Shown: piece after piece, positions 1-64,000 of the stretch
Layout of the letters: every line of letters starts with the position of its first letter
How positions within the stretch are numbered: position 1 is the first letter of the stretch
Assembly (NCBI GenBank): GCA_013314775.1
Contig: JABUFB010000019.1
Coordinates: 3,189-67,188, forward strand
Direction: 5' to 3'
Source of the DNA: Armatimonadota bacterium
GTDB lineage: Bacteria > Armatimonadota > Zipacnadia > Zipacnadales > JABUFB01
Length of the DNA stretch: 64,000 bases
Made by a program: the position numbers and the translations under genes
Notes under the pieces: generated by a model
Databases searched by the model: none
What the model was told of the DNA's origin: nothing
What the model saw: only the letters and a program-made list of their open reading frames with translations

Positions 1-309
1 CGCTACGCCCTGCTGGTGCCGCACGATCTCAATGCTGCCATCCTTCACGAGATCCGACAGGGAGTCTTCCTTGATCACCGCGTGGGTGGCTCCGGCGTTC
101 TTGAGCAGCCGCAGGAGATCGGCGACGGGGAGCCCCGTCAGGCCCGATATCTCCTGGACGCGGTTGTAGTCAACTGCCAGCGCAACCGTTCGATTCTGAT
201 GTTCCGCCGACAGCCTGGGCTGCATGGCAATCAGCGCCGCGATCAGCCCCAGCGCCATGAGCGCTAGCAGTACCGCCTTCTGTGTAAGTGACATGCCGCT
301 AGTCTGCAT
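1..309 (-). CDS. hypothetical membrane-anchored/secreted protein, N-terminal fragment running off the window start
   Basis: Minus-strand ATG at 309-307 opens a frame with no stop before position 1. Translation begins MQTSGMSLTQKAVLLALMALGLIAALIAMQPRLSAEHQNRTVALAVDYNRVQEISGL..., a hydrophobic signal/TM-like N-terminus followed by a soluble region. It overlaps the stop of the downstream gene by 11 nt. Absent from the ORF track because it is incomplete. Confidence 0.35.
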   Translation of the reverse strand, partial: MQTSGMSLTQKAVLLALMALGLIAALIAMQPRLSAEHQNRTVALAVDYNRVQEISGLTGLPVADLLRLLKNAGATHAVIKEDSLSDLVKDGSIEIVRHQQGVA

Positions 310-883
310 TCGCTTTCCATTCCGCGGGAGGGCGGGGTTCAGCCCCGCTGACCGACCGCAGCGCACTGGCGAGCGATTCCGGGTCGGGTACGCCCACGAT
401 GTAGCTGCGCCCGCCGATCTTGAGTTCGACTCCCGTGTTCCCGGCGAGATTGTAGCATCTGCTGCCACGCGGACCGAGACGCCATCCCCACCCGCCGAAA
501 TCCATGAGGGCCCGGAACTTCACGACCCGGTACCACTCGATGTCCTGCAGTGGGAAAACCATCACGGGGTATGGCACGATTCCCCATTTGAGCACAACGG
601 CTTCGGGTGTCACCTGCACCCGCACGCGCCAGGCAAGGGCCATGGCGGGCAGGACGCAGACCACGAGAAGAACGGGGCCAACCCACGCATCGGGGCCGGT
701 CTCGCCCAGCACGATCGGGATGACGGCCCCGGCGACGGCTCCAGCGATAGAAAAAGCGATCAGGCCCTGCATCCAGGGCGCTATGTATGTCACTCGGTCA
801 TAGATCGGCGTACTTTCCAACTGCGTGCACACCCTTCCGGCATCAGTTGTGCGCAGTTTAGCATACACGACTTCCCGCGTCAC
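299..883 (-). CDS. membrane protein with bacterial PH-like (YdbS/YdbT, bPH_2-like) domain
   Basis: 194-aa ORF. Two hydrophobic helices (LIAFSIAGAVAGAVIPIVLG, VLLVVCVLPAMALAW) are followed by a beta-rich segment (VQVTPEAVVLKWGIVPYP...IEWYRVV) typical of membrane-tethered bacterial PH domains. Family assignment is from motif memory only. Confidence 0.45.
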   Translation of the reverse strand: MTREVVYAKLRTTDAGRVCTQLESTPIYDRVTYIAPWMQGLIAFSIAGAVAGAVIPIVLGETGPDAWVGPVLLVVCVLPAMALAWRVRVQVTPEAVVLKWGIVPYPVMVFPLQDIEWYRVVKFRALMDFGGWGWRLGPRGSRCYNLAGNTGVELKIGGRSYIVGVPDPESLASALRSVSGAEPRPPAEWKANAD

Positions 884-901
884 CCGGCGGGACTATGACC
901 G

Positions 902-1346
902 TCAGCGGGGCCGCTCGCCCGCAGCCAGTGTGTCGCGGATATGCTCCGCCGCCGTCGGGCATTCCGTGATGCCCTCCACCCCCGCGTGGGCTTCGGCTGC
1001 CTTCACCCTGCGATCAGCCCAGTCAAGCCGGTCCTTGAACTCGGCGTAGAGCGCCGAAAGGACTTCTTCCGTCGGCTCCGCACCCCCCGCAGCACGCCAT
1101 TCTCCGGGGATGCGGGGGGGCCAGCAGCGCCGTAATGTGGTCACGCCTGCGGGTGCCCATGGGACCGCGGGCTTCTTCAACGGAAATCTGCACACCGTGC
1201 CGCGCGAAAAGCGCCACGAAGGGCTTCGCCGGGGCCGGGCTGCCATAGTCAACCGTGGTCCCGGCGAGGTCGAAGATTACTGCGCTGATGCCGTCCGTGA
1301 GCGGTTCGCGGATCGGCATCCATCCAACTTCCTTCGCTGCTTCCAC
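902..1346 (-). pseudogene. phnX: phosphonoacetaldehyde hydrolase (PhnX, HAD family) remnant, frameshifted and C-terminally truncated
   Basis: Frame 1023..1346 encodes ISAVIFDLAGTTVDYGSPAPAKPFVALFARHGVQISVEEARGPMGTRRRDHITAL. This matches the PhnX N-terminus (IEAVIFDWAGTTVDYGCFAP...AEEARKPMG..DH..AL), including HAD motif I. The match continues in a different frame (902..1252: PRIPGEWRAAGGAEPTEEVLSALYAEFKDRL, compare PRIASEWNRVFRQLPTEADIQEMYEEFEEIL). The frame switch falls at a C6/G7 homopolymer pair (1083-1130). Total length is about 148 aa versus about 260 aa for PhnX. HAD motifs III and IV are absent. No phnW is nearby. Confidence 0.5.
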
Positions 1347-1355
1347 GCGCGATCC

Positions 1356-3617
1356 CTATGCCTCAGCCTTCAGGTGCCTGTCCAGAAAGGCGAATGTCCC
1401 CGCGCCGTTGATCGCGTGAGGGCCGTTGAAGACCTCCATCTCCGTGCGGTCGCCAATGCCGAGGATATCATACTGGAACCGGGTGCGGGCATACTCATAC
1501 GCGACCCACTCATCGGGCGCCACGCCGTCGAAATGCCCGCGCTCCACCATGAATGGCCGTGGGCAGATGAGCCAGCTCATTTCGGCGTAGTTGAAGGTAT
1601 TGCCCAGGTTGAACTCGGGCATCTCATACTCGCCGGTACGCAGGTAGGTGTAGCTGTGGCGGGTGGAGCAGTTCTTCCAGATCCATTCATCATAGTCTGC
1701 CGAACAGATGGACAAGCAGTAGTCGTCGAGCAGGGCCGGAACCCGCATGGCGGTCTTTCCGCCGTAGCTCAGACCGTAGAAGCCTATTCGCTGCGGATCC
1801 ACCCACGGCAGACTTTTCAGCCAGTCGAGAGTCTGCTGGTGCTGCCGGACGATGTACGAGAACAGCGAGAGCTTCAAGGGGTTCGCCTTGCGCTGAAGGA
1901 CCCGAAAGTCGTCATAGCCGATATAGGGGTTTTGCGGGGCGTAGGTGATGTACCCCTTGCTTGCGAGACGGCATGCGAACTGGCCGTAGGCGGGCACGTT
2001 ATTGCCCGGGTCTGCCACGTCTTGAGGCCGGCCCTCGAGACCGTGCTGGCACACAACCACCGGTCTACGCTCGCCTTCGCGCAGGTCGGACGGCAGAAGC
2101 AGAATGCCGTATGCGAAAACATCCTGATAAACGTCCAGCATGATCTCGTAGCCGGTGAAGTCTTCGGTCTCATAGACTTTGCGCGCCCGGGGGTTGGCCG
2201 GGAGTTCAGGCTCAGGCAGCTTGCCGATAACCTCCTCCCACAGGTACTTGCGGTACTGCCGGCACTGCCGCTCCCAGTCCTTCACGGTGGCGCCGGTGGC
2301 CTTTTTCCAGAAGTCCTTGCGTGCGAACTCCGCCTCGCGCAGGGCATGCTGTGTGTGCCCGAGCACCTGAAGGAACTGCCTGCGGTGGGTGACCTCGCTG
2401 TCCTCAAGTTCATGGGTGATCTCAGGCGCTTCTCCCGGTTCGGGTAGTGCGTCCGCAACTCCGAGGCCCTGCAGCAGGCTGGCCAGCGCCTTGTCCGAGC
2501 CCGGCCGCCCCGTCTTCGAGCGGACCAGACGGAAGTCGGTCTCCAATCCCTCGACCAGCGCCTTCGCACGGTCCAGTTCTCGCTGCACCGCCGCGAAAGA
2601 AGGCGTGCTCAGGGCTCCCGGCGCGGCTCCTGACCTACCTTCACGCGCCGGTGGCGGGCCGTTGACCTCGGGCACCGGGCAGTGCTCGACCACAAGCGGC
2701 CTCGGGGCGATGAGGGTCGCGAGTTCCGCATCCCCGAACTGCTCCAGCAGCGCCCATACATTTCGGTAGATCGGCTCTCTCCAGAGCTCCTCGCGCGGTC
2801 CGAAGTACCCGCTCACCAGGGCTGCGTCGATGCGCCGATCGACCGCCGCCGCATACAGCGCGATCAGCCCGCCTTCGCCGTACCCCGCAATTCCGATGGG
2901 GCGCCCGGAGCGCCCGGACTTAAGCCAGTCCAGCACCGCGAGGACCTTCTGCACCTCGTAACCGATGATGTGGCGCCCAAGCTCGAAGGCCGGGCGGTAG
3001 ATGAACTCCCGGTGCGGCTGGTTGGTGGCGAGGGTGAGTGCGGCGACGGAATCATCGTCCAGGCGGTTGATCAGCCACGGAACCAGCACCCGGCAGCCAG
3101 TCTCGGCAAGGCGCCGGGCGAACTGAGCGTCCGACGGCAGACCGTCTTCGATCCCGATGAGCATGCCGGGCGTCCAGTCGCAGTCGGGCAGAGCGATGAT
3201 GTCGGCGATGGGTTCGCCCCAGGGGTCCAGCACAAGACCCTCGGCCTCCACACCCGGCAGCACCGCCCAGCGGGCGCGCATCACCTGGTAGTCGTTCGCC
3301 ATGGCCACGGGCGCCTCGCAAAGCACATGCGGTCCGGTTTGCCCGACGAGTTCGAACCGCACCGGTTCGCGCTCATCAACGACGCCAATGATCCGGGCCA
3401 GCTCCTTCCGGTTCCGCGCCACCGACTTTGCGTACGCGGCGGGAGAACTCAGGTCCCGCTGCCAGTGGCGCTCACGCCTCCCGGCGATTTCGCGATTACG
3501 ACGGTCGAGGTCGCGGCTGATGCCGGCAACCATTGCCGCCGCGAGATCGCCTTTCGCGGTGAGCGGCGCGGCTCCCGGGATGCTGTCGACGCCCGTCTGT
3601 GAACGCTTCGCGGCCAT
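1356..3617 (-). CDS. alpha/beta-hydrolase fold protein with two tandem esterase-like domains (dienelactone hydrolase / acetyl-xylan-esterase-like)
   Basis: 753-aa ORF. The C-terminal domain has a canonical nucleophile elbow GFYGLSYGG and follows a HGLEGR motif. The N-terminal paralogous domain has IGIAGYGEGG at the equivalent position, with Gly replacing the nucleophile Ser. It is coding-dense and colinear. No signal peptide is evident. Confidence 0.6.
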   Translation of the reverse strand: MAAKRSQTGVDSIPGAAPLTAKGDLAAAMVAGISRDLDRRNREIAGRRERHWQRDLSSPAAYAKSVARNRKELARIIGVVDEREPVRFELVGQTGPHVLCEAPVAMANDYQVMRARWAVLPGVEAEGLVLDPWGEPIADIIALPDCDWTPGMLIGIEDGLPSDAQFARRLAETGCRVLVPWLINRLDDDSVAALTLATNQPHREFIYRPAFELGRHIIGYEVQKVLAVLDWLKSGRSGRPIGIAGYGEGGLIALYAAAVDRRIDAALVSGYFGPREELWREPIYRNVWALLEQFGDAELATLIAPRPLVVEHCPVPEVNGPPPAREGRSGAAPGALSTPSFAAVQRELDRAKALVEGLETDFRLVRSKTGRPGSDKALASLLQGLGVADALPEPGEAPEITHELEDSEVTHRRQFLQVLGHTQHALREAEFARKDFWKKATGATVKDWERQCRQYRKYLWEEVIGKLPEPELPANPRARKVYETEDFTGYEIMLDVYQDVFAYGILLLPSDLREGERRPVVVCQHGLEGRPQDVADPGNNVPAYGQFACRLASKGYITYAPQNPYIGYDDFRVLQRKANPLKLSLFSYIVRQHQQTLDWLKSLPWVDPQRIGFYGLSYGGKTAMRVPALLDDYCLSICSADYDEWIWKNCSTRHSYTYLRTGEYEMPEFNLGNTFNYAEMSWLICPRPFMVERGHFDGVAPDEWVAYEYARTRFQYDILGIGDRTEMEVFNGPHAINGAGTFAFLDRHLKAEA

Positions 3618-3689
3618 CTGTGGATCACCTCAGGGAAGTGCTGTGGTCGAACCTCGCGTAGACCGACCGTCCCGGTCGGCGGATGTCAA

Positions 3690-4046
3690 CCTTCGCGTCC
3701 GGCAGGACGCCCGGCCGCAGGCCTCTAGCCCCGGGTTTCAACCCGGGGCGTCTGCCGCCCCCTTCGGGGGCTCTTATAATCTCGAAGGAGGGGCCTGATT
3801 CCACCAGCTGACGCTGGTGGCAAGAGACTGCCGCCCCTTCGGGGCTGGACGGCAAGGGCCTGTCGAGCGGGACGCTCGACCTTTGCGTCCCTCAGGACGC
3901 CCGGCCGCAGGCCTCTAGCCCCGGGTTTCAACCCGGGGCGTCTGCCGCCCCCTTCGGGGGCTCTTATAATCTCGAAGGAGGGGCCTGATTCCACCAGCTG
4001 ACGCTGGTGGCAAGAGACTGCCGCCCCTTCGGGGCTGGACGGCAAC
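3690..4046. repeat. tandem direct repeat: two copies of a 190-bp unit containing a 100 percent identical 150-bp core with four GC-rich hairpins
   Basis: Read directly. aggacgcccggccgcaggcctctagccccgggtttcaacccggggcgtctgccgcccccttcgggggctcttataatctcgaaggaggggcctgattccaccagctgacgctggtggcaagagactgccgccccttcggggctggacggcaa occurs at about 3706-3856 and again at about 3896-4046. Hairpins are ccccggg/tttcaa/cccgggg, gcccc/ttcg/ggggc (UUCG-type loop), ccaccag/ctgacg/ctggtgg and gcccc/ttc/ggggc. Each copy carries TATAAT followed 7 nt later by AGGAGG. Confidence 0.85.
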
Positions 4047-4120
4047 GACAAACGGCGTTGGACGACAAACGGCAACGGCGAACGGCCTTGGACGGGAAAC
4101 GGCGTCGACCGTCCCCATCA

Positions 4121-4225
4121 ATCGCATAGGCCGACCGTCCCGGTCGGCGGAACCCGTCCTCACTCGCATAGGCCGACCGTCCCGGTCGGCAACAGCGATG
4201 TCGAGCGGGGACCCTCGACCTACGC
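4121..4225. repeat. cluster of short palindromic repeats (tcgcataggccgaccgtcccggtcggc x2, plus gtcgagcggg(g)acgctcgac-type palindrome)
   Basis: ggccgaccgtcccggtcggc occurs at about 4130 and about 4170, each preceded by tcgcatag. A near-copy gaccgaccgtcccggtcggc sits at about 3661, left of the 190-bp repeats. The palindrome tcgagcgggacgctcgacc (3867) recurs as tcgagcggggaccctcgacc (4201). A degenerate short tandem (g)acgacaaacggc motif lies at 4035-4100. Confidence 0.7.
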
Positions 4226-4254
4226 GGTCGGCAACAGCGACCACCTCGCTCTTG

Positions 4255-5034
4255 TCATCGCATCCACTTGCGCTTCGAATCTTCCGTCAGCAGATATAGC
4301 GGGTCATTGGCCAGCTTCTCCATACCCACCGAGTACGCATCCGCCGCGCGGAAAAGCCGCTGCTCGCTTTCACCGATGCGAGCGGTGCTCACCAGCCCGC
4401 GCTCCTCCAGTTCCCGCCCCAACGCCAGGAAGTCATTGGCTACTGTCTCCATCCGCGTGTACTCCCAGGCTTCCCCGCCCGGGTTCGCGACGCCGTCAAG
4501 GATGATCGTGGCGCGGCGGGACTCGATGAACCGGTAGGGCACTCTCGCTTCGGCTTCGAGCAGGTGGAACAGCGTGCAACTGTTGTAGGTCACGCCCATG
4601 AGCAGTACGCGGCCATCCATGTCCACGAGGGTCTTGAAGGGGCTGTCCGGGCCGAAGCCCGTCCTGTGGGGAGTACGGCAGATCAGATTGGCCGCGGGGC
4701 CGATTGCCGCCAGCGGATGCGCCGCGTGGCTGCTCCGAATCGCCCCGGGCCAGGTGCGCACGGTCTCCGAAATGATCCCCATCCGCGAGGGAGTGTTCTC
4801 CCGGTCCCAGACCGTCTCCCCGCCCTGGAGGTATTGGCTGAAGGTGGGCACCACCAGCGTCCCTTCCGGCCCCAGCACGCCAAGCAAAGCCTGCACCACG
4901 GTCGGCGCGCCACCTTCCACGCGCCCGAAACTGGACAGGCTGCTGTGGACGATTACCGTCTGCCCTGCGCCCAGACCCAGCGCCGACAGGCCCTCGCGGA
5001 TATCCTCGCCGGTTACGCCCGCATGTGAACTCAT
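4255..5034 (-). CDS. aminoglycoside 3-N-acetyltransferase family protein (AAC(3)/Antibiotic_NAT fold)
   Basis: 259-aa ORF. The N-terminal VIVHSSLSSFG...P.F motif is characteristic of AAC(3). Length fits the family. Resistance activity cannot be inferred from sequence alone. Confidence 0.7.
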   Translation of the reverse strand: MSSHAGVTGEDIREGLSALGLGAGQTVIVHSSLSSFGRVEGGAPTVVQALLGVLGPEGTLVVPTFSQYLQGGETVWDRENTPSRMGIISETVRTWPGAIRSSHAAHPLAAIGPAANLICRTPHRTGFGPDSPFKTLVDMDGRVLLMGVTYNSCTLFHLLEAEARVPYRFIESRRATIILDGVANPGGEAWEYTRMETVANDFLALGRELEERGLVSTARIGESEQRLFRAADAYSVGMEKLANDPLYLLTEDSKRKWMR

Positions 5035-5040
5035 GTTGCG

Positions 5041-7965
5041 TTACTCCTCGGGGCGAATCAGCCAGATCGTGCCCGATGAATCCGTGCCGCCGCTAGATGC
5101 GACCTCGGCCACGAGTTCGTACTTCGCATCCGCGCGGTATTCCGGCAGCCTGATTTCGTAGACGTTCCCGCTGCTGCCACTCCCCGCCCAGCCACGGTGG
5201 ATGTCCTCGGAGATCGCCTGCCCGTTCTCCAGAAGGCTGACCTTGCGGATCACCAGCCCGTGCGCGCCCCGGTCATACTGCCACTCAACCTGCCACGCGC
5301 CCCCCTGCTTGATGTGCGCGGTGACGTCTAGCGTGAGGGTCACGCCCTCCTCGCTCATCTGCGCCGGCTCCCAGCCCCCGGCTTTCGCATAAGTGCCTGA
5401 GAGCAGGCCGAACTTTGTACCCGGGGGAAGGGCAGCAGGCGTGTCAAGACTGTCCTTCAATGCCTCCAGTTCCCCCGCAAGAGCAGACAGTTGGTCAGCC
5501 TGGGTTTCGAGGCGAGTCGCGTCGCCGACGTAGGCTCCGCAGTTGTCGATGAAGTACTTATACTCCAGGGCCCTTGTCCTTGCCTCGTCCCCGAGAGCCC
5601 GCAGCCGGGCCACTATTTCCGCCAGCGTTGCCTGCCGCTGTGCAAGCTCACCCTCGCCCAGAGGCTTGCGCAGTGCGGCGTACTGGGAGGTGATGTCCCG
5701 GAAGGTGTTCACCTTCCGGCCCGCATACTCGGCCAGCGCGAAGCCCAGATCGGCAGCCCGCAGGGTCAGGTGATTTGTCCCGGCGAGTTCATTCAGCCGC
5801 CTCACCTTGCCCCGGGCCGCCTGCATGGCCTCGATGAGAGCGCCGGCACTGGCCGCCGCCACCGGGGTCTTCAGGCCGAACTCTCGCATGACGTCGCGCG
5901 GGGCCGTCCAGAGAATGTCCGTGGTGAGGCGCCAGTTGCGCCACATTCCTGCCGCCCCCGTGCGCGCCACCGGCTCGCGCAGGCCCTGAGCAACGAGGCC
6001 GGGAGCCTCCTGCGCGCTTGTTCCGAGCCACTGGTCCGCAAAGCGCCGGTCGAACTCGCCGGTACTGCTGCTGCGCGGGTTCCAGGAACAGTCTGCCGCG
6101 AACAGCAGGCCATACATGCTGTTCTCGATGAGCGCCCCGTGCATGAACTCCCAGGTTGTGCAATAAGCTCCGCCGCAACCCGCCTCGGCCCCTGCGCGGT
6201 AGAAGCCCCGGATGCCCCGTATCGTTGTCTCGTAGTCTGGCCAGATCACCGAGTAACTCACCACTGCCGGGCAGCAGTGCACATCCTTGAACCCCGCCTG
6301 CTGGTACTGCTTGAGAGTCGGGTATTCCGCCGGTCCGTGGTAGATCCACTCGGTGGGGATGCAGTCCTTTTCCATCTGGTCGCTGTACTTGAGGGTCATG
6401 TCGCTCAGTTCCGGTGTGGGGCCGTGGTGGGATGGCCAGAACATCATGGTCCGCCCGTGCTTCTTCACAAGCTGGTTTAACTTGTTCATATGCTCGGCGT
6501 ACAGGGCGCCCATGCCGCCCGCTTCCACTTTCGCCTTGCACCGCGGGCACTTGGCGAACCCGAACTCGAACTCGTCGGCGCCGGTGTGGATGAACTCGGT
6601 GGTCGGGAAGGCTTCCACAAGCTCGGCGAACACGGTGTCCAGGAACTTCCAGGTCTCGGGCTCGCTGGTGCAGAAGACCCAGGGGTCGCCGGCCTCCCGC
6701 ATCTTCTCCATCTCTGGGTGCCGCAGTACCGCCGACGCGTGCCCGAGGGCCTCGAACTGGGGAATCAACTGCATGTGGTACGGGCGGGCGTATTCCGTAA
6801 GCTCCCGGGCTTTGTCGTGGGTAAAAGTGCCCTCGCGTCCGAGGAATGGGAATGCCCTGAAGCGGAAGTCGTCCTCCATGTAGAAGAGCAGGCCATTGAT
6901 CTTGCACCTTGCAAGGGCGCGGATCATCCGCTTCACATACTCCACGTTCACGCTCTGTCCCCGGGCGATGTCGTACTGGATAATCCGGTATGGGAAAGCC
7001 GGCCAGTCTCGCACGCTGCAGCAGGCGACCCCCGGGCCCCCCTCAGTCTTCCGGGCCATCTGGCCGAGTGTGATCGCCCCGTACAGGATGCCCCGAGCGT
7101 CCCGGGCTCTGACCTGCGCGCCGTCGACGGATACCTCCAGCGCGTAGGCTTCAGGACTGTCCGAGGGCACGTTGGGATCTGCTTTCAGCAGCAAGAGAGA
7201 ATTGCGGGGCGCATCCCCCTTCTGCGGGTCCAGCGCACGCACGCCCAACTCCAGCCCGGTGCGCTCCTGGATCAACGCCTGCAGCTCCCGGGCAGCGAAG
7301 GCCGCGTCCTCATCGCCATCCGCGTGGCAGATAACGGTATCCGCCTCGAGCGCGAAGTCCCCGCCGGTCAAGTCAATCTGCTGCGGCAGGGGGATCAGCG
7401 ATACGCCGGCATCAGTCAGCGCCGCCGCGGCCTTCATCTGCCGGGTGGATTCCTCGTCCATCACTGTCGCCAGTGCGAACAGGTCCCTGCCCGTGCCGTA
7501 ACGGTAGGAGGTCCACCCGTCGCCGGCCACGGTCGCGCCGACGAAGATGTCGATGTATCCGCGCCGCCGGTCGTCGGCGGTGATTCTTTCAGTCAGGTCG
7601 ATAGGGGCCTGGTTGGTCCGGTTCCATTCGTCCCCGTCGGTGACAATGGGGCCCTCATAGATAAGCTCTCCATCGGCGCTATCTCGCCGCAGCAGCAACT
7701 GGTAGCTGGTGCCCTTCCCGCTGTAAGCGACAACTGCCCCGATGCGCAGCCAGTACCCGGCCGCCTCCTGTTCGGGCACAGGAAATCGCATTGGCACCCA
7801 GTTGCCGGACTCGATGAGCCCGAGGTGTCCTTCGCCCATCGGGGTTCGGGCCAAAGGGGCGAGACGCTTTGCGTATTCGCCGAACTCTGCCCAACGCTCC
7901 GACTGGCATTGTCCGACACTTGTCACCAGCAGTGCCACCATCAATAGGGACCCGCAAATCCGCAC
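5041..7965 (-). CDS. GH20 beta-N-acetylhexosaminidase family protein with C-terminal extra domain
   Basis: GH20b-like N-domain (YALEVSVDGAQVRARDARGILYGAITLGQM), then the catalytic TIM barrel (VRDWPAFPYRIIQYDIARG ... IHTGADEFE = H-x-G-x-D-E). A long C-terminal region follows. The track ORF extends to 8064. The likely start is GTG 7965 (MRICGSLLMVALLVTSVGQCQS signal peptide) or ATG 7941. Confidence 0.75.
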   Translation of the reverse strand: MRICGSLLMVALLVTSVGQCQSERWAEFGEYAKRLAPLARTPMGEGHLGLIESGNWVPMRFPVPEQEAAGYWLRIGAVVAYSGKGTSYQLLLRRDSADGELIYEGPIVTDGDEWNRTNQAPIDLTERITADDRRRGYIDIFVGATVAGDGWTSYRYGTGRDLFALATVMDEESTRQMKAAAALTDAGVSLIPLPQQIDLTGGDFALEADTVICHADGDEDAAFAARELQALIQERTGLELGVRALDPQKGDAPRNSLLLLKADPNVPSDSPEAYALEVSVDGAQVRARDARGILYGAITLGQMARKTEGGPGVACCSVRDWPAFPYRIIQYDIARGQSVNVEYVKRMIRALARCKINGLLFYMEDDFRFRAFPFLGREGTFTHDKARELTEYARPYHMQLIPQFEALGHASAVLRHPEMEKMREAGDPWVFCTSEPETWKFLDTVFAELVEAFPTTEFIHTGADEFEFGFAKCPRCKAKVEAGGMGALYAEHMNKLNQLVKKHGRTMMFWPSHHGPTPELSDMTLKYSDQMEKDCIPTEWIYHGPAEYPTLKQYQQAGFKDVHCCPAVVSYSVIWPDYETTIRGIRGFYRAGAEAGCGGAYCTTWEFMHGALIENSMYGLLFAADCSWNPRSSSTGEFDRRFADQWLGTSAQEAPGLVAQGLREPVARTGAAGMWRNWRLTTDILWTAPRDVMREFGLKTPVAAASAGALIEAMQAARGKVRRLNELAGTNHLTLRAADLGFALAEYAGRKVNTFRDITSQYAALRKPLGEGELAQRQATLAEIVARLRALGDEARTRALEYKYFIDNCGAYVGDATRLETQADQLSALAGELEALKDSLDTPAALPPGTKFGLLSGTYAKAGGWEPAQMSEEGVTLTLDVTAHIKQGGAWQVEWQYDRGAHGLVIRKVSLLENGQAISEDIHRGWAGSGSSGNVYEIRLPEYRADAKYELVAEVASSGGTDSSGTIWLIRPEE

Positions 7966-8057
7966 CTTTCGCCACTCCTTTCGGTCAAAGGGAACATGGA
8001 CACGGGTTCGCTCATTCCCGTGCCCTTCCCTTCTCGCATGGTCGGAGGTGACCCGGA

Positions 8058-9830
8058 ATGTCACGCAGTATCTTCGCCCCTACCGTCCTTCTGGTGGTGC
8101 TTTCCTCGCTTGCAGCCGCGTCCGGAGCGCTGCCCGCGTTCTACCCGTCGGGCCAGCCACTAAGGGTGGATGGCTTCGACAATTGGGCAGTCTGGCGCGC
8201 GCGGTTTGATGTGCGGGAGACCCCTACCACGCACCACACCCTCCTTGATCGCCACGCCGCGCTGCTCATGTGGCTCGGGGACATGCGGCAGCGACGCTTG
8301 CCGGTGAACGAGGCACTTCCGCCCGCCACGGTCAGCGTGGTTGCCGAGCTCATCAAGAAGGGCGACTACGTGGCGGCGTGTACCGCCCTGGACGATCTTT
8401 ACCGCAAGGCAGAGGCGTTCGCGGCGGAACATCACGAACCGAGCCGCAGGGGTTTTCTCTCCGGCAAAGTAATCGATGCCGCAGGCAACCCGGTCAAGGA
8501 CGCTCGGGTCACGGTCTTCGGCTCCCCGCTTGGTGCGTACTCGGACGCTGAGGGCAACTTCGTCATCTCCAATGTGCCTGTGTCGGCGCCACGTTACATC
8601 CTGCGCGCCTCCAGTCCGGGCTTCATCGACGGATTCGCCGGCGGCCTGACACCGACAGACCAGCCCTCGGGCGCATCGGTGCTGTTGCTTGCTCCGCAGG
8701 GCGAAGCGTCGTCCCGGCTCACCGGCACGCTCTCGGTGCGCGTCTGCAGGATGGTGGAACTGCGCGAGGTGCCTCCTCCCCCCAGCGCCTTCGACAGCGC
8801 GGTGGTGGATATGAAGATATACCCGCGCGAGGTCCTGACCTACCTGGAACCCAGCCCCCAAGTGGACAGCGACAATACGGCTGTTGTTGCGCGGGCCTCG
8901 GCGATCCTGGCTTCCGTCGCCGAACCCCACCGCCTGCGATCCGCCGCGCTGGTGCAGGCCACAGTGCAGTGGCTGGTCGCCAACATCGCTTACGACTCCG
9001 AACGCTCTTTCCCGGGAGACTCAACCTGCGGTAACTGGCAGCTCGCCCACGGCGCCTGGAGCCGCGATCCGGAGGACTGGCTGCAATTGCCCTCCCAGGT
9101 CCTCGAGACCCGGCGGGCCGGCTGCTCCGAGTACGAGCGCTTGGCCGTCGCCCTTCTGCGGGCCCTCAATGTCCCGGCCCGCACGGTGCTTGTCGATACC
9201 CACCCGGTGACCCAATGGTGGGTCCAGCTCTCCAGCGGGAACGGTTTCTGGGCAAATGTCGAGGCCTGGCGGGCCCGATATGATTACGAGCGCACCGGGG
9301 TCGTTCCCGCGCAATTGCCCTCGGTGTCCGACAGCCTCATCGGCTTCTTCTCGCCCAACCAGCACTCTCCGGCCGAGATGGTCTGGGACGCGGCAAACCC
9401 GTGCCTGTGGCTGGCCGACTACGGTCAGATCGCCCAGACCGCTCTCAATCCGGCGGGACTCAAAGTGATGCAGCGCTGGATGGAGCAGTTCAAGACCAAC
9501 GGCAGACTGCCCACCGGGGTGGACAGAGGAGTCATCCCGCCCTCGGGGCTTCGGCTGTACAAGTCATACCAGATATCCACCCGGGGCGCGGTGATCGATC
9601 TGTCGACCCTCGGGGCCCAACGCAAGCTGTCCGTGCGCTTCCCGGTCTATGTGGAGAACCAGTACCGCAAGACCATCGACATGCAGGCCTGGACGGATCA
9701 CCCGGAGTGGCTGAAGACGGTGCGACGGGAGAACGTGCAGGACCCCGTAACGCGGCAGAACCTGGACTGGTATGTGCTGGAGTTCGAGATCAGCCGGGCA
9801 GCAGCCGTCCAGCCCGCGCCTGCAGGTTAG
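8058..9830 (+). CDS. secreted transglutaminase-like cysteine protease domain protein with carboxypeptidase-regulatory-like beta-sandwich
   Basis: Signal peptide MSRSIFAPTVLLVVLSSLAAASG. CarboxypepD_reg-like segment GKVIDAAGNPVKDARVTVFGSPLGAYSDAEGNFVISNVPV. Transglutaminase core-like RRAGCSEYERLAVALLRALNVPARTVLV. Confidence 0.55.
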   Translation: MSRSIFAPTVLLVVLSSLAAASGALPAFYPSGQPLRVDGFDNWAVWRARFDVRETPTTHHTLLDRHAALLMWLGDMRQRRLPVNEALPPATVSVVAELIKKGDYVAACTALDDLYRKAEAFAAEHHEPSRRGFLSGKVIDAAGNPVKDARVTVFGSPLGAYSDAEGNFVISNVPVSAPRYILRASSPGFIDGFAGGLTPTDQPSGASVLLLAPQGEASSRLTGTLSVRVCRMVELREVPPPPSAFDSAVVDMKIYPREVLTYLEPSPQVDSDNTAVVARASAILASVAEPHRLRSAALVQATVQWLVANIAYDSERSFPGDSTCGNWQLAHGAWSRDPEDWLQLPSQVLETRRAGCSEYERLAVALLRALNVPARTVLVDTHPVTQWWVQLSSGNGFWANVEAWRARYDYERTGVVPAQLPSVSDSLIGFFSPNQHSPAEMVWDAANPCLWLADYGQIAQTALNPAGLKVMQRWMEQFKTNGRLPTGVDRGVIPPSGLRLYKSYQISTRGAVIDLSTLGAQRKLSVRFPVYVENQYRKTIDMQAWTDHPEWLKTVRRENVQDPVTRQNLDWYVLEFEISRAAAVQPAPAG

Positions 9831-9911
9831 GACTGCGAGTGTTCGGCGAAGGGATTGCCTGTGCGCCTGGGGAACATGGGGCGCACTGAGCCGGGGGGAG
9901 AGGGAGCCCAG

Positions 9912-11459
9912 ATGGGTCGCGCCCCTGTGAGCGCCGAGAGCCTGCCGTCCGGCCTGGCTCTCGTGATCCTGCTACTGCTCGTAGTGGTCTGCCAGCTGCT
10001 GGCCTTCGTGGTGACGGGACGTGATTCCGGCCCCGATTCCGACGAGGCGCTGTTCGCTTACATCGCCCATTTCTGGGCGAAGGGCGACCTCCTGCCATAC
10101 CGCGATGCCTTCGAGAACAAGCCGCCGGGCATCTTCCTCGCCTACCGGCTGTTCATGGGTGACGGCAGCCGAATTCTCGGGGGCACGCGCCTGGCGGCCG
10201 TCTGCGCGCAGCTTCTCGCGGCGGCACTGCTTGGCCTGCTCGTTTCCTCATTCCAAGGAAAGCGCGTAGGCCTGACAGCCGGTCTGCTCGTGGCCGGGTT
10301 CCTGCTAAGACGCGGGCTCCACGGGCACCTCGCCGACACCGAAGCTTTCATGGCGCCGTTCGTCTGTGCCGGCATGCTGGTTGCCTGGCAATCGGTGACG
10401 CGGCAACGCGTCGGCTTTGCGCTCCTTGGCGGCCTGTTCCTCGGCTGCGCGTTTCTGTTCAAACCCGTCGCTGCCGCGGAAACCGCGGCTCTCGCCATCA
10501 GCTTTGTGCTGTTGCGCCTGCCAATGGCCGCTCTGCTGGCTTTGGTCGGCGCGGCGACACCCATCGCGCTGAGCTTCGCTTGGGCCGCTTCCGCCGGGAT
10601 CCTGCGGGAGTACTGGCAGGTGGCCTTCGTCAGCCTCACTGCCCACGACACCCACCCCGCCGCTCTTGGAGACATCTGGCGGTCATTGGGCACATTCCTG
10701 ATGCCCTACCTGCGCACCGATGGTGTCGGGCTGATCGCCCTGGCGGCGCTGGGTCTCGCACCCGGCTGGAAAGCTCCGGCACCCGTGCGGCCTGTGCTCC
10801 TTCTGGCGCGCTGGTGGGCCCTGCTGAGCATTCTGGCCATGGCGGGATCCGGATGGTTCTACCCCCACCAATACAAGCCGGTCGTCCCCGCAGTGGTTCT
10901 GCTTGGGGCCTGCGCGGTGGGGCGCTTCCGGGACCTGGATCGCCAGTGGAGGAATGTAGTTGGCCTCGCTGCGGCTGCATTCCTCGCTCTGTTCCTGTGG
11001 GAGCCGGCGGACTCGATCATGGCCGCCCGCGCTGACAAGGGCGACTGGATCGGGGCACGCAAACCATTGGTGGAGTACATCCAGCGAGAGACGCCTGAGC
11101 GCGAGCCGGTGTACGTCGTGGGCCTGCGAAGCGAGGTCTACATTCTGAGCGACCGCGTTTCACCCAGCCGGTTCTTCAATGTGGTCTTCGTGCAGGGGCA
11201 TGTGGCGGAGCTCATGGACGATCTCACTCGAAATCCACCCGCGGTCATCGCGCTCGATGCCCTGGGTCGGCGCTGCATGCGCGGCGAGTTCGGGAACACG
11301 CTTGGTGGTTTCATTGCGTCGCGCTACACGCGGGCTACGGTGCCGGGCCTCGAGGGCTGGACAGTATACAGGCTGGCCCGTACGCCGCAGGCAGGAGGCG
11401 GTCGCCCCGCACCCATTGGTCCCTCGATGAATGCCATAGGCAGCCCGCAGGAAAAGTAG
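9912..11459 (+). CDS. polytopic membrane glycosyltransferase, ArnT/PMT-like (GT39/GT83-like)
   Basis: Multiple TM helices. DEALFAYIAHFW acidic motif in the first loop, as in ArnT/PMT-type GT-C enzymes. Large periplasmic C-terminal domain. Start chosen at the ATG with GGGGGGAGAGGGA upstream. The track ORF opens at 9855. Confidence 0.5.
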   Translation: MGRAPVSAESLPSGLALVILLLLVVVCQLLAFVVTGRDSGPDSDEALFAYIAHFWAKGDLLPYRDAFENKPPGIFLAYRLFMGDGSRILGGTRLAAVCAQLLAAALLGLLVSSFQGKRVGLTAGLLVAGFLLRRGLHGHLADTEAFMAPFVCAGMLVAWQSVTRQRVGFALLGGLFLGCAFLFKPVAAAETAALAISFVLLRLPMAALLALVGAATPIALSFAWAASAGILREYWQVAFVSLTAHDTHPAALGDIWRSLGTFLMPYLRTDGVGLIALAALGLAPGWKAPAPVRPVLLLARWWALLSILAMAGSGWFYPHQYKPVVPAVVLLGACAVGRFRDLDRQWRNVVGLAAAAFLALFLWEPADSIMAARADKGDWIGARKPLVEYIQRETPEREPVYVVGLRSEVYILSDRVSPSRFFNVVFVQGHVAELMDDLTRNPPAVIALDALGRRCMRGEFGNTLGGFIASRYTRATVPGLEGWTVYRLARTPQAGGGRPAPIGPSMNAIGSPQEK

Positions 11460-11472
11460 GGGAGAGGACAGC

Positions 11473-12660
11473 ATGGCGACCAGCGCCCCGGCACGCCCGC
11501 GGCTCTTCTTCGTCGACTATCTGCGCGGATGGGCAATCATCGGCATGGTTGCCGCCCACTTCTGGCACGTCTTCCTGCGCGAGGACGTGCTGGAGCGCGT
11601 CCACGGGGAATCCGTCTTCTTCGCTCTCACCTTCGCCGCAGGGCTGTTCTTCGGGGTGGTCGGAGTCTCGTGCGCGCTCTTCCTGGGGGAGGAGCGCCCG
11701 GCCGAACGGCGCGTGGAACTGGCCCGGCGCGGCTGGCTGGTGTTCCTCGCCGGTTTCCTGTGGACCCTCATGCTCCGGGATCTTGCGCAGTTCGACTTCC
11801 TGCACTGCATCGGCATCGCGATGGCGACGTGCGGTCTGCTGGCTGTGTCTGCACGGGGCTGGATGGCCGGGCTGGCGCTGATCCCGGTCTGCTGGGGTAT
11901 CGTTGCGTGGCAGCAGACTGCCCTGCCTGCCGGCCTCGAGCCCGCAGGCGGGGTCATTGGCTTCCTGATGAACTCGGTGCTCTTCACGGGGCACTTCCCG
12001 CTGCCGGGCTGGCTCCCGGTGGTATTCCTGGGCTATGCGCTGGGCGTGAGTCTCGTCCAGCAGGGAAACAGCCCCACGCGATTGCTTCGCGCCGTGGCTC
12101 TCGCGTTGGGCGCGGTTCTCACGGCGACGGCCTATCTCGCGGCCTTTCAGGGTTGGGGCCTTTCGAAGATCCCCATCAGCCTCGGGTACTCCATCCTGAC
12201 CTGCGGCGTGTTTGCGCTGTCCTGGGTTCTGTGTTCATCGCTGGAGGGAGTGTCGAAGTGGGTGCCCCTGGGGAACGTCACGGTGACCCTCGGCATGTTC
12301 GCCCTTCCGGCCACCGCGCTCCACTGGCTCATCGGGCGGTCGATCATGCCCCGCCTGCATCTCACGGGAGACATGGGGCTGCCCGGCTACCTGATTGCGA
12401 CGGCGGCCATTCTCGCCCTGATCGCTCTGGCATACAGGCCCTGGATGGCACTGGTCAATGCCTGGAACGACACGCGGCATGGGTGGCTGCGGTCACCATG
12501 GTTTCTTGCGGCGGTCGGGACCCTGAGCTACCTGACGGGCTACGTGGCCCTCGTCCTATGTGAGTTCAGGTTCCACGAGACCATCTCGTCGGTCATCGCC
12601 TGCGGCGGAATTCTCGTTCTGTGTCTGCCCCTGTATTCGCGCCGCGCAAGGAAGCGATGA
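11473..12660 (+). CDS. integral membrane acyltransferase-like protein (DUF1624 / HGSNAT-like)
   Basis: N-terminus RLFFVDYLRGWAIIGMVAAHFW matches the R..xDxLRG.A...M...H signature of DUF1624 acyltransferases. About 10 predicted TM helices. RBS GGGGAGAGGA upstream. Confidence 0.45.
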   Translation: MATSAPARPRLFFVDYLRGWAIIGMVAAHFWHVFLREDVLERVHGESVFFALTFAAGLFFGVVGVSCALFLGEERPAERRVELARRGWLVFLAGFLWTLMLRDLAQFDFLHCIGIAMATCGLLAVSARGWMAGLALIPVCWGIVAWQQTALPAGLEPAGGVIGFLMNSVLFTGHFPLPGWLPVVFLGYALGVSLVQQGNSPTRLLRAVALALGAVLTATAYLAAFQGWGLSKIPISLGYSILTCGVFALSWVLCSSLEGVSKWVPLGNVTVTLGMFALPATALHWLIGRSIMPRLHLTGDMGLPGYLIATAAILALIALAYRPWMALVNAWNDTRHGWLRSPWFLAAVGTLSYLTGYVALVLCEFRFHETISSVIACGGILVLCLPLYSRRARKR

Positions 12661-12685
12661 CCGGCAGACAGGCTCCGCAAGAACC

Positions 12686-12718
12686 AAAGCCCCCGGGTTG
12701 ATATCCACGGGGGCTTTC
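12686..12718 (+). terminator. rho-independent terminator-like hairpin after the membrane acyltransferase gene
   Basis: aaagcccccg-ggttgatatcca-cgggggcttt: a perfect 10-bp GC stem flanked by A/T runs, 26 nt after the stop. Confidence 0.6.
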
Positions 12719-13251
12719 CGATGAGCTGGTCCAGGGCCGGTGTCTGTGCCGGTACTCTCCTACGCTGCGCGGCGGGTTTTCTCGCGACGCTTCGCTGAGA
12801 CCAGATCCGCCGAATGGTGCATTCTCTCCAGCATCTCAGCTCGCTTGGCCCAGCGCTGTCCTGCCGGCTCGGGGTACAGGTAACGTCGGCCCGAGGTCTT
12901 CGGGCGCGCTGTTGTTCCAGCTGATCGCACCGCTCCCGCCGCGTGACTGTCATGCAGCAAGATCCGCAGGGCCGCGTATGCGACGATCATCAACCCGATA
13001 TGCAGACCATTGAGCGATGTGCTTCCCAGGGGGCAGATCCAGTCCATCGTCGTCAACTCCAGCACGTGCCGCGATGTGGTTATTCGAATAACAGTTCGAT
13101 ACTACTGCGAAACCAATCCGGTGTCAAGATGTAGAAGATTAAGATTTGACTCTATACAGCATTGGACAGATTTCGCGTGGAGTTGGTTCCGCGGCAGGCG
13201 AAGATTGCTACCGGGGGACCCGAACATCCATTCCGTGCGTGTCGGCTCAGC

Positions 13252-13281
13252 TTGACTTGTCGCCCAGACGCCGGGTAGAAT
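13252..13281 (+). promoter_or_regulatory. sigma70-like promoter (TTGACT-N18-TAGAAT) in an AT-rich island
   Basis: TTGACT at about 13252-13257 and TAGAAT at about 13276-13281, inside a roughly 270-bp low-GC stretch (13060-13330). That stretch also holds the perfect palindrome ttattcgaataa (about 13078). The promoter sits about 35 nt upstream of the small zinc-ribbon ORF. Confidence 0.4.
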
Positions 13282-13316
13282 CATCGTGCATACTAGTCAT
13301 TCCGAGGGATGTTCCA

Positions 13317-13451
13317 TTGACCTGCAAGCGCTGCCGTTCGGCCATGAAACAGACCCGCGGCACCCATCACCGTAAGCGCAAGTTCATCTGCCCGCAGTGC
13401 GGGCGCGTTGCCATGCAGGAGACCAACGCCAGGCGCAGAGCGCAGGCGTAG
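13317..13451 (+). CDS. small zinc-ribbon protein (C-x2-C-x17-C-x2-C), 44 aa
   Basis: TTG start preceded by GAGGGA. Translation MTCKRCRSAMKQTRGTHHRKRKFICPQCGRVAMQETNARRRAQA is basic and has two CxxC pairs. Downstream of the predicted promoter. No family recognised. Confidence 0.35.
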   Translation: MTCKRCRSAMKQTRGTHHRKRKFICPQCGRVAMQETNARRRAQA

Positions 13452-13499
13452 CGGGGTCGCGTCACAGACAGCCCCGACTGCGACAGGAAATCCGCTGAG

Positions 13500-13721
13500 A
13501 TGAATCCGGCCGCCAGCAATTGGGTACTCGCCATCGTTGCCGTTGTCGCGCTCGGACTGCTCTGGCAGCAGGTTTTCGCGATGACCGGCGTGCTTTGGTG
13601 GGATGCCCCCAGTGACGTCCAGAAGGTGCCCCGCCCTGCGCCGCCGGTGATCCAGCCACCAGACACGGACTGGGTGGACCTGAAGGCCTACCTGGGGACG
13701 CACCCCGTCTGGCGGCCGTGA
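13500..13721 (+). CDS. hypothetical small membrane protein (73 aa)
   Basis: ORF MNPAASNWVLAIVAVVALGLLWQQVFAMTGVLWW... has one clear TM helix. It lies between the zinc-ribbon ORF and trmFO. It overlaps a long antisense artefact ORF, and evidence is weak. Confidence 0.25.
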   Translation: MNPAASNWVLAIVAVVALGLLWQQVFAMTGVLWWDAPSDVQKVPRPAPPVIQPPDTDWVDLKAYLGTHPVWRP

Positions 13722-13752
13722 ACTCCCCGAACCAATCGAAGGAGATAGACCG

Positions 13753-15084
13753 ATGGCCGCTGATGGCGTTGTCACAATCATCGGCGCCGGCCTTGCCGGG
13801 GCCGAAGCTGCCTATCAGGCATCGCGCCTGGGCGCCAGGGTGGTTCTGTACGAGATGCGCCCCGGCACCATGACACCCGCCCACAAGACGGGCAAGTTCG
13901 CCGAACTTGTGTGCAGCAATTCGCTGAAGTCCAACAGCATGGATCGCGCCGGCGGGATCCTCAAGGAAGAACTCCGCCGCCTCGGGTCGCTGATCCTGCG
14001 CTGCGCCGACGCGACCGCAGTCCCGGCCGGCAGCGCTCTCGCGGTGGACCGCGAACGCTTCGCGGACATGGTCACCGCCACTATCGAGAGTGACCCGAAC
14101 ATCGAGATCCGCCGCGAGGAGGTCACTGCCGTGCCCTCCGAGGGCATGACCATTCTCGCCAGCGGTCCGCTCACATCCCAGCCCCTGGCCCGCTCTTTGT
14201 TCAGCATCACGGGGCAGAAGTATCTCTTCTTCTACGATGCAATCTCGCCCATTGTGGACGCTGATTCCATCGATCGGGACAAGGTTTTCCTGGCCTCCCG
14301 CTATGGTAAAGGCGAAGCGGCCTATATCAACTGCCCAATGTCTGAGGAGCAGTACAACGAGTTCTATGACGCTCTCATGGCCGCCGAGATCTCCCTGCAT
14401 GCCGACGTGGACCCCAATGAACTGTTCGAAGGGTGCCTGCCCGTGGAAGTCATCGCTTCTCGCGGCCATGAGGCCCTGCGCTTCGGCCCCATGAAACCCG
14501 TGGGCCTCATCGACCCTCGCACCGGTCACCAGCCCTTCGCCGTGGTCCAATTGCGCGCCGAGAATCAGGAGCTGACCATGTACAACCTGGTCGGTTTCCA
14601 GACATCCCTGAAATGGGGCGAGCAGGCCCGGGTCTTCCGCATGATTCCCGGCCTGGAGAACGCCGAGTTCCTGCGCTACGGCCAAGTCCACCGCAACACA
14701 TACGTCAACGCGCCCACGCTCCTGAAGCCCACCTTCCAGTTCCGCAGCCGCGATGACCTTTTCTGCGCCGGGCAGCTTACCGGCGTCGAGGGTTACATGG
14801 AGTCCACCGGCGCGGGGCTCATTTCGGGTATCAATGCCGCTCGCATGCTGTCCGGGCAGGAGCCCATCGCCTTGCCCCGCGAGACTGTCATGGGGGCCCT
14901 TGCCTATCACATCTGCAACGCCGACCCCGAGAGCTTCCAGCCGATGAATGCGAACTTCGGTGTGCTGCCGCCTGCCGACGGCCCGCGCAAGATGCGCAAG
15001 TCCCAGAAGAAGGAACTCCGCGGCAGGGCCTGCCTGGAAGCCCTTGACGAGTTCATCCGCCAGACGGGATTGCAGGTGGGCTGA
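13753..15084 (+). CDS. trmFO: methylenetetrahydrofolate--tRNA-(uracil-5-)-methyltransferase TrmFO (Gid)
   Basis: VTIIGAGLAGAEAA FAD-binding start, ELVCSNSLKSN and CAGQLTGVEGY motifs, 443 aa. Conserved position upstream of xerC-hslVU. Confidence 0.95.
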   Translation: MAADGVVTIIGAGLAGAEAAYQASRLGARVVLYEMRPGTMTPAHKTGKFAELVCSNSLKSNSMDRAGGILKEELRRLGSLILRCADATAVPAGSALAVDRERFADMVTATIESDPNIEIRREEVTAVPSEGMTILASGPLTSQPLARSLFSITGQKYLFFYDAISPIVDADSIDRDKVFLASRYGKGEAAYINCPMSEEQYNEFYDALMAAEISLHADVDPNELFEGCLPVEVIASRGHEALRFGPMKPVGLIDPRTGHQPFAVVQLRAENQELTMYNLVGFQTSLKWGEQARVFRMIPGLENAEFLRYGQVHRNTYVNAPTLLKPTFQFRSRDDLFCAGQLTGVEGYMESTGAGLISGINAARMLSGQEPIALPRETVMGALAYHICNADPESFQPMNANFGVLPPADGPRKMRKSQKKELRGRACLEALDEFIRQTGLQVG

Positions 15085-15120
15085 AAGGACTCGGGCAATA
15101 GGAGCTGAGGTGGAGGGAAA

Positions 15121-16065
15121 GTGACGGGACATCCCGGCGGCGTTGCTGCCTTGGACGGCTTCCTGGACTACCTCGTGCACGTCCGGCGCGTTTCCCCGAA
15201 TACCGCTGAGGCGTACGCGCGCGACCTCCTCGACTTCACCGAGTTCCTCGAGCACCTCTGGGGACCCGCCCGTGCCTGTGACTGGCCCGCCGTCGATTAC
15301 CCGGTGGTGCGCAGTTACCTGGCGCATCTGTCGCGCCGGGCCCTGGAAAAAACCACGGTCGCTCGGAAGCTAACTGCCCTGCGTGCGTTGTTCAGGTATC
15401 TTGTGGCTACCGGCGTTGTGCAGGCCAATCCGGCAGCCCTCGCGGCATCGCCCAAGAAAGCAGCGCATCTTCCGGAGATTCTGCACGACTACGAACTGGC
15501 GGCCCTGCTGGAGACGCCGGATACATCAACGCCGCTGGGCATGCGCGACCGGGCGATTCTCGAGCTTTTCTACGCGACCGGGGTCCGGCTGTCCGAACTC
15601 CATGCCCTGAACGTGGACGATCCAAGTTTCGAGAGCCGCTCCATCCGCGTCGTGGGCAAGCGCAACAAGGAGCGCGTGGTCTTCTTCGGCGAACCTGCGG
15701 CGGACGCATTGCGCGAGTATCTTGACTCAGCGCGTCCCGTCCTGTTGGCGGCGCGGGTGGGTACCGGGGAGGAGCCTGCCCTGTTCCTGAACCGTTTCGG
15801 CGGGCGCCTGTCGAAAGAGGGCATCGCCCGGCGCGTTCGCCGGCATGTGCTGGACGCGGCGGTGATTCACCGCGTGTCGCCCCATGCTCTGCGGCACACC
15901 TTCGCGACCCACCTGCTGGATAACGGCGCCGACCTGCGGGCCATCCAGGAACTTCTGGGTCACGTGAATCTCGCCACGACCGGCATCTACACGCATGTGA
16001 GCGCCGAGCGCCTGCGGCGAAGCTACGACCAGGCGCATCCGTTGTCGGATCGCCGGGAGCAGTGA
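15121..16065 (+). CDS. xerC: tyrosine recombinase XerC/XerD family
   Basis: GTG start. C-terminal catalytic region HALRHTFATHLLDNGADLRAIQELLGHVNLATTGIYTHV (R-H-R-Y tyrosine recombinase signature). Sits in the trmFO-xerC-hslVU arrangement (Bacillus gid-codV-clpQ-clpY). Confidence 0.85.
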   Translation: MTGHPGGVAALDGFLDYLVHVRRVSPNTAEAYARDLLDFTEFLEHLWGPARACDWPAVDYPVVRSYLAHLSRRALEKTTVARKLTALRALFRYLVATGVVQANPAALAASPKKAAHLPEILHDYELAALLETPDTSTPLGMRDRAILELFYATGVRLSELHALNVDDPSFESRSIRVVGKRNKERVVFFGEPAADALREYLDSARPVLLAARVGTGEEPALFLNRFGGRLSKEGIARRVRRHVLDAAVIHRVSPHALRHTFATHLLDNGADLRAIQELLGHVNLATTGIYTHVSAERLRRSYDQAHPLSDRREQ

Positions 16066-16107
16066 AAGACGGCCGGGCACCGGCCCGGCCAGGGGAGATA
16101 GACAATC

Positions 16108-16641
16108 ATGAAAGTTCGATCAACCACCGTCCTGGCAGTGCGGCGAGACGGTATCACTGCAATCGCTGGAGATGGACAGATCACCGTGGGTGACACGGTG
16201 CTGAAAAGCAACACGAGCAAGCTGCGAACCCTGCGAGGCGGCAAGATCGTGGTTGGGTATGCCGGCGCCGCCGCCGATGCCCTCGCCCTCTTCGAGCGCC
16301 TCGAAGCCAAGCTCGATGAGTACTCCGGCAATGTTCAGCGTGCCTGCGTTGAACTTGTGAAACAGTGGCGCATGGACAAGGCGCTGCGGCATTTGGACGC
16401 GATTCTCATCGTCGCCGATCGAGACAACCTTCTGCTTGTCTCGGGAACGGGAGATGTCGTGACGCCTGATGATGATGTCATCGGCATCGGTTCGGGCGGT
16501 CCTTTTGCCCAGGCAGCCGCCATCGCCATGCTTCGTCACACGAAGATGGGTGCGGAGAAGATCGCGCGCGAGGCCTTGGCCATCGCCGCGGATATCTGCA
16601 TCTATACCAATGACCACATCACCGTGGAGGTCCTGAAGTGA
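16108..16641 (+). CDS. hslV: ATP-dependent protease subunit HslV
   Basis: [51 protein letters not shown] aligns throughout with HslV. A 5-residue extension MKVRS precedes the catalytic Thr-Thr. Confidence 0.9.
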
Positions 16642-18047
16642 TTGAGGGCGAGCTGACACCCCGGCAGATCGTGGAAGAGCTGGACAAGTACATCATCGGC
16701 CAAGACCAGGCGAAGCGCGCTGTGGCCGTGGCTCTACGCAACCGTGCCCGCAGGCGGCAGGTTCCTGAAGACCTGCGCGACGAGATCATCCCCAAGAACA
16801 TCTTGATGATCGGACCCACCGGTGTGGGCAAGACCGAGATCGCCCGGCGCCTTGCGAACCTCGCCAATGCGCCGTTCATCAAGGTTGAGGCCACCAAGTT
16901 CACGGAAGTCGGCTATGTGGGTCGCGACGTGGAGTCCATCATCCGTGACCTTGTGGACACTGCATACCACATGGTGGAGGAAGAGTACTTCGAGGACGTC
17001 TGGGACGAAGCGGAACGTCGTGCCGAAGAGCGCCTCCTCGAGGCCCTCTGTGGGGCAGCTCGCGATCAGGAACCACGTGAGCCAGCCACGTTGTCCAGTG
17101 ACAGCATCACCGATCTCGCCACCCTCGAGGAGCAACACAGGCGCGCGGAGCAGTTGCGCGCCCAGCATGAGCGCGTCCGGCAGTTCACTGAACGCCGATT
17201 GCGCGACCAGGAACTCGAGGACGAGCAGGTGGACATCGAGGTCGAGGAGAGCAACTGGCAGACAATGCAGGTCTTCTCAGCCGCGGGGCTCGAGGAGATG
17301 GGCTTCAACATGCAAGATATGCTCGGCAGCATGTTCCCCGCGAAGAAGACCACCAAGCGCATGACTGTCGCGGAAGCCCGACGGGTTCTCACCTACCAGG
17401 AAGCCGAGAAGCTCGTGGATCAGCAGGAAGTTGCGCGCGAAGCCCTTGAGCGGGTGGAAGAGAGCGCCATCGTCTTTCTCGACGAGATCGACAAGATCGC
17501 CGGCCGCGAGACGGGTCATGGGCCGGAAGTCTCCCGCGAGGGCGTGCAGCGCGACATCCTGCCCATCATCGAGGGCTCCACGGTGATGACGAAGTACGGG
17601 CCGGTGGAGACCAGCCACATCCTGTTCATCGCTGCCGGGGCCTTCCACGTCTCCAAGCCTTCGGACCTCATCCCCGAACTCCAGGGGCGCTTCCCGATCC
17701 GCGTGGAGCTCAAGAGCCTCACCGAAGAGGACTTCTGCCGCATTCTCGTGGAGCCGGAGAACTCACTGGTGCGCCAGTACACCGCCCTGATGCGGACCGA
17801 AGGCGTGGAACTCGAGTTCACCGAGGACGCGCGCAATGAGATCGCCCGTCTGGCCCGCCAGGTCAACGAGTCCGCCGAGAATATCGGCGCGCGTCGACTG
17901 TATACCATGATGGAAAAGCTGCTGGAGGAACTGTCTTTCGCCGCGCCGGAGATCGGCGAGCAGCGCGTGGTTGTGGATTCCGCGTACGTCCGGGCCCAGC
18001 TCAAGGACGTAGTCGCCGATCAGGACCTGAGCCGCTATATGCTCTGA
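16638..18047 (+). CDS. hslU: ATP-dependent protease ATPase subunit HslU
   Basis: GTG start overlapping the hslV stop by 4 nt. [29 protein letters not shown] and [15 protein letters not shown] Walker A. 469 aa. Confidence 0.95.
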
Positions 18048-18048
18048 T

Positions 18049-18618
18049 GTGTCGCCTGCCCTGCGCCACCGGGGAACATCGACCATGGCAAGACAGGCAT
18101 CGAGGATTGCATTCAACCTGTTAGGCGCCGCGCTCGGGCTGCGCGACCGTTTCTTGCCGCCCGAGCGCGTGCTGCATGAAGCGGAGATCCGGTCAGGCAT
18201 GACGGTGATCGACTACGGCTGCGGCACGGGGTCCTTCATCCTGCCCGTTGCCGGACTCGTGGGAGAGACGGGCGCGGTCCTGGCTGTCGACGTGAATCCC
18301 CTCGCCGTCGAACGGGTCGCTCGCATTGCCGGTGCCAATGGATTGACGAATGTGCGGGCGCTCCGATCCGACTGCTCGATCGATCTGCCCGATGGGTCCG
18401 TGGATGTGGCTCTGCTGTACGACGTTCTCCATCACCTGCGGCCGCCCGAGCCCGTGCTATGCGAACTGCACCGGGTTCTCAAGGCCCACGGCAGGCTCTC
18501 GCTGAGCGACCACCATATGAACCCCAAAGCTATCGTGCACTGCGTCACGGCGACCGGGCAGTACCGTCTTGCGCGCCGTGATCGCTACACCCACACCTTC
18601 GTCCCGGTGCGTGACTGA
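18049..18618 (+). CDS. class I SAM-dependent methyltransferase
   Basis: Motif I VIDYGCGTGSF and acidic motif II LAVDVNP. The start could instead be ATG 18085 (MARQASRI). Confidence 0.6.
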   Translation: MSPALRHRGTSTMARQASRIAFNLLGAALGLRDRFLPPERVLHEAEIRSGMTVIDYGCGTGSFILPVAGLVGETGAVLAVDVNPLAVERVARIAGANGLTNVRALRSDCSIDLPDGSVDVALLYDVLHHLRPPEPVLCELHRVLKAHGRLSLSDHHMNPKAIVHCVTATGQYRLARRDRYTHTFVPVRD

Positions 18619-18630
18619 GCCTGATTCAGC

Positions 18631-20949
18631 TCACTCATACACCCGAACCTGGTAGACCCGGGCCCCGAAGCCTTCGCCGTTTGCCGCGACAATCCGCAGC
18701 CGCAGTCGCTCGGTGTCAACTGGCCCGAACCGGTGTTCCCGCACTCGTCGGTAGTTCCCGTCCACCCGCACCAGCGTCTGCCAGTCACCGTCGACCAGCG
18801 CCTCCAGGGCGTAATCACGCACGCACATTTCAGATACGCGCTTTCCCACGTGCCACGGGTATTCGGCACTCGTGCGGTGGAGTGTGTCGAACACCAAGGC
18901 CACCCGGGACACCCGCACCGGTGCCTCCCACGCCAGCACCAGGTCCTGTGGCAGGCCATCTTGCGGTCGGGACATCCACATGTTCGTCGGGCCCCTGCTG
19001 AACCGACGGTGGAAACCGTTGGCGACTTGCCGCGCTTCGCCCACCATCGGCGCCGGATGCAGCCGGAAGGCTCCCATGCACCCGACACGTTTCCACTGGG
19101 CTCCCTGATGGCTGTGCTCGATCATTTCCGCGATCTCGCAGTCTTCCTGCGCCACTGCCCAATAGACATCGGGGTTCTGACCCACGGTGATCAGCAGCTG
19201 GTCGTCATCAGACGCTGCGTCTTTCGCTGCGGTCTCCAGCCCATCCAGCGGTATTGATTGCCAACCCTCGTGCCCCGCGGGCACGGTTACGGACCCGAGC
19301 CAGATCGTCTTCAGCGCCTGGTCCCGCAGGTCCTCCCAGCCGTGCCGATGGAAGTCATCCAGACTCTTCCACCGCGGCTCACGCTTTGTTCTCAGGACCG
19401 TCACCGGCAGCGCCTGGTCCTTGCCTGATGCGTTACGCAGGTACATCTCAGCCGCTCGCGGTCGCTCCGGCCAGTCGAACAGCATGATCCCCGCCGGAGC
19501 AATCAGCGGGATCAGCTGCCCAGGCTCCTGCGCGTTGAAGGATATTTCGCTCGTGGCCGTGACTTGCGCCTTCCGTGCCAGGTCATTTCCTGGTTCGAGC
19601 GGAACGCACAGGATCGTGGCGTCCGCGTCGAGGATGGCCCGGCGCAGTCTGTCAATGTGCCTGCGACCGATCTCCCGGGGTGTGCAGGACAGCTCACAAC
19701 ACATGGCTGCCGCCTGCCCGATTGCCTGCCCGATCGCGGCCCCGCTGCCCATGATGCGCGTGCTTGAATGGGCCAGATGAGTTGCGCTGATGAGCCGGCC
19801 TCCCATGAGCAGGTTGTCGATATTCCGCGAGTAGCAGCACCGGTACGGGATCCCGTACTGCGGCGGGATGCTAATGCCGAAGATGTTGCTGCCTTCACCC
19901 AGCGGCTTGTGATCGTCCAGGTCATGGCCGCCGTAGGCGATGTCGTCCTCGAAACGCCTGCCTTCTTCCAGGTCGGTCTGGGTCAGCACATAGTCGCCCA
20001 GGAGTCGCCGGCTCTCGCGCTTGCCTGCCTTGGGGCTAACCCAGAGGATGTCCCAGTTCCGGGTTTCCTCACGGTGCGGCCCGTTTTTCAGATGATCCCA
20101 CTCGGCCCACAGCTGCTTCAGCAGCATCTCGTAGATCAGGGCGTCATCGCGCACCGTGTCCAGGTGCCCACCGGTCTCGGTCACGTACAGGAAGAAGATC
20201 CCGGATGGCCGATTGAACCACCCATCATGGTGGCGCACGAAGGAGGACAGCTGCCCGTGCCAGACCCGCGGGATGAACTCCGGGGTTCCCTCTGGCGGCA
20301 CAAATACCACCTCTTGCTCCGTACGGTGAGCGATGGCGACCAGGCTTGTGCCCTGCACCAGGTTGCTGCGCTCGGCCGGCGCGGACCGTTCGCCGTATTC
20401 GGACTGCGCCTCAGTGCCGAAGTCGTAATCCGCTCCGGCAAGCGCTCCGATTTCCCCATCCCCTGAAGCCTCGATGACGCAGTGGCGGACGCCAATGCGC
20501 ACCCTCCGAAACGCGCCCGTGTCCTGGCAGATCACCGCGCTGATCCGCGTTCCGTCCATCTCCGGCGCCACCGCGCAGTGGCGCTTCAGCACCCGCACTC
20601 CGGCCCGTTCAAGAGCAGCCTGCACGATGGCCTCAAACCGCCGCGAGATGTGATAGCCCATGCTCCCGCGCCCGGTCTTTGTGTACGCGTCCACCCAGCA
20701 CGCTTCTTCACGCAATTCCTGGATGATCCCGGTCTCCACGGCGTAAGGGTTGTAGCGTTCGGCGCCGGTGATGCCCACTCCCAGGTCCGGCCCGGAATTG
20801 CCGCCGAGCACCGCGTCCTTCTCGATCAGCACCGTGTCACAACCACACCGCCCGGCCTGTATCGCCGCGCAGTAGCCCGATGGACCGGACCCAATCACCA
20901 GCACATCGCAGTCGATGGTCGCTTCGGAGGGAATGTCATTGATCATCAT
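18631..20949 (-). CDS. FAD-dependent oxidoreductase (PF12831-like) with long C-terminal beta-rich domain
   Basis: N-terminal dinucleotide-binding motif DVLVIGSGPSGYCAAIQAGRCGCDTVLIEKDAVLGGN. 772 aa. Lies 100 bp downstream of the KaiC-like gene on the same strand. Confidence 0.6.
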   Translation of the reverse strand: MMINDIPSEATIDCDVLVIGSGPSGYCAAIQAGRCGCDTVLIEKDAVLGGNSGPDLGVGITGAERYNPYAVETGIIQELREEACWVDAYTKTGRGSMGYHISRRFEAIVQAALERAGVRVLKRHCAVAPEMDGTRISAVICQDTGAFRRVRIGVRHCVIEASGDGEIGALAGADYDFGTEAQSEYGERSAPAERSNLVQGTSLVAIAHRTEQEVVFVPPEGTPEFIPRVWHGQLSSFVRHHDGWFNRPSGIFFLYVTETGGHLDTVRDDALIYEMLLKQLWAEWDHLKNGPHREETRNWDILWVSPKAGKRESRRLLGDYVLTQTDLEEGRRFEDDIAYGGHDLDDHKPLGEGSNIFGISIPPQYGIPYRCCYSRNIDNLLMGGRLISATHLAHSSTRIMGSGAAIGQAIGQAAAMCCELSCTPREIGRRHIDRLRRAILDADATILCVPLEPGNDLARKAQVTATSEISFNAQEPGQLIPLIAPAGIMLFDWPERPRAAEMYLRNASGKDQALPVTVLRTKREPRWKSLDDFHRHGWEDLRDQALKTIWLGSVTVPAGHEGWQSIPLDGLETAAKDAASDDDQLLITVGQNPDVYWAVAQEDCEIAEMIEHSHQGAQWKRVGCMGAFRLHPAPMVGEARQVANGFHRRFSRGPTNMWMSRPQDGLPQDLVLAWEAPVRVSRVALVFDTLHRTSAEYPWHVGKRVSEMCVRDYALEALVDGDWQTLVRVDGNYRRVREHRFGPVDTERLRLRIVAANGEGFGARVYQVRVYE

Positions 20950-21049
20950 GGTACCTCGCTGAGTTCCTGCGTAGCGCTTCCGCGGTCACAGAAAAGCGCC
21001 CGCCTGTGACTGACGGGCGCTCAGTTCGCGCGCTTGCCCAACTTCTTGG

Positions 21050-23725
21050 CTATCTGCCCAGTGCCTCGTCGATGATATGGCGAATACTGGCCAACATCGC
21101 CTCAACTGCGGCCTCGGGCTCCGCATGGCCCTGGAGTACCGGGTATATGTGGCTCTGGATGGCGCGGCTTACCCTCTGATAGTCAGGGATGCGCTCTCGG
21201 GTTCTCGCGCTTGCGAGGATCTGCTTGAGCTCGCGGTAGTGGGGCTGGAAAGCCAGGATTTCCTGGTCGTCGTAGAGCGCCTTGAGAGTGGGCAGTGGTC
21301 CGCCACGCAGCGCCCGTTCCTTCTGGATCTCGTAGCTGCTCATGAATCTGATGAAGTCCCGCGCGGTGGAAGGCGCCAACGCGCCTCGCGGAACAGCGTA
21401 GTGCCACCCGCCCAGGAAACTGTGGCTCTCGGTGCCCGATGGTCCCACCGGCGCAGGTGCAATGCCGACCTTGCCGCGCACCGCAGAATCTGTCTGCATG
21501 GCGGGCTGCATGACGCTCGGGAGCATCCAGAGAAACACCGTGCGCCCGGCCAGGAAGTTTTCCTGGGGTTCCACGCCGTGCCCGGGCGCCGTGATTTCCC
21601 GCGGCGTAACTGCGTGAACGTGGATCAGGTCTCGCATGAACCGGACCACTTCCAGCGCCTTCCCCGCGTCTAACGTCATCTCTCGGGTTGCATCGTCAAT
21701 GACCTGCCCACCGTTGCTCCACAGGTTCACAAGGAACGAGCTGCTGAGCCCCTCGTAGGTGAAGGCTGGGAACTCAAAACCGATCAGGTTCTCGTTGCCG
21801 GGCGCTGAACAGATGGTTTTCGCCTGGTCCACGAGTTCGTCCCAAGTGGCAGGGGGCGCCGAGAAACCGTGCTCCTGCAAGATGTCTCTGCGATACAGCA
21901 GCACTCCGCACAAAGCGATGGCGGGGACCGCATAAACCTCGCCGTCCACGAGGGCGGGCTCCACGACTCCTTCCAGGTGCTCTTCCCAGTCTCCCGGAGG
22001 AAAGATGTCGTTGAGGCTGGAGAGGCGGTCCGGCTGTATTACCCCAGGCATCCAGTACATGCACAGCGGCACCACGCTAAGGCTGGTCTGGCGCGCCGCC
22101 ATGGCCTGGACCACCACATCCCGCGCCTCGTCGGGGTTGTAAGGAATGCTCAGCGGAACTGGCTTCACGCGCGGCTGGATCTGGGCGAACCGTTCCAGCA
22201 GTTCTTCATTGAGTTTCTCGTCGAACTCCGAGAAACTGCGCACGGCCAGCTCGATCGGCACTGCCCGGGCAGCTCCGGCCATGAGCCCCTCGGTGCCCTC
22301 GAAGCGCCCGTGGACGGTGAGGCCTTTGTTGCTGATGGTGAAGCGCCGGATGCCCTTGTCATGGTCGCTGCCACGCAGTTTCAGGACTGACAGGGCGCGC
22401 TGGATTTCGCTCTCCATCTCCACGTACTTCAGTAGAATGATGCAGTCTACGATAATGGAGATGTGTTCGCCCGTGACTTGCGTCTGCCCGAAAACTTCGG
22501 GCACCTCCGCGATCAGCAGGCTCGTGACGCCCCGATCTTCCAATGCGTCGCCCACCGCGTAGACAAGCTCTCGAAGGCCGTCCTCCTGGGTCGCGCCCAT
22601 CTGCAGGTCGGTGAGCGAGTCAATCACAACCCGCTTCGCCCCGAGTGTGTCCACCTGCTCCTTGAGGTCATGAATGAACTTCTCCGGGCGCGTATCCAAG
22701 GGCGAGCAGTACACCACCTGGATCAGGCCCTGATCCTGGTATTCCCGCAGGGGCAGGCCGTAGCTCTGCGCGATCTCCGTGAGCTTGACCGGCGACTCCT
22801 CGAAGCTTACATACAGGCTTTTCTCACCGAGGCCGGCCCCCTGGCTCACGAACTGCAGGCCCACAGTAGTCTTGCCCACGCCTGCGCTTCCGGCAACCAG
22901 CGTGGAGAAGCCGCAGATCAGCCCTCCGCCCAGCATCTCGTCGAGGCCGCGAATACCCGTAGGAGTTCGGCAAAGGCCTCGGGCCCAGGCAAGGCCCTCG
23001 CGCTTTGACGGCTGGTGCCTGGGATAGACCGCGGCGCCGCGGTCGGTCAGCTCAAGCATGTGCTTGCCGGGAACGTGCGGCGCGCCCCGGCTCTTGAGCA
23101 CTTCCACGTATCGCCGCCGCTGATTGTGGCTGAAGGTGTCGTATCGCAGCCGCACGACGCAGTCTGCAAGAAACTCTTCGAAGGGCACGCAATCGGTGTC
23201 GAAGCTCTCGAGTTCCTTGGTGATGACCGACGTGAGCCCCGCTCTGCGCAGCCCGTTCATCATCCCATAAACCGCAGCCCGCAGATGTCCCGGTTCGCGG
23301 CCCATCTGGCTGAAGTGCGAGACGCTGTCCATCAGCAGCCGCGTGGCGCCGATCTCGGCAACGGTCGCCTCCACGATTCCGCCCACATCCTGAAGCTGGT
23401 CCAGGAAAACCTCGGGGGACGTGCAGATGATTCGCAGTTTGCCCTCTGCCTCGAGTTGTGCCAGGTCCCACCCGAAGTTGAGTGTGTCCTGCTTGAGCTG
23501 GCGGGGGAACTCTTCGAAGGTGACGATGATGCCCGGGTTGCCGGACATCGCCGAGTGGTAAATGAACTGCAGCCCGACTGTGGTCTTTCCCGTGCCCGGG
23601 ACGCCCTCGAGCAGACTGCAGCTTCCCTCCCGAAAACCGCCGGAGAGCAGCTCATCCAGTCCCGGGACGCCCGTACTGATCGCTCTAGCTGTCACTTGCT
23701 GTCGCTCCTGGCTGTGGGGGGCCAT
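21050..23725 (-). CDS. tandem KaiC-like RecA-superfamily ATPase fused to a C-terminal ABC-type solute-binding-protein (SBP_bac_1, sugar-binding-like) domain
   Basis: Two KaiC modules. Module 1: GVPGLDELLSGGF..EGVPGTGKTT, IIVTFEEF, RLLMDSVS. Module 2: GIRGLDEMLGGGL..AGSAGVGKTT, LYVSFEES, RVVIDSLT. Then about 400 aa with SBP family-1 signatures (AVPAIALCGVLLYRRDILQEHGFSAPPATWDELVDQAK; FLGGWHYAVPRGALAPSTARDFIRFMSSYEIQ). No signal peptide, so the binding domain is predicted cytoplasmic. Confidence 0.7.
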   Translation of the reverse strand: MAPHSQERQQVTARAISTGVPGLDELLSGGFREGSCSLLEGVPGTGKTTVGLQFIYHSAMSGNPGIIVTFEEFPRQLKQDTLNFGWDLAQLEAEGKLRIICTSPEVFLDQLQDVGGIVEATVAEIGATRLLMDSVSHFSQMGREPGHLRAAVYGMMNGLRRAGLTSVITKELESFDTDCVPFEEFLADCVVRLRYDTFSHNQRRRYVEVLKSRGAPHVPGKHMLELTDRGAAVYPRHQPSKREGLAWARGLCRTPTGIRGLDEMLGGGLICGFSTLVAGSAGVGKTTVGLQFVSQGAGLGEKSLYVSFEESPVKLTEIAQSYGLPLREYQDQGLIQVVYCSPLDTRPEKFIHDLKEQVDTLGAKRVVIDSLTDLQMGATQEDGLRELVYAVGDALEDRGVTSLLIAEVPEVFGQTQVTGEHISIIVDCIILLKYVEMESEIQRALSVLKLRGSDHDKGIRRFTISNKGLTVHGRFEGTEGLMAGAARAVPIELAVRSFSEFDEKLNEELLERFAQIQPRVKPVPLSIPYNPDEARDVVVQAMAARQTSLSVVPLCMYWMPGVIQPDRLSSLNDIFPPGDWEEHLEGVVEPALVDGEVYAVPAIALCGVLLYRRDILQEHGFSAPPATWDELVDQAKTICSAPGNENLIGFEFPAFTYEGLSSSFLVNLWSNGGQVIDDATREMTLDAGKALEVVRFMRDLIHVHAVTPREITAPGHGVEPQENFLAGRTVFLWMLPSVMQPAMQTDSAVRGKVGIAPAPVGPSGTESHSFLGGWHYAVPRGALAPSTARDFIRFMSSYEIQKERALRGGPLPTLKALYDDQEILAFQPHYRELKQILASARTRERIPDYQRVSRAIQSHIYPVLQGHAEPEAAVEAMLASIRHIIDEALGR

Positions 23726-24167
23726 CCGCTTCGCCCCCGTGCCGATCCTCTTGCTGCTGGCGCACCAGCATCATCAGGATCTCTTTGCGCGCCTCCAGAT
23801 CGTCGTGGTAAGCGTCGCTCACCAGGCACAGGAGGTTCCAGACCCACGGCTCTCTGGCCAGTGCGTAACAGGTGTACTTGCCGTCCGCCCTCACGTGCAC
23901 CTCAAGTAGCTTGTGCGCGGCGAGCCGCTCCAGGGCAGGGCGGATCTCATCTATTCCGCGGTGTGTGCGCAGCGCGATGCCCGAACACGTATCGAAAGTG
24001 CTCGGGTTCGCCTGGTAGAACAGCGCCACATCCAGCCCCACCATGGTGCGCGCCACGTCCCGGATGAACTTTCGTACCCTGTCGTCCATCGCAATTCCTC
24101 TCGGCCCGCGACGGATGTTGCGCGCCCCGGCCCCAAATGGAGCCGCCCTTGCGGGTTTCTTCGCCAT
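23685..24167 (-). CDS. hypothetical small protein with winged-helix-like C-terminal segment
   Basis: 160-aa ORF immediately upstream of the KaiC-like gene and overlapping it by about 40 nt. IRPALERLAAHKLLEVHVRADGKYTCYALA resembles a wHTH recognition helix plus wing. The start may be the internal Met (MDDRVRKF). Confidence 0.3.
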   Translation of the reverse strand: MAKKPARAAPFGAGARNIRRGPRGIAMDDRVRKFIRDVARTMVGLDVALFYQANPSTFDTCSGIALRTHRGIDEIRPALERLAAHKLLEVHVRADGKYTCYALAREPWVWNLLCLVSDAYHDDLEARKEILMMLVRQQQEDRHGGEADGPPQPGATASDS

Positions 24168-24436
24168 CCGTGTCTCCTATTCCTGCAAGATGTGCAGACA
24201 GACTTTTCCGGCCTCTATGGCTCAGGCCGTTGCGATCGCAGTGCTGATCTTATTCACCGCCAGTTTGCAGTTTTGTTCCGACCAACTTGTGTTTTCTGCC
24301 AATGAATCGGGGGTGAGAGCCATTTCGCAGACAAACTGTGGGACTTTTCCGTAGTGGTATTGGCGGACAGGATCGGATACACTACAATAGAAGGGGGGGC
24401 GGCCCGCAAAGGTCACCGCGGACCGCCGGAAACCAC

Positions 24437-25723
24437 ATGGGCACATCGAGTTCACAACCGTCTCCCAGAAACGAACAGTGGCGTTATGTGCGGGACGCGT
24501 ACCGCGACGGCATCCGCGAACCGGCGGAGATTTCGCGGCGCATCGCTCTCGCGATCGGCACACCCGGCCGTCTTGCCATGGCGGACACGGGTCCCTCTAT
24601 GTGCCTGGACTCTCTCCTGCTCGGGGCTCGCAGGTATTCCGAAGACCCCCCGGCCCCCAGCTCCCCCCGGCCCCCGCTCCAGACCGTTGCCCGGCTGCGA
24701 TCTGACGCCGAATGGCGGCTGGCCCAGCAACACAGGGCTTCGCGATACACCGACATCGCACTCGATGCCCTGGGAGTGGCGGCCACCCGCGCGCTCGGGA
24801 TCGGGGAGGACCTTGACGCCCCCAATGCGAAATCACTCTCCCGTTACCTGGATGAAGAGCGCATGCACGAGCTGGCCGCGGAGTTCCTCGCGGCTGATAT
24901 CGACCGTTGCTTCCGATACTTCGTCGCCCGTGACATCAGCGAATTGGTGGGATCAGACTACCTGCCAACCGTTGGCCAGGCAGAGGAGTTTGCGCGCCAG
25001 GTCGCCCTTTTTTCCAGCCGTGCTACAGTCGGCGCGATATGTGCCGATGATGAGTCCAGGATCCAGGACGCTGTCAGGCGTTCCGGCGACCAGGAACGCC
25101 TCGCGGTCGTCGGCGAACTCCTGAAACAGGGCATCGACCGCAGCCTCGAGCGAATCTGTGTTGCGTCGGGGCGGGAGGGCACCGGCCGCAGTCATGCGCG
25201 CGGAAGTGCGGGTCCACCAGGCGATGATGACGACGCCGCACACACGCCGGCGCTCCGGCTCATAGACGATGACCAACGTGAGCCGGGGCGCGACTACCTG
25301 CCCGTGTACTCTCTGGAAGCGGCGGCGGGGTACTTCGGCGAAGGGCAGCCTGTTGAGAGCCTGGGGTACGTGCAAGCCCCGCCGGGGCTGCGCCTGTGTG
25401 ACGGGCTCTTTGTGGTGCGCATTCGGGGGCGCTCGATGGAACCCAGGATCCCCGATGGAAGCTATGCGGTCTTCCGCACACCTGTTGTGGGGTCCCGCCA
25501 GGGCAAGATCGTTCTCGCCCAGCGGCGCGGGTACCACGACCCGGACACCGGGGGAAGCTACACGGTGAAACGGTATGAAAGTGCCAAGACCGTAAGCGAA
25601 GACGAGTGGAGCCACACCATGATCCGCCTCGTGCCTGAGAACCCGGAGTATGAACCGATCGAGATCCGGGGAGACAGCGCGGACGAACTGGCGATTATCG
25701 CCGAGTTCGTGACCCTGCTGTAG
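24437..25723 (+). CDS. protein with about 260-aa N-terminal domain of unknown function, disordered acidic linker and C-terminal LexA/UmuD-like S24 peptidase domain
   Basis: C-terminus LPVYSLEAAAGYFGEG...RIRGRSMEP...GSYAVFR...GKIVLAQ...YTVKRY carries the S24 Ser (GRSME) and Lys (TVKRY) dyad motifs. The N-terminal region has no recognised family. Linker GSAGPPGDDDDAAH. The track ORF opens at 24338. ATG 24437 was chosen. Confidence 0.65.
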   Translation: MGTSSSQPSPRNEQWRYVRDAYRDGIREPAEISRRIALAIGTPGRLAMADTGPSMCLDSLLLGARRYSEDPPAPSSPRPPLQTVARLRSDAEWRLAQQHRASRYTDIALDALGVAATRALGIGEDLDAPNAKSLSRYLDEERMHELAAEFLAADIDRCFRYFVARDISELVGSDYLPTVGQAEEFARQVALFSSRATVGAICADDESRIQDAVRRSGDQERLAVVGELLKQGIDRSLERICVASGREGTGRSHARGSAGPPGDDDDAAHTPALRLIDDDQREPGRDYLPVYSLEAAAGYFGEGQPVESLGYVQAPPGLRLCDGLFVVRIRGRSMEPRIPDGSYAVFRTPVVGSRQGKIVLAQRRGYHDPDTGGSYTVKRYESAKTVSEDEWSHTMIRLVPENPEYEPIEIRGDSADELAIIAEFVTLL

Positions 25724-25858
25724 GAGTAAGGGCGCCGTCACTTTCCTTCCGCATGGCCACGCGGGTACCTGCGCGGGACGGGGACGGGGCTCGCCGCAAG
25801 CCACCATACATACGGGGGACCCAGTGCGAGCTGGGACTCTGCCCGGGGGGACAATCGG

Positions 25859-27214
25859 TTGCCTGACAGGTTCGTCGTCGCGCACAGTGCCCAGGGGGGC
25901 AGTGGCAAGTGCGCGCCGGGGGGCAACGAGACACTTGTTCTTGACTGGACCTCGGCCCGGCGCAACGCTATCTGTGACCCGTCGATGTTGCTGGGAGCCT
26001 GCGGCGGAAGGCTGACTGCTCCGCTGCAGGACCTGCTCGACATCGCAACCGCCATCTATCTTGCCGATGTGGCGGCATTTCGCGGTGCCCACGAGGAATG
26101 GGTGCGCCACTTGCACCTGACCATACCCGTCCTCGAGCCCACCTTCTGGCAAGCGCAGACCCCCGATCTGCAGCACCTTCTGTACAGTCTGACCCGGGAC
26201 TCCTTTACATTCCACTTCCTGCAAGCGGACCGGGATCGTTCCGAGGACTGCCGGCAGCACGCCCTGCCCGGCCATCCGGATTGCGTATCACTTCTGTCAG
26301 GGGGTCTGGATTCTCTGGCTGGCGCGGTTTCGCTTCTTCGGGCGGGACGCAGGCCCCTGCTCGTGAGCCACCAGTCTGCGAACCCCGTTGTGCAAACCGC
26401 GCAGCGGCGGCTTGTGGCAACGCTGGAAACCCACTGGCCCGGTGGAGCACAGTGGGCAGGGGTTCGGGTGACGCCCGGGAGCTACGGCGTCGAGGCCCGG
26501 CCCTTCCCTCCGCCCGAGGAGCGCGAGCCGTCTCGCCGGGCCCGACCTGTGCTCTTCCTGACACTCGGCGCCATCGCCTCACACTGCCTGGGCACCTCCG
26601 AGGTCTACATGTGTGAAAACGGGGTGCTCACCGCGGCCTTGCCCCTCACTCCGGCGCGCATTGGCGGCATGTCCACCCGGAGCACCCATCCCGTGACTAT
26701 CAAGCTCTTCTCGGAACTCCTCCAGAAAGCCGGGGTGTGCACAAGCTATCTGAACCCCTTCATGTTCCAGACCAAGGGTGAAGTGGTGCGCACATTCCTC
26801 AAGCCCGTGCTTGCGCCGCAGGAGATCGCACAGTCCGTCTCCTGCTGGATGGCGGGGAGGTTCGTGCGCCCATGTGGGGGATGCGTGCCGTGTCTATTGA
26901 GACGCATTGCGCTGCTCGCGGCTGGTTTGCCTGACGAGGCCTGCATCAACGACGTCTTGCGCGATCCCGAGCAGTACCGGGGCACAGATGCCTTCGGCAA
27001 TCTCGCGGACCTGCTCACCCAGGCTGCAACATTCCTGGGCAAGACCGACCTGGAACTCCTCCTGGAGTACCCGCAGTTCGCGGACCTCATCTCCGCCGAC
27101 GTGCCGGTCCAGGATGTCCTGCGCACCATGAAAAGACACGCGGCCGAGGTCCTGAACGTCTGTGACGCTCACTTCCCGGCGGCAGCGAGGATGCTCCACA
27201 CCACGGTTTTCTGA
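25859..27214 (+). CDS. QueC-like PP-loop ATPase (7-cyano-7-deazaguanine synthase superfamily) with about 130-aa N-terminal extension
   Basis: SLLSGGLDSLAG PP-loop (QueC SGGQDST). PVLFLTLGAIAS (QueC NILFLTLAAIYA). C-terminal zinc knuckle SCW...RPCGGCVPCLLRR (QueC TCY..GCGHCAACNLR). TTG start. Possible alternative start at M 25985. Confidence 0.7.
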   Translation: MPDRFVVAHSAQGGSGKCAPGGNETLVLDWTSARRNAICDPSMLLGACGGRLTAPLQDLLDIATAIYLADVAAFRGAHEEWVRHLHLTIPVLEPTFWQAQTPDLQHLLYSLTRDSFTFHFLQADRDRSEDCRQHALPGHPDCVSLLSGGLDSLAGAVSLLRAGRRPLLVSHQSANPVVQTAQRRLVATLETHWPGGAQWAGVRVTPGSYGVEARPFPPPEEREPSRRARPVLFLTLGAIASHCLGTSEVYMCENGVLTAALPLTPARIGGMSTRSTHPVTIKLFSELLQKAGVCTSYLNPFMFQTKGEVVRTFLKPVLAPQEIAQSVSCWMAGRFVRPCGGCVPCLLRRIALLAAGLPDEACINDVLRDPEQYRGTDAFGNLADLLTQAATFLGKTDLELLLEYPQFADLISADVPVQDVLRTMKRHAAEVLNVCDAHFPAAARMLHTTVF

Positions 27215-27221
27215 TCAGTGC

Positions 27222-27692
27222 TTACAGCTTCATCGCGTACATCACGTACTCGATGAGAGGCTCGAACCCCGCCTTCTCGTAGACGGCCCTTGCAGCGGCA
27301 TGCCCCTCGTTCAGTCCGGTACCCACCGCCGCCACTTCCATCCCGGCTTCCCGGAACCTGTTCAGCGCGAACTCCACCTGCTGCGTCCCGATGCCCCGGC
27401 CGCGGAAAGCCGGTGAAACGCCATTGTAATGGATCGTTCCGACCTTCCGGGCCGAACTCATGGCGAAGCTCACGAACCCCGCCACCTGGCCTGCCACCTC
27501 GGTCACGTAGACATTGTCCATCTCATCCCACAGGCGGCTCATGACCTTGGGTAGCAGCCAGCGATCCCAGCGCTCGTCCCCGATGGCACCATACTTTTCC
27601 TCGAGGCCGAAGTCCGAACCGATTGCCCAGATCTCCTGCACGATCTCCTGAATGCGCGGCATGTCTTGCAATGTCGCCTTGCGAATGTTCAT
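27222..27692 (-). CDS. GNAT family N-acetyltransferase
   Basis: Start MNIRKATLQDMP. Acetyl-CoA binding motif VSPAFRGRGIGTQQVE. The track ORF extends further upstream. Confidence 0.7.
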   Translation of the reverse strand: MNIRKATLQDMPRIQEIVQEIWAIGSDFGLEEKYGAIGDERWDRWLLPKVMSRLWDEMDNVYVTEVAGQVAGFVSFAMSSARKVGTIHYNGVSPAFRGRGIGTQQVEFALNRFREAGMEVAAVGTGLNEGHAAARAVYEKAGFEPLIEYVMYAMKL

Positions 27693-27729
27693 GTCTGGGT
27701 CTCCTGTGATGTCCACGCGCTCTTGCTCC

Positions 27730-29004
27730 TCAGATGCTCGCCAGTTCCCGTCGCAGAGCCTCAACCAGCATCTCTCCGGAGCCCGGGGCCAGCTTGCTCG
27801 TCCGCTTGAGTTCCAGTTCGTAACCGCCTTCGTCGTAGTGGTGCCGGTAGCCCACATACCCGAGATGCCCGTTGGCCAGTCCGCAGAATGCCACCGGCCC
27901 GAAGCCTTCCTTCACATCAAGCCCCAGTTGGCAGAAGGGCTGGACCGATGCAGCGCCGACGCGCAGGTCTCCGATGCGCAGGGCCTGAAGCTCGCACGGA
28001 ATGCTCGTCTGCTGCCTTGTGACCTCATGCAAAAGCACCAGTTCCCGGGCGTACACGTGCTCCACGGTCTTCTCCCGCCCCCTTTGCCACAGCTCTCGCG
28101 CCTCCTGCAACTGAGGCGCGGATGGCCCTCGCAAGGGAAGCTCCAGTGTCTTGGACTTCGCTGCGGTCACAGGTTCGTACTGGTCGTCCGCGCTTTCCAG
28201 CGCCGCCAGCGCAGTACTCGCAATCGCCTGTCCTGCACGTCTTGCGGCCTCGGGGCCGAACGCGTCCTCGCGCCTGCCATTCACGAAATCACACTGGTTC
28301 ACATCGCCGATTGCCCCGGGCAGGTAGACGGTGGGCACACCCAGTGCCTGCTCGATCCAGGCCGGGTAGTCGCCCGAGTACCCATCTCCCGTCATGAACG
28401 TGGTGTGGCACGTGAAGTTAGCAATGCACCCAAAGAGCGTCCCGGACTGGTCGTACACCCCGAGCGCCGCCACCGCCGGGTCAGCCGGGCCGAGAACGTG
28501 GTCGATGTCCGGGTTCCCGTAGCCCGGATTGGTCTTCACCGAACCATTCTTCATCCGGAAACGGCGGTTGAATGCCACCCCGTGAAGTTCGCCGCATCCC
28601 ACCCGGATATGGGCCGGCCTGGCAATCCGTGACGCGACATCCACCGCACCGCAGATGGCCCTCGCGACCCGGTGCAGGTAGTCCGGGTCCGCCTCGGACA
28701 TGAGCACCTCGCCGGTCGGCCCTCCGGTGTGGGTGTGGGTCGCCGCAATGAGCATCGGCACCGGATAGCCGATAGACTCCTCCACAAGTCTGCGGGCTTC
28801 CGCAATGCTGGACGCTTCCAGGAAAACGCAGTCCACCGACACCAGCGCCAGGGCTTCGCTGCCATCGCTGAACCACGCGGCTCGGGCATAGAGCGGGTCA
28901 TGGGCGCCTGTGGCGTAGTGTTTGAAGAACCCGCCCGGCATCTCGCTGCCTGCCGCGGGAGTGATGTCGGCGCTCGCAAATCCTGCCCGGAATGCGCCCA
29001 TCAT
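27730..29004 (-). CDS. neutral/alkaline ceramidase-like hydrolase
   Basis: 424 aa. N-terminus GFASADITPAAG and the length resemble the bacterial neutral ceramidase fold. The 4-nt ATGA overlap with the upstream DUF4438 gene suggests an operon. Confidence 0.45.
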   Translation of the reverse strand: MMGAFRAGFASADITPAAGSEMPGGFFKHYATGAHDPLYARAAWFSDGSEALALVSVDCVFLEASSIAEARRLVEESIGYPVPMLIAATHTHTGGPTGEVLMSEADPDYLHRVARAICGAVDVASRIARPAHIRVGCGELHGVAFNRRFRMKNGSVKTNPGYGNPDIDHVLGPADPAVAALGVYDQSGTLFGCIANFTCHTTFMTGDGYSGDYPAWIEQALGVPTVYLPGAIGDVNQCDFVNGRREDAFGPEAARRAGQAIASTALAALESADDQYEPVTAAKSKTLELPLRGPSAPQLQEARELWQRGREKTVEHVYARELVLLHEVTRQQTSIPCELQALRIGDLRVGAASVQPFCQLGLDVKEGFGPVAFCGLANGHLGYVGYRHHYDEGGYELELKRTSKLAPGSGEMLVEALRRELASI

Positions 29005-29870
29005 GGCAGTTCCCGCAGGCCAAGTATCGTCGCGATATTCGCTTTCGCGTCCGTGGTGACGTCGATGGCCCCCGCGGCTGATGTGAAAAGCGTGGTAACC
29101 CCGGGACCATGTCCCGCCGTCACACAGCCGCCATGCACGACGATCCCCACGGTGACCGCGCCCGTCTTGTAAATGCGCCCGTAGGTATTGTCGGCATCCA
29201 GGATCGCGACGATATCCCCCAGGCGCAGATCAGCCAGGCCGTACTCGGCTACCACCGCGGGGTCGGAAAGCTGGACATCATAATCGCCGCGGGCCACGTT
29301 GTCGCGTCCGAGGCCGCTACCCATGATGCAGGCGGGGATAGACTTGGCCACCTTCACCTGCAACCTGCCGTCCTTGACCTTGACCTTCATCTTCTTCAGC
29401 ATGCGCGGGTCTAGATTGTTGACGCTGACTTCGGGCGCGTCCAGCAGCTTCAGGCCCATCCCGCGGCTCCATATCTGGATCTTGTTCCCATAGCGCAGCT
29501 TGCGCAGCACGGCCTCGGGGAAGTCGACGAAGACGTGCTCAATCCCGCCGTGCTTTCCGGTGACCACGCCCTTTTCGCCCTCGGCCGGACCGTCAAGCAC
29601 CACGGCCTCGTTGCCCACGCAGGCGTAGAGGTTGAGCCCGTTGTTCTTGTTGGCATCGGGGTTCTTCAGGCTGACTGCGGGCTCCAGGTGATCACACTCG
29701 AAGCCCAGAACGGGATCGCCAACTCGTACGTTGGTGCAGATTCCGCCCGTGCCGGGGAGCATCACCGGCTCGCCGTTCGGCGTGACCCTCCAAGTGCCCG
29801 GCGAAGTGGGATGACTCGGCTCGCCAACAACGGCGACTTCAACCAGCCTGTCCTCATTGGTGCGCAGCAT
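29001..29870 (-). CDS. DUF4438-like conserved hypothetical protein
   Basis: 290 aa from ATG 29870 ([12 protein letters not shown]...). The track ORF (to 30302) extends upstream across the selB promoter region and antisense into selB, so the shorter start was chosen. Family call is from memory of DUF4438 composition. Confidence 0.4.
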
Positions 29871-29990
29871 ATCTGGCCCTCCTTCATGGACAGCACCCCG
29901 GCCACCGGGGACGCATCTCCTGTTCGCCCTGAACTCCGCTTTACCTCCACGCGGGCAGGACTGCCGGGCTCCGCGGCGAACCGACTCCCC

Positions 29991-31928
29991 ATGACCAGTG
30001 AGCAGTCGAGACAGAGCATTATAATCGGCACCGCAGGGCATGTGGACCACGGCAAGACTGCCCTGATCCAGCGCCTCACGGGTATCAACGCCGACCGTCT
30101 CAAGGAAGAGCAGGAACGAGGCCTCACCATCGACCTCGGCTTCGCGTGGTTCGACCTGCCCTCCGGGGTGCATGCTGGGATCGTGGATGTCCCCGGCCAT
30201 GAGCGCTTCGTGAAGAATATGCTGGCAGGCGCGACGGGCATCGACCTGTTCCTGCTGGTGGTCGCCGCGGATGAGGGCGTCATGCCCCAGACCCGCGAGC
30301 ACCTCACGATTCTCGACACCCTGGAGATCGAGGCGGGCATTGTCGTCCTCACCAAGTCCGACCTGGTCGACGCCGAGATGTTGGAATTGGTGCAGGAGGA
30401 CATCGCGGAGGCGTTGGAAGGCACCGCCTTCGCCAACGCGCCGATGGTGGCGACTTCAGCCCGCACCGGCGCGGGCCTCGACGAACTCATCGGGCTCATC
30501 GAGCAGGTGGCTCTCGGGGTCTCCCCGCGTGACATTGCCGGGCCCACCCGGGTACAGGTGGACCGCGTCTTCACCATGAAGGGCTTCGGCACCGTTATCA
30601 CCGGGTCGCTCATCCGCGGCAGGCTCCGTGTGGGGCAGGAGCTGGTGGTGCTGCCTGCCGGCAGAGCCACCCGGGTCCGCAGCATTGAAGTCCACGGCAA
30701 CCATCTCGAGGAGTGCATTGCTCCGGCCCGGGTCGGAGTGAACTTGGCCGGGCTGTCCACCGACGAAGTTGAGCGCGGCGACCAGCTTGTGGCTCCTGGA
30801 AGCATGAAGCCCTCGTGGATGCTTGACGTGCGCCTGAGGTTATCGGCTGACGCGGACAGGCCGCTGGCATACCGCGAGCGCGTCCGGATTCACCACGGGG
30901 CGGCCGAGGTTCTGGGCCGTGTGGTCCTGCTGGACAGCGACTTTCTCGCGCCCGGCGACAGCGGCCTCGCACAGTTGCGCCTGGAAGCCCCGGTGGCGGC
31001 AGCTGCCGGCGACCATTTCGTGATTCGCCGCTACTCGCCCGCCCAGACCATCGGCGGCGGCGTGGTGCTCGATCCCGCGCCTGCCCGGCATCGGAGACGG
31101 CAGGTGGATGTCCTGCAGCGACTCCAGGCGCTCGAATCCGGCGCTGAGCGAGAGCGCGCCCGGGACTGGTTTGCGTCTCGCGGGGCTCAGGCAGCCTCCT
31201 CGGAAGACCTGGCCCGGGGGCTGCAGATGGACGACGACCAGGCTGAGGCCCTCGTGGATGGCCTGCTCGAGTCCGGGCAGCTTCTCCCGCTTGCTTCCGG
31301 CAGGTATCTGGACGCGGGGGTTGCCGAGCGCACCCTTGCCTCCGTAATCGGCGCCCTGGAAGCCTACCATCGAGCCAATCCGCTTCGACCCTGCATGCCT
31401 GTGCCCCGGCTCCAGACAACCCTGGGCAATCCGCCGCCCGAGACGCTGCAGTGGGCGGTTTCTGAACTGTCGGCGAAGGGCACAGTCGTCGCGGAGTCGG
31501 GCGGCGTCAGGCTTGCAAGCCACACGGCCGCAATGGGCCCGGAGCAGGAGAGTGCACTGGAGGCTCTGTACCGGTTGGCGGAAGAAGCTGCTCTGTCGCC
31601 GCCGTCCAGGGAGGAAGCCTTCGCCCTTCTGGCTCCCGCGGGAGATGCTCGATCGCTGCTGGAACTCGCCCTCAAGTCGGGCAGGCTTGTGGATGTGGGC
31701 GAGTACATCATCGCCGCCTCCGCGCTCGAACAGGCGGCCAACGCCCTGGTAGCTCTGCATGCCGAGAAGGGGCCCTTCGCCGTGGCCGATGCCCGGGATG
31801 TCTGGGGATCCAGCCGCAAGTACGTCGTACCCCTGCTCGAATACCTCGACGGGACCGGTTTTACGCGCCGCTCGGGCAACATGCGGACAGTCACGCGCTC
31901 TCCGGGGCCCCGTGAGGGCGTCCGGTAA
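29991..31928 (+). CDS. selB: selenocysteine-specific translation elongation factor SelB
   Basis: [21 protein letters not shown]...[15 protein letters not shown]...[10 protein letters not shown]-domain lacking the EF-Tu aa-tRNA region. Long C-terminal winged-helix extension (about 645 aa total), as expected for bacterial SelB. Confidence 0.85.
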
Positions 31929-31933
31929 CCGCC

Positions 31934-32590
31934 TTGACAGCGGACCGCAGGTCGGACAACCTTCCTGCAGGTGATACCGTGTTTTCATGGCTCAGACGAA
32001 GGCAAGCCGATCAGCCCCGCGGGGAGGGTCTCCCCGGGGGCTTGCTGCGGTGTCCGTCCTGCGGACAGACCTACAATCCGCGGTACATGCAGTACTGCGC
32101 CCGATGCGGTGAAGCAGTACCGGATGAGCGAGGCAAACTGCCCCGGCCCGGCCCAATGGACGGAATGGGCGCGCGAGGCGGTGCCCCGGCCGGGCTTCCG
32201 CCGGTCCAGTGGCCGGGCGCTGAGGTCGCTGCGGAGGCAGCCGCCGAACACGAGGACTGGCGACCGTCCCAGGCTGTTGAGGACATGGTGCAGGAATACC
32301 GGAACCGGCTGAACGAGACCCCCGAAGACCACAGCGCCCGGTTCGCGCTTGCCCTGGCGTACGTCTTCGCCCGGCGCTGGGAGCAGGCTGCGCGGGAGTT
32401 GGAGCTGGTCATTGAAGCCCTGCCCGAGTACGCGGACGCCCGCTATCGGCTTGCGCTTTGCCGGGCGCAATTGGGGCAGCGTGATGCGGCTGTGGAGGCC
32501 GCACGAGCCGCCATTCGTCTCGAACCACGCCAGAAGCGCTACCAGAAGCTATTGGAGTCGTTGGAGCACGAACCACGCGATGACACCTGA
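31934..32590 (+). CDS. zinc-ribbon plus TPR-repeat protein
   Basis: LLRCPSCGQTYNPRYMQYCARCGE zinc ribbon, then TPR-like helices (ARFALALAYVFARRWEQAARELELVIEALPEYADARYRLALCRAQLGQRDAAVEAARAAIRL). Confidence 0.5.
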   Translation: MTADRRSDNLPAGDTVFSWLRRRQADQPRGEGLPGGLLRCPSCGQTYNPRYMQYCARCGEAVPDERGKLPRPGPMDGMGARGGAPAGLPPVQWPGAEVAAEAAAEHEDWRPSQAVEDMVQEYRNRLNETPEDHSARFALALAYVFARRWEQAARELELVIEALPEYADARYRLALCRAQLGQRDAAVEAARAAIRLEPRQKRYQKLLESLEHEPRDDT

Positions 32591-34190
32591 CGCCCCACCG
32601 CACAAGCTCTACCGACTGCTGACTCTGCCGGCCGCCGGCACTTTTCTCGCGCTGATCTCGGTGCGCCTGGGGGTGCGTGAGTTCTGGACCGACGAGATCA
32701 TCACCGCCGGGCATGTGCGAACCTTCGCGGCAACCGTCGACGCCTTCCACCCGCGCGGTTTCTACGTGCTCCTGTACGGCTGGAAGCAGATTTTCGGCGA
32801 CAGTGACCTCGCTCTGCGCGCTTTCTCTGTGCCGTGGGCGATTCTGGCGTTCCTGTTGTCCTGGGCCATTTCCTCGCGGCTGCTGAGGCCCGGCCAGACT
32901 GCGCTCGCGCTGTGGCTCATCTGCCTCTCGCCATTCCTCGTTCTGTACTTCCGTATGGCCCGGTTCTACTCGCTTGTCACGGCGCTGGTCCTGCTGGTGG
33001 CCTACTGTGCGGTGCTCGTGGCGCAGGCCGGCAAGCGTCGTCACTGGGCCGCACTTGCCCTGGTGAGTCCGTCTCTGGTATACACCAACTACCTGGCAGC
33101 GCTGCTGCTTGGACCGCTCTTCCTGTGGCTGGGCTGGATATCCTGGCGCCGGGGTCAGGTGTGGCGAGTGCTGCTTGCTATGGTGCCGACCGCCGTAGCC
33201 GCCCTGTTCGTGGGTGCCTGGGTGCTGCGCGTCGCTGACAACATCAGGGCCATCGAGTCCGGCGCAGCCCATGCATCGCTGTCGCATCTCCTGCTTCGCC
33301 TGGTGTTGCCGCCATACATTCTGGCCGTGGGGGAAACCACCGACCCCTGGCGGATCTGGATAACCGTCCCCGCCTTCGCGGCGGCGGCTGGGTTTTTCTT
33401 TCTGGGCCTGGTCTCAAGCCCCAAAGAAGCCGCCTGGGCGCCTCTGCGCTGGTCATGGCTGCTTCTGGTCGTGGTCGGGGCCGTGGTGCTGACAACTATC
33501 GCCCGCGGGGAACCCCTCTCAGCTGCCGCGCGCTCTACTGTCTTCGCCGCGCCCCTTGCATACATCCTCATGGCCGTCGGAGCAACGCGCATTCGGAGCA
33601 AGTCGCAGCGCGCCTTTGCCCTTGCGGTGGTGCTGGTGGCCGATGTCTACGGGCTGCGCAACTACTTCGCCGGAGCCCAGTTTCTCAATCCCGGGTATGC
33701 GGTGCCGTGGCGAGAGATCGTGACCTTCATCCAGCAGAGAGAGCAGCCTGGGGACCTGGTGCTCGCGTTCTTCGAGTCCACGCCGGGGCGTTACGGGGAG
33801 TTTGGGAGGTTCATCACAGGCCGGCCTGACTACGCGCCGCACGAACTGGAGCCCGTGGAGCACTGGCCCCAGGGAGGCTTCCGTCTGTGGCTCATCGGAA
33901 GGGACCGTGGCTCCGCGGAGGCCCGCCGTCTGCAGGAGACCACAGTGAAACACCTCACCCCGCGTGCTGCGCGGGTCGAGATCACGCGCTTCATGCTTTA
34001 TTCACCCGTGGACCGCAAGTTCCGCAGCTTCTTCCTGCGGCGGCCCGTGCCCGAATCCCATATCACGGTCTACCTGTTCATTCCCCCGGACAAGCCCCGC
34101 GCGCCGGAGGATGCGCCGAAGTTCCTCACCGGCGGACGCGCACCGTCTGACCAGACGCCGCCGACTCATCCAGAGCAAGACACACTCTGA
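32580..34190 (+). CDS. polytopic membrane glycosyltransferase, ArnT/PMT-like (second copy in window)
   Basis: Start MTPDAPPHKLY overlaps the upstream stop. DEIITAGHV acidic loop motif, about 12 TM helices, soluble C-terminal domain. Overlaps the convergent Gfo gene by about 65 nt. Confidence 0.5.
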   Translation: MTPDAPPHKLYRLLTLPAAGTFLALISVRLGVREFWTDEIITAGHVRTFAATVDAFHPRGFYVLLYGWKQIFGDSDLALRAFSVPWAILAFLLSWAISSRLLRPGQTALALWLICLSPFLVLYFRMARFYSLVTALVLLVAYCAVLVAQAGKRRHWAALALVSPSLVYTNYLAALLLGPLFLWLGWISWRRGQVWRVLLAMVPTAVAALFVGAWVLRVADNIRAIESGAAHASLSHLLLRLVLPPYILAVGETTDPWRIWITVPAFAAAAGFFFLGLVSSPKEAAWAPLRWSWLLLVVVGAVVLTTIARGEPLSAAARSTVFAAPLAYILMAVGATRIRSKSQRAFALAVVLVADVYGLRNYFAGAQFLNPGYAVPWREIVTFIQQREQPGDLVLAFFESTPGRYGEFGRFITGRPDYAPHELEPVEHWPQGGFRLWLIGRDRGSAEARRLQETTVKHLTPRAARVEITRFMLYSPVDRKFRSFFLRRPVPESHITVYLFIPPDKPRAPEDAPKFLTGGRAPSDQTPPTHPEQDTL

Positions 34191-35142
34191 CCGTCCGCAG
34201 ACCGTCCGCGATATTCGGCTCGCAGTCGCGGCCTGACAGCGCGCAGTCCACGAAGTGGTCCACCTCCTGCTGGAATGGGTGATGAGCCACGTCACCGCTG
34301 TTGGGCAGGACGCAGGGGATTTCTATGAAGTCCGACTGTTTGGGCGCCAGCTTCCTGGACCAGATCCGGTTGTCCCGGACGGTGCCGCCAGTGCCCAGTA
34401 GCTCGATGTTGAACTGGTAGGGCCCCACAATCTCCAGGGAGGCCGATACCCGCCCCACCGCGCCGTTCTCGAAACGCAGGATGCCGGTCTCGGTCATGTC
34501 GAACTCGAACGTGTCCAGGCCCTTGCGGGCGAAGGCGGCCACTTCCACGACTTCGCTGCCCACCAGGAACCGAATCATGTCTACCGCGTGGCTGCCTCCG
34601 GCGAGCATGGCGCTGCCCGTGAACTGCCGCTTCGCGATCCATCGATCCGGGCTGATGACTCGCCCGGCGCCGTGCCAGTAGTCGGTTTGGGCGAAGATGA
34701 TGTCACCCAGCGCCCCTTGCTCCTGCAGGGCCCGGATATTGGTGACCAGCGGATTCCAGCGCAGCACGAAGCCGACCACGCTGGTGATCCCCGCCTCCTG
34801 AACCGCCGACTGGAGCGCATCGCACTCATCCTGCGTGATTGCCGGCGGCTTCTCCAGGATGATATGCTTGCCCGCCTTGCACGCCGCGATGGCGTCCGAA
34901 GCATGCAGGTAGTTGGGGGTGGTGATCGCCACTGCATCCACACGACTGTCGGCGAGGAGCGCCTCGTAGTTCGGGAACACAGTGCAGTCCAGGCCCAATT
35001 CGGCCACGAACCGCCGCGCATTGTCCGGGTTGCGGCTGGTGATGCCCACGAGTTGGGCCCGGGGGTTGCGGGTGATGGCCTTCGCGTACTCGACGGACAC
35101 CCATCCGCTGGCATTGATCGCTATTCCGAGACGGTCGGGCAT
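34126..35142 (-). CDS. Gfo/Idh/MocA family oxidoreductase
   Basis: Rossmann N-terminus GIAINASGWVSVEYAKAI, EKP motif HIILEKPPAIT, 338 aa. Confidence 0.75.
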   Translation of the reverse strand: MPDRLGIAINASGWVSVEYAKAITRNPRAQLVGITSRNPDNARRFVAELGLDCTVFPNYEALLADSRVDAVAITTPNYLHASDAIAACKAGKHIILEKPPAITQDECDALQSAVQEAGITSVVGFVLRWNPLVTNIRALQEQGALGDIIFAQTDYWHGAGRVISPDRWIAKRQFTGSAMLAGGSHAVDMIRFLVGSEVVEVAAFARKGLDTFEFDMTETGILRFENGAVGRVSASLEIVGPYQFNIELLGTGGTVRDNRIWSRKLAPKQSDFIEIPCVLPNSGDVAHHPFQQEVDHFVDCALSGRDCEPNIADGLRTVRVCLALDESAASGQTVRVRR

Positions 35143-35172
35143 GTTGACGCCTCCTGCAGTTGCGCGTTGAGC

Positions 35173-36198
35173 CTACCAGATGAGCACACCGTGGAGATCA
35201 GTGGACCAGTCAAACACCCGCGCATTTGCCTGCATAAGCGCCTGGCGCACTGCATAGTCGCGATTGGGCGCGCAATGGAAGAGCATGGCCCCACCACCTC
35301 CGGCCCCACAGACGCGCCCTCCAGTGGCTCCGGCTTTACAGGCCACGTCGAAGAGCTCCTCGATTCGGTCGTTGGTAACGTCCGGGTGCAGGCGCTTATG
35401 CAGCTCCCAGACTTCGGTGAGCATGTCGCCGAGAGCGTGCAGGCGCCCCTGAAGCAGCGCGAGTTTGATGTCTTCGGCGCAGCGACTCATGGCCTGCAGT
35501 GCCCCGATCACCACAGGGTCTTTGCGCTCGAATCCGCTGGCCACCGCGTCCAGGATAGTCTTGGCCGGCCGCGAGATGCCCGAGTAACAGACCACCAGGG
35601 ACTTCTCGAGCTCCGCGATGGCGGGTGCTCCCAGGGGGAGCCTGTCCACCTCGACATGCCAGCCGACCTGGTCGGGCCAGTAACACATGTACTTGAACCC
35701 GCCGCCGGTCACGGGCGAGTACTGGTCCTGCCAGCCATACGTGGTCCGCAGCGCAACCATCTCGCATTCCCGGGCCAGTTCGGCCATCTGATGAGCGGTG
35801 AGCTTGTACCCGGTCAAGGCGTCCAGCGCGGCGATGATGCAGGTGGCGATGGTTGAGGATGAGCCCAGACCGGCTCCCGCCGGCATCTCGGAGTACGTGG
35901 TGAGCTCGACTCCGTGCTTCAGCTGGAACCTCCGGACGATCTCCTGCGCCAGCCCGAGTTCCCCGTCGGGCGACAGCGCGTCCCTGCTTTCCACGACGAC
36001 ATGCCGATCTCCCTGGTCCGGGGCGTGGAAGACGATCAGGTCGTCGTAGCGCTCGACGCACGTGGCATAGATGTACTTGTTGATGGTAGCATTGACGATG
36101 CTCCCACCGAACTCGCGGCAGGCAGGCACATAGTCGGTCATGCCCACGAAGTCGATGCGCAAAGGTGAACGAGCCTGCACAACCCTGGCAGCGGCCAT
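35173..36198 (-). CDS. GHMP family sugar kinase (HddA/fucokinase-like)
   Basis: RSPLRIDFVGMTD N-terminus, PAGAGLGSSS ATP-binding motif, 341 aa. Confidence 0.7.
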   Translation of the reverse strand: MAAARVVQARSPLRIDFVGMTDYVPACREFGGSIVNATINKYIYATCVERYDDLIVFHAPDQGDRHVVVESRDALSPDGELGLAQEIVRRFQLKHGVELTTYSEMPAGAGLGSSSTIATCIIAALDALTGYKLTAHQMAELARECEMVALRTTYGWQDQYSPVTGGGFKYMCYWPDQVGWHVEVDRLPLGAPAIAELEKSLVVCYSGISRPAKTILDAVASGFERKDPVVIGALQAMSRCAEDIKLALLQGRLHALGDMLTEVWELHKRLHPDVTNDRIEELFDVACKAGATGGRVCGAGGGGAMLFHCAPNRDYAVRQALMQANARVFDWSTDLHGVLIW

Positions 36199-36649
36199 TC
36201 TAGAACACCTCGGAGAACTTCATTGCGGTGGTGCGGGCAGGGCGGTGTCCCCACCCGACATGCGGGCTTCGGAGCGCCCGCAGAGCCTGTTCCAGCACCG
36301 AGGGACGAATCCCTCCTGTGGCTGGGGATGGTTCCGCGGGAAGGCCATAACCGTCACCAGAACGGAGCTTCAGTTTCGCCGGTGCTTCCACGTGGTCTGA
36401 TCGCTGGTCGGAGCGTATCCGGCTTTGACCAGCAGGAGTGCGGTCCCATTGCCCGCAGAGCGGGCGAGAGCCCATAGCCTGGGGCGGAAGCCTCCGGATC
36501 CACTTCCGCCGGGGGCCGCAGGCGGACGGCTCCTGCCGGAGCCTGACCGCGGCCCGGCTCCAGCACCAAGGGTACCGGGGCGCCGGCCACACACGAGGCC
36601 GGCACGCCTCTGGCCAAACCGCTGCGCCTGCGCGCCTGCGCGAAAAAGT

Positions 36650-36678
36650 TTGCCTTTACACGCCGGATCGTGTATAGT
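36650..36678 (+). promoter_or_regulatory. sigma70-like promoter (TTGCCT-N17-TATAGT) driving the cold-shock gene, with about 140-nt 5-prime UTR
   Basis: ttgcctttacacgccggatcgtgtatagt read directly. A long leader is typical of csp mRNAs. AGGAGG lies 10 nt before the ATG. Confidence 0.5.
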
Positions 36679-36818
36679 AAGCGAGTTCCTGTCGGCGATA
36701 GCGGGCAGGGACTCTCAAAGGCTAGGGTGCTATTGACCGACTGGACAAGACGCTTCTCCTCCAGTAGGGGCTGCAAGTGCGTCACTAGTCAACACTGGTA
36801 GGAGGTGCGTTTGTCAAA

Positions 36819-37022
36819 ATGGCAACAGGCACCGTCAAATGGTTCAACGACGATAAGGGTTTCGGTTTCATCGAGACGGAGGGGCACGCAGACGTCTTCG
36901 TGCACTTCTCTGCTATCACCGGCGAGGGCTACCGCAGCCTGAACGAGGGCGCGAAGGTCGAGTTCGACATCGTCCCTGACGCCAAGGGCCCCCGGGCAGC
37001 CAACGTCACCGTTATCGGCTAA
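36819..37022 (+). CDS. cspA: cold shock protein, CspA family
   Basis: [33 protein letters not shown]: RNP1/RNP2 motifs. 67 aa. Confidence 0.9.
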
Positions 37023-37045
37023 GAATCCGGAAAAGCAGTCAGGAA

Positions 37046-37080
37046 ACAGCCCCACCGAACACCACGGTGGGGCTGTTTTG
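37046..37080 (+). terminator. rho-independent terminator after csp
   Basis: acagccccacc-gaacacca-cggtggggctgtttt: GC stem plus T-run, 24 nt after the stop. Confidence 0.55.
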
Positions 37081-37219
37081 TACGCGCGGGCGTCTGGTTT
37101 CCCGCGCCCCGTCCCTTTGGGCGCGGCCCCTTGCCGCTGCCTGCGCCGGTGTCTATAATGGCTCAAACCCATGTTCGCGGCTCCCTCGGGGAGCCGTGTT
37201 CTTGCTAGCGGAGACGGTA

Positions 37220-37828
37220 ATGATTGCTCTCATCGACTATGGAATGGGGAATCTCGGCAGCGTCCACAAGGCGCTCCTGAGGGTGGGCTGCGAGGCGGAG
37301 ATCACCGACGATCCCGACAAGATATCCCGCGCGAAAGCCGTGGTTCTGCCCGGCGTGGGCGCCTTCGACGACTGTGTGAAGAACCTCGTGGATCGCGGCC
37401 TTGATGTGGCGGTGAAGGAGGCCGTCAACGCCGGCAAGCCATTCCTCGGGATCTGTCTGGGCTTGCAGATGCTTTTCGACAGCAGCGAGGAAGGCGGCAA
37501 GTACCCCGGTCTGGGCATCGTGCCGGGGAAGGTCGTCCGGTTCACCCACGACTTGAAAATCCCTCAGATTGGCTGGAATCAGATCTCCATCCGCAAGCAA
37601 GCGCCACATTTTGCAGGTGTGCCGGACGGTTCGTGGGTCTACTTCGTACACTCCTACTACGTGGTTCCGGAAGACGAGTCGGTGGTGGCGACGGTGACTA
37701 ACTACGGCTACGACTTCGTCAGCGCGATCTGGCAAGATAACGTCTTTGCGACCCAGTTCCATCCCGAGAAGAGCCAGGCCGTGGGGCTTCGGATTCTGGA
37801 GAACTTTGCGAATGTGGTCAACGGTTAG
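37220..37828 (+). CDS. hisH: imidazole glycerol phosphate synthase glutaminase subunit HisH
   Basis: MIALIDYGMGNLGSV, GICLGLQ catalytic Cys, HPEKS. Confidence 0.9.
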   Translation: MIALIDYGMGNLGSVHKALLRVGCEAEITDDPDKISRAKAVVLPGVGAFDDCVKNLVDRGLDVAVKEAVNAGKPFLGICLGLQMLFDSSEEGGKYPGLGIVPGKVVRFTHDLKIPQIGWNQISIRKQAPHFAGVPDGSWVYFVHSYYVVPEDESVVATVTNYGYDFVSAIWQDNVFATQFHPEKSQAVGLRILENFANVVNG

Positions 37829-37898
37829 CCGGGCCGTGGGACGTTCCCGACAAGGGAGCGCCTGCCTGAACAACCGGACCCGGTAAGGGGGTAACAGC

Positions 37899-38627
37899 TT
37901 GCTCGTCATTCCAGCAATCGATATTTCGCAAGGCCAGTGTGTTCGCCTGCAGCAGGGCGACATGAACCGAAAGACCGTGTTTGGCAACGATCCTGCCGAA
38001 GTCGCAAAGAGGTGGGCAGATTGCGGAGCCGAGGTCATTCACGTGGTTGATCTTGACGGTGCGGTGGGGGGGAGCTCCGCCAATCTCGAAGCCGTCAAGG
38101 CTATCGTCGAGCGCGCCGGAGTGCCCGTGGAACTCGGCGGAGGATTGCGGACGCTCGAGGATGTCGGCCGCGTCCTGGACATGGGGGTCCAGTGGGCGAT
38201 CATGGGCACCGCCGCGCTGGAGAACCGAGACGAGTTGGCGGCATGTCTCGACCAGTTTCCCGACCGGATCATCGTCGGCATCGACGCGCGGGACGGCCGG
38301 GTGGCGGTGAAGGGGTGGGTAGAGACCAGCGGAGTCAGCGCCATCGATTTGGCCCGAGATGTGGCAGAGATGGGCGTGAAGCGCGTGATCTTCACCGACA
38401 TCGCCACCGACGGCATGCTGGCCGGACCGAACCTCACCAGCACCCGGGCCATTGCGGAAGCCGCGCCACTCGAGGTCATCGCCTCCGGCGGCGTCACCAC
38501 CCTCGACGATATCCGCGCGGTTCGCATGCTCGAACCCTCCGGGGTTGTGGGTTGCATTGTGGGCCGGGCTCTATACAGCGGCACCATTGACTTGACCGAA
38601 GCGATCGCGCTTGCGACAGAGTTCTGA
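37899..38627 (+). CDS. hisA: ProFAR isomerase HisA
   Basis: TTG start. IPAIDISQGQCVRL, VVDLDGA, FTDIATDGM, ASGGV motifs. Confidence 0.9.
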   Translation: MLVIPAIDISQGQCVRLQQGDMNRKTVFGNDPAEVAKRWADCGAEVIHVVDLDGAVGGSSANLEAVKAIVERAGVPVELGGGLRTLEDVGRVLDMGVQWAIMGTAALENRDELAACLDQFPDRIIVGIDARDGRVAVKGWVETSGVSAIDLARDVAEMGVKRVIFTDIATDGMLAGPNLTSTRAIAEAAPLEVIASGGVTTLDDIRAVRMLEPSGVVGCIVGRALYSGTIDLTEAIALATEF

Positions 38628-38686
38628 CCGAGTTCTTCCGGCACCAGCGGGTTACCGCCAGCAGCCAAAGCGGCCAGATACACCTG

Positions 38687-40000
38687 ATGGAGGACAAACG
38701 AATGACCATTGTCAAAGTCGAGCGGCTGTCCGACCTCACCCCCGAACGCCGGCAGGCAATCCTGAGCCGCTCCATGGAGGAGATTGGGGACGTCTTCGAC
38801 AACGTGCGCCAGATCTGCGAGGACATCCGCAAGCGCGGAGATCAGGTCTCTCTGGAGCATTACAAGAAGCTCAAGGAAGATATCGTGCCGGCCGATCTGA
38901 AGGTGACCCGCGCTGAGATCGATGCCGCTTACGCACAGGTTGGCGACAAGGTCGTCGAGCAACTCAGGTTCGTGGCCGCAAACATCGAGAAGTTCCACCG
39001 CGCCCAGTTCGAGCGAGACATGTGGTCTGTGGAGATTGCTCCGGGCATACTGGCCGGGCGCATCACCCGGCCCATGGACAGTGCGGGCTGCTACATCCCG
39101 GGGCGCCAGGCGAACTACCCCTCCAGCGTTCTCATGACCATCATCCCGGCCAAGGTGGCGGGGGTGCAGCAGATCGTGGCCTGCACTCCGCCCGACACCG
39201 GTATGGTCGCCAACAACACCTCACTGGTTGCCGCGGACATCGCCGGTTGTGCCGATATCTTCAAGATCGGCGGCCCGTGGGCAGTTGCGAGTATGGCCTA
39301 TGGTACCGATCTGGTACCCAAGGTGGACAAGATTGTGGGACCGGGCAACAAATATGTGACTGCTGCGAAAATGGCGGTCTTCGGCTCCGTTGCCATCGAC
39401 TCCCCAGCGGGCCCCAGCGAGATCTTGATTTTGGCCGACGACACCGCTAACCCCGAGTGGATTGCGATGGATTTCTACTCGCAGGTCGAGCATGACCAGG
39501 ACGCCGCCGCGGTTCTCGTCACCCCGGACGCCGGTCTTGCACAGGCTGTTGCTGACGCGATCAATGACAAGTTCAAGACCATCGCCCGGCGCGAGATACT
39601 CGCCCCGGCGCTGGAGCACAATTCGGCGATTCTCGTGGCAGACACCATGGATGACGCTATCGATTTCACCAATGAGTACGCCACCGAGCATCTCGAGGTG
39701 GTCACCCGCGACCCCATGCTCATGCTCCCGCGCATCAAGCACGCGGGCTCCATCTTCCTGGGGCCATACGCCCCGGTACCGGTAGGCGACTACGCCTCCG
39801 GCACCAACCACGTCCTGCCTACCGGCCAGTGCGCGCGGATGTTCAGTGGCCTGTCTACCGATGATTTCATCAAGAAGCCGACCTGGCAATTCCTGTCCAG
39901 GGATGGCCTGAAGCACCTGTCCGAGGCCGTTCTAGTTCTTTCCGAGGCCGAGGGCCTGCCGTTGCACGGCGAGACCGTGCGGGTGCGGCTGGAGGAGTAG
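38687..40000 (+). CDS. hisD: histidinol dehydrogenase HisD
   Basis: 437 aa. IVGPGNKYVTAAK, DSPAGPSEIL, SQVEHD, HLE motifs. Confidence 0.9.
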   Translation: MEDKRMTIVKVERLSDLTPERRQAILSRSMEEIGDVFDNVRQICEDIRKRGDQVSLEHYKKLKEDIVPADLKVTRAEIDAAYAQVGDKVVEQLRFVAANIEKFHRAQFERDMWSVEIAPGILAGRITRPMDSAGCYIPGRQANYPSSVLMTIIPAKVAGVQQIVACTPPDTGMVANNTSLVAADIAGCADIFKIGGPWAVASMAYGTDLVPKVDKIVGPGNKYVTAAKMAVFGSVAIDSPAGPSEILILADDTANPEWIAMDFYSQVEHDQDAAAVLVTPDAGLAQAVADAINDKFKTIARREILAPALEHNSAILVADTMDDAIDFTNEYATEHLEVVTRDPMLMLPRIKHAGSIFLGPYAPVPVGDYASGTNHVLPTGQCARMFSGLSTDDFIKKPTWQFLSRDGLKHLSEAVLVLSEAEGLPLHGETVRVRLEE

Positions 40001-40041
40001 GAGGGACGGCTGGCGCCCCAATAACTGTGAGGTGACTGCGC

Positions 40042-41184
40042 GTGATTACCCGCATCTACATCGACAACTACAAGTGCTTCAGCAACTTCGAGTACCGCCC
40101 GGCTGCGAATGAGCTGTTGCTAGGGAGAAATGGTGTCGGCAAATCATCCGTGTTCGACGTTCTGAGGATGCTGCGTGGCCTAGTGTACGATGGCACCTCC
40201 ATAGCAGACTCTGACTGCCTGGGCTTGGGCACGCGCACCATCTGGGACACACGCGAAAATCAGTTGTTCGAGCTCGAGGTCGCCGGGAATGGCGGAGCCT
40301 ATCACTATTCGCTCAGCATCGAGTATGATGAGGAGAAAACACGGTCCCGGATAGGCGTCGAGGAGCTGAAGTTCAGCCCGAGGGACTCCGCAGAACTGCG
40401 CCTGTTCCGGCGTGAGCGCGACGAAGGTTGGCTGTTTCGCGACAACGGGAGCGACGGACCGGAGGTGAGGTTGGATTGGAATCGATCCGGTCTCTTCTCG
40501 ATCCAGCCACGACACGACAACACACGGCTGACTTGGTTCAAGGAACGCTTGGGCCAGACACACTGCATTCGCGTTGTACCCGCCCAGATGTCCGGATGGA
40601 CTGAACGCGAAGACGACGCACCAGACTCAACACTCTCAAACCTGTCTTCGTGGTATCGACACCTCAACCAGGAGGAGCCTCGTGTTCGAGACGCCCTCCA
40701 CCGCTCGCTGCAGGCCGTGATAGACGGATTCTCAACTTTCTCGTTGAGGCGCGTCACTGAGGAAGGCAGGCGCCTAGTCGTGGAACTGGAGTCGGAGGGC
40801 AGCCCGCACACCTACGACCTAAGCCAGCTTTCGGACGGGCAACGTGCCCTTATTGGGCTCTATACGCTCAGCGCATACGCGTCACAGTACCCTTCGAGCG
40901 CAGCCAAGTCGGTAACGCTGTGTGTGGACGAACCCGAGAACTTCGTGGCGCTCTCAGAACTCCAGCCCTGGATCCACGAGATGGAGGACTGCGTGGATGG
41001 CGAGCGAGTCCAATTGCTGCTTGCCTCCCACCATCCGGAGTTCATCAACCACTATGCGCATACAAGCGCGGTGCTTCTGTACCGCGTGAGAGGGGGGCCA
41101 ACCCGGGTAAGGGCTTTCGATGGGGCCAACCCAGACGGCTTGGCACCTGCCGAGATTGTGGCACGGGGGTGGGAAGATGAGTAG
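40042..41184 (+). CDS. AAA_21/AAA_15-type ABC ATPase (OLD/AbiL/PARIS-AriA-like)
   Basis: GTG start. MITRIYIDNYKCFSNFEYRP...GRNGVGKSS (Walker A), LSDGQRALI (signature-like), LCVDEPENFV (Walker B), ASHHPEF (H-loop). 380 aa. 41 nt after hisD. Confidence 0.7.
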   Translation: MITRIYIDNYKCFSNFEYRPAANELLLGRNGVGKSSVFDVLRMLRGLVYDGTSIADSDCLGLGTRTIWDTRENQLFELEVAGNGGAYHYSLSIEYDEEKTRSRIGVEELKFSPRDSAELRLFRRERDEGWLFRDNGSDGPEVRLDWNRSGLFSIQPRHDNTRLTWFKERLGQTHCIRVVPAQMSGWTEREDDAPDSTLSNLSSWYRHLNQEEPRVRDALHRSLQAVIDGFSTFSLRRVTEEGRRLVVELESEGSPHTYDLSQLSDGQRALIGLYTLSAYASQYPSSAAKSVTLCVDEPENFVALSELQPWIHEMEDCVDGERVQLLLASHHPEFINHYAHTSAVLLYRVRGGPTRVRAFDGANPDGLAPAEIVARGWEDE

Positions 41185-41710
41185 GGGGGCGGAAGTGGTT
41201 CTGCTGTGTGAGGACAAGCAGCACGATTGCTTCTTTCGTCGATTGCTCAAGCTACTAGGGTACGGGCGCATCCGAGTCAGGGAAGACTATCCTAAGGGGG
41301 GAGGAGAGGCCGGCGAGGGTTTCGTGCGTCGGGAGTTCGCGGCGGAAGCCAAATGGCAGCGGCGCAGAGCGTCCAGAATGAAGTGCGGCCTGTTGGTGGT
41401 CATTGACGCAGACTCTCGCAGCGTAGACCAGCGGCGCAACGATGTGCTGGGTCCGCTCGATCCACCCCGCGCCGCCAACGAGAATATAGCCATCTTCGTG
41501 CCGAAGCGTAACATCGAGACCTGGATCGCCTACCTGAAGGACGGCGTCGCGGTGGATGAAGTCTCGCCGTACCGGAGGTACCCTGGCTGCGAGAGCAAAT
41601 GTCATCCCGCTGTTGATCGCTTTCTCGAAATTGCCCGGACGGGGGTCCCCTCCGACTGCCCGGACTCGCTTTGCAGAACCATTCGAGAAGAGTACCCGCG
41701 TCTGCCCTGA
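41174..41710 (+). CDS. small TOPRIM-like protein (DUF4276/RloB-like) partner of the ABC ATPase
   Basis: ATG overlaps the ATPase gene by 11 nt (translational coupling). Translation MSRGAEVVLLCEDKQHD... fits the hhhhxEGxxD TOPRIM start. LLVVIDADSR supplies a DxD. 178 aa. Followed by about 250 bp of lower-GC, ORF-free DNA. Confidence 0.5.
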   Translation, partial: KMSRGAEVVLLCEDKQHDCFFRRLLKLLGYGRIRVREDYPKGGGEAGEGFVRREFAAEAKWQRRRASRMKCGLLVVIDADSRSVDQRRNDVLGPLDPPRAANENIAIFVPKRNIETWIAYLKDGVAVDEVSPYRRYPGCESKCHPAVDRFLEIARTGVPSDCPDSLCRTIREEYPRLP

Positions 41711-41957
41711 TCACCGACGGGACTGCCCGATTCCACGGCGCTTGCTTGAGTTCGGCATTCCGAACCGAGATTGAGGAAAGCAATATTCCGCTCATTTGGT
41801 CGTCACGGCCGAGGACGTTGGAAGCCCTACCGCAAGAAGCTTGAGCTGTCACGGAAGCGTACTTCGACGCCCAATGCGGGCGGCTCTCTGCGTCACCGGA
41901 GAACACTGGCGTCTGAGCTATGTGGAACATCCAGCGCCTGCCATCTGACGAACCGTG

Positions 41958-43115
41958 CTATTCCTCTTCCTGACGTGACCGCGCCTGGACCATGCGCGCG
42001 ATGGCCTGATGGTCCCACCAGATGTCCTGGAGGATCTGGCCGGCGATCTGCTGGGCACTTGGCAACGTTTGTGCGGACAGCCACGGCTCGATGTTTGGAC
42101 GGGTGATTGAAGCCCGGAATACCATGACATCCTGCTCTCGGCCGCTGTCGTCGGGAACGCGGGCAAGAGCGCGAACAATGAGGGTACCCAGTCCCTGTTC
42201 GGTGCGCATGGCATTGACACCGGCATAGAATGCGGCGATGAGCAACTCGTTCTCAAGTCGTCCGAGGTCGGAGGTGGGCGGCATTGAGATGGTCAGGATG
42301 CCGAGCCCGGCGTACTCGTCGAAGGCCATCGCGGTGGCTTTCGCGGACAGGCCGCCTGCCCCCGCGCGTTCGAGATGGAGCTGTGACATGATCCGCCGGT
42401 CTACATCGCTGGCCACGGCGGACGACGCCCGCTGCACTCGCTGTCCCTGAGGGCGCTGAACGGGTGGATTCGCGCTTGAGCCGCCCACCGGACTGCGATA
42501 TTGCGGCCCGCTTGCGGTGGGCACGGCAGCCGAGCCAAGAGGGGGCCGCGTTGTGTCCGGCAGCGGGCCCGCCGGCCCCGGAGCCACGGGCGCGGATACA
42601 CCTTCCGCCTGCGTGGCGACCTCCGCATCCGTGGCGGTCGGCGTATATTCCAGCTCCTGGGCGCCGCCACCATTCGCGGCCCTGACGAGAAGGAGACCGA
42701 GAATCGGTATCATCAGGATGCCCAGTATGACCGCGACGATCACCCACGTGGGAGTCCAAGCCTTGCGGGCAGGGGCTGGAGCTACGATCGGGGGGGACAC
42801 CACTGGGGCCTCATCACCGCGGATTGCATGACGCCGCGCTGCGGCAAGGCGCTCCATGACGGCTCGGTCGAAGTTCAGGTCCAGCGCGCGCTCATAGAAA
42901 TCCACCGCTTTCGGCCAGTCGCCGGTTCCCGCGTACGCGTCACCCAGCACCGCCCACGCGGCGCCGCTCTCCGGGTAGCGTTCGACAATACTCTCACACA
43001 GGCCAACGGCGGAGTCGAACTGGCTGGCACGTATGAAGGTCTGCGCCTGAGCGATCTCTTGCTCCAATGTAGCGTGCGACCGGGTCTCTTCGGACAAGTA
43101 CCACACCTCCGCCAA
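41958..43115 (-). CDS. TPR-repeat membrane-anchored protein
   Basis: N-terminal TPR helices (AWAVLGDAYAGTGDWPKAVDFYERALDL). Single TM (WVIVAVILGILMIPILGLLLV). Pro-rich linker and C-terminal globular domain. Confidence 0.5.
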   Translation of the reverse strand: MAEVWYLSEETRSHATLEQEIAQAQTFIRASQFDSAVGLCESIVERYPESGAAWAVLGDAYAGTGDWPKAVDFYERALDLNFDRAVMERLAAARRHAIRGDEAPVVSPPIVAPAPARKAWTPTWVIVAVILGILMIPILGLLLVRAANGGGAQELEYTPTATDAEVATQAEGVSAPVAPGPAGPLPDTTRPPLGSAAVPTASGPQYRSPVGGSSANPPVQRPQGQRVQRASSAVASDVDRRIMSQLHLERAGAGGLSAKATAMAFDEYAGLGILTISMPPTSDLGRLENELLIAAFYAGVNAMRTEQGLGTLIVRALARVPDDSGREQDVMVFRASITRPNIEPWLSAQTLPSAQQIAGQILQDIWWDHQAIARMVQARSRQEEE

Positions 43116-43169
43116 TCGCGTTGCGGTTGCCGGCCGACCGACATTGGGGCCGCAGTCAGGTCGGTCCTT

Positions 43170-43694
43170 TCAGTCCTCGAGCGACCCCAAATGCTCCACC
43201 TCCGCGGGCCATTCGCCTTTTGTGTCGCCCACCCTTGGTTGGATATCCTTCTCCATCCGGACTCGGGCGATGCGGTAGCCGCAGTGCTTGTAGAGCGCCA
43301 CTGCTGACTCGTTGCAGCAACTGGCATCAAGGCTAAGGCGTTCCACGCCTCTTTGAAGGCACCAGGTCTCGGCGAAACCCAGGAGCATCTTGCCGTAGCC
43401 CTGCCCACGGATGTCCGGCGCGACGTATATATTCTTGATGTATCCAATGCACGGATCGACCATTGTGGCGATCAGTGACAGCCACAGGAAACCGAGGGTG
43501 CGCCGCCCGTCTTCCAGGACAAAGAGACCTTCTGTGGCGTCGTTACGGTACGATCGCCGTAGTTGCTCGCCGTAGTCCCGAAGGAACTGGGCATCAGCAA
43601 CAAAGCCCGGGAAGTTGGTTTCGTAGATTTCGCGCTGGAACTCGACCACCGCCCGGCCATGCCTGCGCCAGTCAAACGGCCTGATTTGAACCAT
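43170..43694 (-). CDS. GNAT family N-acetyltransferase
   Basis: 174 aa from MVQIRPFDW. Acetyl-CoA motif IRGQGYGKMLL. The longer track ORF upstream is not supported. Confidence 0.7.
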   Translation of the reverse strand: MVQIRPFDWRRHGRAVVEFQREIYETNFPGFVADAQFLRDYGEQLRRSYRNDATEGLFVLEDGRRTLGFLWLSLIATMVDPCIGYIKNIYVAPDIRGQGYGKMLLGFAETWCLQRGVERLSLDASCCNESAVALYKHCGYRIARVRMEKDIQPRVGDTKGEWPAEVEHLGSLED

Positions 43695-43929
43695 GGTGTG
43701 ACTCCCGTGCTCTGGCTCGAAGTTACCCCCCGCCGGGGCCCCCTCAAACCACAACCGCCATCCTCTACACACATATTCGCGATCCCCTCCCATGTTCCTT
43801 GCGGACGCGACAAGACGGAAGGGAAAACGGGGTAGCGTGACGAACCAACGCCGCGCACAGGGGCAAAGTGGGTGCGCTCCGGCGCATGTTGAGCCCATAT
43901 AACGGCCCCGGAGAAAGGAAATCGCAGTC

Positions 43930-44934
43930 ATGGAACAACTGGGAATCGCCATCATCGGCCTGCGCATGGGATACGGGCATTTCCGTAATGCCCAGACCTT
44001 GCCGGGCACGAAACTTGTCGCCGTCTGCGATCTGGACCAGGATCTGCTCGCCCAGACCCAACGCGAGTTCGACGTTCCCTTCGCCACCACCGAGTTCGAG
44101 GCCGTGCTGGAGCGCGATGACGTGCATATCGTCTCCATCACCACCCCGGACCCCCTGCACCACCCGCAGACCCTTGCGGCCCTGGAAGCTGGTAAGCATG
44201 TGCTTGTGGAGAAGCCCATGGCCCTGAATGTGCAGGAATGCGAGGACATGGTCAACGCCGCCCGCGAACGCAATCTCAAGCTGATGGTGGCCCATGTCTG
44301 CCGCTTCTACAGCTTTTTCGAGCAGGTGAAGACCTGGTCGGAGGACGGAACCCTGGGCAAGCCGTACTACGTGGAGACCAGCTACATCCACAACTACGAG
44401 GACATCCCGGGCGTGGGCGACTGGCGCTGGGACCCGGAGAAGCGCCATCCTTTCGTGGGCGGGGCTTGTCACGCGGTTGATCTCGCGCGCTGGCTGGGCG
44501 GGGACATAGAGGAAGTCCACGCCTACGGCAACCACTTCAATATCCCGCAACAGAAGTGGGAAGACCATATAATCGCCAACGTGAAGTTCAAGAGCGGCGC
44601 GGTGGGCCGCATCATGAACTCCTCGGGCTGCCCGCGTCCGTACAATATCGAGTGCGAGGTCTGGGGAACCGAGGGGACTATCTGCGGGGACAATACCCGG
44701 GACGTGGCGCAACTGGCCCTGCGCACCACAGGCTACAAGAAGTGGCTGACGTACCCGAAGGAGACCATGGCCAAGGCCATCGCCAACGAGATCGGGCATT
44801 TCGTGGATTGCGTACGCAATGACAAGACGCCGCTGATCGACGGCGTTGACGGTGCGAAGACCATCGCGACCTGCTGGGCGGTCATCGAATCCATCGCCAG
44901 CGGCCAGCCGGTCAAGGTAAGGAATGAGTTCTGA
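43930..44934 (+). CDS. Gfo/Idh/MocA family oxidoreductase
   Basis: LGIAIIGLRMGYGHF Rossmann, VLVEKPMAL EKP motif, 334 aa. Confidence 0.75.
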   Translation: MEQLGIAIIGLRMGYGHFRNAQTLPGTKLVAVCDLDQDLLAQTQREFDVPFATTEFEAVLERDDVHIVSITTPDPLHHPQTLAALEAGKHVLVEKPMALNVQECEDMVNAARERNLKLMVAHVCRFYSFFEQVKTWSEDGTLGKPYYVETSYIHNYEDIPGVGDWRWDPEKRHPFVGGACHAVDLARWLGGDIEEVHAYGNHFNIPQQKWEDHIIANVKFKSGAVGRIMNSSGCPRPYNIECEVWGTEGTICGDNTRDVAQLALRTTGYKKWLTYPKETMAKAIANEIGHFVDCVRNDKTPLIDGVDGAKTIATCWAVIESIASGQPVKVRNEF

Positions 44935-45331
44935 AGGTACGGGCCGCTCTGATCTGGGGTATGTCAAGGGCCCGGCGGAAGTGTACAGCCGCATCTCGAC
45001 CGTAGCCCCCGCAGGGCGCCAGCCATTTGCCAGAAGGCTCAGCTGGTGGGATCAGGCTCTGCGACCGCGGATGAGCCCCGAAGAGGTGCTAGAGATTCTC
45101 TGGGTCTGCCGCCCCTTCGGGGCTCTCCATTTCCATGTGCGCCGATCCCACGGGTTCCGTTGCGCTTCGCCTCCACCCGTGGCTATCAGCTGCCACCCGC
45201 TATGCGGGCTGTGAGGCAACGCCCATGCTGACTCTCGGTTGCTGATCGGGCGCCGCACGGTCCTCGGCCGCCTGTCTCCCCTTTGGGGCTTTCCCGCGAT
45301 GGAGAGGCGGCAGGGTTGCTGCCGTGGTCCC

Positions 45332-47116
45332 TCACTCCGGCCATTTCTCCGGCCGGTACTTCATGATGACCTCGTTGGTCGTCGGGATGATCCCATACAG
45401 TTCCGGCCGGCGGCGGGAGAAGATCATCTCGCGCCAGCCCGGCTTCTGCTCCGGCATATCCTCGGTGAAATAGCTGGGGATGTCCCACTCGCCGCGTTTC
45501 GGCTGGTCCGCGCGCAGGCCCTCGTAGTACACCCGGCTTGCGCTGAAGTCGATGTCGTAGCTGATGACCCCCTCCTGCTGGAAGCCCGAGGACGCCATGA
45601 CCTGCCCGTACGGGTCGATGATCACGCTGCGCAGGCTGGCGTCCGAGGAGTTCCAGTGTGAGCAGGCCACCCAGAATGCATTGTCCGCGGCCCGAGCGCG
45701 CAGGAGCGTCTCATTCACACGGCCATTGGGTCCCCACATCTGGCTTGGGTCCAGCAGCAGCTCCACACCGTTCAGGGCAAGCGTCCGGTCCAGGAAGGGA
45801 GCATACAGGTCGCCGCAGGTGTGGGTGCTGATGCGCGCGAAGTCCGTGTCGATCCAGGTCAGTTCGGGGAACCCGCTGGGCCAGTAGATGGGTTGCCCGA
45901 ACACCTCCCTGCCTTGCCGGTCCCACAGGCGCGCGATGCTGATGAAGTCTTTGTCGCCCAGGCCGCCGATGAGGATATAGCAGCCGTATTCGCGGGCCTT
46001 CTCGGCGATGACCGCGAAGGCCTGCTGAGTGACCGGGTCCTCCGCCTTCGCCGCCTGCTCGGACGCCAGAATGATGTCCGGTTTGAGTTCCGCGGCTTTG
46101 TCGATGAGTTCGAACAGCCGCTGGGGAAGCTCCCCATCGCGCCAGATATTCTCGGAGTTCATGGCGATCACGGCCAGGCGCGCGGTGCGTTTCTCATACC
46201 GGGGAAGCTCCGGCGGTGACCACGGTTCGGCCACCGGGTGGAATGCTTTCCGGTCGCCGAGGACGTTTACGTAGAAGCAGTTCTCGTCCTTCTTCCAGCC
46301 TTTGTAAGGGTCCACCTTGCGCTTGTCCAGGTTCACGGTAGCGGTGGCCACGCCGTCCTCGAAGCCGGTGTCGGCGATTGGCACCCCAACGCGGTTCACG
46401 ATCATGCTCCGTCCCCAGGCAGCGCCCTGCATGCCGTAGTTGTAGCGGTTGCTGATATACGGGCGCGGGTCGGAATAGTGCGCGGCGATGAGGTGCGCGT
46501 GGCTGTCGACGGCCCGCGCGGTAAGGAGCGGCTCCCAGGTGCTGTGGTCCCGGAAGCGTTCGGGGAAATGCTGCCACAAGAGGATCTCCGCGCCCTTCAT
46601 GCGCAGGACCTCGTAGATCTCCGGAAAATAGAAGTCGGTGCCGATGGTTGCGCCGATGACGCCGAAATCGGTGGTGAACACCTCGAGATCGTCGCCGAGG
46701 GACAGGTCGTCGTCGGGCAGGGCGTGGGTCTTGCGGGACTTGAACGCCACCTTGCCTCCGCGGTCGAGAAGCACCGAGGTGGCATAGACCCGCTCCCCAT
46801 CGTCCTCAATCATCGCCAGGGCGAGGTAGGTGCGGTTGGCCGCGGCGAGCGTTCGGAAGGCAGAAAGGTCCTGTGCCTCGTGCCCCGTGCGGAAGGTGAG
46901 GAACGGCGTGTAGGGCAGCACCACGAGATCGCTGCCCGGTATTGCGCAGGCGCGTTCGGCCATCTGCAGGACGTACTCCGGGTTCTGGAACTCCTTGCCC
47001 TCCAGCAGGCACACGGAAGACAGGACGACGACACGGTCGGCGGCGTTGGCGGCCAAGATAGACCCTCCCAGCATGGCGATCAGAAGCAACCCTCGAATGG
47101 TTTGCATCGGTACCAC
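45332..47116 (-). CDS. secreted protein with two tandem carbon-nitrogen hydrolase (nitrilase-superfamily) domains
   Basis: Signal peptide MVPMQTIRGLLLIAMLGGSILAANA. First domain has IGATIGTDFYFPE (Cys position substituted). Second domain has ISTHTCGDLYAPF with a retained Cys. Confidence 0.55.
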   Translation of the reverse strand: MVPMQTIRGLLLIAMLGGSILAANAADRVVVLSSVCLLEGKEFQNPEYVLQMAERACAIPGSDLVVLPYTPFLTFRTGHEAQDLSAFRTLAAANRTYLALAMIEDDGERVYATSVLLDRGGKVAFKSRKTHALPDDDLSLGDDLEVFTTDFGVIGATIGTDFYFPEIYEVLRMKGAEILLWQHFPERFRDHSTWEPLLTARAVDSHAHLIAAHYSDPRPYISNRYNYGMQGAAWGRSMIVNRVGVPIADTGFEDGVATATVNLDKRKVDPYKGWKKDENCFYVNVLGDRKAFHPVAEPWSPPELPRYEKRTARLAVIAMNSENIWRDGELPQRLFELIDKAAELKPDIILASEQAAKAEDPVTQQAFAVIAEKAREYGCYILIGGLGDKDFISIARLWDRQGREVFGQPIYWPSGFPELTWIDTDFARISTHTCGDLYAPFLDRTLALNGVELLLDPSQMWGPNGRVNETLLRARAADNAFWVACSHWNSSDASLRSVIIDPYGQVMASSGFQQEGVISYDIDFSASRVYYEGLRADQPKRGEWDIPSYFTEDMPEQKPGWREMIFSRRRPELYGIIPTTNEVIMKYRPEKWPE

Positions 47117-47139
47117 CCTCGTTCTTATTCAAAGGCCGA

Positions 47140-49239
47140 CTACACTCCCCACGCTCTGCGAAGCGCCCAGTCCAGACCCAGCAGTCCGGCTAGGATGCAC
47201 AGCACCCAGCCCTCACGCAGGGGATTGCGGCGCGTCTCGCGCGAGACCTCCTGCACGGGTGCCTGCAGGGCCCCGGCCAGCGTCTCTTCCTGACCTGGTG
47301 AAGCCACGACGCCCCCGGTCTGCTTCGCGAGAGCCTCCAGCAGGGCCCGGTTGGGCTGCGAGACCGCAAGTTCAATCTCCGAGGGCACAAAGCGGGTCCG
47401 TGCGCTGTCTGTGCCCAGATCGCGCCCGGAGAGAACAGCTGACACGGACGCGGTGATCTCGCCGGGAATTGGGCCTGGAATGAACGCCTGGTAGCGTCCC
47501 GGGAATTGCGGGTCGGGTGCGCAGGTGAAGCGACCTTTCTCGCCTGCCAATTGGGTTCGCGCGATCACCTCGGCGCCATCCACCGGGAGCCCGGTGGAAT
47601 CGCTCACCTGGACCAGCAGGCGGGCGTGTTCGCCCAAAGGGTAAGCCGCGCGGTCGAACTCGGCCACCACCGGTCGGTCGTCTCGCACTTCGGTGAGCCA
47701 GTCCAGAAGCCCTTCCCACAGTTGCGCGAAGGCCTTCTCGCCCGCATCGGAGTTTCCCGCGGAAAGCACCCAGCGGTGGGTGGAGTTCGTCGAAAGAACA
47801 GCTGCTCTTCCCCGGCCCACGGTGCCCGTGACCAGAAGCGGTGACCCGCCGACAGAGAGCGCCACGGTCGCACCCCTGCGCGGCGAACCCAGGGCATTGC
47901 GTCCGCGCAGGGCGGGCAGGCCGGCGAAATTACCGGCTTCCAGGCCCAGGCTGTCCAAGCCGGAGCCAGCAGCCACGTCAAAGACCTCATCCAGGTATGA
48001 ACCCTGAAACTGTGCCGGAAGCAGTGTGCCCAGCGCCCCAGAAATGGGGGAGCGCGCGCTCAAGGGACCTCCGAGGATCGCGACTCCAGCCCCCGACCCA
48101 ACCAGTTCCGCGATCCTGCCCGCGACAGGCGCAAGAGCGGGCCCGGGCACGTCCTGCAGGATCACCGCGTCGGGGCGCGGGCTTAGTGATGAGACGAGAG
48201 ATGCTTTGCGGAGCGCAGAATCATCGCGCCACCAGTCACTGTCGGCCTTGCGCACCAGGCAGGTGACCTTCAGGTCGCGATCGGCGAGCAGAAGCCGCTT
48301 GATCGCTGCGTACTCGGGGTTCGGCGCGCCCGCAATGAGAAGGATGCGGGTGCGGTCGGGCAGCACCGTCACCAGCGCTGCGCGACTGTTGTTCGCCCCT
48401 GTCACCTCGCCGTCGACCGCCGGCACCCGGAGTTCGTAACGGTACCTCCCCGGCGCGCCGGCCTTCAGGGAGACTTCCACCGCGCCCGGCCTGCCGGTTG
48501 GCACTTGCCGGGTAGCGATCGTGCGGTCTTCGCGGATCACATCCACGGTCAACCGGTCCTCACCGACTCCTTGTGAGCGGACGGTGCCTTTGAGCTCGAA
48601 ACTCGCGCCCTCACGCACCTGTCGGGGCGCCTGTATCGAGGTGACCGCAACGTCGCGCACTGGCCACGGTTTCCCGACCGCCAGGAAATTGAGGGTCAGA
48701 CCCGCGGCCCGAGCGATCCGTGCAACCTCGAGCACACGCGCGGATTCCGTGTCCGCGCCATCGGTGGCGATGAGCACCCGTGCGCCGGGAGCCTCCGCCG
48801 CGATGAAACCCACGGAGGCGGCCAGGTCGGTCCGGTTGCCACTGGCAGAGGCATCGGCCAGGTTGCGAACAGGCCGGATCGACGAAGAGAAGCTATACAG
48901 TGTCGGGGCACTCGGATTCTCGGTCTTGGCGACGCGGCGGAGGACGTCTTCCAGGGAGGTGCGGGCAACGTCCAGCCGAGACGGCCCCTGTCTGTCCGCA
49001 GGCAGGCCCATGCTTGCCGACGTGTCGATCAGTACACGCAGTTCACCAGGCACCCGGACTGTATTGCCTGTGATGACCACCGGATTCCACAGCATCGCCA
49101 GCAGCAGCAGGAGCGAGAGCCCGCGCAGGACGGTGAGGATGACCCGTCGCGACGCGGGCTCGCAAGCCAGTCGGCGCAAGGAGACGACGAGCGCCGCCAG
49201 GACCAGCAGGCCGGCAATTCCGGCGGCAATCCAGTGCAT
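47140..49239 (-). CDS. vWA-domain membrane protein (BatA/BatB-like)
   Basis: N-terminal TM pair. MIDAS motif VLIDTSASMG. Long extracytoplasmic region. C-terminal TM (VLCILAGLLGL). Confidence 0.6.
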   Translation of the reverse strand: MHWIAAGIAGLLVLAALVVSLRRLACEPASRRVILTVLRGLSLLLLLAMLWNPVVITGNTVRVPGELRVLIDTSASMGLPADRQGPSRLDVARTSLEDVLRRVAKTENPSAPTLYSFSSSIRPVRNLADASASGNRTDLAASVGFIAAEAPGARVLIATDGADTESARVLEVARIARAAGLTLNFLAVGKPWPVRDVAVTSIQAPRQVREGASFELKGTVRSQGVGEDRLTVDVIREDRTIATRQVPTGRPGAVEVSLKAGAPGRYRYELRVPAVDGEVTGANNSRAALVTVLPDRTRILLIAGAPNPEYAAIKRLLLADRDLKVTCLVRKADSDWWRDDSALRKASLVSSLSPRPDAVILQDVPGPALAPVAGRIAELVGSGAGVAILGGPLSARSPISGALGTLLPAQFQGSYLDEVFDVAAGSGLDSLGLEAGNFAGLPALRGRNALGSPRRGATVALSVGGSPLLVTGTVGRGRAAVLSTNSTHRWVLSAGNSDAGEKAFAQLWEGLLDWLTEVRDDRPVVAEFDRAAYPLGEHARLLVQVSDSTGLPVDGAEVIARTQLAGEKGRFTCAPDPQFPGRYQAFIPGPIPGEITASVSAVLSGRDLGTDSARTRFVPSEIELAVSQPNRALLEALAKQTGGVVASPGQEETLAGALQAPVQEVSRETRRNPLREGWVLCILAGLLGLDWALRRAWGV

Positions 49240-49294
49240 GTTCAGTCCGACGATTCCTCACGTTTCAGACTTGTCTGCCCTCGTTCGCCGGCGG

Positions 49295-50605
49295 TCACTT
49301 GCCCGGAACCGCGAGGTCAGCCAGGAAGTCGGGCGTGATCTTCTTCCCGACCAGGAAGAACTTTCGGTCCGGATGCCACAGCACGTGGTTCCCGCGGCGG
49401 TGGGTCATGCTGGGGTAGACCCCGATATCGGTGCGCTTCAGCGGCCCGATGCCCTGACCGTCGTTGTCCATGAGCTGCTTCGAGCGGCTGAACCAGATGG
49501 GCTGGTCAGCGTCGGGGCGGAACTCGCCGCGCGCGATGAAGGCAGGGCGGCGGTTCTTGCTGGTATCCTCAGGTTGGCAGCCCTGGAAGCGCCCGCTGTT
49601 GTTGTGGTGCAGAAGCACGTACTCGCCGGTAGCGATCTCATAGATCGGGCAGCAGCAAAGCGGTTCAAGGATCGGCGTGCCGTGATCCTTGCGCAGGAGC
49701 GGCCTGGGGTTACACCAGGTCATCCCGTCATCGCTCGACAGGCTGTACCAGATGTACCCGGACATGGTGCGCATCACACAAAAGAGCCGCCCGTCCGGCA
49801 GGCGCACGAGACTGGGCTCCTGGGCGACGCTCAACATGGGGTCGGCATAATGCGGGACCCGTAGGGCTTCGTCGCCCCAGCCGGAGTAACTGATCTGGAT
49901 TTCGCCCGGCTCGGGATCGTCGTCGATGTTCTCGAAGCGCATGAACTCGACCACGGTCTCCCACGAGGTCCACGAATTGCTGTGCATGGGCCATCGCACG
50001 GCCCTGCTCACCCAGCGGCTGAACCCGGTGAACCATCGTCCGCGCAGGTCGCGAATGGGCTTCTGCCAGACGATCCAGTTCGAGGGCACCGAGGTGTCCG
50101 GGTGGTCGTGGGGGCTGCGTTTCAGGGGTATATCGGCCGGCTGCGACCATGTCCTTCCCATGTCGTCGCTATAGCAACCTTCCATGGTCCCCGTGTGCTG
50201 GTGGATAACATCATCGATGCCCTGGTACTGATTCCAGATGGCGTAGATGCGGCCGGATCCCGAAATCAGCGGGAAGCCCCAGCTCGCCATGAAGCCGTCT
50301 CCGGGGCGCTTCGGACCCGCCACGTGGGTGGGTTCGGCCCAGGTCACGCCGTCGTCTTCGGATCTGCTGAACATGATGCGGTGGTCGCCGGCCCCTTCGT
50401 AGCTGCTCTGGGTCCACAGGCACATGAGGGACCCGTCGGGGCCTTCGAACACCAGAAAATGTTCGTTGCCGGTGTCGAAGGTGGATCCATCGACGCTCTT
50501 GGGCACGTAGACCACGTAATCGGGTTCGGTGCGCTGCAGTTCGCGTTGCAGGATATCCTGTGTCGAATCCATGGTTCTCCCCGTGTGGATGGCGTCTCGC
50601 GCCAA
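49295..50605 (-). CDS. BNR/Asp-box repeat sialidase-like glycoside hydrolase (GH33-like)
   Basis: Three Asp-box motifs S-x-D-x-G-x-T-W (SEDDGVTW, SDDMGRTW, SSDDGMTW). 436 aa. Confidence 0.65.
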   Translation of the reverse strand: MARDAIHTGRTMDSTQDILQRELQRTEPDYVVYVPKSVDGSTFDTGNEHFLVFEGPDGSLMCLWTQSSYEGAGDHRIMFSRSEDDGVTWAEPTHVAGPKRPGDGFMASWGFPLISGSGRIYAIWNQYQGIDDVIHQHTGTMEGCYSDDMGRTWSQPADIPLKRSPHDHPDTSVPSNWIVWQKPIRDLRGRWFTGFSRWVSRAVRWPMHSNSWTSWETVVEFMRFENIDDDPEPGEIQISYSGWGDEALRVPHYADPMLSVAQEPSLVRLPDGRLFCVMRTMSGYIWYSLSSDDGMTWCNPRPLLRKDHGTPILEPLCCCPIYEIATGEYVLLHHNNSGRFQGCQPEDTSKNRRPAFIARGEFRPDADQPIWFSRSKQLMDNDGQGIGPLKRTDIGVYPSMTHRRGNHVLWHPDRKFFLVGKKITPDFLADLAVPGK

Positions 50606-50658
50606 CTCGCCCTGCGCTCAAGCACAGGGCGGGCCTTGCGTCGGTCCTGCGGCGTGCC

Positions 50659-52113
50659 CTAACTCAAGGTTACTGTCGCCGCCGACATGGGCGGCAGTTC
50701 CACCGTGATTTCCTCCGCACACCGGACAGCGCCCCCATCCACGACCCGGACAGCATCGGGCTTGTCGGCGGAATTGACGGCATCGGGCTGGGTGGCGGTG
50801 AGCAGGCGCATCGACCCGCTCGTGGCTTCGCCGGCATGCAGGTACACCGTGACTTCGGCGGATGCATCCAGGCTCAGGTTTGTGACGGAAAGCACCACTC
50901 CGCCGGAACCGTTGTTCCGGCTGGCAGAGGCGCTCACCAGCGCGACGCTCTGCCGCTGGTTGTCCAATGTGAACTCATGCCGGTCCACTTCCACGTCGGT
51001 GCGCACCGCAACGTTGCCCATGTGCGGCTTGTACAGGTCATAGATGTGGTACGTTGGGGTGAGCCACATGGCAGCGCCGTCGGTCTGAATCAGGCATTGC
51101 AGGACGTTGATGAGCTGGGCGATATTGGCCATGGTCACGTATTCGGCGTTGCGGTGGAACACGTCGAAGACCAAGGCGGCTGCGAGTGCATCGCGCAATG
51201 TGTTGGGCTGGTACAGGCCCACGTCGGCCTCGGGGTGCCAGACGCCCCACTCGTCCACCGCGATCCCGATCTGCCGCCCGCGCTCGAAGTGCCCGAGCAA
51301 CTGGGCCAGCCGCCGTATTTGCCCTTCCATGACCAGCGCGGCCGGAAACAGCCCGTAGTACTGCTCTTCGCTGAATCCGGTTCCCGGGCCGCACTTGTAG
51401 TAATGGTGTATGGAGTGGTGGTCGACGAGATCGATGCGCTTCAGGGTGTTGAAGAACGCCAGGTCCCATTCGGCGTTGAAGCCGCAGGAGATGAGCTGGA
51501 TTTCGGGGTCGATGCGCCGCAGATAGCTGGCGAACCGGCGGTACTCCCGGGCGTAATGGTCCGCGTCATAGTGCCCGCCGCAGCCCCAGTTTTCATTGCC
51601 GATGCCCCAGTATTTCACCTTGTAGGGCGCCGGGTGCCCATTGGCGGCGCGCTCCTGCGCCAGAGTGGTCGTGCCCTCGTAGTTGCAGTATTCCAGCCAC
51701 TGCATCATCTCGCGCGGGTTGCCGGAGCCCACGTTCCCGCAGATGTAGGGCTCGGCGCCAATCGCCCGACAAAAGCGAATGAACTCGTCGGTGCCGAATT
51801 GGTTGTCCTCTTCGCGGTTCCACCAGACATTGATTCGCCGGGGCCTTTGATCGCGCGGCCCGATTCCGTCGCGCCAGTCGTAAGCGTCGGCGAAGCAGCC
51901 TCCAGGCCAACGCACCACCGGCGGCTGGAGGGGCTTGAGCGCCTCAACGACGTCCTTGCGGATCCCTCGGTCGTTGGGGATCGCGCTCGTCTCGCCGACC
52001 CACGTGCCCTCGTCGATGCAGCGGCCGAGGTGCTCGGCGAAATGCCCATACACGTTGGGGTTGATGCGGCCCAGGGGTTCATCCAGACGGACGGTGACCG
52101 TGGCGGTGAGCAT
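50659..52113 (-). CDS. abfA: alpha-L-arabinofuranosidase, GH51
   Basis: NPNVYGHFAEHLGRCIDEG, RWPGGCFADAYDW, WGIGNENWGCGG (catalytic acid region), DEWGVWH (nucleophile region). 484 aa. Confidence 0.8.
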   Translation of the reverse strand: MLTATVTVRLDEPLGRINPNVYGHFAEHLGRCIDEGTWVGETSAIPNDRGIRKDVVEALKPLQPPVVRWPGGCFADAYDWRDGIGPRDQRPRRINVWWNREEDNQFGTDEFIRFCRAIGAEPYICGNVGSGNPREMMQWLEYCNYEGTTTLAQERAANGHPAPYKVKYWGIGNENWGCGGHYDADHYAREYRRFASYLRRIDPEIQLISCGFNAEWDLAFFNTLKRIDLVDHHSIHHYYKCGPGTGFSEEQYYGLFPAALVMEGQIRRLAQLLGHFERGRQIGIAVDEWGVWHPEADVGLYQPNTLRDALAAALVFDVFHRNAEYVTMANIAQLINVLQCLIQTDGAAMWLTPTYHIYDLYKPHMGNVAVRTDVEVDRHEFTLDNQRQSVALVSASASRNNGSGGVVLSVTNLSLDASAEVTVYLHAGEATSGSMRLLTATQPDAVNSADKPDAVRVVDGGAVRCAEEITVELPPMSAATVTLS

Positions 52114-52299
52114 GGCGGTTCAGACTCCCTCGGTAGAGGTTCTCGGCCCATGACAATTCACCCTCAAGAAACCGCGGACCTTCATGAAGGAATTCTCAAG
52201 ATCAGCAGGAAATGTTCAGCGTGAACCCCCGACGGACGCCGCCGTGGGGCGCCCCGGGAGGGAACCCATTCTCATTACGAAGAAGGAGGACCAGATCCA

Positions 52300-52931
52300 T
52301 GCGACGTGGCTTCACCCTGATTGAGCTGCTCGTTGTGATTGCGATTATCGCGATTCTAGCAGCGATTCTATTCCCGGTGTTCGCCAGAGCCCGTGAGAAG
52401 GCCCGGCAGGCAAGCTGTTCGAGCAACCTGAAACAGATTGGTCTTGCGGCGCTGATGTACGTGCAGGACTACGACGAGCGGACGCCCTGGATGCGTCTCA
52501 CCAACCCGCCTGCCGATATGTGCCCGTACGCTCCGAACAACGGCTCGCCCTGCTACACCTGCTGGTCCGAGCACATCACGCCCTATGTAAAGAACGACCA
52601 GCTCTTCAACTGTCCTTCGAGCAACCGTTACCGCGCCCCGAATACTCGCGGTTCCATCTGTATGTCCTACGGCTGGAGCTGCCACATTGACAACATGAAG
52701 CTCGGATCCATCTACAGACCCGCAGAAACCCTTATGGCAATCGATGCGGACTGCCACTGGGTCAACGGCGACTGCAGCAGTCATGCGCGCGGTGAGCTTC
52801 ACGGTAAGAACGAGCTGTATCGCACTGCTCCGCTGCACAATGATGGTTCCAACATCGCCTTCGCCGACGGCCATGTGAAGTGGATGGGCGCCACCGCCAT
52901 CATGCCCGCCATGTGGCACAACACGCCCTAG
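52300..52931 (+). CDS. prepilin-type N-terminal cleavage/methylation domain protein with H-X9-DG-like C-terminus (DUF1559-like)
   Basis: [37 protein letters not shown] class III signal peptide/pseudopilin N-terminus. C-terminal [26 protein letters not shown]. Confidence 0.8.
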
Positions 52932-53013
52932 GAGAACAATTCGCGGACAGCCACTCCGGGCGCCTCGTGGAGACCAATCCGCGGGGCGCTCTTCGTCACT
53001 GGAGGCCGGGAAC

Positions 53014-54807
53014 ATGTTGCGACAGACAAGACTGTTTGCATTGTTCGCGGCAATTATCACCACGACAGGCTGCGTCGAGCCGGCCTGCGAGGTGCTGCTC
53101 GTGCGCAGCGAAGACTCTTCGGCGTCCAACTGGGGCGCTCTGCCGGGGTTCATGTCCCGGACCGCCCGCGTGGAGATGCGCGAGGACGGCCGCCTGCCCG
53201 AAGGCGACCTGCACCAGTACAGGCTTATCGCGCTGAGCACCAATCTCAACGTCTACCGGGAGGACCGGCGGCGGCTGTGGGAGTTCGCCAATCGCGGCGG
53301 CATCCTGGTCACCTGGTTCGCTGATGACGTGCGCAGCGAGGCCACCTTCTGGCCGTACCGGCTGGTGCTTGGTGATCGTGACCCCGATCAGGTGACCTTC
53401 CGCGATGATCCCCACCCACTCCTGGACGGACTGCGCGGGAAGGCTTTCAGTGGCCAGATGTGCGGGGGCGATGTGGTGCGTGACTGGGATCGCGAGCACT
53501 GGCGAGTACTGGCAGAGAGCCCCGACGGGCCGGCGCTCCTGGTTGCTGCATACGGCGCGGGACATCTCGTCGCCGCACAGTTCCACGCACCACTCTCCGC
53601 GCGGGAGGAACTGGCGCGTCCGCTTGCCGACAATCTTCTGAAATGGGCGGGCGTGAAGCAGGTGGCGGCGGAGGACCTGGCTGCTCGCGCGGACCTGGAG
53701 GTTCTCACAGCACTGGCCCGCCGGCAGATAAGGGAGTTGGGGGCCGGCGAGTGGAAGCGCGGTTCGTGGGATGATGTGAGCAAGTCCCGCCCGGTACGGG
53801 GCATCTCGTGGTCTTACCCGCGGGGCGTCACGCTCTACGGGCTGCTGAAGCTGAGCGAATCGGGTGGGGGAGAGGAGTGGGGGCAGTTCGTGCTGCGCCA
53901 CAACGAACTGGTGGCGAAACAGTGGGACTGGCTCACGTGGCAGATGGAGACATTCGGCCGCCGCACACCGGCCCAGGGCATCGAGGAACTCATGCGCCTG
54001 AGCAGCCTGGACGACTGCGGATCAATGGGGAGCCAGGTGCTCGAGGGGCTTCTCGCGCACGGGGCCACTGCGTCCCCCGAGATGACCCGGATGCTGCAGC
54101 GCATTGCCGACTACATTCACACGCGACAGTCACGCCTGCCGGATGGGACTCTCTGCCGCGGCCGCACGCTGTGGATCGACGACCTGTATATGAGCGTCCC
54201 CTTCCTGGCGCGCTGGGGCACTTACTCGGGCAAGCCCGAGTACTGGGATGACGCCGCGCAGCAGATCATCAAGTTCGCCTCGCGCCTGCAGGACGAGGAT
54301 GGGCTGTGGTATCACGGGTGGTTCGACCGCGAGCAGCGGCATTCGCGGTACAAGTGGGGCAGAGGAAACGGTTGGGCGGTGCTGGCGCAGGTGGAACTGC
54401 TGGGTCAATTACCGGCAGATCACCCGGCCCGCAAGAAGCTGCTAAGTATCCTGGAAAGGCACCTGAAGGGTATCGCGCAGCACCAGGCGCAATCGGGGAT
54501 GTGGCGGCAGATCGTGGACATGCCCGAACTGTGGGAAGAGACCTCCTGCACTGGGATGTTCGCATACGCTCTGGGGCGGTCGAGGCGGGAAGGGTGGATC
54601 GATTGGGACGGCAAGGCCGTTGCGCGGAAGGCCTTCGATGCGCTCAAGACAAAGGTGCTATGGGACGGTTCGGTTACGGACACATGTGTGGGAACCGGGG
54701 TCAACAACAGCCTGGACTACTACAGGGAGCGCCCCCGGACGCTGAATGATCCGCATGGCCCCGGGCCGGTGCTGCTTGCGGGGGCAGAACTGCTTCGGGA
54801 GGAGTGA
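53014..54807 (+). CDS. lipoprotein: N-terminal ThuA/class-I-glutamine-amidotransferase-like domain fused to GH105 unsaturated rhamnogalacturonyl hydrolase-like domain
   Basis: Lipobox LFALFAAIITTTGC. C-terminal DDLYMSVPFLARWG ... WGRGNGWAVLA matches GH105/GH88 (alpha/alpha)6 hydrolases. Confidence 0.6.
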   Translation: MLRQTRLFALFAAIITTTGCVEPACEVLLVRSEDSSASNWGALPGFMSRTARVEMREDGRLPEGDLHQYRLIALSTNLNVYREDRRRLWEFANRGGILVTWFADDVRSEATFWPYRLVLGDRDPDQVTFRDDPHPLLDGLRGKAFSGQMCGGDVVRDWDREHWRVLAESPDGPALLVAAYGAGHLVAAQFHAPLSAREELARPLADNLLKWAGVKQVAAEDLAARADLEVLTALARRQIRELGAGEWKRGSWDDVSKSRPVRGISWSYPRGVTLYGLLKLSESGGGEEWGQFVLRHNELVAKQWDWLTWQMETFGRRTPAQGIEELMRLSSLDDCGSMGSQVLEGLLAHGATASPEMTRMLQRIADYIHTRQSRLPDGTLCRGRTLWIDDLYMSVPFLARWGTYSGKPEYWDDAAQQIIKFASRLQDEDGLWYHGWFDREQRHSRYKWGRGNGWAVLAQVELLGQLPADHPARKKLLSILERHLKGIAQHQAQSGMWRQIVDMPELWEETSCTGMFAYALGRSRREGWIDWDGKAVARKAFDALKTKVLWDGSVTDTCVGTGVNNSLDYYRERPRTLNDPHGPGPVLLAGAELLREE

Positions 54808-55006
54808 TGGGCTGCTCTGTCGCCCCTTGCGGGGGCTCAGAGGGCAGCCCGGGGCCGATCCCAGGGGTTCCGGTCCGCTTCGCGGCCTCCACCCCCTGGC
54901 TATAGGCGGACGGCCCCTCCGGGGCCTTACGACAAGATGCGGTGCTGACTTGTCCCCTACGGGGCCTTACGATAGAGACGGGGCAGCGTCGACCGGGCCT
55001 GCGCGG

Positions 55007-56788
55007 CTATTCGCTCTCCCCGTCACTCAGCGGCAAGATGAACCCGAACCTCGCGCCGCCTTCGGGCCGGTTTTCGGCGAAAACGCTGCCACCATGGGCA
55101 GCAATGATCTCCCGCGCAATCGCCAGACCAAGCCCGGCGCCGGTGTCCGCAGGTCCCCGCGACTTGTCCACCTTGTGGAAACGCTCCCAGATGTGCGCAA
55201 GATGCTCCGGGGGCACGCCGGGGCCATCGTCTTCCACCAGTACGCGGACCTGCGCCGGTGAGGGTCTACCCAACTGTTCTACCGAGACCCGCACTTTGCC
55301 GGCCGGGGGGGAATGTCGTATCGCGTTGTCCACGAGATTGATGACCACCCGCACCAGGCGGTCGCCGTCGGCTCGCACAGTAAGCGGGTCCGGCCGCTGG
55401 TAGTCGAGTTCGACGGAAGCTGCACTCGCGACGGGAGCCAGTGCGTCCACCGCTGCGCTGACCACTCCGCCGATGTCCAGATCGTCTGGTTCGAAGGTCA
55501 CGACCCCGGCCTGCAGGCGGGACAGGTCCAACAGCTGATCCACCAGCTTCCGCATGAGGTCGGCCTGGTCCGAGGCCACGCGTACACAGCGCTGTCGCTC
55601 CTCTTCGGTCTCGGCGGTACCGTCAGCCAGGGCTCCCAGGTAGCCGCGGATTGAGGTCAGCGGTGCCCGCAGTTCGTGGGATGCATTGGCCACGAACTCA
55701 CGCCGCAGTCGCTCGAGGCGCTCGGTCTCGGTGATGTCGGTGATGACCACCACTGCACCGCCAGCGGCCGCACTGATCCTGGCGCCGCGCAGGCGCAGGA
55801 TGCGTTCCCCTCGCTCCATGTCCCGTGCGAAGCTCTCGCTTTCGCCCTCGAGCAGCAGTTCCACGTCCGCCAGCACGTCTTCAGGCAGGTCCAGGTCAGC
55901 AAGGGCGGCCTCGTCCGGAAGCTCGGGCAGCTCAAGCAGCTTTCGGGCGCCATCATTGAGCATGACGAGTGATCCGTCGGAAGACAGGCCGACCACGCCC
56001 TCGTGCATGCTGGCAAGGATGTCCGCGAGCTGCTCGCGCTCCCGGGACAGGTCAGCAAAGGCCGTTGCGAGCGCGTCGGTCATGTGGTTCAGGCTGGCTG
56101 CCACGGTGCGCAGTTCTATTGGCCCCTGCCGGCGAACGCGGGTTGTGAAGTCTCCCTCTGCGAGGTCCGAGGCGGCGCGAGCCACTTCAGCGAGGGGACG
56201 AGCGATGGAACGGCTGGCCATTGCAGCCAGCACGAGGGCGAGGATGGCCGCAGCTGCGCCGGATGCGGCAAAAAGGCCCGTTGCGGTGCGAAGGGTGGTT
56301 TCGACTTCCCGCAGGGGCCGACGGAGAATCAGGGATCCACGAACGGTGTTTTCGCCGGGGCTACGGATAGGCGCTGTAACGGAGATAACCGGTCCGGGGT
56401 AGCAGTAACTGCGGGTACGGTCAATACTGGAGCACGTGCCGGCTGCGTAGAGAAGCTCGTCCATGTCTGGTCCCGAGCCGGCGCCGGGCTTCAGGTCGCT
56501 GCTGGCGATGAGGCCCTCGCGCTCCTGGTCGAACACGCAGACTCGACCGCCCAGGGTGAGGCTTGCGGTGCGGGCGATCATGCCGATCTGCTCGCTTCGG
56601 TCCGGGTCGTCCATGAGACGCGCGATGTCCGCCGCCATGTCATCGGCCGCCGCGGCCAGGGCCTCGCGCGTCTGCGTCACGTAATAGTGGCGGAACAGGC
56701 GCGTGGATAGGAGGCCGACCAGGGACAGGGCGACCACGGCCACCAGAAGGTGGGTGGTGAGCAGCCGGGAGTAGAGGCTACTGAACAT
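55007..56788 (-). CDS. sensor histidine kinase (TM-HAMP-HisKA-HATPase)
   Basis: N-terminal TM helix, HAMP region, H-box ASHELRAPLTSIRGY, ATP-lid GAGLGLAIAREI. Confidence 0.8.
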   Translation of the reverse strand: MFSSLYSRLLTTHLLVAVVALSLVGLLSTRLFRHYYVTQTREALAAAADDMAADIARLMDDPDRSEQIGMIARTASLTLGGRVCVFDQEREGLIASSDLKPGAGSGPDMDELLYAAGTCSSIDRTRSYCYPGPVISVTAPIRSPGENTVRGSLILRRPLREVETTLRTATGLFAASGAAAAILALVLAAMASRSIARPLAEVARAASDLAEGDFTTRVRRQGPIELRTVAASLNHMTDALATAFADLSREREQLADILASMHEGVVGLSSDGSLVMLNDGARKLLELPELPDEAALADLDLPEDVLADVELLLEGESESFARDMERGERILRLRGARISAAAGGAVVVITDITETERLERLRREFVANASHELRAPLTSIRGYLGALADGTAETEEERQRCVRVASDQADLMRKLVDQLLDLSRLQAGVVTFEPDDLDIGGVVSAAVDALAPVASAASVELDYQRPDPLTVRADGDRLVRVVINLVDNAIRHSPPAGKVRVSVEQLGRPSPAQVRVLVEDDGPGVPPEHLAHIWERFHKVDKSRGPADTGAGLGLAIAREIIAAHGGSVFAENRPEGGARFGFILPLSDGESE

Positions 56789-56821
56789 GCGCGGGGCTGG
56801 ATCGGGCGAGCCCGTCCCGGC

Positions 56822-57532
56822 TCACTCAGCCTCCTCTTCCCCCTCGGACTGGCACAGGAAGCGATACCCGGTGCCCCAGACTGTCTCGATCACGCAGCGG
56901 GTCATGCCGGCATCCTTGAGTTTCTGCCGCGCGCGCTTGATGTGGGTGTCTACGGTGCGGTAGTCGCCGTAGTCCGCATCATATCCCCAGACCTCCTGCA
57001 TGATCTTCTGGCGAGAGAAAACAATGCGGGGCCTGCGCGCGATGAGCAGCACGATATCGAACTCGTGGGGAGTCAATGCCACTTCCACACCGTTGACCCG
57101 TACCTCTCGCGTGGCGGGGTCGATCTCGAAATCACCCATACGCACGGCTTCGGTGGTCTGCTGGGGCGTGGGTCTGGAGCGCCGGAGCACCGCTTCCACC
57201 CGGGCGACCACTTCCCGCGGATTGAAAGGCTTGGTGATGTAGTCATCCGCGCCCATTTGCAGGCCGATGATGGGGTCCACTTCGTCATCGCGGGCAGACA
57301 CGAAGATGATCGGCACATTGTGCCTCTGGCGCACCGCCTGGCAGACCTCGTACCCGTCCATACCGGGCAGCATGATGTCCAGCAGGACGAGATCGGGCTT
57401 GCGCTTGTCCAGCGCCTCGAGACAGGCCGGACCTGTATCCGCGGTGCGGACGGTGTACTGGGCCTTCTCCAGGTACATTTTCAGCAGATCAACAACACCC
57501 GGATCGTCGTCGACGATAAGGACTTCCGGCAT
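56822..57532 (-). CDS. OmpR-family response regulator
   Basis: Start MPEVLIVDDDP, phospho-acceptor LVLLDIMLPGMDG, C-terminal winged helix TVWGTGYRF. Immediately upstream of the kinase gene on the same strand. Confidence 0.85.
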   Translation of the reverse strand: MPEVLIVDDDPGVVDLLKMYLEKAQYTVRTADTGPACLEALDKRKPDLVLLDIMLPGMDGYEVCQAVRQRHNVPIIFVSARDDEVDPIIGLQMGADDYITKPFNPREVVARVEAVLRRSRPTPQQTTEAVRMGDFEIDPATREVRVNGVEVALTPHEFDIVLLIARRPRIVFSRQKIMQEVWGYDADYGDYRTVDTHIKRARQKLKDAGMTRCVIETVWGTGYRFLCQSEGEEEAE

Positions 57533-57643
57533 GTATGTATCACCCCGTATCACTAACGCCGGGTGCAGGGCCGTTTGCTCCCGGCAGGATAACACACCTC
57601 TGCCCGGGAACGTTACCCGAAACCGACACCCGGAGGCAAAAAG

Positions 57644-60600
57644 ATGAAGCTCCTGGTACACGCGATTCTTGCACTGCTCCTGTGCAGCATTCCGGCTCTG
57701 GCACAGGATGCGGATGGCGACGGCATACCAGACGTGGTTGAGGCTGACCTAGGCTCCTCCGTCCAGCGCGCACAGGAGTTCACTCGGCTCGCCTATGACG
57801 GAAGCGCAGAAGCCGGCGACCGGTCCCTCAGCAGCAGTTTTGCGAACGCGCCGGACTTCCTCGAGATCGGCCTGGCGAACATCGCGGCAGACCGCTGGCT
57901 GTTCCGGGTGACTTTCGCCGGAGATTATGTGCATGACGGGAACACGTTCATTCTGTACCTGGACGTGGATCGCGACCTCACCACCGGCCGCCAGGACGTG
58001 AAGGCGAACCAAGGCACGGACATTATGTACGTGCAGCAAAACGGGAAGTTCACGACCGCCGAGCACACCAAAGGTCTCCAGCGTGGCCCGGCGCGCCTGG
58101 CGGTTGTGGGCAATGCGTTGTACATCAGCACCGACGCGGCAATCGGCGAGGGCAATGCGGACGGTAAGCTGCGGTTCAAAGCACTGTCCCATGTCTCGCC
58201 GCCGAAAGCAAATGATTCGGACAACATGGACTGGGTGGTGGTTGACCTTCCCCCAGTCGTCGGCGCGGTAAAGCCCCGAGTTGGCCCGCCGCTGCCGGAG
58301 CCACCGCTGTCCGGCCTCGTCACCGACCAGCCCGACGCAGACCGCGACGGTATCCCCGATGGGGTGGAACTGGCTCTGGGGAGCAACGTGGAGATCGCCG
58401 AGCCGATGTATCTCGTGCTGGATGACGGTGTATGCGGCGTGGATGACAAGACGGTGCGGCAGGGCCGGAAATCAGCGCCGGATGTGAGCCGGGTGCATTT
58501 CGGGAACGTGGGACAGGATCGGTACATCTGGAAGCTGGAGTTCGCCGAAGATTTCGTGGCCCCCGGCACGGTACTGATTCTCTACCTCGACGCCGACAAT
58601 CGCACGGACACCGGACGGCAGGATTTCGCTCTCGGCGTGGACGTGATGCTCACCTGCGTGGACGGCGGCTTCGCGCCGACCATCATCAACGCAGGCGTGG
58701 CCGGAATGGACCGGCGGCTGCGCGGTATCATCGATGGCAAGTCGGTGTGGATGAGCATGGATCTGCGCATGAACCACACCGAAGATGGGCACACTGAAAC
58801 CCGCGCCCATGTCCTGTGTCATCGCCGCCCCGAGACCCAGGATGCTGACTTCACCGAGTGGTTCGTGCATTACGGGCCGGGTGAGTCCGACCGGCCCAAG
58901 CCCCGAGCAGGCAGCGTATCGGAGTTCCGTTCCGAGAACCTCAACGTGGAGATGCCCTGGCTGGGCTGGCGCGATGACCTGCGCAAGCTGCAAGTCATCG
59001 ATCTGCCGGCGGCGGAGGCGCAGCTGGACGGCATGCGCCTGTTCGACCGCGCGGTGGTGCCAGAGAGCCCCGGAGCCACCGCAACTTTCGCCTCGCCGGC
59101 GGAAGGCCGCTTCCACCTGTGCTTTGTGGTGCAGGACAGCGCCGTCGGGGACGAGACGCTGACGGTTGACGTTGCAGGGACGCCGGTTGCCCGCGCGGTG
59201 GCTGCGGAGAATGACGGCCTGTTCCACCTGTACACCACCCGCGAACCCGTGGAGCTGGCGAAAGGCCAGCCGATCCGCTTCACCGCACAGGAGCCCGCCC
59301 AGGACTTCCAGGTATCCGAGGTGTTTCTGTCGCCGAGCGTTCCCAGGCCGCGTGACCTGGAAATCAGGCACCTGTCTGCCTATTGCGCTCCGGACCAGTC
59401 GGGCGACCTGGTGGATGTGGACATCTGCTGGCTCACCAACTACCCCGACGGCGCCGCAGTGATATGGGGGCCGGGAGATCAGCCAACGCGCAGGCAGGAA
59501 TCCCCGATCCAGGGCGGCTACAGCCACAAGGTCACCCTTACCGGCCTGCAGCGCGGCGAGGCCTACTGTGCGCGAGTGGAGACGGCCGGGGGACGCCTGC
59601 GCTCTGAGCTTCTGCGCTTCGTGGCCGAACCGTTGAGCCTGGCGAGCGGAACTGCTCGACGCGAGAGGGTCCGGCTTCATGTCAGCGCCTCGGAAGGCGC
59701 GGAGATAGATGGCTGGCCGGTTGAGGGCGGGGTCCCGCTGCCCGCAGGCGCGCTGTCCTCTGTTGGGCACTGCCGGGTGATCAGTAATGCGGGTGAGGTG
59801 GTCCCGGCCAGCTTCAGGGCTCTCGGCTGGTGGCCCGACGGGAGCATCAAGTGGGTGCTGGTGAGTCTGCCCGACGGGGAAGGCGGACCCTTTGAGCTGG
59901 AGTACGGGGAGGAGGTGCAGGCCGACAGCCCGCAGCTGGTCACCGTTGCGGAGGACGAGGCAGGGCTGACTGTGTCCAATGGCATCCTCCGGGCGCGCAT
60001 CAGCCGCAACGGCTTCGCCCCGCCCGGCGAAGTGCGCCTGGACCTCAACGGCGACGGGCAGTTCGCGGACAATGAAGTGGTTGCTCCCGCCGACCAGCCA
60101 GGAATCGCTCTCACCGACAGCGCCGGCAAGCGCTATACCAGCAAGACGGGTCCGGTGAACTTGCGGTTGGAGGAAATCGGGCCGACTCGCGCGGTGCTGC
60201 TGGCAGAGGGCCCTCTGCAGGCTGAGGATGGCGGCAGGCTCATGCGCTACCGCTGCCGGATGACCTTCCATGCGGGCTTTGCGGGTATTCCCACCGTCTT
60301 CACCCTCGTCAACGGTGAGGGTACGTCGGCCATGCCCCCCACAATGACTGCGGTGAAGAGCCTGTCCCTGACGATGGATACCGGCCAAGGCAATCAGGCG
60401 CCCGTACGGGTGCTGCAGGACTACGACAGCCATACCGTGACCACCGAAGGCGGTACCCGGACGGAATCTGAAGGTCGTCCGCTGGGCGTCGTGAGCGCAC
60501 AGGACGAGAAGGCTCGGGCGACCCTCTGCCTGCGAGACTTCTGGCAACTATACCCAAAGGCCACCAGTCGCTCCGCCGGTGGAGAACTGTCCGTGGAGCT

Positions 60601-62863
60601 CCTGCCGGAGCTGCCCTCCGACCAGTACGCCCAGCACACCGATCCGAAGCTGAAGACCCAGCATTATTACTGGTTCAGAGATGGTGCGTACCAGGTCCCA
60701 TGCGGCGTGGCACTGAGCCATGACATTCTGTTCCACTTCGCTTCGCCGGGACAGAGTCCCGATACGGTGGCGGCTCAGTGGCAGGCGACACGGCTTCTGA
60801 CAGCGGAGCCTGGGCACTACTGCGCTTCCGGGGCCCTGATGGACATTGCGCCCGAAAAGGTGGGAGTGTTCGGCTCCTTCCAAGACTACGTGCGGCGTGG
60901 TCTGGCCCGTATCAACGACGCGCGGGAGCGAGTGCGCGAATACAGCTACATGAACTTCGGTGACTGGTACGGCGAGCGTGGCGTGAACTGGGGTAACCTG
61001 GAATATGACCTGCAATGGGGGCTGCTCCTGCAGTTTGCCCGCAGCGGAGACCTGGCGTTTTTCGACCGGGCGGAAGAAGCCGCGCGACACATGGCTGCCA
61101 TCGATATCATCAACGCTTCGCCCCAGGCAAGTCAGGTCGGGCGCGTCCACGTTCACGGTCTCGGGCACACGGGCGGGTTCGGGATGGAGAGGGTGCCGGG
61201 CGCTGAGTACTGGTTCGACAGCGGCGGGCACGATATCGGCCATACCTGGACCCAGGGCACTTACGCGACCTATTGCCTCACCGGGGACAGACGGTACCTG
61301 GAGAGCGCCGACCTGGTTGCGGACTGGATGGCCACCGCGTACACCCAGAGCCTGCAGGACCAGATCCATCGAAACTACGGCTGGGCGACCCTCGCTGTGC
61401 TGGGCGGGTATGCGGTGAAGCCCGATCCGCACTTGCTCAATGCCGCTCGGCTCTTCTGCGACCATATGGTTGCGCGTCAGGATCCGGGAACGGGCGTCTG
61501 GGCCCATGCCATCGGCGAGTGCGAACACAAGCCGCAACACATGGGCGGGAAGGTCTTCATGAGCGGCGTGGATATGACGGCGCTGCGCACGCTGGACATA
61601 ATCGAGCCTCGGGACGATCTCAAGCACGCCATCGCGCGGAACTGCGACTGGATGTACACGCGCATGTGGCAACCGGGCGACAACAACTTCCAGTATGCCC
61701 AATGCACCCAGTTCGACAAGAGCTCAACCCACGCCGGCACCTGGATGGCTTGCGAGGGGCTGGCGTACGCATACGAACTGACCGGGGATGACCGGTACCG
61801 GGAGATGCTGTTGCGATCCCTGGGCGACAGCATGCAGCGCGGGCCGGGAGGTGATGGGAAGACGTACGCCATGCAGATTCGCATGGTGCCGTATGCCCTG
61901 GCAATTCTAGAGCGCCTGGGGATGGACGAGCTTCCCCTGCCCCCTCCTCCGGCGCCCGATGTGACCTGGGATCGCGGCCTGTACCTGTCGCCTGAGGGCG
62001 GCCGAGTCGCGCTGTATGTCAACAACCGGGCGGCAACGCCTGTGGCGGCTCGCGTGAGAGTGGTCTCGGTGCCGGAAGGACTGGTCGCGGCCAGTGAGAC
62101 GGTAGAATGGAACGCTGCTTCGGGAAGGACCGCAGGACCGGCGCTCGGCTTCACCGGAAAGGCACAGGATGCCGCGAAGGTGGTGCTGGAGTACGAGGTC
62201 GGGCAGGTGCGCGGAAAGGCGGAGATCCCCGTGCGCAATGCGGCGGCGGTGGAGGTCGGGCAGGGAGCGGGTTACATCGGCGCGCCGCCCGACCCGCTGG
62301 GGCTTGCGTTGCAGAAGCTGGGCATCTCCCTGCCCCCCCTTGAGCAGCTGGACAGCGCCACGCTGGCTAAGTGCGGTGGCTTGATTATCGGCGCTGAAGC
62401 TCACTCCAAGGATTTCGCGGGCTTGAAGCAGAATCCGTACGCGCTCGCGGACTTCATCCTCTCCGGCGGGCGCGTCGCTATCCTGCAGCTTCAAGATTCC
62501 GACTACGAGACGGGTTATCTGCCCTTCGATATCCAGGTACACGAGGACGCTTCGAGCCTGGGCAGGATCACATTGCCCGGCCATCCGCTGTTCACGCGGC
62601 CCAATCGAGTGGAGTCGCTTTCGGGGGCGATTGAGTACGACCGGCTCACGGGCGCGGGGCCCGGATGGCAGGTGCTGGCGGTGGACGCAGGTGGCGCTCC
62701 GGCGATCATCCACGCGAAGGCGGGCAAAGGTGAGGTCGTGGTGGTGCAGGCATCGGTGGATCGTTACATCACCGGCGAGGTCAGCCCGACCGGGACGCTG
62801 CGGGTCGAGGACTGCGAAGCCTTCCTGCGCAATCTGGTGGAGTGGGTGAAGGGGCGCGGATAG
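57644..62863 (+). CDS. giant secreted multidomain protein (1739 aa): duplicated N-terminal Ca-binding-like domains, FN3-like domain, central (alpha/alpha)-toroid hydrolase/lyase-like region, C-terminal ThuA/GATase1-like domain
   Basis: Signal peptide MKLLVHAILALLLCSIPALA. Internal duplication (DADGDGIPDVVEADLGS...ILYLDVDRDLTTGRQD vs DADRDGIPDGVELALGS...ILYLDADNRTDTGRQD). FN3-like YSHKVTLTGLQRGEAYCARVE. Toroid-like DWYGERGVNWGNLEYDLQWGLLLQFAR. C-terminal GGLIIGAEAHS...VAILQLQD. Confidence 0.6.
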   Translation: MKLLVHAILALLLCSIPALAQDADGDGIPDVVEADLGSSVQRAQEFTRLAYDGSAEAGDRSLSSSFANAPDFLEIGLANIAADRWLFRVTFAGDYVHDGNTFILYLDVDRDLTTGRQDVKANQGTDIMYVQQNGKFTTAEHTKGLQRGPARLAVVGNALYISTDAAIGEGNADGKLRFKALSHVSPPKANDSDNMDWVVVDLPPVVGAVKPRVGPPLPEPPLSGLVTDQPDADRDGIPDGVELALGSNVEIAEPMYLVLDDGVCGVDDKTVRQGRKSAPDVSRVHFGNVGQDRYIWKLEFAEDFVAPGTVLILYLDADNRTDTGRQDFALGVDVMLTCVDGGFAPTIINAGVAGMDRRLRGIIDGKSVWMSMDLRMNHTEDGHTETRAHVLCHRRPETQDADFTEWFVHYGPGESDRPKPRAGSVSEFRSENLNVEMPWLGWRDDLRKLQVIDLPAAEAQLDGMRLFDRAVVPESPGATATFASPAEGRFHLCFVVQDSAVGDETLTVDVAGTPVARAVAAENDGLFHLYTTREPVELAKGQPIRFTAQEPAQDFQVSEVFLSPSVPRPRDLEIRHLSAYCAPDQSGDLVDVDICWLTNYPDGAAVIWGPGDQPTRRQESPIQGGYSHKVTLTGLQRGEAYCARVETAGGRLRSELLRFVAEPLSLASGTARRERVRLHVSASEGAEIDGWPVEGGVPLPAGALSSVGHCRVISNAGEVVPASFRALGWWPDGSIKWVLVSLPDGEGGPFELEYGEEVQADSPQLVTVAEDEAGLTVSNGILRARISRNGFAPPGEVRLDLNGDGQFADNEVVAPADQPGIALTDSAGKRYTSKTGPVNLRLEEIGPTRAVLLAEGPLQAEDGGRLMRYRCRMTFHAGFAGIPTVFTLVNGEGTSAMPPTMTAVKSLSLTMDTGQGNQAPVRVLQDYDSHTVTTEGGTRTESEGRPLGVVSAQDEKARATLCLRDFWQLYPKATSRSAGGELSVELLPELPSDQYAQHTDPKLKTQHYYWFRDGAYQVPCGVALSHDILFHFASPGQSPDTVAAQWQATRLLTAEPGHYCASGALMDIAPEKVGVFGSFQDYVRRGLARINDARERVREYSYMNFGDWYGERGVNWGNLEYDLQWGLLLQFARSGDLAFFDRAEEAARHMAAIDIINASPQASQVGRVHVHGLGHTGGFGMERVPGAEYWFDSGGHDIGHTWTQGTYATYCLTGDRRYLESADLVADWMATAYTQSLQDQIHRNYGWATLAVLGGYAVKPDPHLLNAARLFCDHMVARQDPGTGVWAHAIGECEHKPQHMGGKVFMSGVDMTALRTLDIIEPRDDLKHAIARNCDWMYTRMWQPGDNNFQYAQCTQFDKSSTHAGTWMACEGLAYAYELTGDDRYREMLLRSLGDSMQRGPGGDGKTYAMQIRMVPYALAILERLGMDELPLPPPPAPDVTWDRGLYLSPEGGRVALYVNNRAATPVAARVRVVSVPEGLVAASETVEWNAASGRTAGPALGFTGKAQDAAKVVLEYEVGQVRGKAEIPVRNAAAVEVGQGAGYIGAPPDPLGLALQKLGISLPPLEQLDSATLAKCGGLIIGAEAHSKDFAGLKQNPYALADFILSGGRVAILQLQDSDYETGYLPFDIQVHEDASSLGRITLPGHPLFTRPNRVESLSGAIEYDRLTGAGPGWQVLAVDAGGAPAIIHAKAGKGEVVVVQASVDRYITGEVSPTGTLRVEDCEAFLRNLVEWVKGRG

Positions 62864-62900
62864 CGGGTGCAAATTCCGTGTTAGGGAGCTTCGGGACGCC

Positions 62901-62928
62901 TTGACATCTCGGCTCAGACGGTCATAAT
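62901..62928 (+). promoter_or_regulatory. strong sigma70-like promoter (TTGACA-N16-CATAAT) upstream of the second prepilin-type gene
   Basis: ttgacatctcggctcagacggtcataat read directly. GGAGG RBS lies 13 nt before ATG 62974. Confidence 0.55.
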
Positions 62929-62973
62929 GCGCGTCTGTCCGAGCCGTCTCAACCCCAAACGGAGGCGTCCGTC

Positions 62974-63606
62974 ATGACACGTCGTGGTTTTACATTGATC
63001 GAGTTGTTGGTCGTTATCGCGATCATCGCGATCCTTGCCGCAATTCTCTTTCCGGTCTTCGCCCGGGCGCGGGAGAAGGCCCGTCAGACCAGTTGCCTGA
63101 GCAATATCAAGCAGTTGTCCACGGGCTTCGCCATGTATGTGCAGGACTACGATGAGCGTCTGGGCCGTTACTGCTCCTGGCTCGTGGCCAGTTCCTGGAA
63201 CACTCCCAATGACAAGACGAACCTGAACAAGGGCGTGGAGCCCTATGTCAAGAATACCCAGGTCTTCCTGTGCCCGAGTTTCTCCGGCGGCTACCGGTAC
63301 GGCCCGAACGGCGCCTGGACCCCGTGCGGCTCCTACGGCTGGAGCATCAATGCCACCCGGGACTTCCCGTCACTGGCGCAGTTCAAGGAAGTCGCGCAGA
63401 CCATCATCCTCGCCGACAGCAGCAGCGGCGGTTGCTGGATGGGCTACTACAACAACCAGATGTACTACACCACGGGTGTGCACAATGAGGGCGCCAACGT
63501 GGGGTTCCTGGACGGGCATGCGAAGTGGATGAAGAAGGACAACCTGGAAGATACAGCGGCCATCAACGGCATGTGGCGCGGCGCAATGTGCCCGGGAGGG
63601 TACTGA
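62974..63606 (+). CDS. prepilin-type N-terminal cleavage/methylation domain protein (paralog of 52300..52931)
   Basis: [39 protein letters not shown]-terminal [11 protein letters not shown]. Confidence 0.8.
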
Positions 63607-63793
63607 GCGGCGCTCTCCCCGACGCGAAGACTGCAGATGACCGCGGAACCGCCCGGCACGGAACCACGTGCCGGGCGGTGTCTCAAGCGCGGCCGGCGAA
63701 GCCTTTCTTTCCTGATACCCACAAGGACTTCCCCTCCTCGCGGCGAACTGCCCGCGGACGTCTGACGCTCCGAACTTGAAAGGACCACCGAAC

Positions 63794-64000
63794 ATGGCCG
63801 AGTACCGCTCTCTCCTGCTGGGCTGCGGGGGCCGGGGTACCGCTCACGCCCGAGCATACGCGCAACTGCCGAACATGCATCTCGTCGCCGTCTGCGACGC
63901 CATTGAGGAACGCTGCGACCGCTATCGGGAGACCTACGGCGTGCCCGAGGCGTACTCCGACTTCGAGCAGGCGCTGGATGCTGTCCGCCCCGACATCGTT
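63794..64000 (+). CDS. Gfo/Idh/MocA family oxidoreductase, N-terminal fragment (runs off window end)
   Basis: MAEYRSLLLGCGGRGTAHARAYAQLPNMHLVAVCD Rossmann N-terminus. No stop before position 64000. Confidence 0.55.
   Translation, partial: MAEYRSLLLGCGGRGTAHARAYAQLPNMHLVAVCDAIEERCDRYRETYGVPEAYSDFEQALDAVRPDIV

Follow-up and report, generated by a model that had tools for sequence, protein, structure and literature searches.

A two-gene ABC ATPase and Toprim-like cassette behind hisD in Armatimonadota, a candidate defence module related to HEC-01 and Mad3/Mad4

Bacterial immunity repeatedly employs ABC ATPases combined with Toprim modules, as in OLD, Gabija, PARIS and the Mad3/Mad4 part of MADS, and the small two-gene version of the HEC-01 type has no demonstrated activity so far. 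Behind the histidinol dehydrogenase gene hisD of an Armatimonadota bacterium, two overlapping genes encode an ABC ATPase and a small protein with conserved acidic residues. Is this pair an abortive-infection system of the AbiL, PARIS, RloA/RloB or OLD split type, as an earlier note had proposed from the DNA sequence, or does it belong elsewhere? We addressed this question within the 64-kb stretch of DNA that carries the pair (the window) and by comparison with related genomes. The most fitting reading of the pair is a self-contained accessory cassette of the ABC-ATPase and Toprim-nuclease kind, distinct from PARIS, AbiL and OLD.

Organization of the locus

The hisD gene (38687-40000, plus strand; PF00815, 1.4e-155) is conserved and anchors the cassette on its left side. 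It is followed on the same strand by the genes for the 380-aa ABC ATPase (40042-41184) and the 177-aa small protein (41177-41710). The 41-nt spacer between hisD and the ATPase gene (40001-40041, plus strand), assessed by its sequence, a promoter/terminator scan and its conservation in the relative L005, carries a GAGG ribosome-binding site 9 nt upstream of the GTG start. The scan found neither a promoter-like nor a terminator-like site in this spacer, and read-through from the his operon is therefore the likely mode of expression of the pair. With the small ORF starting at ATG 41177, the two genes overlap by 8 nt (ATGAGTAG). A G-rich ribosome-binding site and the way 45 homologues begin both favour this start. 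An alternative ORF of 196 aa from 41120 was dropped, as the homologues start at the equivalent of 41177.

Downstream, a TPR gene converges on the pair, separated from it by a non-coding spacer of 247 bp (41711-41957) with a GC content of 0.591 compared to a window mean of 0.643. This spacer matches no Rfam family, contains no terminator-like site and shows no unusual folding (z -0.57). It is poorly conserved, with 64-77% identity to L005 and recovery at about 41912, and makes up the right-hand portion of the exchanged stretch described below. The other identified neighbours of the pair are his genes and genes for GNAT, GFO/IDH/MocA oxidoreductase and CN hydrolase proteins. In the window, the surroundings are housekeeping genes rather than a defence island. 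The window contains no tRNA genes, hence no tRNA-linked island.

Most of what the earlier note had described at this level holds: the position between the his cluster and the TPR gene, the roughly 250 bp of lower-GC non-coding DNA behind the pair, the motifs VVLLCEDKQHD and LLVVIDADS in the small protein, and a 380-aa ATPase of the AAA_21/AAA_15 type with its full motif set. The translational coupling of the two genes stands as well, with a minor correction of the overlap from 11 to 8 nt and of the partner from 178 to 177 aa.

The ATPase and its small partner

The ATPase belongs to the ABC ATPase superfamily, more precisely to its AAA_21/AAA_15 branch, and exceeds the Pfam cut-offs of both models (PF13304, 6.8e-17, 62.9 bits, cut-off 27; PF13175, 3e-10, 40.7 bits, cut-off 32.1). 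Membership was judged by an ordered series of Walker A, Q-loop, LSGGQ-like signature, Walker B, D-loop and H-loop, together with an ABC fold with a beta-rich N-terminal sub-domain. On the plus strand, Walker A (GRNGVGKS, 40123-40146), the Q-loop with Q74 (40261-40263), the signature LSDGQ (40828-40842), Walker B (TLCVDE, 40915-40932) and the H-loop (SHH, 41026-41034) follow one another; the ABC motifs are complete and invariant across 49 homologues. In the AF2 model (pLDDT 93.5), the protein resembles a Rad50/SMC head that lacks a long coiled coil; six beta strands at residues 73-143 form a beta-rich insert, and the helical insert is short. In Foldseek, this model matches Rad50 best (1.4e-13), followed by PtuA (2.5e-13), GajA (2e-11) and Thermus OLD (1e-10), and a sequence search against the PDB gave no match at E<=0.01.

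Among the PADLOC profiles, HEC-01A is the best match of the ATPase (2e-20, residues 2-357). HEC-01A models take four of the top five rows (2e-20 to 3.2e-15), and three of these matches are nearly full-length. The next-best family follows at 1.1e-14, and HEC-01A leads all other defence ATPase families by six orders of magnitude. Secondary matches concern AbiLi (2.9e-14) and AriA (3.1e-14), the latter with coordinates identical to those of the generic AAA_21 model. Further, the ATPase matches mad3 at 1.5e-9 in PADLOC and at 3.3e-12 in NCBIfam. Its N-terminus bears weak RecF/SMC_N similarity; the RecF match spans the P-loop region only (18 bits vs a cut-off of 172).

The most variable part of the ATPase comprises residues 45-145 (40174-40476, plus strand), that is, the loop after helix 1 and the beta-rich insert 1, as delimited by allele comparison and the AF2 model. 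Here, three syntenic alleles are only 46-53% identical and relate to each other in a star-like manner (informative sites 49:40:46). We infer that this segment is a candidate trigger-sensing surface.

The small protein is related to DUF4276, HEC-01B and Mad4, as indicated by conservation, family-level profiles and the AF2 model, and is a predicted metal-dependent nuclease. Proteins of the Toprim superfamily carry a conserved Glu ending beta-1 and a DxD after beta-3, and both DUF4276 and RloB have been placed in this superfamily on the same Glu/DxD motifs (PMC12065111). In the AF2 model of the small protein (pLDDT 92.8), the secondary structure elements follow the beta-alpha-beta-alpha-beta-alpha-beta-alpha order expected of Toprim, with E12 just after strand 3-11 (beta-1) and D77xD79 just after strand 70-75 (beta-3). 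Judged by sequence and predicted model, the small protein thus carries the Glu/DxD motif of Toprim proteins. Across 46 sequences, E12, D13, R62, D77, D79, P109, R111-T115 and E128 are invariant; the respective motifs lie on the plus strand within 41204-41221 (E12-D13), within 41396-41416 (D77xD79) and at 41501-41524 (PKRNIETW). A lack of conserved acidic residues, which had been named as an observation that would speak against the proposal, is contradicted by the invariance of E12, D77 and D79.

Profile searches link the family weakly to several models. HEC-01B is the family most often matched by the relatives (20/46, best 1e-5), followed by mad4 (17/46, best 5.5e-6), DUF3226 (PF11536; 15/46, best 2.4e-4) and DUF4276 (PF14103; 9/46), the last two always sub-threshold and over the beta-1 to beta-4 core. 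The best DUF4276 match (relative P0044, 27.7 bits, E 3.9e-6) stays below the gathering threshold of 30.2 bits. Among the listed matches, none of the 46 family members hits DUF4435, RloB or Toprim_OLD of Pfam or AriB or AbiLii of PADLOC. The window protein itself reaches no threshold of a curated model: it has no Pfam match at E<=1, and in PADLOC it matches HEC-01B at E 0.021-0.037 over residues 53-117 only. The suggestion of a TOPRIM/DUF4276/RloB-like partner thus fares unevenly, as the acidic residues are conserved, the DUF4276 similarity appears in relatives at sub-threshold level, and RloB is absent among the listed matches.

Toprim domains have a three-layer alpha/beta fold with sheet order 2-1-3-4, and structure-based and remote searches with the partner gave no significant assignment. 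The best Foldseek match in the PDB has an E of 0.023 and reflects a generic three-layer alpha/beta arrangement (retron Eco2 chain, 0.038), which speaks neither for nor against Toprim, and the best BFVD match, a RloB-like protein (E 6e-3, prob 0.94), is likewise not significant. The family profile found nothing meaningful among PDB sequences, PHROGs gave no meaningful match, and hhalign against one GyrB sequence whose Pfam matches include Toprim returned a non-significant probability of 0.7%. The family amounts to about 1,788 clusters at 50% identity, and UniRef names one of its members DUF4276. It is effectively an unmodelled sister family of DUF4276 and DUF3226 with PKRNIETW as its own motif.

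An accessory cassette that exchanges alleles behind hisD

The pair directly follows hisD in L005, L020, L027 and L026, where the hisD protein is 91-97% identical to that of the window. In four related Armatimonadota assemblies the pair is mosaic, yet it stands constantly behind hisD. Protein divergence from the relatives reaches 31-46% in the pair compared to 3-7% in the flanks, and the pair's protein evolution is faster than that of its neighbours. At the DNA level, the identity to L005 is 88-96% up to 40173, drops there to 45-75% and rises again near 41912, dS is 1.4-1.5 in the exchanged segment vs 0.34-0.60 in the flanks, and the allele tree contradicts the host tree (chi2 125.5, p 5.5e-28). 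Based on DNA identity, dS and tree incongruence, the window allele (plus strand, approximate ends 40173 and 41912) is divergent from its closest relatives and recombinationally acquired. Because identity changes abruptly at 40173 and the trees are incongruent, simple fast vertical evolution of the pair was rejected. The window, L005/L027 and L026 constitute a natural series of alleles.

Both genes are under purifying selection, with dN/dS values of 0.13-0.18 for the ATPase, 0.27-0.37 for the small gene and 0.04-0.12 for the flanks. Since each ORF is under purifying selection and belongs to a large family, both are real and not chance ORFs.

The segment 40042-41957 (1,916 bp) has a GC content of 0.597, the lowest among same-size windows in the 64 kb and about 2.7 sd under the mean. 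Most Armatimonadota hisD loci lack the pair, and in L021 the site that holds the pair in L026 is empty, with the same genes on either side. Low GC, the empty site in a relative and the recombinant allele establish the pair as accessory at the hisD 3' junction. Universal conservation at the his locus, raised in the earlier note as what a housekeeping function would look like, is therefore not what these genomes display. As to the horizontal acquisition suggested there, the pair is accessory and its window allele recombinant, and it is not a one-off recent insertion: the pair is a long resident behind hisD across a whole clade. The ATPase and small genes overlap or abut in all intact loci examined, and in one decayed copy both genes are lost together.

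Beyond this clade, homologous pairs are scattered across phyla in unrelated contexts, and the pair adjoins GmrSD-type genes twice (L002/L003 and L004). A link of the pair to histidine biosynthesis was rejected, since other phyla carry it in such unrelated contexts. A tblastn search of phage and plasmid collections gave no match to the window protein or to a cyanobacterial relative.

Possible function and comparison with known systems

Our preferred reading, to which we give a probability of about 0.6, is that the pair represents a candidate defence cassette of the HEC-01/Mad3-Mad4 type in which a sensor ATPase would control a Toprim-like predicted nuclease. By analogy to characterized systems, the 380-aa ATPase would dimerise on ATP and act as sensor and gatekeeper, its variable insert-1 surface would recognise an infection cue, and the ATPase would control the 177-aa partner. 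The partner would bind Mg2+/Mn2+ via Glu12, Asp77/Asp79 and Glu114 and cut nucleic acid (tRNA or DNA), and, in the manner of PARIS, OLD and Gabija, this cleavage may halt the invader or the cell it has infected. The scheme borrows from those systems the formation of a complex, the nuclease activity with its substrate, the trigger and the benefit against phages. For defence, we counted the complete motifs of the ATPase with its HEC-01A profile match and its structural matches, the family-level matches of the partner, the position of the Glu/DxD residues, the gene linkage, the elevated dN/dS, the hypervariable insert 1, the recombinant allele, the low GC, the empty site, the GmrSD neighbours and the homology to Mad3/Mad4. 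Against it, we counted the negative HEC-01 test, the absence of a curated threshold or significant fold match for the small protein, the housekeeping neighbours, the lack of a homologue in the phage and plasmid collections and the clade-wide his linkage.

Three other explanations have to be weighed. The pair could be a selfish, toxin-antitoxin-like addiction cassette in which the ATPase restrains a Toprim toxin, and which persists by post-segregational killing or hitch-hiking without phage benefit. The compact overlapping two-gene unit, the accessory distribution with recombination, the joint loss of both genes in the decayed copy, the Pfam label of AAA_21 as a putative AbiEii/type IV TA domain and the tested HEC-01 without defence all fit such a cassette. 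However, addiction modules are common on plasmids and phages, in the collections of which no homologue was found, a sensor-like insert with such hypervariability would rather be expected where a trigger is recognised, and the related Mad3/Mad4 contribute to defence. We thus consider pure addiction rather unlikely, noting that the two readings are not exclusive, as abortive infection frequently involves systems that resemble TA modules. A genome-maintenance or cell-cycle module acting on host DNA, like RecF-RecR, Rad50-Mre11 or the archaeal OLD-family ATPase Cran1, appears quite improbable. Its case draws on Rad50 as the best structural match of the ATPase, the weak N-terminal RecF/SMC_N similarity, the operon-like arrangement with the his genes with no promoter or terminator in between, the retention behind hisD across the clade, the inactive HEC-01 representative and Cran1 itself, an example of an OLD-family ATPase with a non-defence role (PMC12796447). 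Yet most Armatimonadota hisD loci do without the pair, a relative has an empty site, one copy is decayed, divergence is 31-46% vs 3-7% in the flanks with allele exchange, homologues are scattered across phyla in unrelated contexts, and the RecF match is confined to the P-loop region, far below its cut-off.

A true member of PARIS (AriA/AriB), AbiL, RloA/RloB or a split OLD nuclease, the architecture that the earlier note had assigned, is very improbable and largely refuted. The secondary AbiLi and AriA matches of the ATPase and the RloB-like BFVD match of the partner point in this direction. In contrast, HEC-01A scores six orders of magnitude better than AriA and AbiLi, no solved structure matches the ATPase in sequence at E<=0.01, the partner has 177 aa vs about 35 kDa for AriB, and 0/46 partners match DUF4435, RloB, Toprim_OLD, AriB or AbiLii among the listed families. 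HEC-01A/B and Mad3/Mad4 supply the closest models.

An extension of the defence reading, which we offer tentatively and regard as less probable than not, is that the pair stands for a large unmodelled branch of stand-alone ABC-ATPase/Toprim immune modules with about 1,800 partner clusters. In such a branch, the recombining, hypervariable insert 1 would set the specificity. In this Armatimonadota clade, the cassette would occupy a fixed "landing pad" behind hisD with expression by read-through from a housekeeping operon, and alleles would be swapped by homologous recombination, for which the 131 conserved nucleotides at the start of the ATPase gene would serve together with the flanking genes. 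Pfam would miss the partner clusters, and PADLOC models would at best graze them. If true, this would open the first way into the function of the HEC-01 class, so far negative in tests.

The locus alone reveals no new mechanism and not a new kind of system. What it adds is a large sister family of partners, DUF4276-like and overlooked by present models, and the observation that such a cassette can remain for long at a single chromosomal position downstream of a housekeeping operon. Lineages exchange parts of the cassette, most notably the insert of the ATPase, a pattern expected of an arms-race sensor, and the allele series is suited to asking what the insert recognises.

Compared with characterized systems, the pair resembles PARIS in having an ABC ATPase as proposed sensor and a predicted Toprim effector encoded by two adjacent genes. 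PARIS is the system of this design whose mechanism is understood best: AriA and AriB form one complex, and sensing of the phage protein Ocr activates the Toprim effector AriB, which cleaves tRNA-Lys (PMC11464382). AriB, however, has about 35 kDa and carries DUF4435 (PMC11464382), which is not detected in the 177-aa window partner, and AriA has about 55 kDa with coiled-coil inserts, whereas the window ATPase has 380 aa and a beta-rich insert. The pair is thus no PARIS system, which is defined by an AriB with DUF4435 beside AriA. With OLD Classes 1-3 (P2 Old, GajA and the retron Eco8 effector; PMC10568477), the pair has in common an ABC ATPase with a Toprim nuclease and Glu/DxD metal-binding chemistry, the nuclease being predicted for the window partner. 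An OLD protein unites both parts in one polypeptide and has its Toprim domain at the C-terminus, in contrast to the two separate genes of the window; near the pair there is no UvrD-like helicase, reverse transcriptase or retron, and Toprim_OLD is not matched, which places the pair outside these classes. DUF4276 (PF14103) and DUF3226 (PF11536) resemble the partner in size range, Glu...DxD core and the habit of adjoining AAA_21 ATPases. They differ in that no family member tested reaches the DUF4276 gathering score and the window protein has no match.

In MADS, Mad3 and Mad4 likewise combine an AAA/ABC ATPase with a DUF4276-type partner. Deletion of mad3 or mad4 weakens MADS defence, and loss of the methylase gene mad5 is possible only in combination with removal of mad2 or mad3 (10.1101/2023.03.30.534895). 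There, the Mad3/Mad4 module is accessory to a larger system, and the window ATPase scores 46.3 bits vs the NCBIfam MAD3 cut-off of 420. The identified flanking genes of the pair include no methylase, helicase or other mad gene. As judged by the Mad3 equivalog score and the mandatory Mad6-8 nearby, the pair is not a MADS (Mad1-8) system. HEC-01 (Hma-embedded candidate 01; PADLOC-DB v2) is a two-gene unit in which an ABC ATPase (HEC-01A) precedes a small Toprim-like protein (HEC-01B) with a reported conserved Toprim metal site, and its sole representative tested gave no protection against any phage used (Payne et al., bioRxiv 10.1101/2024.01.29.577857). The window ATPase is of the HEC-01A type, and the pair differs from HEC-01 in standing alone behind hisD rather than embedded in an Hma/MADS system. 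As the small protein matches HEC-01B at E 0.021 only, PADLOC might not call the pair as HEC-01. Taken together, the PADLOC candidate HEC-01 and the Mad3/Mad4 module of MADS/Hma are the nearest described relatives of the pair.

Gene layout and composition of the hisD locus

On this contig from a metagenome-assembled Armatimonadota genome, the pair lies downstream of hisH (37217–37828, plus strand), hisA (37899–38627, plus), and hisD (38687–40000, plus; PF00815, 1.4e-155), separated from the latter by a 41-nt spacer. The ATPase ORF (40042–41184, plus; GTG start, 380 aa) overlaps the small ORF (41177–41710, plus; 177 aa) by 8 nt (ATGAGTAG), with the start of the small ORF placed at ATG 41177 by the N-termini of homologues and a G-rich ribosome-binding site. 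The two overlapping ORFs described in the earlier note stand; its values of 178 aa and 11 nt are slightly off. NCBI entry HPY44_20790 has exactly the sequence of the small protein. A 247-bp non-coding spacer follows, beyond which the TPR gene (41958–43115, minus) is convergent with the pair. A promoter/terminator scan found neither a sigma-70-like promoter nor an intrinsic terminator between hisD and the pair, and the 64-kb window contains no tRNA genes. The GC content of the 1,916-bp segment under study (0.597) is the minimum among same-size windows in the 64 kb (mean 0.643, sd 0.017), and its GC3 is 0.71 versus 0.77–0.86 in most neighbours.

Further upstream, the cspA thermoregulator RNA model (RF01766) matches weakly at 36644–37079 (29.5 bits vs a gathering threshold of 78; E 1.4e-4), across the leader and coding region of a cold-shock gene (36819–37022). 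Just 5′ of hisH, at 37131–37198, the best promoter-like site of the region (TTGCCG-17-TATAAT) is directly followed by a 10-bp GC-rich hairpin; together, they may form a leader or attenuator of the his operon.

ATPase and Toprim-like partner

The ATPase matches AAA_21 (6.8e-17) and AAA_15 (3e-10) in Pfam and carries Walker A (GRNGVGKS), Q74, the signature LSDGQ, Walker B (TLCVDE), and an H-loop, all of which are invariant across 49 homologues. Its AF2 model (pLDDT 93.5) displays a beta-rich insert (residues 73–143, insert 1) and a short helical insert, but no long coiled coil. In Foldseek, the model retrieves Rad50 (1.4e-13), PtuA of Septu and retrons (2.5e-13), GajA (2e-11), and Thermus OLD (1e-10). 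Among defence-system profiles, HEC-01A, the ATPase of a PADLOC candidate two-gene system, is clearly on top (2e-20, near full length), followed at ~1e-14 by PDC-M07A, AbiLi, and a generic AriA/AAA_21 model. Against NCBIfam MAD3, the ATPase scores 46 bits, with a cut-off of 420.

The small protein has no Pfam or NCBIfam match at E ≤ 1, and its match to HEC-01B does not go beyond E 0.02. Its family is large and consists of stand-alone proteins ~180 aa long, many of them cyanobacterial: a single-sequence search gave 91 matches, a profile search 1,424 clusters at 90% identity, and an exhaustive search 1,788 clusters at 50% identity, 621 of these below 1e-30. One member carries the UniRef label DUF4276. 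When 46 relatives were scanned individually against models, HEC-01B was matched by 20 (best 1e-5), mad4 by 17 (best 5.5e-6), DUF3226 by 15 (best 2.4e-4), and DUF4276 by nine (best 3.9e-6), with none of the 46 reaching the Pfam cut-off (best 27.7 bits vs 30.2). This partner family is both large and missed by current models.

E12, D13, R62, D77, D79, P109, R111-N-I-E-T115, and E128 are invariant in the 46-sequence alignment. In the AF2 model (pLDDT 92.8), beta and alpha elements alternate, with strand 1 directly preceding E12-D13 and strand 3 directly preceding the DxD. This placement of the two acidic motifs is the hallmark of the Toprim superfamily, to which DUF4276 and RloB have been assigned (PMC12065111). 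Fold searches returned no PDB match below E 0.02 and, as top match in BFVD, a RloB-like protein with a weak score (6e-3). Homology to DUF4276/HEC-01B is supported by sequence at the family level, and the predicted Toprim fold is supported by motif placement in the model, without a significant structural match. We read the small protein as belonging to a divergent sister family of DUF4276/HEC-01B that has no model of its own and keeps the Toprim-type acidic site intact.

Distribution and allele exchange

The two genes overlap or abut in every intact locus examined (L001, L002/L003, L004, L005, L017/L018, L019, L026, and L027), and none of these loci revealed a third gene conserved beside the pair. 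L015/L016 hold a copy in which the two genes decay jointly: a frameshift disrupts the ATPase close to the C-terminus (L015, 7117–7397; also in L016), and the small gene breaks off after ~20 codons (MSERGGAQVVILCE...). Just past the frame loss of the small gene, L015 contains a GC-rich palindrome (7200–7225) that resembles the palindromic repeat of the window described below.

Outside the hisD clade, the pair occupies unrelated genomic places: between genes for a MarR protein and a ceramidase (L001), downstream of gyrB (L019), amid genes of sugar metabolism (L017), adjoining GmrSD_N and HEPN genes in Microcoleus (L002/L003), or, in L004, within a liv-type ABC transporter operon together with a GmrSD_N-HNH gene. 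In L004, the GmrSD_N-HNH gene and the pair form one overlapping three-gene block (3507–6525), an insertion that separates the periplasmic binding-protein gene of the operon from its permease genes. The pair is absent at nine of ten hisD loci searched in genome contigs, although L006, one of the nine, ends ~90 nt past hisD and is uninformative. Between the related Armatimonadota locus L026 and L021, hisA–hisD are orthologous, as is the downstream GFO/IDH/MocA (GFO)-type oxidoreductase gene (69% aa identity), while the flanks enclose the 1.8-kb pair in L026 and 505 bp of unrelated DNA in L021. L021 is an empty site for the pair. Homologues were not found in phage and plasmid collections. The pair is accessory and mobile in evolutionary terms. 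As side observations, L021 harbours ~1.2 kb between hisH and hisA (537–1796) that is missing from the other loci, and L026 an HNH endonuclease gene (6354–6884) just past the GFO-type gene.

In four related assemblies (L005, L020, L027, and L026), the pair lies 41–45 nt 3′ of hisD. Between the window and L005, the flanking genes except TPR share 92–97% protein identity (dS 0.34–0.60), compared with 69% for the ATPase (dS 1.49) and 54–56% for the small protein (dS 1.39), where dS above ~1 is saturated. DNA identity falls abruptly at 40173, 131 nt inside the ATPase gene, and recovers near 41912. The host genes group the window with L005 and leave L026 outside (hisD dS 0.45 vs 0.65–0.90). The C-terminal third of the ATPase and the small gene instead join L005 with L026: there, these two share 95% aa identity in the ATPase and 70–71% in the small protein, whereas the window allele shares 65% and 53–56% with them, respectively. 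Informative sites switch from 274:126:78 favouring window plus L005 to 109:15:16 and 119:44:35 favouring L005 plus L026 (chi2 125.5, p 5.5e-28). ATPase residues 45–145, with insert 1 inside, are star-like, the three alleles being 46–53% identical (informative sites 49:40:46). As dN/dS is below 0.5 everywhere in both genes, both proteins are functional. The window allele has been seen in one assembly only, and the conserved junction could formally be the site of a chimera created during metagenome assembly. We regard the locus as a clear case in nature of alleles being exchanged at one fixed site on the chromosome.

The TPR/Pro-Ala-rich membrane-type protein (41958–43115, minus) exceeds the other flanking genes in divergence from L005 (82% aa identity, dN 0.11, dS 0.70), with DNA identity dipping to 70–75% at 42500–42800. 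Between the GFO-type oxidoreductase and CN-hydrolase genes, the window has ~300 bp of extra intergenic DNA relative to L005 (44935–45331). It contains short GC-rich palindromic repeats, further copies of which occur at 3793–3846, 3983–4036, and 54854–54903, and may be a REP/MITE-like element.

Relation to known defence systems

[quoted passage not shown] In MADS, which includes the Mad3/Mad4 module, deletion of mad3 or mad4 lowers defence, and the methylase gene mad5 is deletable only if mad2 or mad3 is deleted as well (10.1101/2023.03.30.534895), which implies that the ATPase module participates in self-toxic restriction. In PARIS, AriA and AriB form one complex, and sensing of the phage protein Ocr activates the Toprim effector AriB, leading to tRNA-Lys cleavage (PMC11464382). 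By analogy with these systems, the ATPase of the window would detect a cue via its variable insert and license the small predicted nuclease. The hypervariable, recombining insert 1 fits such a sensor role.

The earlier note was right about the ATPase/small-protein pair and, in outline, about a sensor ATPase, a Toprim-like partner, and an accessory insertion, with anti-phage defence as a candidate function. The families it named (PARIS, AbiL, RloA/RloB, and OLD) proved wrong: the pair would operate in the manner of PARIS/OLD-type systems, but feature-by-feature checks found that it lacks a defining feature in each of PARIS, AbiL, RloA/B, OLD Classes 1–3, and MADS. The pair is a known design without a new mechanism, and its best placement is with the HEC-01 / Mad3-Mad4 kind, as a divergent member.
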